From positions 372,001-436,000 of the forward strand of contig NC_087453.1 in assembly GCF_036321535.1 (NCBI RefSeq): DNA of 64,000 nucleotides, read 5' to 3'. This DNA comes from Camelus dromedarius. Its lineage: Eukaryota. This document shows, in pieces, positions 1 to 64,000 of the stretch. Under the pieces are notes generated by a model. It saw only the letters and a program-made list of their open reading frames with translations. It did no database searches and was not told the DNA's origin. Position 1 is the stretch's first letter. Each line of letters opens with the position of its first letter. The position numbers and the translations under genes were made by a program.

Positions 1-873
1 CCCATCGTTGTTCGGCTGCTGCACTTGCTGTCGGGAACGACGCTGCTGTGACCTTGCACAGACATGCTCTCAGGGTCCTCCTGCAGGTGGACTTGCCGCA
101 GTGACTGCAGTCAGCCTTCCGACGCGCTGCCGGACTCTTCCACAGCGGCTGCGCCTCTGCACGTTCCTACCCGCCACGTAGGAGGCTCCGCCGTCTCCGC
201 ATCCTGCCCACGCTGGTTACTGGGGCTCATCGACGGTGGCAGTCTGGATGGGTGGAGGCGGGCTCGCGTGGTCTGGGTTGCATGGCCCTGGCGAGTGATG
301 GTGAGCATCACTCACTGGCCATTTGTGTCTCTGCTTTGGACAGACATCTCTTCGAGTCCTTTGCCCGTTTTGATTGGGGCATTTGTCTTTCTCTTGCCTT
401 AGTCCGGACAGAGCCTCGTACCAGACGCGTGGTTTGCACACAGTTCCTCCTGCTCCGTGCTGTTTTCTCACATTGCCGCCAGTGTCCCTCGAGGCAAATG
501 AGGCTTTAATTGTGACAAGGTCCAAGAGACCTATGCCAGTGCTTGTGCTTCTGGTGTCACATCTGAGGACCCGGGGCCCTGCTGAGGCCGTGGAGGTTTT
601 CTGGCTCTTGCTTTTAGGTCACTGACCCACCTTGAGTGCAGCCCCTCCTCTGAGGGGTGGAAACACTGTGGATACTGGAGCCGAGCCCCTTGTCCTGGAC
701 GGCAAGCCTGAGGCCTTGGCTCGGCTTCTCCACTGTCCTGGGACCTCGGCTTGTGGGACGGGGTCCGGCTTCACCACGAGCAGCTGGGCCTGGCTTCTCC
801 CAGATCTGCCCGTTTGCCGGTCGGAGAGTCTGAAGGGCCCTGCGAGTTCTCTGACGTGTGTCTCCCTCCCCAG

Positions 874-1158
874 GCGCCGACCTGACCGTCGCCGAAGCCA
901 GCAGCTCGGACAGCCGCGGGGAGAGGCCGGAGCTCTACGCGCACGTGGACGAGGGTCTTCTGGGCGGAGAAGCCGGCTACCTGGGCCCACCTCTCACCCC
1001 AGAGAAGGAGGACGCGCTGCACCAGGCCACCGCCGTGGCCAACCTGCGGGCAGCGCTCATGAGTAAGAACAGCTTGCTGTCCCTCAAGGCCGACGCGCTG
1101 GGGGAGGACGGCTCCCTGCTACTGGAGTACCTGCCCAAGGGCGCCCACTCCCTGTCCC
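874..1158 (+). CDS. ZBTB46: ZBTB46 internal coding exon
   Basis: Acceptor ctccccag at 873 and donor GTAAGT at 1159; encodes GADLTVAE...GAHSLS. Confidence 0.95.
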
Positions 1159-4100
1159 GTAAGTGCAGGCCCCGCTCGCGCTCGCGCTCGGGTTTGTCTG
1201 ATTGTTGACAGGAGGGCCGGGCTCCGTCTGGGAGGAGTGCCTGTGGGTTGGTGGGTCAAGGTTGCCTTCCAAGAGGAGGCAGCCAGTGTGGGGCTGTCGG
1301 GGCACCGGGAGGGGGACGTTTCACACTTGAAATCGAGGCCTCTAACCCTCGACCCAGTGGAGCTGAGAAGTGCCCTGGTTGTGACAGGCCTGGGATGGGA
1401 AGAGCTTGGGGACAGGGATGAGACTGGGACAGGACGGGGACGGGATGGGGCAGGCCTCACAAGTCAGGGCGGCGGGAGGGAAGGCGCGGGCGCCCTCTGC
1501 TGGCCCCCGGCCCCAGCCTTTGCCCCGACTCACTTCGCGTGGTGGGGTTGGGCAGGGTGCACGGTCGTCGTTTCCAGCAGGTAGTTCTGGATACACCTGA
1601 GTTTTTAAAAAGGATTTGGGTGCTGTATTTACACCTTAAACGTCTCCAGCTGAGTTTCAGTTGCCCGGAAGCGAATAACAGACTAACTCAGAAGCGGCTG
1701 AGCCTCCGACAGGCTGCCCAGGCCTCCTTCAGACGGGACGGGAAGGCCGTGAGCCCCTGGGTGCAGGCCTGAGAGGGGGCCTCTCCCGCTTGGCTCCAGG
1801 GCTCTGCAGACCCGCTGTTCTGGGCGCCTGGGGGAGGTGCTGACCGTGTCTGGCTGTCTGTCCAGAGAGACGCACTCTGCTGGGTTGGTGCATGTGAGGG
1901 AGCGCAGGCGTGGCCGTTTCCCTCCTCAGGGCCGGGGGACGCACCCCCGAAGCAGGGGGCTCAATGCAGAGCTTGGGGGGCCACCCCAGGGCCCTGCAGC
2001 CCCAGCGCGTGTGGCTGGTGGGGCCTGGGTGACAGTGGGGGTCCAGGCGTGGTTTCCTGGAAGGAAGCAAAGGAGAACCTGCAACCGTCTTTGGTGTCAG
2101 GGATCTGGAAAGTGTATCTTTCATTTTTACTCTAATTTTAAAAACAATATTTTCATGACTCTGTTTTCACGACCACTAAAATATCCGAAGTTTTGTGATG
2201 CAAGTTGCTTGTGGTCAATAAAGACTGGAAGTGGACAATATGTTTCCGTTCTCGTTATTCCCAAGTGCTAGCGCCAGGGCGGCTGCAGCAAGGCTGGGTC
2301 GGACTTGGCGGCCGAGTGGCTCAAGGCTGTTTGGTGTTGGACACACTTTAACAGACGTGTTTGGGCCTCACTATTTGCATCTGAGAAATGGGAATAGCGT
2401 CACTCACATGGTTGTGAATTTAAATCAAAATAGTGTTTGTAGAACAAGGAACATGTAAGCAAAATGCGTCTGATAAACTCCCTCTTGGCTCGAACGCTGC
2501 TTGTCAGCAGAAACCACTGGCTGCTGATCTGGTAAAGTCAGACCGCTGGTTCTGGGGCGTTTGCGGCTTCTGGGGTTCAGCATAGGCAAGTCCACCCAGT
2601 GGCTGTCCAGGGGAGGCACTGGCTGGACAGGCTTTGTGGATCTTGGGTGGGGAGGTTGGGGGCCTCCAGCGCCCCCCCCCCCCCCCCGCGGGCTGGGACA
2701 GGCAGAACACCTGTCTCTGCCCTCGGTTCGGGGTGAAGCTGTGTGTCAGAGGCCCCGGGAGGGCGGCACCGGCTCCTCTGTGGCTGAACCACTGTGTTGT
2801 GGGGGGTGATTTCTTGGTGCCTCTGCCGTCCCGCGTCTGGCAGCCTCTGCTTTCCAGGTGGGCCTGTGTCTGTGTGGGAACCGCGCTTTGGGTGGGGCCA
2901 AGGTCCAGCTAGCCAGAAAACACTGATTTCACCTGGTCGGGCCAGCGGTCTGACCGCGGGGCTCTGGGACGTGGCACCAAGGGGCACAGGAGAGATGGCC
3001 TCCACTCCTCTGGGTCCCCCGTCACCCAGCAGAGGCCCAGATCCCATCCTGGCACCAGGTGCAGTCACGGGAGTGGGTGGTGACCCCGTCGGGTGGTCCC
3101 CTCCGAGGGGGGTCACTGAATGCTGCGTGTCCCCTCGCTCTTGACATGGCAGTCAGGCAGCCACACCTGCCCCGGGCGTGGCCGAGGCTCTGCGCACACC
3201 TCCCTCCACAGTTTGCAGGGAGCCCAGAGCTCGTCTGCTTTCAGTACGTCTGTGACTCCAGGGGAAGCGGACTGCTGGGTTTTGGTATTTTGTTGTTTCT
3301 GATCTGTTCTAACCTCCGTGCTTTTGATCCTCTAAACCTCCCACTTCGCTGCTGTTGTTGGTAGCTGCACCCTTGCGAAAGGGTTGGGAGGTTGGCAGAG
3401 TCCTTCGCTGGTGGCTGGGAGCTGGTGCCTGGGCTGTGCCTGGTGGGTGGGGCAGAGAGGCTGCAGGCCTTGCTGGAGGAATGGGCTGTTGTGGGACACG
3501 CGCTTCTCACATCGTCAGTTAGATCTGCCTGTTCGGGGCTTACACTAAAATGAGGAGTGGAAACACCCAGAAAAAAGCCTTATTTTTCAAGATTGCGTGG
3601 TTGACCCTCCCTGTGGCAGGTGGGTCCCTGGCGGCAGGCGGGGCTGGGAGATGCCCGCGGGGAGCCAGGATGGGGCCAGCGCTCCAGGCACCTGCCGCAG
3701 ACACTTGCCCTGCAAGGCCCAGATTCCTGTGGCAGGTCCAGGGTCAGAGATGCCTTTGAGAGTGTCTGCTCCGTGTGGCTCGGTTCCCAGATGTCGGCTT
3801 CTGCGAACAGATGCGACAAACGTCAGCCCCTCAGCGTTCCCCACGTCCACCCACTGCCGGCACTGTTTCCAGACGAGTCACAGTTGTCCATTCAGTTGAA
3901 GATGTTGTTAGGGGCCTGCCTGATGTGAGCGCCCCGATGGGGGGGCCCTCCTGGGTGCTGCCCGGACGGGATGCGCGCCCCTGAGCCCCAGGCGACCAGC
4001 GGCCTGGGGAGCACAGGGGTGGTGTGTGCGCCGGGGACCTGAAAGCAGGTTCGAAGGAAGAAAAAAGCCTCAGGCCAGGTGCCACTGACGGCAGAGCAGG

Positions 4101-7100
4101 ATACTGCTGCCCGCTTCTCGCTGCCCAGGCTCCAGGAGGCAGCCCTCCCAGTGCCCTGGGAAGGAGACGGGGGCCTGTGCTGTGATGTTGGGTGACCCTC
4201 TCTCCTCACTGGGTTCAGGGGGGTTGGAGGGTGTTTCCTGACTCTGACCCCCAGGCTCCTTGAGCTGATTGTTGACAAGCTTTTTCCAGGGCCAAGCCCT
4301 TCATTTTGTAATTTTGGGGGTGCCCATTGGACCGACAGCACAACCGTGGCTCATGGTTGGAGAAGCAGATAGGGCTCGTCCCCGATGTGACGTCTGTTGG
4401 GCACAGGGTCCCCAAGGGCCTGCCTGGTCTTCTCGAGGGGGGCCTGTGATGCACCAGAATGGTCGGCCTGCAATTTTGCAGAAGAAAGAGGTGGTGGTTG
4501 CAGGTGTTTAAATTAAGTGCATCGTCGAATACACAGGCAGTGCCAAGCAGAAACCCACAGCCGGTGCTCACAGGGCCTTTCTGGAGCTTCCTGTTCTTGT
4601 GGGTCTGACAGCACGGACTTGGCAGCTAAGTTCCGCAGGCGGCTTTGTTCCTGGGCCATTGCTCTTTAACCGACTTCTCCATCAGAGGACTTTTGTACTT
4701 TTCATTTTGATTCGGCTTAACTTGATTCTTTTACTTGTATCATGTCTGCAACAGCAGGCTGGCTTCCCAGCTGCTAACAGTCACTGGTCACTGAGCAGAA
4801 ACTGACAAGCACGTGTGTGGCTCAGAGCGTGGCTGTTTCCTGAGCTGTGTTTGGGGGTGTGTGTTAATCCAGGAGAGACCTTGAAAAATGCTCTGAGAAC
4901 ACAGGTAACTTTGATTTCAGGGGAATAAACTGGAGGTGAACCAGCTCGCTCTGGTTACTGGGGTGGGGACACAGGGCGGCGCCGCCTCGTGGCCTCCCAG
5001 AAGCCCCGCACGTCCTGCACGTGTCGGCTGGGTGGTGTTGCCCGGGAGGAGCCGAGGTTCCTCCTGACTGTCTTGCTGGAAGGATGTGCGAGGCTCCCAC
5101 CAGCTCCTCGGGGCCAGAACTCAGGCCTCGGGTGGCGGCGGGTGGGGTTTGGCTGGACCGGGGGCCGCCAGCTGCGTCCTTCCGCTGTTCTCAACGGTTC
5201 TCTGCGGGCTGACCCCAACGTTCAGGAGAACAGCTGCAGCTGAGTTTTGTTTCGATTTTGGTATAAAGACTGTTTCCATACGGTGCTTGGCAATGAATCA
5301 AAGACCTTGATCCTGGAGTCTTAGACCATCTCTTGTGAAAGGGCGTCGATGGACACATTAGTGCCCTTCAGGTAAACAGCCAGGCATACACACCCTGAAG
5401 CACCTTCCAGAAGAGGCTCCCGGGAGGCGCAGCCGTGCGTGCGCCTGGCTCTCGCGTGGGTCTGACCTTCTGTGCCAGCCCGCCCTGTTGTGATCGTTTT
5501 GCTTCTGGGAGAGAGACCCCCACGCACGCAAGCCACGCACGGAGACCCTGCATTTGGGAGTGGCGAGCTGATAAAAGTACCCGGCACCCTCACCCAGCGA
5601 GACCCTGGCTGCATCGCACAGCAGCTCTGCTCACTGCAGGCCTGGCAGGGGCAGTGCTTCTGGAACTCTCTAGAGCCCAGCAGCCGGTGTCCGTTCACAT
5701 GGGTGAGACTCGTTCCCTGTGTTCCCAGGGCCTGGCGCCAGCCCGAGTCACCCTGGGGGGGTCGCTGGTCTGAGCAGAGGTGCCGCCCTCCAGCCCCTCC
5801 ACTCTCCTCCACTCAGAGCCCACGAGGCCCGCTCTGGCGCACGGCCGGACGGAGCCCAGGGGGCCGGACGGAGCCCAGGGGGCCGGCCCCGCCCCCCCTG
5901 CCCAGGTAAGACGTGAGAGCGGCCGGCTGGGCAGCCTGGACCAGACACTCGTCCACTGCATACGTCCCGGTGGGTGCCGCGTGTCCTGAGCGAGCTCGGG
6001 GGCTGTGTGGAGCCTCTGTGGTAGTTGTCCCCCCCCAGCCACACCCACCCAGCCCGGTGTCACTCATGGTGGCCCAGGCGCCCACTTCGCAGTGATAGTT
6101 GCTTCACTCTCACGGCAACACGTTACACAAAGTCAAATGGGTTTTTGTATTTAAATTAAGATATTTTTCTGAGGGATTTCCACGCTAATGAGAAGCCTCA
6201 TACGGCAGCAGGTTGAAAACCTAGTTCCTCAGACGGAGCCGTTCTGGCCGGTGTCGAAGGGGTTCTGCCGCGGTGCTGGGTCACTGCGAGTTTCTGACCA
6301 TCGCCGACTGTGGCTGCAGAGGTCCACTTGCTGCGTCTGAGGTCAGCGTGGATGGGCTTGTGGCAGAGAGGTGCTTCCCTGCGGTCTGGCAGGTGGGCCC
6401 ATCCCCACCCCGACCGTGGCTGGGGCCGTGGTCCACGTGCAGCCAGCCTGCCCCTCTGCCCCGTCCATCGTTTACTATCATGAAACGAGATCTGAGGACA
6501 GAGAAAAGTTGGGTTTTGAGAGAGGCCCAGGGTGACCCCACCCTAGCGGTGTCCCTGGCGTTTATTTAAAGGCAGTTCTGTTAGGTTTGATTGTTTCCCT
6601 GGAGAAAACAAAAATCTTCCAGGAGATTGTATTTAGAAATAGATCAAACGCACTCCTTTTGAACAGGATGGTTTTGGTGGGAGGAGCTGGAGTTCTGTTT
6701 TTTGCGTGTCTGCTCTGGAGAGTTAACTGTGAGCTTCTTTCCAGACGCGTGACTGGTCATCCTTGTGTGGCTTGGACGGGGACCCGGTGAGTAGGGGTGA
6801 TGTGTGTCTGTGCTGATGTCTTCCTGGTCCCTTTGCTCCCGACAGCCTGTAACTCGTCTGTCTCTCCTTCTAGATCGATGCCCCTCGGACCTGGAGGCCA
6901 GGGTCAAGCGACCGGCCTCCTCTGGAGTTGGCTCCAGCCAGTGCCTGGGGTTCCCAGGGGCCGGCCCTTCCAGGATGCCCGGGGTCTTTCTGGCTCACCG
7001 CGTGGCTGGTGCGCCTCTCACAGCCTGGATGGACTTGCCCAGGGCTTCGCTCTGGAGTCAGCTAAGGAGCCACGAGGAGATAGACGCCTCCGCTGTGGAC

Positions 7101-10100
7101 AGTTGTTTTGAGGCCAGACAGGCTGGAACAGGCGCTCTGCACACGGGGGCAGACATTGGCACATGCTTGTCTGCTGCGGCAGCCTGGTGTTCAGGTCCAG
7201 GTGGCCAGCAGGTGGTGGCAGAGCCAGGGGGGGCTGCAGCAGTCGAGACCGGGCATCGGCGTGAGCCGGGGCCAGCGAAAGCCTCTCAGTACCCAGCCTT
7301 GGGCAGGCGGGGCAGCTGCAGCTCCAGCCTCCAGGCGATGAGGTTTGGGGTCACCGGCATTGTGCAAGGTTGCTGACTTGTAGGGGCAGGGCAGGAGAGG
7401 AGGGGCAGGACATTGTGCCCCCGTCCCGGAGGCGAGGAACCAGACAGCTCTGACCCTGTTCCTTTCTGGAAAGATGTGGGGACGAAGCCCAGTGTCCGCG
7501 TCCTCGGCGTGTGCTGCCCTTTAGTCACCAAAGCTGGGCTTCTTCCCAGAAACGGCGCCTGTCTTCGCTACCGTCCGCCTGCACCAGACACGGCCCACGT
7601 CTGCAGGCAGCTGAGCCCCCGTGGGCTTCAGGGCCCAGGCGGAGCCATGCGGATGGGTTTGTGGGAGAGAGGTGCTTCCCTGCGGTCCAGCAAGCGGGCC
7701 CATCCCCACCCCGACCGTGGCCGGGCCGTGGTCCACATGCAGCCAGGCTGCCCCTCTGCCCCGTCCATCGTTTACTGTCATGAAACGAGTTCTGAGGATG
7801 GAGAAAAGTTGGGTTTTGAGAGAGGCTCAGGGTGACCCCACCCTAGCGGTGTCCCTGGGAGTTAAAGGACCACTGGGTGGACCATGTCCAGGGGGCCCGC
7901 TTCCTCGTGGGTTTCAGTAAGTGCCGGTTTGTGCATAAACGTCATTCCTGAGGAGAGGGAGCGCTCCTCTTCTCTTTCGCTGGTCACAACAGGATCGTTG
8001 GGCTGCTAGGGCTCAGAGAGTGCGCGTCCAGTGTGGCGGTGCAGAGCCCGGGCTGCTTCCCTGTCTCGGCTCCTTGAGGGGCTTTCCCTGGGTGGGTGGG
8101 GCACGGCTGGGGCCCACAAGGAGGCCAGCGCATGGAGAGGCCCTGCGCTGCTGTGCAGAAAGGCTATGTTAGTGTTTAAAAACAATTAAGAAATTTCAGA
8201 AAGTTTCCATCATGCCTAAAAGAAATAGATTTGTTCATCGCAGCATTATTTACAAAAGCCAAGATATGAATGGATAAAGAAAATCGTTTATATACACACA
8301 CCATTCAGGTGCAGTGGAATATCAGTCATAAAAAAGAACGACATCCTGCCACGTGTGACAAGACGGGTGCACGGCAGGCCGCGGGGCATCGTGCGCACTG
8401 AAACAAGTCAGACAGAGGACGACAAATACCACGTGATGTGACCTGTACATGAATCTGAAACACACACACACAAGCTCGTAGGTACCGCGGAGGGAGTTCG
8501 GTGATTTCCAGAGGTGGGGGAAATAAGTGAAATGTTTTGGTGTTCTTTTAGTTTAAAACAAGTTGAATTTCTTTTTAAAATAGACAGATAGATAATTGCT
8601 CCTTGAAAAAGAAAGAAAGAAGTTTGTGGTCCATGGGGAAGGGAGGTGAGAGGCGTGTCGGCCTGGACGGCCACCTGAGCTCACTCTCACATCTGATGTC
8701 ACTTCCCTGAAATGTGTCCAGTCATCCAGCGGAAGGTTCTCAGCAAGTTCATCGAGGTATTGCATTGCTCATGTTCAATCGAATTTCTCACTGAAATATT
8801 GTGGCTCAGGAATTGATTTCAAAGAGTTTTTAAAAACGCGTCCATACCTAACATTGCCCTTTCTTGAGCACAGAGGGCTGCAGTAATAAGTGGCTGGTTA
8901 TTGAGATCCGTTGACTCCCGCAAATCTTTCTCCATGTCTACAGATTCGTTTAGGCTCTTGCCGTGTTTACCATATCCTCAGCGTGTGAGTGGGTGGCCTC
9001 AGAAACTCGGGTTCCAGCCACATGTGGTCGGGCATTGTGTGTAGAAGTGAGGGTTTCTTGCCTGGGGACGCTGGCTTACTATGCAGAGCACGCTTTAAGT
9101 GTATAACAGCCCAGTCTGGACCGTTGTCAGCGCGGTGGTTGCACGTAACTCAGGTGCTGACGGAAGGGCATTAATTTATTTTAAAGAAAACGTCCTGAAA
9201 AAAAAAAAAACTGTGAATTTCCAGTTTCAACCATGACTAGCTTGTATGGGGTTTACCCTCCAGGCAAAAACTATTTCAGAAGCTGGCCCCCCAAACCCCA
9301 CACACATAGACACACATACACACACCCACACAGTACGTATATACACACACATACAGTGCATATACACGCATGCATTCATATGCACACTCACGCATGTATA
9401 CACATGCACACACCCATCCTGGCGCACAGCGGTGCAGGTGGGACTTGGAGGCTGAGCCCTTGGGAGCAGGGTGAGGACAGATCAGCTGTACATGCTCCTG
9501 GATTTTTCTCCAGCACACTCCCCAAACGCTGGTGCAGGGAACAGAGGCTGAGCAGAGGGCAGTGTGGGAAGTGTCCTTTGGGGCAGCCAGGGGGTCTGGG
9601 CCTAGGGGGAAAATCTCAAAAAGCAAGAAGCCACAGAGAAGCAGCTCCCAAGTCTGCAGACAAGCCCCTCGACTCCTGGGACGCCCACAGAGCCAGGGTC
9701 CTGCCGGAAGAAGCCCGGGGAGCAGAGATTAACGCCACCGTGCAGCACTGGGCACTGAGCGGGGTTTGAGCCCGGGCTGGCCGAGGGGCCCAGGGATGCA
9801 CCCCAGGCCTCCGGCTGAGACCCCAGAGGGGCCACTCCCAGGAGTCAAGCCGGGAGATGTCTACACCACATTCAAGGAGGTGGTGAAAGAGAGGTTAAGG
9901 GGGAGGCTTTCAAGAGAACTGGGCTGTAAGAAAGAGCCCAGTGAGCCTGCTGGGACTGAACATATCCTGTGTGAAGCTGAGGACCCACGAGGCAGTTCAG
10001 CAGCAGCCTGGGCACCGCTAGCAGAGGGCGAGCGGCTGGAAGACAGAGGGTCCAGGCTGAAGCTCAGAGAAGAAGACACACGTGGGAACAGTGGAAATGT

Positions 10101-13100
10101 CTGATACGCGTGTGACTGCAGGTCCAGAAGAGGGAAATTGGAGCAGAAGCAGCATCTGAAGAGACAGCAGCTGAGAACTGTCCACAACGATGGAAGACGT
10201 CGATCCACATGCTCAAGAAGCCCAGTGACCCCAAAGCAGGATGAAGAGCAGGACAGAGCAGCCCCAAAACCAGACCTACTGAAAACCAAAGACAAAAACA
10301 AGAATCGCAGAAGCAGCCGGAGAGAAAGGCCGTTAAGAGGAAAAGCACCGAGATCGAGGTCTGACTTGACGGCAGAAGCGCGGGAGCTGGGCCGCAGCGG
10401 GGCGCCCCCGAGGGGCTGTGGAAACGCCGGGCCCCACACCCCCCAGGAGCGTGCACAGACCAAGGCTGCGAGAAGACAGCGTCACACCAGCAAGCTGAGG
10501 GGTTCATTGCCAGCTGACAAGAAGTACTAAACGCAGCCCTCGCTGGGAAACATCTTGATTGTTCAAAGCAACATTTATGGTTCTCTGACACGAACAGGAG
10601 CGTATGCACAATGCTTGCAGCTCAGAGACGGGAGAGGTGAGCAAGCCTGGCCGTTGGACGGTTCTTGCTTCTTTACAAAGTCACAATGAATGGTAACAAA
10701 AATCATGTGCAGTTCAAAAAAGGCTTATGAGCAGAAAAATGGAGTAATACTTGATTAATTTGAAAGAAGGCAAGCAAGGAGGGTTAAAGGCCCCAAACCC
10801 ATAAAAGGACAAACAGAAAACACACAGCGAGATGGTCGCCCAGCTACAACAACAACCCCTTTGTTACAAATCTGCTGAACGTGCACGAAAAAGAAAAGAC
10901 TATCAGCTTGTTTTTCAAGGAAAATTTGTTGTTTGTAGGTAACATGCTTCATAGATAAGAACACAGAAAGGTTAAAAGGAAAAAGGTGAAGAAGAGAAAC
11001 CAAGGTGATGGGCGTAGCTCCGTGATGGGGCGCGTGCGCAGCACGACAAGGCCCAGGGTGCAGTCCCCAGCGCCTCCTTCAGGAAACAAAAAGTAACCCT
11101 AATTACCTCCCCCACCAAAAGTAAAATAAACAAGAGAAACCAAGGAAACACTAGCCTAAAAAGAGTCCCTGATGTCGCGAGGACCTCACGTGGTGAGGGT
11201 CAGTCCGGCGGGAGGCGCACCTGCTGGACGCTCGGGCTCAGAACCGCGACAGGCTCAGTGCGGCTGCAGGAGGTTTGGGCAGTTTTCAGATACTAACCCT
11301 GAATTCCTGGAATAACCCCACTGGGTCACGAGGGCTGTCCTTTCCCCGTGTGGTCGGCTCCGCTGCTGTTTTGTTCAGGAGTTTTGCGTCTCTGTTCTGG
11401 AGAAGTGTCTGCCTGTCACAACACAAGTAAACAGTTTGCACCAAACGAGCGTCGAATAGTCCAAATGCACATGAAATATTTACCAGATAGACTGAACGGG
11501 AATATAACACAGGTCTCAGCAAACCCCAAAGGATGAAATCAGAGCGTGGTCTCCGACCTCAGTGAAATTAACTTCTAAAAACCAACAGCAGTCAACGCCA
11601 GAGCAGGTCACAGTGGACACTAGAAGACTGTGAACTAGGTGATGATAGAAACACAACACGTCAAAACGCGGAGGACCCAGCTGCAGTGTGTTTAAGGGAC
11701 ATCTACAGTCCTAGTTGCACTTTCCAGAAAAGAAGGAAGGTTCCAACTGGGGGATGGTCAGGAAGTGAGGAGAAGAGTAGCAGATTAGCCCCAAGGAAGC
11801 AGGAGGAGAGAGGGAGCGAACACCAGTGAGACAGGAAGTGGACGTGCGGCAGGAAGGATGAACACCGCCGGTCGCCGGCGGCAGTGGCCGCGCTGGCAGA
11901 CGGTCAGTAGAGCCAGCTGTTGCCACGGTGACCAGCAGCCAGAGGGGGAAGTGCTGATTGTCAATAAAAGGTATGAGAAGGTGTCATTATGCTTGTCTGG
12001 CCTCAGGGAGACGGGCCGGAGCCGTGATCCGGAGTGGGAGCAGGTGGAGGAGGCTGGTCTGTATGTTATGCCCCGGGGCAGTCTATTTACCGTCTCCTGG
12101 AAGTGCCCCGGGGAGGGCAGCCCCTCCGGGGCCCCCGCTGTCTAAGCCCCAGAGTACAGACGGGAGTAAGACAGTGTTGCTCATGACCCTAAACGTAGAA
12201 GGAAAGCGTCTTCCAGAAGCTCCCTAGGTCTCTGCAGTCGTGGGGACAGGCAGACATTCCCGAGGCAGCTCCTCAGAAGCACTGACGAGAGCAGTCTGAC
12301 GAACGAGGTCATCACAGTGCTTAGTTTCTGCGCTGAGAGACGCCATTATGAGAGTGAAAGGGCCACTCACAGCCTGGAGCATCTGCAGTAAACGCATCTG
12401 TATATTCAGAAGGATGCATAGAACTGAAAAGTTCAAAGGCTCAGCAGCTCAGTCAATGATCAGAAGCTTGGACGAGCACTTCACTGAAGAGGGTGTCCAA
12501 GTGACCCAGGGCTCGGGGTCACTAGGGGCCGGGAGACACTGATGAAAGCCAGGTCTCAGCCCCTCCGCCCTCCTGCCCACGACCGGCGGGAACAGGCTCG
12601 TGCACGGCCAGTGGGAACATAAGTTGGTGCAGCCACCATGAAAAGCCTCCTTGGCTGTGTCTGCGGAGCCCAGAGAGTCCTTTCTCAGGCACACATCCAA
12701 CAGAAGTGAGAACATGGTCCCCCAAAAGACACGCAAGACAGCCGTCTGAGCCCCGCTGTGCACGTCGGCTGCAGAACAGGCACGTGGTCCTCGGGCATGT
12801 GGAAGACCCCACGGCAGCCAGCAAGCCCAGGCCGCCTCTGTGCTGAGTGAGCCACGCTGCAGCCAGCGGTCAGGACCCCAGGCCGAGCCGCAGAGCCAGC
12901 GTCTGGTGATGGAGGGCAGGGAGGCCATCGACCAGCCTCGGTGCGCAAGGGGTGCCACGTGTCCCATTCAGATGGTGGTTCCCTGGGTCTGTATGAGAGA
13001 AAAAACTCACTGAGCTGCATGCCTGAAGCTTGTGCACTTCACATAAGGCTAAAACCTCCTTAAAATAATCAGGACTCATCGTAGCTTTACTATATTCTAA

Positions 13101-16100
13101 CAAAGTGGTAGCCTCGTAAGTTTATAAACGGAAAAACAAAAGTCCGTGTTTGACTCCATTTCTGAAATGCACTTGAAGTGCAGCGTCTTGAGAAATTACA
13201 ATCAGAGGAAGAATAAAAATCCAGGACTGTTCCAGCTGAAAGACTCGCACGCCCTCCCGCAGAGCCCCCTGTGCTCACCGGCAGCCTGCAGCCGCCTTTC
13301 GTCCACTAGCCTTTTCTGGAGTCCTGGGTGTGATCATGAAGTTGCTCTGGAACGTCACTGGCCAGCGACGTTTACCACAGCCCTGCTTCCCCGCAGTGCA
13401 AGGCGGAGGCCTGCTTCCTCTGGGCCGGCTTTGCTGAGCGGTGTTCTTGCGGATGCATTTCTGTAAAATTGTACCCCAGTGTGACTGAGCTTCGTGTTTT
13501 GAATACACTGGTGCCAGCCTCTCACCTGGCTTCCTGATTATCAAGGTTGCTGTTCACCCTGGAAGCTTGATTCCAGACAAAAAGGATTCTGTTTTTAGGG
13601 CAGATTGGGGAGAGTGTTTCAATTTAATATTTGTGCTTTTTCATTTGTTTTGATCGCTCTCTCACTTTATGAATTTGTAAGGCTTTGTTAGTGTTTATGA
13701 GAATCGGTACTGTTCATGGTAGGTAGCACGGTGCCTCCCACCTAAAGGATCACACGCGTGTTTTAACTTCTGGAACCTGTGAATGTGACCCTATTACAGA
13801 CATAATTAAATTAAGGACCACAAGATGAGATCATCTTGAAATATCCAAGTTGGCCCTAAATCCAGTGATGAATATCCTTAAAAGAGACAGAAGAGGAGAG
13901 ACACAGACACAGGGAGAAGCCACGTGGAGACGGAGGCAGAGACGGGAAGGAGGCAGCCACCAGCCCAGGGACGCCTGGAGCCCCCAGAAGCTGGAAGAGG
14001 CAGGAAGGTCCCCCCACTGGAGCCTCCGGAGGGAGTGCGGCCCCGAGACAGCTTGATCTCAGACGTCTGGTCTCCAGGACTGGACGAGGATCGGTTTCTG
14101 TTGCTTTAAGCTGCCCAGTTTGTGGTATTTGTTAGAGGAGCAACAGAGACTCATAACGCATGAAGGAAACAGCAAAGTGCGTCATCACGGGGCGAGTTCA
14201 GAAGGCGTGTCCTAAGCGGGCCGCCTGCAGCGGGGTGGCCTGCAGAGGCGCAGGACGGAGGGGGGTCCCTGATGGCGCATCAGTCTCTGGTCTGTGCACC
14301 CTGAATTGTTGTTCTAGGGGAAAACCCAGCACCTTAGTACAGAGATAAGTTCTTTCTTAAACATGTAGGTCTGAGTTATTAAACACAGGCTAGAATAATC
14401 GTTCAAGTTTAAATTGCTGTGTGAATAGAAGCAGAATAGAAGCAGTGGCTAACTGTATCCTCAGAAAGGCTGTTTTAAATACAATAACCTAAAAGCTCAC
14501 CTCCCTGCTCTCCTTTTCCACCCCAGCATAGGTGGCACCCTTGCTGTACTCTGTGATGACACGAAAATCGAGGTCTCGTGCTGAGGGAACCCGTGGGGAC
14601 GCGGGCAGCACCATTGCGGCCTCGCTGATGGGCAGCCGGGTGGGCCCAGTGGTCCGAGGGATGAGGCAAAGAGCAGGAGGTGCTCCTCCGTGAGGCAGGC
14701 TGCTGGGCGTGGTGAGCCCGGCCCAGCTCCCAGAGGGGGTCCCGCACTGGACATGCCGGGCTGGGTGCCTGTCCCTCCTTCCCGGCTCGGCACCCTCTGC
14801 GGGACCCCCTGGCTGGGGGGGCCCTCCGTCGGGGCGTGGGAGCCCTGCTTGGGGAGGGCTGGCTCCTCACCCACGGCAGAGCTGCTGGACGCTCTGCTTG
14901 CCTCCCCGGCCTGCCGGCTGAGTCTGCAGGGTGCAGTGCTGCTGGCGGTGTGGCCGTGGTCTGTGTCCCCCGTGCCCTCAGGAGGCTGAGAGCGCGGCGC
15001 ACGGGCCTGCTTGGCGCGAGACTCAGGGTCTATCTCTGAGTGCAGATGTTCTCCCGTGGGGACCTTACGGAGCATCATTCATAGGGTAGAAAACCTAGAC
15101 AACATACACGTTCTACAGGAGGATTTCTGTCTAATCAAATATGACACACTCACACATTTAAGAACTTACAGATAAAAATCATGGCGTGAAAGGTGGTCTC
15201 AGCATGGTACGTGGTGGACCGTGGCTACTGTGTGTGATGGGACACGGGGACTGTCCCCGTCTCCTGCTTCGTGTGCCTTCCCCGGGAGGCGCCAGCCCTC
15301 CCACCCCAGCTCCCAGCCACACGCGCTCACACACGCTCCTGCATGTACCAAAATGCCTCGCCTCTTAGGAAAGTGCCTGGTGACCGTTCCCAGGCGTTTG
15401 GCACGGAAACCGTGAGGGGGGTGGACGGGTGGCTGGGCCCAGGGCAGCGCCACGTATCAGCTATGATGCCGTCCACACAGCCCTGTCCTGGGGCCGTGAT
15501 GGCCTCAGCTGGGGCAGACGTCAGGCCTGAGCAGGTACAGGGTCACCTGGGGTGGTGTCCCCCCGCTACGGCCTGGCATTTGTGGGGTGCAGGAGGTCCC
15601 AGAGTAAGGAGCTCTCAGGTCCAGGAGAGCGGACAGGCTCCTGGCAGACCCACAGATGGCCTCGCTGACCTGTGTTCTGGAAGATAAAGAAATCTGGTTG
15701 CTTGATGCATGGACCCACTTTACGATGTCTCAGGAGAGGCTGCACAGCTTGTTTAAGGAATCAGAGAAAATGTTCCGCTCGGTGTTTTCCCACACTCCAG
15801 TGGGCGTGCTTCAGGAACGGAGCTGCAGAGCCGGCGCAGCCACACGTGTGCAGGGGCCTGGCGTCCAGGCCACAGTGCTCAGGGTCACCGCGCTGGGCCG
15901 CCCAGTTGGTGCCATTTCAGTGGTGACGTGCCCATGGCTGGGGGTCCGAGCAGCAGGATGGGTGGGGGCCCAGGCGGCACACTTCAGAGAGATGGTGGCG
16001 AGGGTCCCTGCCTCTGTGTGACCCGGGGTCCGGGGTGCAGGGCTCTTAAGCTGTCTGGTCTTCTTGCAGCAGACTGGCTGGCTCCCACCAGCGAGGAGGG

Positions 16101-18334
16101 CCGGCTTCTGGTCAGCTTCCCGGCCTCTCCCCACTCCTGTGGGCAGCGTGACACTGTGGCCTTTGTTTTCTCATCTGCTTCCCTCTTGGCATCTGCAGGG
16201 GTGGCTGTGATGGAGGCCGGAGCCTGCTGTGCCTGGATGCTCGGTAGGGGTCTGATCAGGGTCCCGCTCCTGCTGGTTAGGGTTGGTTCCACCAGCCTGC
16301 CTTTGGCCCGGCCGTCGGGACCCTGGGTCTGTCCCCTGGGTGCCGGTGCCACTGCACAGCTGGCGGGTGTCCGCTGTGGCCATCCAGGTTGTGGGCGGCG
16401 TGAGCGCCAGGAAGCTGCTCCCAGACGCTGGAGACCAGACGGCTGCCCCAGGCTTCTCCCGTGGGAGGAAATGCCGCCCAGCACTTGGGCTGCTCCCAGC
16501 AACCCCAGTGAGCCTGGGGTGAGGGGGCCTGGGGCCTGGGCACAGGGCAGATGCCCCCGACGCCAGAGGGGGTGGCTGTGGCGTCACTCGGGGTGAGCTG
16601 CCTCTGTGCCCGGTGGGGGGCCTTGCACGGCAGGACTGACACCGGGGACCCCGACTTCTAACTCCCCTCATGAGGGGAGGGAGAGTGGGGATGACCCACA
16701 CCCTGCGGCAGAGGTTCACTGTGCCTTTGGGGCTGGCCGGCCTCTTGTTGGGCTGTGTCCACCAGGCAGCAGCTCTGCTCTGGGTAAAGCCACCAGCCTG
16801 CGGACGTGAACGTGAGGACGTGCGGGCGTGAGACGTGTCGATGGGGCGGCGGCCCCGCTGGCTCCTGCCCGTGTCCGTGCTGGCGTTCCTGCCGGGACTC
16901 CGTGTGTGGACTCTGTGTTTTGGGGGCTGATGCGGGAGATGCTAGCTGACCTGAGAAGTGTTCTTAGAAAGTGGGGGCCGTCACCTCTGGCCTGGGGCCC
17001 CGGCCTGTCCCGCAGCTCCGGACATCAGCCCTGCAGGGACGCCCAAGCCCCGAGTGGAGACTGGGCTCCAGGGCAGGGGTCCGAGTGGGTTGTGGGGGTC
17101 GGCGGGCGCACAGCGCCGGGCTCACCACCGTCTGTTGTCTTCCAGTCAACGAGTTTGCGGTGATCAGGAAGAAGTTCAAGTGCCCGTACTGCAGCTTCTC
17201 GGCCATGCACCAGTGCATCCTCAAGAGGCACATGCGCTCCCACACCGGCGAGCGGCCCTACCCCTGCGAGATCTGCGGGAAGAAGTTCACCAGGCGCGAG
17301 CACATGAAGCGGCACACGCTGGTGAGCGGGCGGCGGGGCGGCGGGTCGAGTCCAGGGCAGTCCTCGCAGGCCCTGGGCCTAGAGGAGGGAGGCAGCACTG
17401 GTCACTCTAGGAAGCGGGTTCACAGCTGTAGGAGGAGCACTGAAGCGGCAGTCGGAGTCCCCCTTGGCGAGCCCCCGGCCCTCCTGCCCAGGTCCGCACT
17501 TGGCCCAGCTCCCAGACGCCCTGACCGGATTTCTCAGGAGACAGGTGCCTCGAGTCATTGCCGGTCACCGCTGTCCTGGGGCTCCCATCACCCGGCCTCC
17601 AAACCACCTGGCCCCCTCAGGCCTCCAGGCCCTAGCCAGCAGCTGTGGGAGCTCCTCCCCTCAGAGGGCAGAGTTCAGAGATCATTGCTCAGCATCTGCA
17701 GAGAAGTGTAGGGAGCGAGGCAGAGGAGACAGCATGACCCTCAAGCAGACCTGAGCTCCGGACAGACCAGCCCCGATGAGGGGAGGGACACAGCCCGCCG
17801 ACTGCCCACGCCCTTCTGGACAGGGATGAGTGTTGGTGGCACCTGCAGTTCTGTGTGTGCAGTGGTCCCAGACAGAGTCAGGGGCCTGAGCAGGCCTGTT
17901 GCCTGCCGTCCGCCTGCACTGACCACCCTCCCCCGGCACTGACCATCCTCTCCCCGCAGGTCCACAGCAAGGACAAGAAGTACGTGTGTAAACTGTGCAG
18001 CCGCGTGTTCATGTCGGCCGCCAGCGTGGGCATCAAGCATGGCTCGCGGCGCCACGGTGTGTGCGCAGACTGCGCGGGTCGCAGCGGGGCCGGGCCCCTG
18101 GACGGCAGGGGCGCCGAGGGCTCCCCTGAGCTGTTCGCTGGCGATGGGCCGTACCTGGAGGACCCCGAGGACCCGCGCGGCGAGGGTGAGGAGGAGCTGG
18201 GCGAGGATGAGGACGACGTGGGCCTGGCCCACGAGGACGCGCTGTTGGGGGACGACAAGGAGGACGAGGACTCGCCACGGGGGCCCCACAGCCCTGCGGG
18301 GGGCGGCGACAAGGACTTCACCTGGATCTCCTAG
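874..18334 (+). CDS. ZBTB46: ZBTB46 (BTB-zinc finger transcription factor), 3' part: join(874..1158,17146..17321,17960..18334); upstream exons lie outside the window
   Basis: Spliced translation reads ...[14 protein letters not shown]...[73 protein letters not shown]...DKDFTWIS*. It has two C2H2 fingers, GT-AG junctions with consistent phases, and matches human ZBTB46 as recalled. Confidence 0.97.
2335..2465 (+). mobile_element. MIR SINE remnant
   Basis: Degenerate MIR core: gggcctcactatttgcatctgagaaatgggaata...ggttgtgaatttaaat. Confidence 0.55.
5843..5886. repeat. 19-bp tandem repeat, 2.3 copies
   Basis: GGCCGGACGGAGCCCAGGG twice, followed by GGCCGG. Confidence 0.9.
6350..6558 (+). repeat. 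Dispersed direct repeat, copy 1 (~209 bp)
   Basis: About 93% identical to 7651-7858 by manual alignment. Confidence 0.95.
7651..7858 (+). repeat. Dispersed direct repeat, copy 2 (~208 bp)
   Basis: About 93% identical to 6350-6558 by manual alignment. Confidence 0.95.
8215..8600 (+). mobile_element. L1 3' fragment
   Basis: gaatggataaagaaaa...ataaaaaagaacgacatcctgcc...aagtcagacagaggacgacaaatac...gaatctgaa is typical of the L1 ORF2 end and 3' UTR. Confidence 0.8.
9298..9415. repeat. Degenerate (CA/TA)n purine-pyrimidine tract
   Basis: acacacatagacacacatacacac...catgcacacac. Confidence 0.85.
9800..13080 (+). mobile_element. Degraded ancient L1 (ORF1, ORF2 endonuclease and 3' end pieces)
   Basis: ORF1-like peptides FKE...[16 protein letters not shown] and LLKTKDK; endonuclease-like ccagatagac...aaaggatgaaatc at ~11480-11580; ORF2 end gagcacttcactgaagagg at ~12475; 3' UTR end at ~13000-13070. 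Confidence 0.7.
11006..11131 (+). mobile_element. tRNA-derived SINE (vic-1-like) with a 14-bp target-site duplication
   Basis: tRNA-like head gtagctccgtgatgg...gggtgcagtccccagcgcctcc, tail cctaattacctcccccaccaaaa; TSD AAGAGAAACCAAGG at 10992-11005 and 11132-11145. Confidence 0.85.
13715..14155 (+). mobile_element. MLT1 (ERVL-MaLR) solo LTR
   Basis: ggaacctgtgaatgtgacc...ggccctaaatccagtga...ggaggcagag...agaagctggaagaggcagga...ttgctttaagctgcccagtttgtggtatttgtt. Confidence 0.9.
17146..17321 (+). CDS. ZBTB46: ZBTB46 zinc-finger exon
   Basis: Acceptor tcttccag and donor GTGAGC; 176 nt; encodes CPYC..H..H and CEIC..H with a TGERP linker. Confidence 0.97.
17960..18334 (+). CDS. ZBTB46: ZBTB46 terminal coding exon
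   Basis: Acceptor ccccgcag; [13 protein letters not shown] followed by an acidic tail; TAG at 18332-18334. Confidence 0.96.
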
Positions 18335-21068
18335 GCTGGGGCTGGGGCCTCCTGTCTGCCTCCGCCGCTGGCGTGTGTGCCCCACCCCCGACGTGCGCAG
18401 ACGCCAGCCCGTGGGTTCAGAAGTGAGTGGGGCTCCAGCAGAGCGCGGAGCTGGGGCGTGGGGGCAGCCAGGGAGCTGTGTGGTCTCCACAGCAGGTGGG
18501 AGTGGTGGGCAATGGGGGAGCCCATGGTCTGGGCTCCGGTGCACTGTGGCCTGAGGCCAGGAAAGGGTGGACACCGCTGGGCTCCCAGGTGCGTCCCCGG
18601 GGGCCCAGGTCCAGGAGCTGCAGACCTGGCACCGTGTCCACCCTCCCCCTTCTTCCCCTCCGCCTCTGCAGCCTGGTCACTGCCTGCGGCCGCTGCACCC
18701 CAGGCCACTGGCTCTGCGGCCACCCTGCAGGGTCCGGGTCCAGGTCCCGTGTCCGGAAAGCCCCGCGGCCCCCCTGCCTCCGGGCTCTGGTGCTGAACGC
18801 GGGGCAGCTGCTGACCGCGGGCCGGGCTCCCAGGTGCTATCTTCCGCGGGGCGGCGGCGGGGCCGGGTGCTCCCGCTGCAGGGCCTGCTCCACGTTCTGC
18901 GTGCACTTCTCAGGGCCCGGGCCGTCTGCCGCCCAGGCCCGTCCTGCTGACCCTCCCGGCGGGCTTGCCTTCGTTGCTGCTAACACTGGAGGGTGTCCCG
19001 CTGCCGCGCCCCTCCCCGCGTGGGTAACCAGACTGCCTAAGTCCTAAGGTAGCAGGTAATCGCGTGAAATGGTTCTGTTCAGCATCATCCTTCTCACCTG
19101 ACGAAGCCTGCGGGCTGTCTTTCCTTTGGCGTTTCCAGGTCTTGCTCGCGACCTGTCTGCGCTCTTTTCTGAGCTGCCAAGGCCCTGCGTTGTGCTGTGA
19201 GGACGTCTCCCTCCCAGGTTGCAGGGCCCAGACCCGTCTGTCTTCCTTCCCGCGGGTCCTGACCAGGCCCACGACACAGACATTCCGTGCCTCCCAGCTC
19301 GCTCCTCCTGTTGTGGGCCGTCTGTCTGTCAGTGCAGGACCGCTTGGGTGCTGAGCTGGGGCGCCACAGGCGGCGCTGGGCTTTTCCACTCGTTTCCCAC
19401 AGCCGTCAGCCCCGCGGTTTTCCAGGCGGAGAAAGGAAAACCCCGCAGACCGTCTGGGGCCAGTGGTGGCGACTGGAGCACAGCCTCCGGCCTGCTGGGG
19501 TTGGGGGGCGGCTGGCCAAGGGTGCTGACCTGAAGTCTTGCCCAGGGGAGAAGTCACAGCTTTGTTTTTGTTTTAGATACCATCCGTAGAAGAGGGCTGC
19601 GCTCCACCCCCCTCAGCTGGGGAAGCTGTGAGCTCAAGGCTGGCGCGGGGGCTGGGGGAGGGGGGGGTCCGGTGCTGGGGGCTCCGGTCCCCTTCTGCCT
19701 TTCACAGCGAGGCCTGGCTGAGCCTGTCAGCAGGGCGCTCACCCGTGTCCCTTTCCCCAACTTTCTAACCCTTTTATAAACAGACTTCCTTTCTTATAAA
19801 ACGCATTTGGAAACCAGACCTTTGCTACAAAGTGTCTCTGGGTTTGGTCCCGGGCCCACCTCTCAGGCCGTCCTGCCCACGACCCGGGCCACCTCTGCCC
19901 TGCACTCAGGACTCCCGCTCTCCGCCCTGCTCGCTACCCGCGCGGGACCACCCTTGCTGCCCTGTCCCCTTTCCGGGGTGTCGCCGTCAGTGCCACCAGG
20001 GCATTTTCTTCCCTGAAACAGTACTTTCCAGGAAGACTGAGGGTCCCACTTCCTGCCCCCGAGCCCCCAGTGTTGTTTATTCTCGTGTGCGGTAAACTCA
20101 GTGCTGAATTTCAGAGATGAGACGAACACATAGCCTCTCAGGAGGCATGGAGGGAAAAGACGTGTAATGGTTTTTTTTACGTGATTTTTTTCCCCCAAAA
20201 TCAATGTTTAAACTAATAAATATTTTTTTATGAAGAGGAAAAAGACGTGCAGATTACATTTCACATTTTGTACTTTTTCGTTTGTGTGTGTCTGTACTTG
20301 GCATTGGCAACGCCGTGGAACACAGTCCGTCAGGTGGCAGGGTCTTTGCGGGTGGGGTGGGGGGCCGGGAAACCAAGACTTCTGTATCAAACTCCGGATC
20401 CTGACCAGGCTGTAGGTTTGGACTCTGGTCTGGGGGACAGTCACAACACTGCCAGGACTCGATAGGGACCTCTGCTCAAGACACAGCTACTGCTTCCAAC
20501 TTTGCACATCTTCCTTTTAAAAAGAAAACCCTGAGAAAATGCAAAAACTGGAACTTTTTGCAATATTATGAAAGATAATATTATTTTCGCTTATTCTGTG
20601 ACATGTGCAACTCTTAAGAAAGCCATACTTAATGGTGTTTCTGTTTTTTAGACCCTATGTTGTGTTTTCGTGTGCGGCCCTTTTTAGAACTACTTGTAGT
20701 GAGGGCGCTGTGTGCTTCTCTTAAATATTTATTTTTTCAACATGCTTTCAACCTGTCAACAAAGACAAAACAGACAAAAAACAGGCAGTGTTTGAAGACT
20801 GTTGACTTTTTTTCTGGGGATAATCTATATTATACCGACTTTTATTAATTATTACAAACCTGTGTTTGTGCTGGAGACGTGTTTATTACTTGGGGGAGTT
20901 TTTCGTAATCAGTCGATGGGATATCACAGCTCTGTTGTCTGCTCCCTGTGCCGCTGACAGGTAAACAGTACTTCGCCTAGTGGTCTTGAGATTTCTTGTC
21001 TGCCTGGGCGCACTCTGGGCCTTTCTGTGACGGGATTAGCTAGACATTCTTGCAAAGCGATCACTTTC

Positions 21069-21074
21069 AATAAA
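21069..21074 (+). terminator. ZBTB46: Candidate ZBTB46 polyadenylation signal AATAAA (alternative at 20215-20220)
   Basis: AATAAA at the end of a long AU-rich 3' UTR, just before the convergent SLC2A4RG 3' end. Confidence 0.5.
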
Positions 21075-21295
21075 TTGGGAAATTGCTGCTTGAGTAGATG
21101 CCTCGTGTGTGTTTCAGACAGTGTCCCCTCCTCCAGCCTCACCTGGGTCCAGGTGGCCAGTGACGCCCACCCCCAGGCAGCCTGGTTGCTGGCCTCCTGC
21201 CTGCCCACCCCACTGCTCCTGCCCACGGCAGGACCCCAGTTCCATGTCCTCCCCAACCCAGGAGGCAGAAACAGCTTTTGGAAAAACCCCAAATC

Positions 21296-21301
21296 TTTAA
21301 T
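21296..21301 (-). terminator. SLC2A4RG: Candidate SLC2A4RG polyadenylation signal ATTAAA
   Basis: tttaat on the + strand, about 370 nt downstream of the stop codon. Confidence 0.5.
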
Positions 21302-21665
21302 TTTTCTTCTCGCCTGGTCTGGCCCAGACTCGAGACACCTGAGCTTTGAAAACACGGTACAAATGTCCATCCCAGGCCCTCAAATGGTCAGGTTAAGTGC
21401 AGGTGGGGGAGCCCCCTCCCCAACACCCCCTCAAAGTGCATTGAGGACTGGGCCCCATGTGGCCACAAAGCTGGGCTCATCACACCCCTGACAGGTCCAG
21501 GGCCGACAGGCAGGGGTGGCCACCCCTGGGGATCCCGGGCCAAGGGGACAGCTGTGAGGTTTCGCTTTAGTGCAAAAGGCTGGTTTCTTCAGAGGCACTT
21601 TGAACAGTGGGGGCCCCCCTAGTTAGAAAACCCTGCGGCTAGGAGAGGCCTCGGTGTGGGAGGGC

Positions 21666-21777
21666 TCAGTCCAGGAAGCGCTGGCAGGCCTTCTTCCAGC
21701 GGCAGGCTGTGCACCACAGGTCCCGACGGTCCATGCCGTACACCTTCCGGCACTTCTTGGCATCACCTCGGGGCTTC
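21666..21777 (-). CDS. SLC2A4RG: SLC2A4RG exon 8 (C-clamp)
   Basis: [15 protein letters not shown]...CQRFLD*. Confidence 0.96.
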
Positions 21778-24750
21778 CTGGGGGGACACACGAGGCCATG
21801 GGTGCTGCTGGGCTGGGACCCTCCCTGCCTGGTGCCTGCCCCAGCCCCTCTACACACACGCACCTTAGACTGGCACCAAGCTTGGCGGGCAGGGCTGGGG
21901 TGGGCTGTGGCTCCAGGAGGGTGGGTGCCTGGCAGCCCTGAGAGGAGACACAGCTGTGGCCTTACACCCCTCCGGAGCACCCCAAGACCCGGACCCAGCA
22001 GCTGCCAGTGGCCTCACCTACCTGGTAGGCATGGTCACGGTGGCACACCTGGGGGGACGCTGCGGAGCTCAGCACTGGGGGTGGGGGCAGGGACAGTGGG
22101 TGCAGCAGAGTGGGCAGGGCTGGGGGCTCCGGGGGCTCCAGCAGCTCCAGGCGGGGGAAGGAGGGTGGCACGGAGGCCGTGGGGGACCCGGGGGTCAGGC
22201 TGAACAGCCCCTCGGTCAGCGAGTCCATGCTGACGTCCAGCTCTGTGTAGTAGAAGTCCTCCTCGCCATCACTCTGCTCGGGCTCGGCCTGCCGCCTGCT
22301 GGGGGCGCGGTGGGTGGAGCTGAAGCGGAACCCAGTCTGGCCGCCCCCCCCACCCCCCACCGCTGGCCCCACCGCACCCCAGGTGCACCAGGCGGATGTG
22401 TCTCTGCATCCCAGAGGCCGTGCTCAGCACCTTCCCGCAGCGCTTCCACAGACACTGGAACAGGACCTGCAGCGAGCTCTGGGTGACAATGGCCAGGGGT
22501 CAGGCTCGGCCACCTGTGTCCATCCTGCCCAGTGGGCTGTCCTCAGGCTCACCTTCCTCTTCCTCAGGGCGGGCTCCCCGAACAGGAAGTGGGCTGCCTC
22601 AGGAGGCAGCGGGGGCGACGGTGTAGATGGAGAGGACTGGTCACTGGCCACGTCCCAGCCCCAGTCCCCGCTGCTGCAGCTGCTCAGTGGCCGCACCAGG
22701 GCCTCCTTCCAGGGCTCCAAGCTGGGCTCTGCGGGGACATACCAGTGCCACTGTTGGCACTTTCGGTGGGCTCAGGCTGCTTTGCAGAAACTGGCTTCGA
22801 GGCCCTTAACTCGGAGCCTCCACCTGTTCACCTGTTCTCAGGTAAGCTTGGTGGGAAAGGACCTCTTGGAAGAGGCAGTGGTCAGGAGTTGGCTACAGTA
22901 GGAGCTGACTAGCCTCTCCAGCACATGGAAGGAAAAACAGAAGAGTCCCGTGTGGGCAGACGCCTAGCCAGCCAGGAGATGGACAGGTCACAGAGGCCTG
23001 CGGGCCTGGGCACTGCAGCTTGGGCCTCGGTGAGGGGCAGAGGGGGTCCTGAGGTACATTTTAGGCCTCAAGAGGTGCATTTAGAAGATGGTGTTCCAGG
23101 ACAGGGGACCTCTGCTTACTGCACAGGGGCTTGGAGGCTTGTAGGGTACTGGAGGGACAGTGGTCCTGGGCCCTGCCACCACCCCCACCCCAAGCCAGGC
23201 TTCTAAGTCTCACCTGTGCTGAAGGCTACAGCTGGGGCCCCCAGCAGGAGGGGGCTGGTGGACAGGCTTGTGAGGGCTGCGGCAGCCATGACCTCATCGG
23301 GCTGGGCCTTTCCTCGGGGGGCTCTGGAGGAGATGGGGGCGGGGTGCAGGTGGGGCCCAGGAAGTACTTCAGGCCCCTCCCATGGCCCAGTACACGTGCA
23401 GGCCTGGGCACGTGTGTGCACCAGACTCCCTCACTCCAGGAGCTGGGCAGGAGGCCCAGCCCCACCCCCAGCTCAGGTGGCCAAGCCCCAGATCTCCAGG
23501 AACCACCAAGAACTGGCCTGGGCAGGGGTCCTCCCTCAGCCTGACTTCTCTGCAGCCTGGGCTTTGTTCCAGGTGGTGTCTTCAGACCCTGGTGCTGGAC
23601 AGGGGTCTGAGGCCCCGCTGGTGGGGCCAGCCCAGGCCAGGTCCAGCCCTCCCCCAATCACACATTAACCAGGGTTGTGCAACAGCAGCTGTGGGCCTAG
23701 TGCCAGGCCTGGGAGGGCGGGAGCAGCCAGCAGTCAGCAGCAGCCAGGGGAGACTGGGCTCCAAGCACAAGCCGGGCCCCAGGCCCCAGCCGGCCAGACC
23801 AGAGCCCGCCCCTGCCTGCGCAGTCAGCGAGGGTGTCAGGCACCCTGGAGGGTTTCACAGCTTGCAGAGCTGGGGAGATGGCCACCAGGGGCCCGGGATT
23901 CCTGGATAGTCGCTTCCACACCGGCCCGCAGCCTCTTCTGCACAGAGACAGACAACCGCTCCCTCCTAGTTCTGCGCACTCGCCCCCAGGGTTTGGGGGG
24001 AACGAGGCCTACTACACATTGGTCATTTCTGATCAACTCCTCCAAGTTGGGAGGTGGGAGCAGAAACCCAGGTCAGGACGCTGACCTGCCCTCCACCGAG
24101 GCCCTCTACGGGGGTGGGGTCGGGAAGGCTCCTGCCCGTGCCCCACCCACCACCCCTGCACACGTGGGCGCACGTGTGCACACGCCCCCCTCGGCCCGGC
24201 TCGCGGGCCCCGGCTCACCTATGCACTGGCACCGGGACGTGCGCCAAAGGCGCCCGGGGCCCCGCAGCCCCCGCCCCCGCCCCCGGGGCCCCGAGGTCCG
24301 CGGCCCGCGGCTCCGGCTCCTGAGGCAGCGCGAACTCCACAGCAGGGCCCTGCGGACGCGGGCGGCTCAGCCGGGACAGCGGCCGGGTCCCCAACCCCGC
24401 CGCCACCCCAACTCGCTGGCGCCCGCCCCCAAACCGGCTGTGGCCGGTGCGGCCCCGCCTCCGGCCCCGCCCCCGGCTGCGGCGGCGGGAAGCGCTCCGG
24501 GCGCCGGCCCAGCCCCGCCGGCCCCACGGACACGCGCGAAGACGTGCCGCCCTCGCTCGCCCCGCCCGGGGGCCCAAAGTTCGTGCAGCCCGACGCCATC
24601 TTCGCAGCGGCAACTTTGCCGGTGCCCCACGCCCGGTACCTGCGGCGGCGCGGGCACCGACACGAGCGTGGCCGCGGGGTCCCGGCCGGCGGCGCGGGGC
24701 GGGGGACCCCCGCAGCCCGGGCCGGGCGCCGGGGGACGCTTGGCCTCCAT
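21666..24750 (-). CDS. SLC2A4RG: SLC2A4RG (GLUT4 enhancer factor / HDBP1), ~362 aa: complement(join(21666..21777,21864..21937,22022..22295,22378..22478,22553..22728,23214..23323,24219..24349,24640..24750))
   Basis: Eight phase-consistent exons totalling 1089 nt. Contains [16 protein letters not shown], the C2H2 finger [37 protein letters not shown] and the C-clamp [30 protein letters not shown]. Confidence 0.95.
21864..21937 (-). CDS. SLC2A4RG: SLC2A4RG exon 7
   Basis: [13 protein letters not shown]...GASL; phases fit both neighbouring exons. Confidence 0.88.
22022..22295 (-). CDS. SLC2A4RG: SLC2A4RG exon 6
   Basis: [19 protein letters not shown]; NAGNAG acceptor with an alternative start at 22298. 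Confidence 0.93.
22378..22478 (-). CDS. SLC2A4RG: SLC2A4RG exon 5 (C2H2 finger)
   Basis: [29 protein letters not shown]; 101 nt. Confidence 0.95.
22553..22728 (-). CDS. SLC2A4RG: SLC2A4RG exon 4
   Basis: [10 protein letters not shown]...[13 protein letters not shown]. Confidence 0.95.
23214..23323 (-). CDS. SLC2A4RG: SLC2A4RG exon 3
   Basis: [20 protein letters not shown]; 110 nt. Confidence 0.95.
24219..24349 (-). CDS. SLC2A4RG: SLC2A4RG exon 2
   Basis: [22 protein letters not shown]; flanked by AG and GTGAG. Confidence 0.88.
24640..24750 (-). CDS. SLC2A4RG: SLC2A4RG exon 1
   Basis: ATG at 24750 (MEAKRPP...RAAGRDP...PAPPQ); donor GTACCG. Confidence 0.8.
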
Positions 24751-25559
24751 GGCCGGCCGGCCGGCCGGGCACCAAGGCTGCAGCGGCGAGGGCGGACACT
24801 CGGGACGCGGCCCCGGGCCGGGCCGGGCCGGGCTGGCCGGGCCGCCGACCCCCGCCCTGGATCGGCCGCCGCCCGCGCCTCGCTGCCCGGAGGCTGCCGG
24901 CCGGCCCCGCCCCCTCCTCGAGGCCCGAGGCCCCGCCCCGCCCCGCCCCCGCGTGCCCATTGGCCTGCCCTGCGGCCCGGCCCGGCCCCGCCCCGTCCGT
25001 CTGCTCCCGCGCTGGTCGCTCCCGCGCCGGCCGGGGAAGGGGTGCGGCCCGCGCCCGCCCGCTCAACGCCCCACCCCCTCCCGAGCTCGGCGCCGGCAGG
25101 CCCTGGCGTCCGGCGGGCCGGCTTCCTCGCGGGTTGCTGCTACGCGAGCTGCGGGATCTGGGAGGGGGCCGCGTCTCCTTGGCGGGCTTCCCGGGAGCAG
25201 GTTACTCTTTAACGCACGGCCGCCCACCTCTCCCACCCCTTATGTAACTCCAGGGGCCGGGTGGCGGAGCCCTCCCTGACATTCCGGGTCCAGGTCCCAC
25301 CCTGGGGCGGCCACCGGGCGGGCCGGCTCACTGCCCTGAGGGCCCACTGGCCTAGGGACCACCCCCCAGGGCTTGCCTCCCTCCCTACTTGGTCTTCTGA
25401 GCCCGACCCGCCGGTGTCCCCAGGCGGAAGGGAGCCCGTCCCGAGGGGAGGTTTTAAACTACTTCCCGACCTCCCCACACTCCCTGCCCGCCCAGCCTCC
25501 CAGGCTTTCAAGAAGAGCAGGCGGTGAGGCAAGGCTGTGTTCGGCGCCTGAGCTGGGGA

Positions 25560-25565
25560 TTTATT
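25560..25565 (-). terminator. LIME1: LIME1 polyadenylation signal AATAAA
   Basis: tttatt on the + strand, about 190 nt downstream of the stop codon. Confidence 0.7.
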
Positions 25566-25757
25566 GAGAGGCTGCCCTGGACCCAGGGACCCCACAGGCT
25601 GGCAGCCCTGCGATCTGGAATTTCTGCTGTCAGCTGTGTGTGGGAGGGGACTGTGGGGGAAGTGAAGGGTGGCACCCCACTCTGGAAGAAGGACCATGGT
25701 ACTTGGGTGTTTAGACAGGAAGCAGGGGGCTCCATGCCCTGCATATGTCCTCTCCTG

Positions 25758-25994
25758 CTAGGAGCTCGAGCTAGGGGGCTCCAGGTGCGCAGAAGCCCCC
25801 ATCTCCTGGATGCTCTCATACACGTTTTCCAGGAGGCTCTTGTCCACACCCAGACCCCTGAGTGGAAGGACCTCGTAGGCCGAGTCACCCCTCAGAGCCA
25901 GAATTGCTCCCCCTCCATTGGGGTTGGGCTGGCATGTGGCAGGTCCTGGGTCCCTCCTTTTAGGCTTGCTGACCCTGGAGTACAGGAGGTCCAC
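25758..25994 (-). CDS. LIME1: LIME1 terminal coding exon
   Basis: [16 protein letters not shown]...ENVYESIQE...*. Confidence 0.93.
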
Positions 25995-27016
25995 CTGGAG
26001 AGAGGAAGCCAACCCGGGGAGGGGTCAGCACCATCCGTTCTGCCAAGGATCTGCTCAGTCCAACCCACCCTGCCTCACATCCTTCACTATACCTGAGTGG
26101 CTGGGGTCAGCTCAGCCTTCCCCAGCTCCAGGCCTTGGGGACCCCGATCTGTTCCCTTGAACTTCTGGATGCAAGCATACTCAGCCACCACGGGTCTGGC
26201 CGCAGGCCCAGGCCTGGCACAGCTGCTGGTCAGCCATGACCCTGTCCACACCCCAGGGCTGACTGCCAGGCTGGCCCGGGGGATTGCAGCCAGCCCCACG
26301 TTGGAATAGGTGGCCTCGGGGCCGGTGGAGGGCGCAGCCAGGGGCAGCTCCAGGTGTGAGAAGGCTGCTGGGGGCCTGGTAGTGCCTCTGGACACCTCTG
26401 GCCATTGCGGGCACAGGAAATCCACGCTGGCGGGCCGTGGGGCTGGGGCTGGGGTCAGGGAAGGGATCACTCAGGGTCAGGGGATGCCTGCCCACTGCCA
26501 GGCCCGGCCCTCCCACTGGCTCACCTCTGCTGCAGGGCCGGCTGCGGTGCAGCTCATGCAGTCTGGTGTCCGACTTGCTGAGGGAGTGGTGGTAGGGCCG
26601 TCTCATCAGTGACTGGGGGCGAGGAAGACTGGCTGGTGCCCTGCTGGCCCCACCCTGGCCCCGGGGACAGCCTGGCACTCACCCCTTCCGCTGGCATCAC
26701 ACTGTCCTGCAGCCTGGACAGCTGCCTTGGCACCCGCTTCCTGGGGGCAAGAGGGTCATCAGGCCAGTGAGGCAGACACGCGGGTCAAGGGCATCTGCCC
26801 CTGGTCTGAGGCCCACAGGGAGGCATGTGTACAGAGCTGGTGCTAGGCCGGCCTGGAGCCCCACCCCTTCTGGCTGCAGAGCTGAGCCAGGCCCCACCAA
26901 GGCCAGGGGTGGACATACCTGTGGCAGGCTGAGCACAGCACCCACAGCCAGAGCAGGAAGGTGAGGCACCCTAGGACCCAGAGGGCAGGAGGGGCCAAGG
27001 GCACCTGTGGCCTCAT
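25758..27016 (-). CDS. LIME1: LIME1 (Lck-interacting transmembrane adaptor 1), ~276 aa: complement(join(25758..25994,26093..26442,26525..26612,26683..26740,26919..27016))
   Basis: N-terminal transmembrane segment [18 protein letters not shown] with a CxxC palmitoylation motif (CSAC); [14 protein letters not shown]; tyrosine motifs YSNV, YACI, YSRV, YEVL and YESI; 831 nt, phase-consistent. Confidence 0.94.
26093..26442 (-). CDS. LIME1: LIME1 coding exon 4
   Basis: RPASVD...[11 protein letters not shown]...AEYACIQK. Confidence 0.92.
26525..26612 (-). CDS. LIME1: LIME1 coding exon 3
   Basis: [23 protein letters not shown]; 88 nt. Confidence 0.93.
26683..26740 (-). CDS. LIME1: LIME1 coding exon 2
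   Basis: [20 protein letters not shown]; flanked by CAG and GTGAGT. Confidence 0.85.
26919..27016 (-). CDS. LIME1: LIME1 first coding exon
   Basis: [16 protein letters not shown]...CSACH; donor GTATGT. Confidence 0.92.
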
Positions 27017-27900
27017 CCTGCAAAGCCGTGGACAGGCCTGGAGGCAGAAGACAGAGGGCTGGGGGCTAAGGGACTGGGCACCTCCCTGACAGGCCCACTC
27101 CTGCGACTCCAGCTGCTGGGCGTTTCCCTCCCCCTTGGGTGCTGACTCAGCACACAGGAAACCCCAAGGCTCAGCAACCCTCCTTCCTACAGAGGCTGAG
27201 GGGACACAGCCCAGGTGCCTACCTTCCCACCTCTGCCTGGGGACTCCTGGTGAGTGTGAGGTGTGCTCTGCCTGGCCCCTGGGCACCTGAGTTGGTGAGG
27301 ATGAGCAGGTGATGGCCAAGCATGGCCAGTGAGGAGGGGCAGGGCAGCTGTGACCTGGCCAAAGCCCTGCTGTGGTCACTGCAGCCCAAACCTGAGAGCC
27401 AGGGAGGCCCTGAGGTCACACCCTAGGCTTGCAAGCCACGAGCCACACTCACCTGCAGCCACGTCCTGCCCAGGCATGGCTCCTGTCTCAGGTATGCCCC
27501 CTAGCTGTCCGCTACAGAGGCTGGCCCCTGAGGGGCTGGAAAGCCGGTGGAGGGGGAGGAAGGGCTGCTCTGGGCATTGCCTGCCCCACCCCACCTCTCC
27601 ATCCACCGCTCCAACTGTCTCTGCCACTGGACGTCTGCTTCCTGGCGTCTTACAGAGCTGCTTGAGGGGAGAGGGCGTCTACCCCACAACCAGCATGGTC
27701 TTGTAGTCCAGCAGCACAGAGCCAGGGGATGAGGTGTTTCGGAGGTGGAGGCCAGTCTGCCCAGACCCAGGGAGGACCCAGGCCCCAGTGACCTGACCCG
27801 GTAGGGCCCAATCCTCCCAGACCCCAGTCCTCAGCTGTCCGAGGAAGGCACTAAGCGGCCTGGGGCCCTGGCCAGGCTGGAGACCAGAGCAGACACTTAC

Positions 27901-28030
27901 CAAGGCCGAGGCGCACGCCTCCTCCGCTGTCTGGGGCAGCAGGCAGCCTGGGCACCTTGAGGCGCGGTGCCTTTGTGCAGCCCTCAGCCCAGCTCCCACC
28001 TCACTTCCTGCCTGTGCGTCAGGCTGCGTC
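27901..28030 (-). other. LIME1: Probable LIME1 non-coding exon 1 and promoter
   Basis: Strong donor G/GTAAGT at 27900 and an ETS-type CACTTCCTG at ~28002. The 5' boundary is a guess. Confidence 0.5.
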
Positions 28031-28549
28031 TCCCCACACAGCCACTCAACCCTGCACTGCAGCCTCAGCCACCTGCCGCGGCCCCGCCTGGGGTCTCGGC
28101 GGTACCGGGTGGGGGTGCACTGTGAGCCAGCACTGTCCTGAGAGCTGGCCGTAGGTTGTCTCCAGCCACGACGAGGTGGGCACACCAGCCAGGAGACAGG
28201 CACAGCACGGGAACTGGGTGGTCTTGTGGCTGCCCAGCCCTGGGGCTGAACCCAGACTCTCGGGCTGCCAACACCCCTGGGGGCCTGCACGGTCTCCTCC
28301 CACCGTGGCAGCAGCGGCTCCACCCATCTGTGGTTCAGGCGACAAGGGGGGCACCTCAGGCTCTGATCTGCCTCAGAGCTGCTGGCAGAGCCCCTTCTGG
28401 GAGGGCAGTGAGAATGCCAGTCCTCCTGGGCCCTCTGCCTCATTCAGGACCCCTCCAGTCCCGACCCGAGTCCTGGTGCAAAGACCCCTCCTCTCCACAA
28501 AGACCCCACAGCCAGCCAAGCTTCCAGTGAGACACTGCAACAACATCAC

Positions 28550-28555
28550 TTTAAT
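28550..28555 (-). terminator. ZGPAT: ZGPAT polyadenylation signal ATTAAA
   Basis: tttaat on the + strand, about 260 nt after the stop codon. Confidence 0.6.
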
Positions 28556-28815
28556 GTCCATCCTGAGTGAGCGGACTCCTGAAGACACTGGCAGGTGGGC
28601 TCAGGGGCAAGCTCGTGTTGAGAAGTGCCCCCAGCCCCAGCGCCCCTCAGCAGTGTCCATGCGCCCTGGGCTGGCAGGAAGGCCAGCCGTGGGGTCTAGC
28701 CTGGGCTGGACTGGCCCCTCTGCTGGTGGCGTCTGAGTCGCTGGGTGACGGCTGGTCTTGCAGAGGGCAGTGGGGCCAGGGCCCCTAGGCTCTGCGCGCG
28801 TGGCGCGTGGGAACC

Positions 28816-28954
28816 CTAGAACTCGGTCATCTTCTTGTGGGTGTCTGCCTTCCTCTGTTCCCGCTGCAGGCCTGCCTCCTGGGCCTGGAGCTGCCCCAGC
28901 TGCCGCTGGGCGCCTGCCAACTTCTCCTGCAGCTGGGCCTCCGTCACGCTGTGC
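28816..28954 (-). CDS. ZGPAT: ZGPAT terminal coding exon
   Basis: HSVTEAQLQEKL...HKKMTEF*. Confidence 0.96.
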
Positions 28955-31900
28955 CTAGAGAGGGGCCTGCCATTCCGCCTGGGTTCTGCACGTGGCAGCC
29001 CAGCCCCCACCCAGGCCTCTCCCATCATCCTCCAACCCACAGCACCCCCGGACCGGCCACCCTTGGTCAGGGCCAGCTTGCACGTGAACGGCGGGTGGGG
29101 TACCCACGCGGGGGCCTGCCCTAAGCCCAGGCCCGCACGTACCGGCCGGTGTTGCGGGCGAGGGCCTCCTGGATACCCCGGATGACTCGCTGGGTCTGCT
29201 CAATCTTCTCCTCGGTCTGGAGGAGCCGCAGGCTCAGGGCCCGCTTGGTGCTCTTGCTGGCGTGGTACACCTCTTTGCCGCTCCTCCTCCCTGCGGGCGC
29301 GGCCCCCGCCTCCAGGGCCCCGGGGGCCCTGCCCCGCAGCTTCTCATTCAGGAAGTCGAACACGCTCCGAGGGGGTGGGCGGCCCCCAGGTCCAACCCCT
29401 CTCCCCCGGCATTTTGGGGGCCTGCTGGTGCCGGCCTTGCTGGCCCGGGTCCTCCTCTGCAGGATCTCTGCACACTGGTCCAGCGACTTCCCTCGCGGCA
29501 GCACCACGGCATGGATGGGCTCCACCCGGCCCTCCGAGTGTCGGCCCAGACCTGAGGGGACATGGGGCTGGCACTGTTGCTGGAACCCTGGGCTGAGCTG
29601 CGGGAGCCCCCTCACCTCCCTGGTGCAGGGCACACTTACCCTTGCCAAACTCATAGCCCATCTTGGCGAGGAGTCTGGAGCCAATGCCTCGTGTGTGCAC
29701 CTCCCAGCCAGCGAAGGCGGAGCTGCAGGTCCCGGGGTCAGCAGCGCTGGGTTCCACCACTACGCAATCAAAGGGCAGTGGCTTGACCCAGCCAGGTCCA
29801 AAGCATGCGGGGCTCTGGCCAGGGTTAGCCCAAGAGCTCAGCTCTGGGCCAGGGCTGCAATGCCTTGTGCCTCCGGCTCCCTGCCGGTGACCCAGGGCTG
29901 TGGTGGTGACAGCAATGGGCAGGGCTTGTGGCAGAGCCTGGCCCTCTCCATGCTTCTGGGCCACAACCTGGTCACATGGTGGCCCCATCCTGCACGGCCC
30001 TTCTCCTGACCCACCTTCCCAGGAAGCGGGCTCCGCTCCCCTCCACTTGTTGGCTTACATCACAGGTCCCGCAGGGACCTCCCCTCAGGAGGGCCAGACA
30101 CTGCCAGCCAATCCTCCTCCTGAAATTCTCCCTTTCCGGCTGTCTGGACGCAGCTCCTGCTCCATCCACCGGGCACCCGGGCCCTGAAGGGAGCCACTGG
30201 AAGGAGCTGCTCCTTCCTGCGCACCAGGCGCCCCTCTCTTCCCTGCCCCTCCCGTGGCTCCTGTGGGACTGTAATTGCTGACGTGCTTCTTGAAGATGAG
30301 GGCTGCATTTTTGTGTCCGTGAGTCTCTGGACCTACCCTAGACCTGCCCTACACTTGCTCATCAGCCCCAGCCCCTCTGGGGGGCTTCCACACCCAGCAC
30401 CCCCTCTGATATGCATCCTCTTCCTGACCAGAAGGAGTCTCTTGGGGTGGCTGCTGCCCACGCTGCCCGCCCCCGCCGTCCTGCTCCCAGGCCGAGCCGC
30501 AGCCATACCTCTAGCATAGCTGGGGTCGTCTGCATCGCTGCTGTCTGAGTCAGAGGACCCTGTGGACTCCGTGCGCAGTGGGGGCAGGATGCTGTCCCCC
30601 TCCACCACGGTCTCCTTCAACAGCAGAGAGTCAAACTTGACTGTGTAGTAGCCGCTATCCACATCTGGAGGGGCACCAAGACAGCTGGGTCAGTGGCCTC
30701 AACACATGACAAGAGCCACAACGGGAGCCAGGAATAGGGTGGGGCCGAGGCCAAGGGTGGCCTCACTCCTCCTGGCCAAGGCGTGGGGTCCCAATGCCCA
30801 ACCAAAGGGGTGGTCACACAGGACCAATGCGTGTGACGCATGGAGAGGGCTTCCCAGGAAGGGCCCTGTCAGGGAGGCCCTGGGCAGCCTCACCAGTGAT
30901 CCGCGCTGGGTACCAGAGGCCGTCCTGCTGCTTGGCCAGACAGGCAGAGCCGGCCTGCAGAGAGCTCAGGTCTGGGTCTTGGAAGGGGCGCAGCTCCTCC
31001 ACAGAGACCACCTGCCCATGGGAGAACCTGCGGAGAGGGCCGCAGGGTGCAGACTCAGACATGGCCCACCAGGGCCGCGCGGGCCCAGGAGAATCAAGTC
31101 TACCTGCCTGGGCGCTGCCCTGGAGGAAGGACAGGGACACACACACACGTGCTTGCACACACACGCGCACACGTACATTTGCTCACACTGCACATACATA
31201 CATGTGTGCACACCACAGGCACGCACACGTGCGTATGCGTATATCCTCCCTGTGCTCGAGCTCTCACTCTCAGGATGGACTGGGCGCCCCCAGGACAAGC
31301 TCCTTTGCGTGACTGCCTGGGAGAGCGTGGCTGGCAGCATCCCCCCCGTGAGGAGAGCACCCCTTGTTTCTCCGCCAGACACAGGGCCTGGACACCATGA
31401 GTGAGCAAGGCGGGGCATGTGCTCACAGGACTCGGTCCTCCCCAGCTGACCAGGAGGACCTGGCTGTACCAGCGCGGCCCTGATGTCTAGACATCAGTGA
31501 AACGGTGAAATCAACACGCAAATTGGGAGAGAGGAGGAAGGAGGGGAGGAGGAGGGGCGGGGACAGAGGGCTGCAGCCTTAACTCTGCCAAATAAAGACA
31601 TGAAAAGCCACCCACAGCCCCTGAGTGCTGCTGCTGCAGAGAGGAAACCGCTCTGACCCCACAGGAGCAGCCAGGACAGCATGGCCCCCCGCCCAGAGCC
31701 AGCGGGGCCATGGTTGCCCTCGCAGTGAGAAGAGGGAAAACAGAAGGTACCTCCATCATGTCCCGGGTCGGACAAAGACACCCTCGGAGGCCTGCCGGGG
31801 CCGGACTCTGGGCAGCTCCTTCCCACATCTGCCTGTCCTCAGGCGGCCAGGGCACTGCCAATGACTGAGTGGCACCAGCAGCTGCCAGACCGGGCCCCAC

Positions 31901-34900
31901 CTGGACTGTGGTGGACACTGCAGTTGAAAAGCCCTGCTCAACCAAGGAGCAGAGGCCTACCCGCCGGGTGCATTGGCCAAATACGCCCTTGACACACACA
32001 TAACCCTGAGACACCACCAGCCAAATGCCTGCATGAGTCCTCAGTAAGATGAGGGCCCTACAGTTTGTACCTTCCTCAACCCAGAAGGGCTTCCAAGAGA
32101 TGCTTCTAAACAAATAGTAACTAAACTACTCACAGATTTAGCCACAAGGACGTTAACCAAATGTGAGATACTTGGAAATAACCTAGATTCCCAACTGTGG
32201 GGAGCAGTGAATGGCACACCCATAAAATGAACGTGAATCCAGGAGAGGGGGAGACTGACCAACGGAATGACAGGCACACCCTGGAGAGCTCTGCACACAG
32301 CCAACCTCACTCAGGACAGAGCGAGCGTCACAAATGAGGCAGGAAGGGATGGGCTGCAGATTTCATCACGAAAAAACTAAACTGGTTTCCCATACCAAAA
32401 AAAAACCCACCCCAAAACACACCACTCAGTCATCTACCTCACAACGTTCACAAAAATCCACTCCAGGATAAGTAAAAACTTGAACCTGAGAACAAGCATT
32501 TAGCACAGCTAAGAGTGGTTTATCCCAGGAATGCAAGGGTGGTTCAACACGTGACCTTCACTCAACGAAATAAAGCACATAAACAGAACGAAGGGAAAAC
32601 CCAGGGGCGTGTCGACTGATGAGGGAAAGACATTTGGAAAAACCCAACACCCTTTCATGATAAAAACACTCAGCCAACCAGGGGGAGAAGGGAACTTCCT
32701 CAACTGGATAAGCAGCACGTCTGGGAAGCCCACAGCTCGCCTCCTACTCAGCAGTGAAAGACGGGGTGCTTCCCCACGATGAGGGGCAGGCGAGGATGCC
32801 CGCTCTCCACTTCTGCGTGACACGGTACTGGGAGTTCTGGGCAGAGCAATCAAGCATGAGAAAGAAACAAAAGCAGCCAAACAGGAGAGGGAGCAGCAAA
32901 ATAACCTCTATCTGCCAGTGACATGGCTGTGTATATAGAAAACCCTAAATGACCCACAGAAAGTCCCATCAGAGCTAACAAATGAATCTGGCAACATTGC
33001 AGGATACAAGACTGACATGCAAAAATCAGCTCTGCTGCAACACATCACCAAGGACCACGCTAGGAGTGAAACTGACAGCTTCGTTCACAACAGCATCAAA
33101 GCGAGGAAGAGCCCCACAAACTCCCCCACCCAAGGGTGAGGCTGCAGAGCGTCGCTGAGAAGCTGAAGACGACCAGCGTGACTGGAAGGACACCCTGGGC
33201 TCGTGAATTAGAATTGGCATTGTATCTGCAGACCCAGTGTGATTCCTGCCATCTTTTACACAGAAACAAACTGCTTTTAAAACTGATACAGAATTACAAA
33301 GGGTCCCGAATACCCAAAACCACCTTGAGAGGAAGGGAAAGCGTTAAAAGACTATGCACGTCCTGACCTTGAGACTCACCACAGAGTCAGGCATCAAAAT
33401 AGTGCGTCCCAGGATAAATCGACCGTGTGGCCCCACGGACGAGATGAGAGCCGGAACTCAGCCCACACACGTGACCAGTCACGTCTCAACACGGGGCCCT
33501 GGCCAATCAGCCCTGCTGGAAGCTAGACCCTTATCAGAGCCCCGATTTATGTGGGAAAAATTAAACTTTTCAACAATACTTTATGTCAGAATGGAGTAAG
33601 TTATATAAAATGTTCAAAGAAAGAACATGAGCCAAGACTCTCATATTCTGTGAAACTGCTCTTCAAGCAAAGACAAACAGAAGGTAAGCAACGTGCCAGG
33701 CCTCCTGTGGGCCTCAGACGCCCACAACGACCAGAAAGACCCTGACAGATGGAGCGAGGTCGAGCACACAGAGCAAGGTTTCTTCTGGGACGAAGGCTGA
33801 GAGTAAAAGGGAGATGGTGCGGGTCTAGTGCAGACAGCAGGAAGCACGCGGGTAGCGTGTGTAAAAACATTTTCAACAGTTTTCAGTCATCACAGATAAA
33901 AAATCACAGAGTGTTGTGATTCTGAGCACATCATGTATGTAAAATGGGGTAAAACAAATTAATTATGGGATGTTTGGAGCCCACCCTCTTGTGTCCTTGA
34001 GGTAGAGAAGGAAACACAGGTGTGGCTCAGAAAAGATGATGAATTCACAAGGTATTCCGTCCTTAATAACAAGTACCTAGTATGTGTACAGATACAGTCA
34101 GTGTAAATCCGTGTGTCCACCTCCATCTCCTGGCTCTATCTGCTGCAAAGACCCAGAACGGGGGCTGCCCAGCAAGAGTGCGTCCCAGGGCCCCTGTCGT
34201 GGGTCTTGAAATACCGCCTCCTGTTGGAAGAAGCAAGGGCCTCTGGGAGACTTGGCCACATTTGGGCTTGGAGTAGGAAGAGCAGGGATGAGTGTGGAGT
34301 CCTGACTCCTGGGCCAAAAGGAGCCAAGGGTGGGACAATTTGAGTTTCAACAAAGATCAGAATCTCAGTGACTGAAAATCAAATATACTTAAATCCATGA
34401 GTCCATAAGGCCATTGAACATTGTTTTAAAAGCGAATTCATCACCTTCTCAGGATTAAAGAGAACCAATTCATTATCTGGGAGGCCAAGTGAACAAGACA
34501 GAAGAGCTCGGCATGATCCTGCCTTCCCTATGTGAGCCGTACCACTAAGTAGCCAGGTCGGAGGTGAGGAGAGGTATCTCTCTACAACATTCCAGCAAGT
34601 AAATTAAACCCAACTGACAGAATTAAAAGATCTCTTTTGGCAACCTGCACCGAATCACTGGATGTAGGCGTTGGGCATCACTGGCAGCCAACACCACAGA
34701 AGAACAAGGAGACATCAGGTGCTTCCTTAGTAAAGAACAGCGCCCCGAGTCCCTGGATCCCACTGCCGGCTGCAGGGTGTTTGCTGATGGTCAAAGGGTC
34801 TGGTCTTCAACGGTGAGACTGGGGTCCAAGGGCAGCGGGCAGAGGGTGCGCACAGCCAGATGCAGGCACAGCAGGCTTAGAACGTGAGCGACTTAGACTA

Positions 34901-37830
34901 CAACGCTCATGCCTGTGGCCCCAGTGACAGACCATACAGAACATAAGGAGGCGACCATCAGAAAAGTCTGGACAGTGGTGGTTTCTGGAGGAGGGAGACG
35001 AGGAGGGGAAAGCTGCATGTAGGCTGAGGCACAGGGAGAACTTCCGGGGTAACTGGCAAATTTGTAGTTCTGATCTGAGCGGTGAGTACTAGGGTGTTAC
35101 AATGATTCCCATGATACACCTGTACTTCCTGCATGTGATTTTAATTTACAACAACAAGATAAAAATTTTAAGTCTCCTGTGTCCTTACTACATATTAGGT
35201 ACTGTTCAAAAATTTTTAATTAATGCATATTAATGCATTCCATTCTCCTAACAGCTGCGAAAGATGATGGTCATCTCTGTTTTACATCTGTTTTATATGG
35301 ATACTGATACATGGAGATTAAGTTAGAGCCAGTGCATGAGAGAATTCCCAGCCTCAGTAATGACTGACAAAATACAAGTTGAATCAAGACCACTTCCCCA
35401 GCTTTCAATGGGCAGGAAGCCGTGAGTCACAGAAGGCGAGCGCGGGTGGTCCTGGCGAAGACCAGGGCCTGGAAACTGCCTGCCGGGCAGGAACAGAGAG
35501 GCACGTGCCCTCCACGCCTCACACCTCAGGGAAGCTCTCACCCCACTGCGTATGAAAAAAGACATGTAGTACAGTGTTCATAGCACATTGTCTGTAATAA
35601 AAACTGGACAACGTCAGGAGACAGGATAAATAGAACGTGGTGTACTCACGTGGAGAAAATCACACAGTAGTTACAATAAACAGTTCCACAGACACCAGCG
35701 GGGCCTTCTCCCACCAACACGCTTAGTGAGACACGCAAGTTGCAAAATGAAGCCTAGGGTGATACTGTTTATTTAGAAAATGAAGCACAACCGTGTACTA
35801 TTTACAGACACACATGTTCCCACAGAGCTAACGTGCACTAGAGAGAGGCACCAACGCTGTGATGCCGAGCCTCCCGGCAGGGGAGGGGACAGCGGTGGGT
35901 CACAGTGTGCTTCAACATTATCTGTGTTACTTCACTTCTAAAAACCCAAAGCAAATGAAGAAAACAGTTATGAGACTGGGGTGTGGTGATGTGGGGGTCT
36001 GCAGGCGGCACTGGTCCAGCCTAAGGTGGACAGAGCAAGCAGCCCCTGAGCGTAGTGGCTGGGAGCACTGCAGAGCCTGGCTGCCCCTGTGACCTGGGCA
36101 ACCGAGGGTTGCAGGACCTGCCTGGCAGGGCTGCTGCTCACCTGAGTTAGTGTGTAGGAAACTCTCGGAACAGCGCCTGCCCAGAGGAAGCAGCACATGG
36201 ACACGGCAGCGCTCACCCTCATATGGGACCCTGCGCAGGGACGCAGGGGGACCCTCCAGAGGGACCAGTGGCAGAAAAGATGGAAGGGCCTACGCCTCTG
36301 TTCCTTGATGTTTGCTGGTGACACAGGTACATCCACTCTGTGGGAACTCAAGCAGGCTTATGAACTATGGACTTTTCTGCAGGTGTGCTGCATTTCTTCA
36401 AAACTTACAAAAAAAGGAGAAAGGGAGAAATGCGCCAAGTAAGACTCTGGGCCCTGCAAGAACCTATAAAGAAATAAGACAAACTTCCTGGTTGTCAAAA
36501 AACAAAACAAAACAAAACAAAAAAATAAGACAACCAAAGAACTCAAAACAGTTACCCTGGACTACTGGCTAGAAAAGAAAAATTTTACAAATCTTCATAG
36601 ATATTCCTTGCAAAGATAAAGTAAAAAGAAACAAAATTAAAATTATGTGCTCAAGGAAAACATCATCACAACCACTGTGAAAACCTGAATATGAACAAGG
36701 TGTTATCGTTAAATTTGCTACGTGTGGCAATGACTTTTTTGATCAGTTAGATTACTTGTGCACCCTGAAGTATTTATAGGTGAAAACCCCAGTAATTTCT
36801 AAAACTTGCTTTAAAACCATCCAGGGGCAGGAAGATGACACAAGACCTGCAAATTGTTAACAAACAATGAAGCTGGATGGGATGGTGGGAAGTCAGCATG
36901 CAACTCTGTAACGTCCTGTCTGTTCAGCAACTTCTATAACAAAGTTTCTATAATAAAAGTAAGTTGTAGCTGCTTCAATCTGAACAGTGCAACTGATGAT
37001 GGTAGGGGTGGGTAGCGTCCATTCTTTTCAACAAGCCTTTCTACACGTGCTCTACCTGGGAAAATCCGAGTAAACCTCTCAACAAGGACACTGCTGTAGG
37101 AATCCCCTGGCCGCCAAAACTCTCTTCTTGTCAGTACCCTGCTGGGCAGAGACGGACGACACACAGCACAGAGGGCCAGCCGTGCCCTGGTCTCATCTGT
37201 AAGCCCCCCACCCCCCACAGGGGCCCAGGACCCCAGGCTTTACCTGCAGTTCTCCTTGAAGCGGCACTTCCCCTCCAGGAAGAAGGGGCAGGGCTTCAGG
37301 GACTTGTGCGTGGGGTAGAGATAGAGCACCCGGACGCCAGGGGAGCCGTCGTCTGCCTCTTCGGTGCCCACGATCATAGCGTTGTGATACTCCAGGGTGC
37401 CCCATGAACTGTAGTAGGGGGCGTTCACCTTCCTCCCGCTCAGCTCTGCCCCGTCCTCCTCGTCCTCCCCCTCTTCCTCCTCCAGCTCAGGCTCGGTGGG
37501 TCCAGGCCCAGTCTCTGCCTTAGGAACAGTCTCCAGCTCTGCCCCAGGGGCTCCTGGCACCTCGGCTCCCTCAGCAACGGCCTTCTGGAAAGCCAAGCAA
37601 TCAGCATCTTCCCGGGCTGGGCGCTCTCCATCCAGTGTGGCCAGCAGCTTGCTCTTCCTGACAGACACCAGGCTGGCCTCGGTGAGCTGGATCAGCTCCT
37701 TCAGGTCCCCCTGCAGCTGGCGCAGGTCCGCCAGCTCGGAGGGATCCAGGCCGGCGCCCAGGGCCAGCTCCACCTGCTGTAGCTGCGCGTCGTAGGTGCG
37801 GAGGGCGGTCTGCAGGCTCTCCTCGTCCAT
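28816..37830 (-). CDS. ZGPAT: ZGPAT (CCCH zinc finger, Tudor-like and G-patch protein), ~514 aa: complement(join(28816..28954,29143..29551,29640..29759,30509..30664,30894..31027,37244..37830))
   Basis: MDEESLQTAL...; CCCH finger KPCPFFLEGKCRFKENCRFSHG; G-patch TRGIGSRLLAKMGYEFGKGLGR; ends HKKMTEF*; 1545 nt, phase-consistent. Confidence 0.97.
29143..29551 (-). CDS. ZGPAT: ZGPAT coding exon 5
   Basis: GLGRHSEGRVEP...VFDFLNEKL...ALARNTG. Confidence 0.96.
29640..29759 (-). CDS. ZGPAT: ZGPAT coding exon 4 (G-patch)
   Basis: FAGWEVHTRGIGSRLLAKMGYEFGK; 120 nt. Confidence 0.95.
30509..30664 (-). CDS. ZGPAT: ZGPAT coding exon 3
   Basis: DVDSGYYTVKFDSLLL. Confidence 0.96.
30894..31027 (-). CDS. ZGPAT: ZGPAT coding exon 2
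   Basis: FSHGQVVSVEELRPFQDPDLSSL; 134 nt. Confidence 0.96.
31136..31245. repeat. Degenerate (CA/CG)n purine-pyrimidine tract
   Basis: cacacacacacgtgc...gcacgcacacgtgcgtatgcgtatat. Confidence 0.85.
32050..33900 (+). mobile_element. L1 ORF2 (reverse transcriptase region) fragments
   Basis: tttatcccaggaatgcaagggtggttcaac...caacaccctttcatgataaaaacactca...gcagagcaatcaagcatgagaaagaaa...tatatagaaaaccctaaa...gcaggatacaag. Confidence 0.9.
34050..34780 (+). mobile_element. L1MC-type 3' UTR fragment
   Basis: gggacaatttgag...tccatgagtccata...atcctgccttccctat...ttttggcaacc...gggcatcactggcagccaacaccaca. Confidence 0.65.
35185..35400 (-). mobile_element. MIR SINE remnant
   Basis: taggtactgtt...cattctcctaacagc...tgttttacat...ggagattaagt. 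Confidence 0.5.
35540..35990 (+). mobile_element. L1ME-type 3' fragment
   Basis: gtgttcatagcacattgtctgtaataaaaactgga...ggataaatagaacgtggtgtactca...gcaagttgcaaaa. Confidence 0.6.
36660..36960 (+). mobile_element. L1M 3' terminal fragment
   Basis: tgaatatgaac...gttaaattt...ctgaagtatttataggtgaaa...cttgctttaaaaccatccag...tgaagctggatggg. Confidence 0.6.
37244..37830 (-). CDS. ZGPAT: ZGPAT first coding exon
   Basis: ATG at 37830; donor GTAAAG at 37243. Confidence 0.96.
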
Positions 37831-39000
37831 CCTGCAAGGAGGGGGCTGCTTTCTCGCGGCGGGCAGGGGCGGGTCCCTGGGTGAGGACCAGCGCTGCGGG
37901 GGAAAGAAGCCAGATGAGCTCAGGACCGGCCACCCCGCAAGGCCGGCACCGAGCGCTGCGCCGACTGCCGCCCTCGGCGGACAGCCTGCGGAGCCGCGAA
38001 GGGCCCGCTCTCCCGGTTTGGGCCGGAGGGGTCTCCAGCTCCGAGTGGAGGAGCCAGAGCCGGCCCCTGGCCACTGCCCCACGGCCGCGGCTCCCTTCTC
38101 GGGCGTCCCGGGAGCTGCTGTCAGGCTCCTCCGGATTCTCCGAGTCTCGGCCCGGGGCCCCGGGCCCGGCCCACCCTCCGCGACCCGCGCCGCCCGTCCC
38201 CGCTCCGCCGGTCACCTCGGACCCGGGCCCCGTCGCGTCCCCGGCCGGGTCCTCCTCCGCGTGGTCTCGCGGCCGCCGCCACACACCGCCCGGCGGCGTC
38301 ACCGGCCGCAGAGGCCCAGCGCCCCGCTTCCGCCCTCGCAGCCCACAAGCACTTCCGCCCGAGCGCCGCTGCCGCCGGCGGAAGTGCCCGGCGCGGGGGC
38401 CGCCGGGACGGCCCCGCCCCTTCCCGGGCGGCCCGCCCGCGTCCCGTCGGGCGGCGCGCGAGGTCAGCGCGGGGTCGGCGTGGGGTCGGCGAGTTAGACC
38501 CGCGGCGGCTCGGCGGCTCGGCGGCTCGGCCGGGCGGGCGAGGTAGGCCGGAGCGGGCGGGCAGAGCTGGGCCGGGCCCGGCGGCCGGTCCGCAGTCCCT
38601 CCGCGCCGCCGCCCGCACCCACGCGCCCCGCCTCGGAAAGGCGCCTGCGGGCGGCGGCGCGCGGGGAGACCCGAGCGGAGCGAAGCCCGGCCGCAGCCCC
38701 GGGTCGGGGAGCGGGGGCGCGGGCGCCGGGAGCAGTTACGGCGGCGGCGGCGGCGGCAGCGGAGGGGCGGCGGGCCAAGCCGGGCTCTAGACGGCCCCGC
38801 TGGCCACCTGGGGGAAGCTGGGAGGCGGGTGCGGGCCGGATCGCCCACTCCTGGTGTCGGGTGCCCAGGCAGGATGTACACGCTGCTGTCAGGCCTGTAC
38901 AAGTACATGTTCCAGAAGGACGAGTACTGCATCCTGATCCTGGGCCTGGACAATGCCGGCAAGACGGTAGGTGCCTGTTCCCGCCAGCACCCCCTCCTCG
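37700..39000. promoter_or_regulatory. CpG-island bidirectional promoter shared by ZGPAT and ARFRP1
   Basis: CpG-dense. The non-coding first-exon donors diverge (ZGPAT donor at 38215 on -, ARFRP1 donor at 38543 on +), with inverted ETS sites between them. Confidence 0.9.
38874..38966 (+). CDS. ARFRP1: ARFRP1 coding exon 1
   Basis: ATG through GLDNAGKT; donor GTAGGT. Confidence 0.97.
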
Positions 39001-42000
39001 CAGTGGTCGTTTTGGCTTTACACCTTTAGCTGCACGTTCTCCACCCAGACAGGACCTAAACCCCATATAAGACCATGGGACAGTTACCACCAGCTGCTGT
39101 AAAAGCAAAATGTTGTCCTGTTTTGCTTTGTTTTAAAGGAATAGCCCCAAGGAGGGATATTTGAGAAACAGTCTTGCAAACTTTTCCGGTTCCTGCCTCA
39201 TGCCTCTCTCTCCTTCTCCCCTCAGACCTTCCTGGAGCAGTCAAAAACCCGGTTTAACAAGAATTACAAGGGGATGAGTCTGTCCAAAATCACCACCACC
39301 GTGGGTCTGAACAGTAAGGGAGGGTCTTAGGGCTGTGGGTTTGGGGGACAGGCCCCTGAGAGTGCTGTGAAGCCTGCAGGCCAGCAGACAGGCGGCCAGA
39401 ACCCTGTGTGTGACGCACTGCTCCGGCTCCCCTTGGCCCCAGTGTGGAGGGGTGCTGAAGTGGCCTGCTTCTCCCCAGGAGAGCTGGGAGGCGGCGTGCA
39501 GGGACCAGGGCCACAGCCTCACCTGTTTTTCTCTCTTCCCTAGTCGGCACTGTGGACGTGGGAAAGGCTCGCCTCATGTTCTGGGACTTAGGAGGGCAGG
39601 AGGAGCTGCAGTCTTTGTGGGACAAGGTAACTGGGGTGATGCCCCGTGGGCTCCCAGCCCACCCCTTGCACCATTTCTCTCCAGGTGGCACCTGGGTCTC
39701 CTTCTCCCTTTCCTCAGAAGACCTTGGACTTACCTTCTTTCCTTCCTGTCAGCAACTTCCGTCACCGACTTGGTTCCTGAGCCGCCCTTTCCCCTCCCCG
39801 GGGCTGTTCCAGCTCTTGAGTTGCTCCCCTAGGAGCGGGACACACTTGGTTCCTTTTGGCTTGGAGGTTTTGTTGCTGCTTAGCACGGGACGAGGCTAAA
39901 GGACAGCCAGGGAGCAGACATGCGGGAGACACGCGCCTCCTTGGCGCTCAGCTTCAGCAGCGGGCCTGAGTCTCTCCCACTGGGTCCTCTTCCCTCAGTC
40001 CTGGCTTAGGACCTGTCCTTGTGGGTCGCCTCTTTCTCTCAGGGGAGGATGTCTTCCAAGGCCCACAGCAGCTGCCTTCTCTTTGGACACAGGCATTTCT
40101 GAGACCTCAGCATGGGGCTCTTCCCCACACACCCCAAGACTGGAGCCCGTCTTCAGCTCAGCCTGTGCCAGGCAGTGGGGTCCAGTAGTGAGAGGAGAGC
40201 CAGCCTCTCCCCCGCCCCTTCCCAGTGGGTTGGCGTGGTGGGTTTGGTGCAGCCCAGGGCTGGGGGCACGGATGTGCCCGCCCCAACACTTGTTGGGGCC
40301 TGGTGCCCAGGCCCTGTTTTCTGGTTTGACCCCAGCAGTAGCACCCAGTCACTTTTTCCTCATTCCCCCCAAACTGTCCCCTCCTGCCCTGACTTTTCGG
40401 TCACGAGAACAGGTTCTGTCCTGTGGCCAGAGTCACTGACAGGCTCTCTGTGGCCATTTTAGTCGGACCAAGGCAGAGCCAAGCCAGGGACTGCTTGTTC
40501 AAACCATATACCCAGGTGGGGAGGCAGAGAGGTCCTGACGTCCTGTCACAGGCCAGGGTCCCAGGAGCAGATACGGTGACAGAGATCAGGGTGTAGGATG
40601 TGTTGAGGTCAGCACCAGGAAGTGTGTGGGGAGGATGCGGGACTGGGTGGGCCGCGGTCATCTCAGGTGGCTGCCTCCTGTCAGGCCGAGCTGGCCGAGA
40701 CTCCCATCCTCCGGGCAAGTCACCACGGTGGGCTGCCCTAAGCAGCTGTGGTGTGGAAAGGTGGTTCTTTGTGGGTCAGAGTGGGCCCTGCTAGACAGCG
40801 AGGTAACAGGTCCCCGCTGCACTCAGGCTCTGCGTTGGGATTGGCTCCTCCCAAGCCTGGTGCCTGGTCGAGTCCTCAGCTTTCACTTCTGCAGGTGGCA
40901 TGACCTCATCTCGAGGAGCTGAGCCCTGGTCACTGAGCTTGCCTTCACTGGGGGTCCCTGGGTTTCTCATATGCTCCCCGGCCGTGGAGCGCAGTGGGTG
41001 CTCTGCCAGTGGGGTCAGATACCTGTGCCAGGATGGAGGCTCCACTGGCCCCTGGGCGAGAGTTGCCTGACCTGCTCAGGAGGCAGCCAGGGTTTGCTAC
41101 TTAGCAGGTCTCCTGTAGTACCCCTGGTGAGTGGGTGTGATGGGGTGACCACACCCCAACCCCAATACTGCAGAGCCTAGAGCTATAGGGACATGCGGCA
41201 AGAGTCCCCTGTAAGTCCCCAGGAGGGGTGGAGAGGGGAGCTCCTGCTCCCTGCCTGGTTCCCAGATGCTGTGTCCTGAGGCCGTCCCTGGCCCCGCGCC
41301 ATCCACCATGCCACCGTATGGGCCAGCTGAGTCGCTTTGTCCCAGGCAGACATGTGCTGGACCTTCACTCCCCGAGCCCACTTCCTCACATCCACCCCAC
41401 AGCCCCATCCTGCGTGCTACCACTTACGGGTCTGTATGTGCGCCAGCCTCAGGCCACACCTGGGTGACCTCCAGCGCGTGCCCACCCAGAGGCCACGCCT
41501 GGGCTCGTCTTTTTCCACCGGTTGTGTGGGACCCCGTGCAGCCTCAGGTGATGTCACCAATGGGGTCTGGGTGGAGCAGGTGCCGTGGGATTGGGGCAGC
41601 CCCTTGCGCTCCTGGTTCTGCTCACATCAGCCCCAGGTGTGTGGCTCCTGTCACTGCCGCCACAGCTGGGCTGTCACCTAGTGTCCAGCGGTTGTGGCGG
41701 TGGATCCATCGCCTGTCTGCCAGGGCCCCGTTGCACACGGGTTGGTGTCCTCTGCCGCCCCCAGAGCCACACGGTGATTCCCACGCTGTCCCTTCCTGCA
41801 CCGAGGCCTCGGCTGTCGGGCTGCCACTCCCGGATCTCAGCAGCAAGGCCAGCCTGCGGCCCTCACATCACCCAGCAGGCTGGCCGGAGAACGGAAGCTT
41901 GTCTCATCCTGGAGTCGGGGTGCCCAACACAGTGTCATGTCCTGTGGCGCATACGGGTGTTCGGGTCCCAGGGCTCACAGTGGGCAGGGAGCCGGGGCAG

Positions 42001-43883
42001 AGCCGCAAGGATGCAGTTACACGCTCCACGAGACATGACGCAGCGCTCTTTTCTTTTGGTTGAGGGGGGGGATTAGGTTTATTTATTTTTTTAATGGAGG
42101 TGCTGGGAATTGAACCCAGAACCTCGTGCATGCGAAGTACGCTCTCTACCACTGAGCTATACTCTCCCCCACTCCGTGCTATTTCCGATCAGGACAGAAG
42201 GCAGACTCCCTGTCCCTGTGCCCTTGCTCCATGCCACCCCCTGTAACTCTCCCCACAAGGTGGGCTCTGGTGGTTCTGGTGGGGTCCCCTCTGTCGCCCT
42301 TGCTGTCAGGAGGCCCAGCACCCTCCACCCCCCCAGACCCTGGCTCCAGTCCAGCCTGCAAGCCTCGGAGTTCGCTGATGCTGCCTCCTGTGCAGAGGGC
42401 AGAGCTGCTTTGAATATCTAGCCTTGCCCCTCGATGGCCTCTCCCTGGCTCACCAGTGGATGCTGGTCAGGCTTGCCATCCGAGCAGGCACGAGACCCTG
42501 TTCGTGTACTCCCCCCACCCCCGGGTCTGCATAGGGACTCCCTGGTCTGGGCCCCGTCAGGCCAGCGGTTGTGAATGGTTGTCAGGAGCAGACACTGAAG
42601 TGGGCTTTGGCCACAGCACCTAGGAAGGGGGGGGGCTCCCCAAGTCCAAGGGGTCTGGGGCCACGTCACCACTCTGCCTACCTCCCCACCCCGAGGAAGC
42701 ACCCCAGCAGGGTCTTCCAGTCAGGGGCTGCCCTGCCTGTGGCTCAGCACCCGCTTCTGCTCCCGCCCAGTACTACGCGGAGTGCCACGGCGTCATCTAC
42801 GTCATTGACTCCACGGACGAGGAGAGACTGTCGGAGTCCAAGCACGCGTTTGGTGGGTGCAGCCAGCCAGGCAGTGGGGGAGTGGAGTGGTTGGGTCCAG
42901 GCTGCACATCCCACATGTTCAGAGCTGGGTGTAAGGGGAGGCTGGCCAGATGCAGGTCAGGAGAGCTGTGGCTGAGAGCATGTCTGTGCTGTAGACAGGT
43001 TGGCAGGGAGGTGGGGACCTCTGGGCAGAGGTGGACAGTGGGTGCTCACTGCCGCCTGTCTGCCCGCCCCAGAGAAGATGGTCACGAGTGAGGCACTGGA
43101 CGGCGTCCCCATCCTCGTGCTGGCCAACAAGCAGGACGTTGAGGTGAGTGCCCCTGGGGGATGGGGGTCTGTTCAGGGAGGGCTGCTGTCTCCCCTCAGA
43201 CGCCCCAAGCCCGTCTGCCCTGCGCCTTCCATCCGCTGGAGATAGCCGCGCTCTGTCCGCCTTCAGCGGTGGACCCAGCTGCAAGCTCTGGGAAGGAAAC
43301 GCCAAAGGACCCAGGGTGGGAGCCGGCACTGACCCTGACCTGTCTGCTGCCCTTGAGACAGCAGCTGTGCCAGCGTCACCCCTGGGACCACTGGGCAGCT
43401 GGTTCCTGGAGCTCCTGTGGCGTGACAGCTGGGGTGCACCTCAGACCACGTGCATCTTGTCCATTCCTCATTTCCCTCAGACCCCTCCTAGGTGGAGTAG
43501 CCCCAGGGCCCCCACTGCTTCGCATCCTTCCTCAGCCCCCATGTCCAGCCAGGCAGCTCTAGGCGCTGTCCTGGGGCTGGGTCCTGGCTGCAGGGCCCTG
43601 CTCTTCACGGCTTTGCCTCCTCCAGGCTTGCCTCTCCATTCCTGACATCAAGACTGCGTTCAGCGACTGCACCTCCAAGATCGGCAGGCGCGACTGCCTG
43701 ACCCAGGCCTGCTCAGCCCTCACGGGGTGAGTGGGACCCTCATCCTGTGGGCTGGGGCCCAGGCTGGCCCTGTCTCATGCCCACTGTCTCCACAGCAAGG
43801 GCGTACGCGAGGGCATTGAGTGGATGGTGAAGTGCGTTGTGCGGAATCTGCACCGGCCGCCGCGGCAGCGGGACATCACGTAA
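38874..43883 (+). CDS. ARFRP1: ARFRP1 (ARF-related GTPase), 201 aa: join(38874..38966,39226..39313,39544..39626,42771..42852,43073..43143,43626..43726,43796..43883)
   Basis: MYTLLSGLYKYMFQKDEYCILILGLDNAGKT (P-loop), WDLGGQE (G3) and NKQD (G4); ends RPPRQRDIT*; 606 nt, all GT-AG. Confidence 0.98.
39226..39313 (+). CDS. ARFRP1: ARFRP1 coding exon 2
   Basis: TFLEQSKTRFNKNYKGMSLSKITTTVGLN. Confidence 0.97.
39544..39626 (+). CDS. ARFRP1: ARFRP1 coding exon 3
   Basis: GTVDVGKARLMFWDLGGQEELQSLWDK. Confidence 0.97.
42048..42170 (-). mobile_element. tRNA-Ala-derived SINE (camelid vic-1-like)
   Basis: The reverse complement reads GGGGAGAGTATAGCTCAGTGGTAGAG..GCATGCACGAGGTTCTGGGTTCAATTCCCAGCACCTCCATTAAAAAAATAAATAAACCTAATCCCCCCC..AAAAG, with A and B boxes and an A-rich tail. 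Confidence 0.9.
42771..42852 (+). CDS. ARFRP1: ARFRP1 coding exon 4
   Basis: YYAECHGVIYVIDSTDEERLSESK. Confidence 0.97.
43073..43143 (+). CDS. ARFRP1: ARFRP1 coding exon 5
   Basis: KMVTSEALDGVPILVLANKQDVE. Confidence 0.97.
43626..43726 (+). CDS. ARFRP1: ARFRP1 coding exon 6
   Basis: ACLSIPDIKTAFSDCTSKIGRRDCLTQACSALT. Confidence 0.97.
43796..43883 (+). CDS. ARFRP1: ARFRP1 terminal coding exon
   Basis: KGVREGIEWMVKCVVRNLHRPPRQRDIT*. Confidence 0.97.
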
Positions 43884-45614
43884 GGACAGCCGGCGACCCC
43901 TGGTGCCCACCGTGCATCCCTGCGTGCTAGAGGAGTTCTGCTGGCTCTGCACCGCTGATCCTGGGGCTGGGTTTGCTGTGCCCTTTGGTTTTCATTTGCT
44001 TTGTTTTTTCTCTAAGACAAACTTTTCTCTGTGTCCAGATAAGTGTAGGCATCCAAGGGCTTCTGCCAGGGGGGCCGGGGCAGTAAGCCAGGCCAGTGCC
44101 ACACAGGACCCTCACCCGACTCCTACTGGGGCCCAGGGCCCAGGGCCACATCAGGCCTGGACACCACCAACCGCCCCCCCCCCCCCCAACCAAGGCCCAG
44201 GTTGCAGGCCCTGGGGTAAGGCCTTGGCAGGCCAACTCTCCTTTTGGAGCTGCTGCCCCAGCAGGCCAGCATGCCTGGCACCCAGTGGGGCCTTAGGGGA
44301 CCCTGCTTGGAAATAGGGTTTTCCAGGGTGGTGGGGTCCTCTGTGGCTTGCAGGGCGGCTCTGGGTATCGTGCCTGTGGAGGAAGCTGGTGGGGTCATGA
44401 CTGTCTTCAGCCTCTTTCATCTCTGATCCTGGCGGTGGGCTGGAGGCCTCGAGGGAGACGTGGCCCTAGTCCCTGCAAGCCAGTAGGGCTGTGGGTTGTG
44501 ACGCAGCCTCAGGACGGGGCAGGAGAGATCTGCCTGGGAGGCCGTGTGCCCCCTGCACTGGCCCAGCCACCTCGTTCTGATCCCAAGCCAGGAGGGGAAG
44601 CTATGTGGTCATGGTGGGAGTGGGTGCCCCCTCTGAGCCTGCCACCAGTCTAGGATGACTGTGGTCACCAGCTCGGGTGCATTCCTAGGTGGGGGTGAGG
44701 GGTGGTGTGCCCCTCGGGTCTGGCGTAAGGCATCTAGAAATCCCTTTCCAGGCCTATGCCCAGGAGCAGGGGCCCCCCAGGTGAGGACCCTCCCCACAGC
44801 CCCCATGGGGGCTGGCAACACCCAGTGAGCCGAGCCATGGACAAAATAGACAGCTGGAATGGCTCCTATCCATTGTTCCTCTGGAGACCTGGCAGCTTTG
44901 TGTCTGAAGGTCAGGCCCCCCAGACTGTTCTCCCTGGTGGGGCGTGGGAGTTGCTGAGGAAGGGATGAGTCAGGGCTAGGGGTGGAGGCCTGCTGCAGGT
45001 GGGATGACTCATGGGAAGGCTGTGACCCTGCCTCTCACTGGGGCCCTTCCTTGGGGGTCAGGCAGGGGGCTCCAGGGCTGGTGGAGGGAGGGCTCCCAGA
45101 ACAAGGGTAAGGCTGAGAGTCCCCCTGGGTGGGTGAGTCAAGCCGTTTTCTGAACCTGCCCCAGAGGAGAAAAGCCTCATTTCCCAGAAAGCCAGTGGGA
45201 CACCCTAGGCCTCCCAGGAGGCTTTGGCTGTCCCTTCCTAGGAAATCCCTGCTGTTTGAAGTGGGCAGAGTCCACGGGAGTGTCAGGTTGAGTGGGAGTC
45301 CTGGTGCCCAGGGCCTGCTGGCTGGTGCCCACTGCTCTGGGTTGCCATCTGTTCTGCAGTGAGAGCCCCTGGGCTTGGCCGCCCACCCTCCATAAGGCTC
45401 TACCTACTGAGCAGGCAATGGGGGATTGCAGAGCGGGCCTCACGGACCCCACCGCGCCCCACAGCTGCCACCCACTGTCCATTGAGGTCTGTCAGATGGG
45501 GGTGGGGCCAGCCTGAGAGTGCTGGACACTCAGGTCGGCTGCCCAGGTCTTTCCCCACCAGGTGTGCCCACTGTGGCCGGTCAGACGCCACACTGACAAA
45601 TCCGCTTTATAAAA

Positions 45615-45620
45615 AATAAA
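45615..45620 (+). terminator. ARFRP1: ARFRP1 polyadenylation signal AATAAA
   Basis: AATAAA at the end of a ~1.7-kb 3' UTR, abutting the TNFRSF6B 3' end. Confidence 0.7.
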
Positions 45621-45715
45621 GTGACCCAGGAACCAGGTCAGAAGCCTCCTTTGGTACAGCTAGGGGGCCGCCCACGCGGGGGGCTCAGGCCGGGAGTGAA
45701 TAGATGGGAGGGCGC

Positions 45716-47169
45716 TCAGGGCGCCTGGAGGAAGCGCCCGTGGATGCTGCGCTCCAGCCCGGGCAGCCTGTCCGGCGCCTCACGGAGCTCTGTGAGCTGC
45801 CGCCAGTCTCAGCCACAGGGCCGTGCGGCCCGCCCTCGCCGCCGGCAGCGGCGTTGGCAGGCTCCATGCCCCTAGGCTGGTCAGGGCCTGCTGCAGCCAC
45901 AGGAGCCTCTGGGCGGAGAGATCCTGGAAAGCCACGAAGTCGACAAGGGCGCGCTCGCACTCCCTGGTCCCTGCAGGAGGGTGTGGCGAGGTGGGGGCTC
46001 AGTCAGGTCCTCGCTAGGCTCTGGGCAGGGGGTGGTGAGGACAGAACAAAGGAGGAACGAACCCCTGCGGGCTAACAAGTGGGCTAGGCTTGAGCTGTGG
46101 TGGCGGGTCGACCGCAGCTGTGGAACTTCCGGCAGCAGGGAGGCGGGTTGGGGGCGGGGTTCGTGGGTCAACTCCAGGGATGAGATGGGACGCTAAGGGG
46201 CTCAGCGCCTTTCACCACCCTGACTCCATGGGAGGCCTTTAAACCCTCTGAGCCTGTTTCCCGACGTTGGCGGGAAATGGCATCACCCACCAGCGCTAAA
46301 ACCCTCCGCGTGGTGCATTCCCTGGGCCACCCCCACCACCCGAGCTCTCCAAGGTTGGCTCCGTGGGGCTCCGGTGCCCTTCGAACCCACACAACTTCTG
46401 GGAGCCAGCCAAAGCCTCACGCTCCAGGGCTGGCCTCGGACCCGACAGCTGGGGCTCCGCGCCCCATTCCGGCTCACCCAGTGCCCCCAGCTCGCTGGAG
46501 CCGAGTGGGAAGCTCATGCAGTTGGTGCACAGGGTGTCGTGGAAGGGAGTCCGGCACGTTGAAGGCCGGACCCAGGGCTGTGCAGTTGCGGTGCAGCTGG
46601 CACTGCTCCGAGCTCGAGCTACTGGCTGAGAAGGTGCCTAGGGACACGGCTGGCACTGCGTGCTCTGGCTGTGGGTGTTTGAGAATGAGGACAGATTACG
46701 GGGTCAGGAGAGCCGGGGTCGTCCTCGCTCAGCTGAGGTCTTGGCACGGCGGCCCCCCGCACCCGCACCCACTGGGGGCAGCCATGCCGGCGCCGGGCGG
46801 GCAGGGTGTGTGCTCCAGGCAGAAGCCGCCGTGTGCGAAGAAGCTGGGGCGACAGCGGCAGGCGCGGTTATGGGTGGCCCTGCACGGCCGCGCCTCCTCC
46901 TTGCGCTCCGCGTAGATGACGTTGCAGTAGTGGCAGCGCTCCCCGTAGTTCCAAAATTATGTGTAGTGGCGGGGCGGGCACGTGCCGCACGTCGTGGGGC
47001 TGTCCCAGCCTCCAGGCCGCTGCTCGAAGGTGCCCAGGGATCACTGGCTGCACACCAGCCACCCCCCCGCCTCCGCGTCTCGCCACGGGTAGGTGGGCGC
47101 GTCCACCGCCGCCCCGTGGGCCGCGAGAGCCAGCGGCAGAGATGGCAGCGACCAAGGAGGGGCCCTCAT
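45716..47169 (-). pseudogene. TNFRSF6B: TNFRSF6B (decoy receptor 3) unitary pseudogene: remnant exons 46773..47169, 46478..46678 and 45716..45970
   Basis: Recognisable DcR3 peptides (APTYPWRDAE, DSPTTCG.CPPRHYT, CRATHNRACRC, GTFSASSSSSEQCQ.HRNCTALG, ECERALVDFVAFQD) in the syntenic position. It carries in-frame TGA (47041-47043) and TAA (46957-46959), an exon-2 acceptor changed AG>AA, and three frameshifts. Confidence 0.9.
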
Positions 47170-47568
47170 GGTCTCGCTGGAGCAACGGGGGCCTCCAGGT
47201 CATATAAGGGCCGGCCTGGCTGCGCCTCCGCGGGAGCCCCTCCCCTCCCCGCCGGGGGAGACGTCGGCGACCAGGGGCCTAGGCTTTGACCCACTTCTGG
47301 CCCCCGCCTCCCCAGAGCCCAGGGGAAGGGTGGTCCCGTGAGGGCCCCTAAGCACCATGGGCAGCTCATGGCCCCCTTCCCAGGCCTGGCAGTGGGAGGG
47401 TGGAAGGGGGGAGCAGCACCCCTCCTACGGACAAAGTCCCTGGAGACACCTGCCGCTGAAACCAGGTGGGAGGGAGACTGCCGAGACATCCATCCCATCC
47501 TTCCCGGCACCCTCAAACCCACCACCCTGCCCAGGCCACGCAGACCCCATCCCAGTAGTGGCAGCAGC

Positions 47569-47574
47569 TTTATT
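47569..47574 (-). terminator. RTEL1: RTEL1 polyadenylation signal AATAAA
   Basis: tttatt on the + strand, about 400 nt after the last coding exon. Confidence 0.7.
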
Positions 47575-47971
47575 AGCCCTGCCCCTGACTAACAGCAGGT
47601 CCCTAGAAGGTCCCCCAGAGAGGAGGGGCAGGGCTCCCCTCCTTCCTCCTCTTTAGCTCAGCAGCAAAGCTCCTGGGGCTCCACCCACAAGCCAGCAGGG
47701 CAGCCTGGGAGGTTCTGAGAAAGCACCTTCTAGTGGACCCTCCCCAGAACGCAAGGTGGCTTCAAGGCTTCTCACCCGGGGCCCAGACCCTGGGGCCGTC
47801 TCTGGGGTCCCCACAGACACTGGACTGGCCTGTCAGGTGGGCTCTTGGCCAAGGGGTTTGTGCTGTCAAGCCTGGCCCACCCCTAGCCAACAGACAAGTG
47901 TCCAAGCTGTGCCCAAGGCAGGGGTAGCCGCAGCTTCTGCAGACCCTGCTGCGCCCAGAGGGTCTCCACGT

Positions 47972-48044
47972 TCACTGGGGCTCCAGCCAGAAGATCTGCT
48001 TGAGGCTCTGCTTTCTGGTGGCAGTGTGGCAGGCTGGGCACGTC

Positions 48045-48052
<8 letters not shown>
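47972..48052 (-). CDS. RTEL1: RTEL1 exon 35 (GL* in the short isoform; VSRTCPACH...WLEPQ* in the long-isoform frame)
   Basis: Acceptor ccacag at 48053; both reading frames match the recalled human isoform ends. Confidence 0.9.
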
Positions 48053-61115
<13,063 letters not shown>

Positions 61116-61384
61116 CTGGAGGAGGGAAAAGCTCAACAGCTCTGCATGTTCTGACCCACCTCCGCGTCCTTAGGCACCAGGACTCTGACAAGGGAAGGGG
61201 CTCTAAAATCCTAGCAGCCTGGGCTGAGCTGGAAGCGGCAGGAGCTTGTGGCAGTCACCTTCAGAGAGACCCTGAGGACACGCACGTGAACTGGTTCTGA
61301 CTGCATTTTCCTTAGGACCAGCGGGTCCTTTCTTCCTGTGCACACTGGCCACCTCGTACATCCTTGAAGGTTGGTCTGTCTCTA

Positions 61385-61630
61385 CCCTTTGCCCATTTTT
61401 AAATTGGGTTGGGCTGTCTTTTTGTCGAGTTGTAAGAAATTCCTCTGTATTTTACCTACAGATCCCTCATCAGACATATTATTTGCAAAAACCGTCTCCC
61501 ATCCTGTGGGCTGTCTTTGCTTTCTTGATGGTATCCTCAGAAGCACGGAAGTGCCTGATTTTGTTAAGTTCAGTTCATCTATTTTCGCCCTTGACGTCTT
61601 TGCCCTTGGTGTCACTTCTAAGAAACCAGT
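61385..61630 (-). mobile_element. L1 ORF2 3' fragment (antisense)
   Basis: tttgcccatttttaaattgggtt...gagttgtaagaa...atcagacat..tttgcaaa...tgctttcttgatggtatcct..gaagca...tggtgtcac.tctaagaaacca. Confidence 0.85.
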
Positions 61631-62169
61631 GCCCCACTCGGAGCCATGGAGGGCAACACCCCAGTGCATAACCTTGCTCCCTAGGTGTGGGCCATGCAGA
61701 GGCCTCCCCCGGAGGGGCGGTGTGGGGAAGGGGCCCTGCCACAGCTGACCTCAGCCAGCGAGCACGGTCCAGCACCATGCCGAGCCAGCAGCAGGGACAC
61801 TCGACAGGACGGGATGAAGAGGGCACTCGACATCAAGCTCTTCCTCTCCAGATCCCCAAACCTCAGTAAATCCTGAGAAAAACGCCACACAAATCCCAAG
61901 GAAAGGACGTTCTACAAAATGTCTGACCACTCCTCCTCCAAAGGGTCAAGGTCGCCAAAAACAAGGGAAGTCTGAGACACTGTCAGGGGCAAGAGCGGCC
62001 GTGGGGACCTGGAGGCCAAAGCAAGGGCAGCAGGGGGACGCTCAGGACACGGACCACTCTGCGCCCCTCGGGGACACCGCTGCAACACACGTGGTCCTGA
62101 AGCACCCAAGGAAGTGGTCAGTGTCAGTCACTCCCCAGAGAAAAGCACCCCAGAACCGCGCCAAGGCTG

Positions 62170-62480
62170 TTTCCATCTATTAAGCTGGAAAAATGGAAGA
62201 GCCTGACGCCACGCTCTGCTGGTGAGGCCATCATGACGGACAGCATGCCCACTGTCACGGAGCAGGCACACTGGTTCCCGAGCTGCCTGCGCACAGAGCC
62301 CGGGAGGCTTGACTGGACCCAGCATCCTGCCTCCTGGAACTGACCCTGAAGGAACCTTTGAACAAGACAAAAGGACACAAAACAGCACTGTCTGTATCTG
62401 CAAAGTACTGGAAACAACCTAAAGGCCACACCGATGGCCGAACAGACATGGAGACCTGCAGGAGGGAGTCGGCAAGTCTC
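62170..62480 (+). mobile_element. GC-shifted L1 ORF2 C-terminal fragment
   Basis: gacccagcatcctgcctcctgg...gcaaagtactggaaacaacctaaa. Confidence 0.6.
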
Positions 62481-63499
62481 TGTAAAGTGAAGTGTCCACC
62501 AAACACAGTAGGTCCTTTATGCGGGAGAAAGACAAACGAAGGAAATACACCTACATCTGCTGCTTCTTGCAAAAACCAAAAAAAAAAAAAAAAAAAATCA
62601 AAGAAAGGATAAACCAGAAACGAACAAAACATTTCTGTTGAGTAAACCGTGACTTGGACTAGAGACCATGCTCGTGTTTCAAATACTCAAAAAAATAAAC
62701 AAATAAGTAATCAAAAGGTCAACACAAATGGAGACAGATGGAACAAGAAATGAAAGATGAACGTGAACACACGGCACGCGATGCGTGGCATAGCCAGGGC
62801 CGGGCAGCGGGACACAGCCCCAGGCTCCGCGCTCCCAGGCCACCGAGCCCAGCAAGCAGGCCTCCACCGGGGCGGCCGGGCGGGCTGAGCAGCGTCCACA
62901 GCACTGGGGTCCAACGGGCGAGCAAAGTCCTGAGGGAGGGAAGCTGCTTCCCTCACCACCACACACAGGCCACAAGTACGGAAGAGAGAACAGGAGAAAG
63001 AACTGCTGGTTCTGGGCCAGACCGGGCCATGGCTGTGACGCTGGTGAGTCAAGGCCTCTGCACGGCAGGATCCCGGCTCTGACGGCCAGCACGCGGGTGG
63101 GACGCGCGTGTCCGCAGACCTCGCAGACATCCTTAATTCCGGGACGGACCACGAATCGTGCCGCAGGTTACTTCTGAGTGACGAATGGAAAAACAGCAAC
63201 TTCACTGCGGAAACACCCCAGCTGCCCTGAAGCCAGCGATCGAAATCAGCGCCACCAGAAACGTGAGGACGGGCCCCGCGGTGCCTGCGAGACCAGGGGC
63301 TTCGGCGGGACCCCCCAAAAATGCATAACCTGAGTAGAGCCACAAGGACACGCTGCAGGACAGTCAACAAAGTAACTGACCCTCCTCTTCGCAAATGTGT
63401 GGGCCAGGAGACGGCAGCTGAGACACTGACAGGTGAAGGCCAGAGACCCCAGGATGTGGCCGCGCAGCCTGGACCACAGCGTCCAGTGTGCTGCTTCGG

Positions 63500-63700
63500 C
63501 TCCACCTGAGGACAGTGGGGAAAATTATGGACGCTGGTTTCTTGATCGGATGACTGCACTACGGTCACATGAGGACATCCTTGTTCTCGGGAAACGCACA
63601 CTAAGACAAAGTAAAGGTGCCAGGTCTGCACCGCCCTCAAGACAGAGAGGAAACCCTTCTACTCAGGACGCTGGTCAAATGGGTCTGGGGGGAAGAGGAG
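63500..63700 (+). mobile_element. L1MC/ME 3' UTR remnant
   Basis: gggggaaaattatggac...catccttgttctcgggaaacgcacactaag...gtaaaggtgccaggtctgca. Confidence 0.5.
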
Positions 63701-64000
63701 CAGGAGTTCCCGCAAATTATCTGAAACAGAAAACGCTGACGTCTGACAAGACGTGAGACAAGAAACAAGTCAAGTTTTCTCAAGGTCAGCAGTGAAGTAC
63801 AGAACCCAAACACAATTAGGAGAAAAACATACACTTACTTCAGAAATGAAGCTTCAATTAAAAGGAACACAGAAATAGACACATGCCACACTGTCTTCAG
63901 AGAAACAAGAGGGAAGGCGGGAATTGTAAGTCAAAGAAAACTGGAGACAGAAGGGTTCCAGGGAGGGGCAGGCTGTGGCCTCAGGCGGAAGAGACAAGCG

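Follow-up and report, generated by a model that had tools for sequence, protein, structure and literature searches.

The decoy receptor DcR3, product of the gene TNFRSF6B, is a soluble protein that restrains three signals of cell death and inflammation. In humans it has been studied intensively as a biomarker and as a drug target in inflammation, autoimmunity and cancer, and good models of its biology are difficult to obtain, since mice and rats do not have the gene. In a stretch of dromedary DNA of 64,000 nucleotides, referred to here as the window, the minus strand carries between positions 45716 and 47169 what looks like TNFRSF6B with its reading frame broken in many places. Is this the true gene or a stray copy of it, are the breaks real, and when did they arise?

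The explanation we favour, with a probability of roughly 0.93, is that the dromedary orthologue is dead as a protein-coding gene, that a single event on the camelid stem inactivated it, and that it has been subject to neutral drift since. Translation ends with residue 42, short of a complete first cysteine-rich domain (CRD1). Beyond this point follow a second stop, the loss of two more structural cysteines and the destruction of the exon-2 acceptor, and three frameshifting deletions together with a deletion of 14 codons disrupt the remainder. The inactivation itself would be later than the divergence from the remaining even-toed ungulates and earlier than that between Old World and New World camelids.

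Identity and layout of the relic

The source of the window had been described as a probable camelid. It is the dromedary: the first coding exon of ZGPAT (about 37.2–38.2 kb, minus strand) is 100% identical to ZGPAT of Camelus dromedarius, the next best match reaching 89%, and the 2.1 kb of the TNFRSF6B locus match a second assembly of the species (GCA_000803125.3) at 99.9% identity. Over the same 2.1 kb the identity is 98.3% to the Bactrian camel (GCA_048773025.1), 97.6% to the wild camel (GCA_009834535.1) and 91.9% to the alpaca (GCA_048564905.1); the camelid regions were taken from the ZGPAT loci with 10-kb flanks. The two dromedary assemblies differ at two positions in the 2.1 kb. One of these is 47007, where the window has T (codon TGG) and the other dromedary assembly, the Bactrian camel, the wild camel and the alpaca have C (CGG), probably a polymorphism within dromedaries.

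To which member of the TNF-receptor family does the relic belong? The stop-free pieces of exon 1 were queried one by one with phmmer against solved structures. Human DcR3 (PDB 3MHD, 3K51, 3MI8, 4J6G and others) is the best match for each of them. The 59-residue piece that follows the TAA stop matches it with an E-value of 7e-27, compared to 3.5e-10 for OPG (osteoprotegerin) and 3e-5 for DR6, and for both the piece between the two stops (E 1e-6) and the N-terminal piece (E 1e-4) DcR3 is the sole family matched. The relic is hence closer in sequence to DcR3 than to other members of the family.

The genomic setting points the same way. Gene calls in the camelid loci give the order RTEL1, TNFRSF6B relic, ARFRP1, ZGPAT, LIME1 and a ZNF704_C-domain gene, which we take to be the order at human 20q13.33 as well, and the placement of TNFRSF6B by RTEL1 and ARFRP1 is kept in the camelid, warthog, orca and donkey loci. 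Within the window itself, exons of ZBTB46 and ZGPAT can be recognised next to the relic. Like human TNFRSF6B, the camel copy has three coding exons, with RTEL1 upstream and ARFRP1 downstream in a tail-to-tail arrangement, and these align exon by exon to the splice models of three intact species. A maximum-likelihood tree of the locus, ((dromedary,(Bactrian,wild)),alpaca) as sister to (warthog,orca) with the donkey as outgroup, reproduces the species tree. Because the best score, the position between RTEL1 and ARFRP1 and the three-exon layout agree, the relic is the true TNFRSF6B orthologue at the ancestral locus. A reading as retrocopy or paralogue is ruled out by the introns, the synteny and the tree.

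The limits of exon 1 were set by alignment to the exact three-exon models for warthog, orca and donkey together with the structure matches to human DcR3. All features of the relic lie on the minus strand. Exon 1 (46773–47169) starts with the ATG at 47169–47167 and covers the signal peptide, CRD1, CRD2 and the start of CRD3. It is followed by intron 1 (46679–46772), whose GT donor at 46772–46771 is kept in camels and whose acceptor at 46680–46679 reads AA, and by exon 2 (46478–46678), which holds CRD3 and CRD4 in 201 nucleotides as against 204 in intact genes. Intron 2 (45971–46477) has an intact GT donor and AG acceptor, both of which are kept in every species aligned, and exon 3 (45716–45970) encodes the C-terminal tail up to the terminal TGA at 45716–45718. 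A TATA-like motif at 47202–47207, also on the minus strand and about 35 nucleotides upstream of the ATG, is found in camels and in the intact species and is mutated in the alpaca; it is a putative promoter element.

Shared and private lesions

The lesions were mapped in a MAFFT alignment of eight sequences: the window, the second dromedary assembly, Bactrian camel, wild camel and alpaca on the camelid side, and warthog, orca and donkey as intact references. For the latter three, unique three-exon models with GT–AG introns translate exactly to the annotated proteins of 297, 297 and 304 residues. The intact status of these three species was established from DNA, that of pig, peccary, bovids, musk deer, beluga and gray whale from annotated proteins. 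The annotated DcR3 of pig, peccary, musk deer, beluga and gray whale is of normal length (294–299 residues), and a protein search also returned annotated DcR3 proteins from cattle, goat, carnivores, bats, primates, afrotherians and xenarthrans.

Seven disabling lesions are common to both dromedary assemblies, the Bactrian camel, the wild camel and the alpaca. Three of them fall into exon 1. A TGA at codon 43 (47041–47043) takes the place of the TGC that encodes a CRD1 cysteine in intact species, and the alignment to human DcR3 places the stop on the cysteine after 'VCAQ'. Another CRD1 cysteine is lost at codon 53 (47011–47013), where 'RPC' of human DcR3 reads 'RPG' in the window: the codon is GGA in camels, GAA in the alpaca and TGC in the intact species. 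A second premature stop, TAA at codon 71 (46957–46959), replaces the CAG for the glutamine of 'HYTQ'. The acceptor of intron 1 (46680–46679) has changed from the AG seen in warthog, orca and donkey to AA. Exon 2 has lost one nucleotide between 46645 and 46644, a placement that is ambiguous by a few bases, and exon 3 has lost two nucleotides between 45806 and 45805 as well as a segment of 42 nucleotides, or 14 codons, between 45775 and 45774. Could the TGA at codon 43 be read as selenocysteine? This is ruled out by the subsequent TAA, the three frameshifts and the dead acceptor.

Further lesions are confined to single lineages. Only the three Camelus species carry a 2-nucleotide deletion in exon 2 (between 46547 and 46546, minus strand) and a change of the last base of exon 1 (46773, minus strand) to A from the G of intact species. 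The dromedary alone has lost a cysteine of CRD2 at codon 86 (46912–46914, minus strand), where TGC has become TAC and 'NVLC' reads 'NVIY'; the TGC is retained in the Bactrian camel, the wild camel and the alpaca. Private to the Bactrian camel are an extra G in exon 1 and another exchange of cysteine for tyrosine, and private to the wild camel are an 11-nucleotide deletion in exon 2 and an extra T in exon 3. The alpaca has its own set, namely deletions of one nucleotide each in exons 1 and 2 and of two nucleotides in exon 3, a change of the intron-1 donor from GT to CT, and the mutated TATA-like motif. These younger lesions are nested in accord with the phylogeny, which argues for an old pseudogene and is a pattern beyond the reach of assembly errors.

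The original prediction had read a disabled TNFRSF6B from the letters of the window, and this reading holds. Its two stops, its two further cysteine losses (both also seen in the alignments to human DcR3), its AA acceptor, its 1- and 2-nucleotide deletions in exon 2 and its 2-nucleotide deletion and missing segment in exon 3 all recur on the minus strand, and its coordinates were correct to within a few bases. The dromedary relic does not have an open reading frame that spans the four cysteine-rich domains and keeps every structural cysteine. The differences from human DcR3 are two premature stops, three missing cysteines, a dead acceptor, three frameshifts and a deletion of 14 codons in the camel copy, and they make a DcR3 protein impossible from this locus. 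In all camelids examined, TNFRSF6B is a pseudogene.

Timing and reality of the loss

Can we tell when the gene died? Since the seven common lesions are found in three Camelus species and in the alpaca, the inactivation is best placed as a single event on the camelid stem, before the Old World and New World lineages separated. The independent loss proposed from the window is sharpened by this: the gene died on the camelid stem and not in the dromedary alone, and it is intact in warthog, pig, peccary, bovids, musk deer, cetaceans and donkey.

The substitution pattern adds a second line of evidence. Nei–Gojobori counts were made in the frame of the warthog gene, and codons with gaps or stops were excluded. 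Between camel and alpaca they give a dN/dS of 0.95 (44 nonsynonymous and 15 synonymous changes), compared to 0.32–0.41 for pairs of intact genes; for the camel–alpaca pair an omega of 0.41 or less is rejected (P ≤ 0.002) and an omega of 1 fits (P 0.49). The relic can therefore be described as evolving neutrally since its inactivation. For the reconstructed camelid stem the value is 0.58, between those of intact and neutral sequences. Neutrality over the whole stem is rejected (P 0.017) and constraint is rejected only marginally (P 0.005–0.07). This would fit a gene that was constrained for part of the stem and dead before the Old World/New World split. The neutral share of the stem is a rough figure, about one third by the omega method versus about two thirds by the lesion count, and a closer dating is unwarranted.

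That the lesions could be errors of assembly or sequencing, and the gene intact in the animal, is a thought invited by the composition of the locus region, whose GC content is 65–71%. One lesion of the Bactrian camel assembly does sit within a run of G. The window itself is free of N. The original prediction had held an assembly error to be unlikely, and the comparison bears this out: an identical set of seven lesions is seen across five assemblies of four species, among them GCA_000803125.3 as another assembly of the dromedary, which might have shown an intact reading frame and instead carries the shared lesions. In addition, 14 runs of the organism that the window comes from, drawn from seven studies, contain 0.99–1.00 of 192 31-mers sampled from positions 45500–47400, where support is expressed as the k-mer share of assembled contigs; some of the 14 runs have no flag as a possible source of the assembly. 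An artefact on this scale, with a neutral substitution pattern on top, is hardly conceivable. The five assemblies, the nested lesions, the neutral dN/dS and the 31-mers of the runs together exclude both an assembly error and a private allele.

A gene can be lost from one place and live on in another, so that the TNFRSF6B locus would be a discarded duplicate and a functional DcR3 would be encoded elsewhere in camelid genomes. Such a non-unitary loss is very improbable, considering that the relic occupies the ancestral syntenic position and has its introns, and that the 64-kb window holds no second DcR3-like match outside the TNFRSF6B locus. A protein search that returned 78 DcR3 homologues contained no camelid protein, with camelid proteomes being present in the database searched; this search speaks only weakly against a second copy, since the gene calls of 287–298 residues that exist for the camelid locus itself (see below) failed to appear in it as well.

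The locus could also have lost its coding function and yet persist, either transcribed into a non-coding RNA or included in read-through transcripts from RTEL1, with some regulatory role. RNA-seq assemblies from the reproductive tract contain 0.73 of the 31-mers of the locus (45500–47400), and both the TATA-like motif and a 3' end motif are kept in camels. The same assemblies, though, contain 0.71 of the 31-mers of intron 2 (45990–46460), and an intron share that equals the share of the whole locus suggests RNA that is unspliced or stems from read-through, carry-over of DNA, or a genotype that diverges slightly, and points away from a processed DcR3 message. With camel and alpaca differing by about 8% and the substitutions looking neutral, we consider a regulatory afterlife of this kind unlikely. 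RNA-seq assemblies of a second organism label gave shares of about 0.71–0.73 for the whole locus and for intron 2, too.

Annotation and meaning of the loss in camelids

The relic has not gone unnoticed in genome annotations. In coordinates of the ZGPAT-flank loci, gene calls from ATG to TGA lie over it in the alpaca (779–2250, 287 residues), the wild camel (666–2147, 298 residues) and the Bactrian camel (660–2116, 289 residues), and none of the three products has a Pfam hit on record. An uninterrupted model with one or two introns of the GT/GC–AG type that yields 287, 289 or 298 residues was found in none of the alpaca, Bactrian camel and wild camel sequences. As no such splice model gives these lengths, the products are probably frame-corrected, low-quality models of a dead gene, which suggests that the current annotations at TNFRSF6B in these three species do not reflect a working gene. 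A related oddity is present in the 2012 assembly of the wild camel (GCA_000311805.2), where an RTEL1 model of 1258 residues extends into the TNFRSF6B relic (locus positions 1–1973) across a stretch with two N gaps.

A screen for gene losses in 58 mammals, which took in both alpaca and Bactrian camel, reported a loss of TNFRSF6B that is confined to mouse, rat, two hamsters and the prairie vole (Turakhia et al. 2020; PMC7498332). The muroid loss is likewise lineage-wide and occurs in otherwise healthy mammals (PMC7498332). It differs from the camelid loss in that the latter affects a distant order, is an event of its own and has left a recognisable relic with dated common lesions. The evidence supports a camelid loss that is independent of the one in muroid rodents and is the second in mammals besides that of mouse and rat. 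According to a review from 2025 on the TNF superfamily in vertebrates, which makes no mention of camels, TNFSF6, TNFSF14 and TNFSF15 all bind DcR3 (PMC11762692). We found no published report of a loss of TNFRSF6B or DcR3 in camelids, and genome-wide orthology tables may already flag it; apparently this is a clean and ordinary lineage-specific gene loss that has so far been unreported.

What would the loss mean for the animals? From what DcR3 is known to do, camelids would, as is the case in mice and rats, be without a soluble decoy for FasL, LIGHT and TL1A. They would thereby provide a second, independent natural knockout of DcR3, this time in large and long-lived animals, and immune data on the TL1A, LIGHT and FasL pathways of camelids should be read with this in mind. 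One may go a step further and propose that the loss on the stem was no accident, and that it altered the FasL/LIGHT/TL1A axis or was offset by changes in it. This is an unlikely proposition; were it true, camelids would be a natural knockout among large animals, would differ measurably in how they control inflammation and apoptosis, and would in this be convergent with muroid rodents.

Decay of this gene may have happened elsewhere, too. The TNFRSF6B entry XP_006903867.1 of another mammal, marked 'LOW QUALITY PROTEIN', is 285 residues long and 58% identical to pangolin DcR3, and many of its cysteine positions are altered; it may represent a further independent decay of TNFRSF6B.
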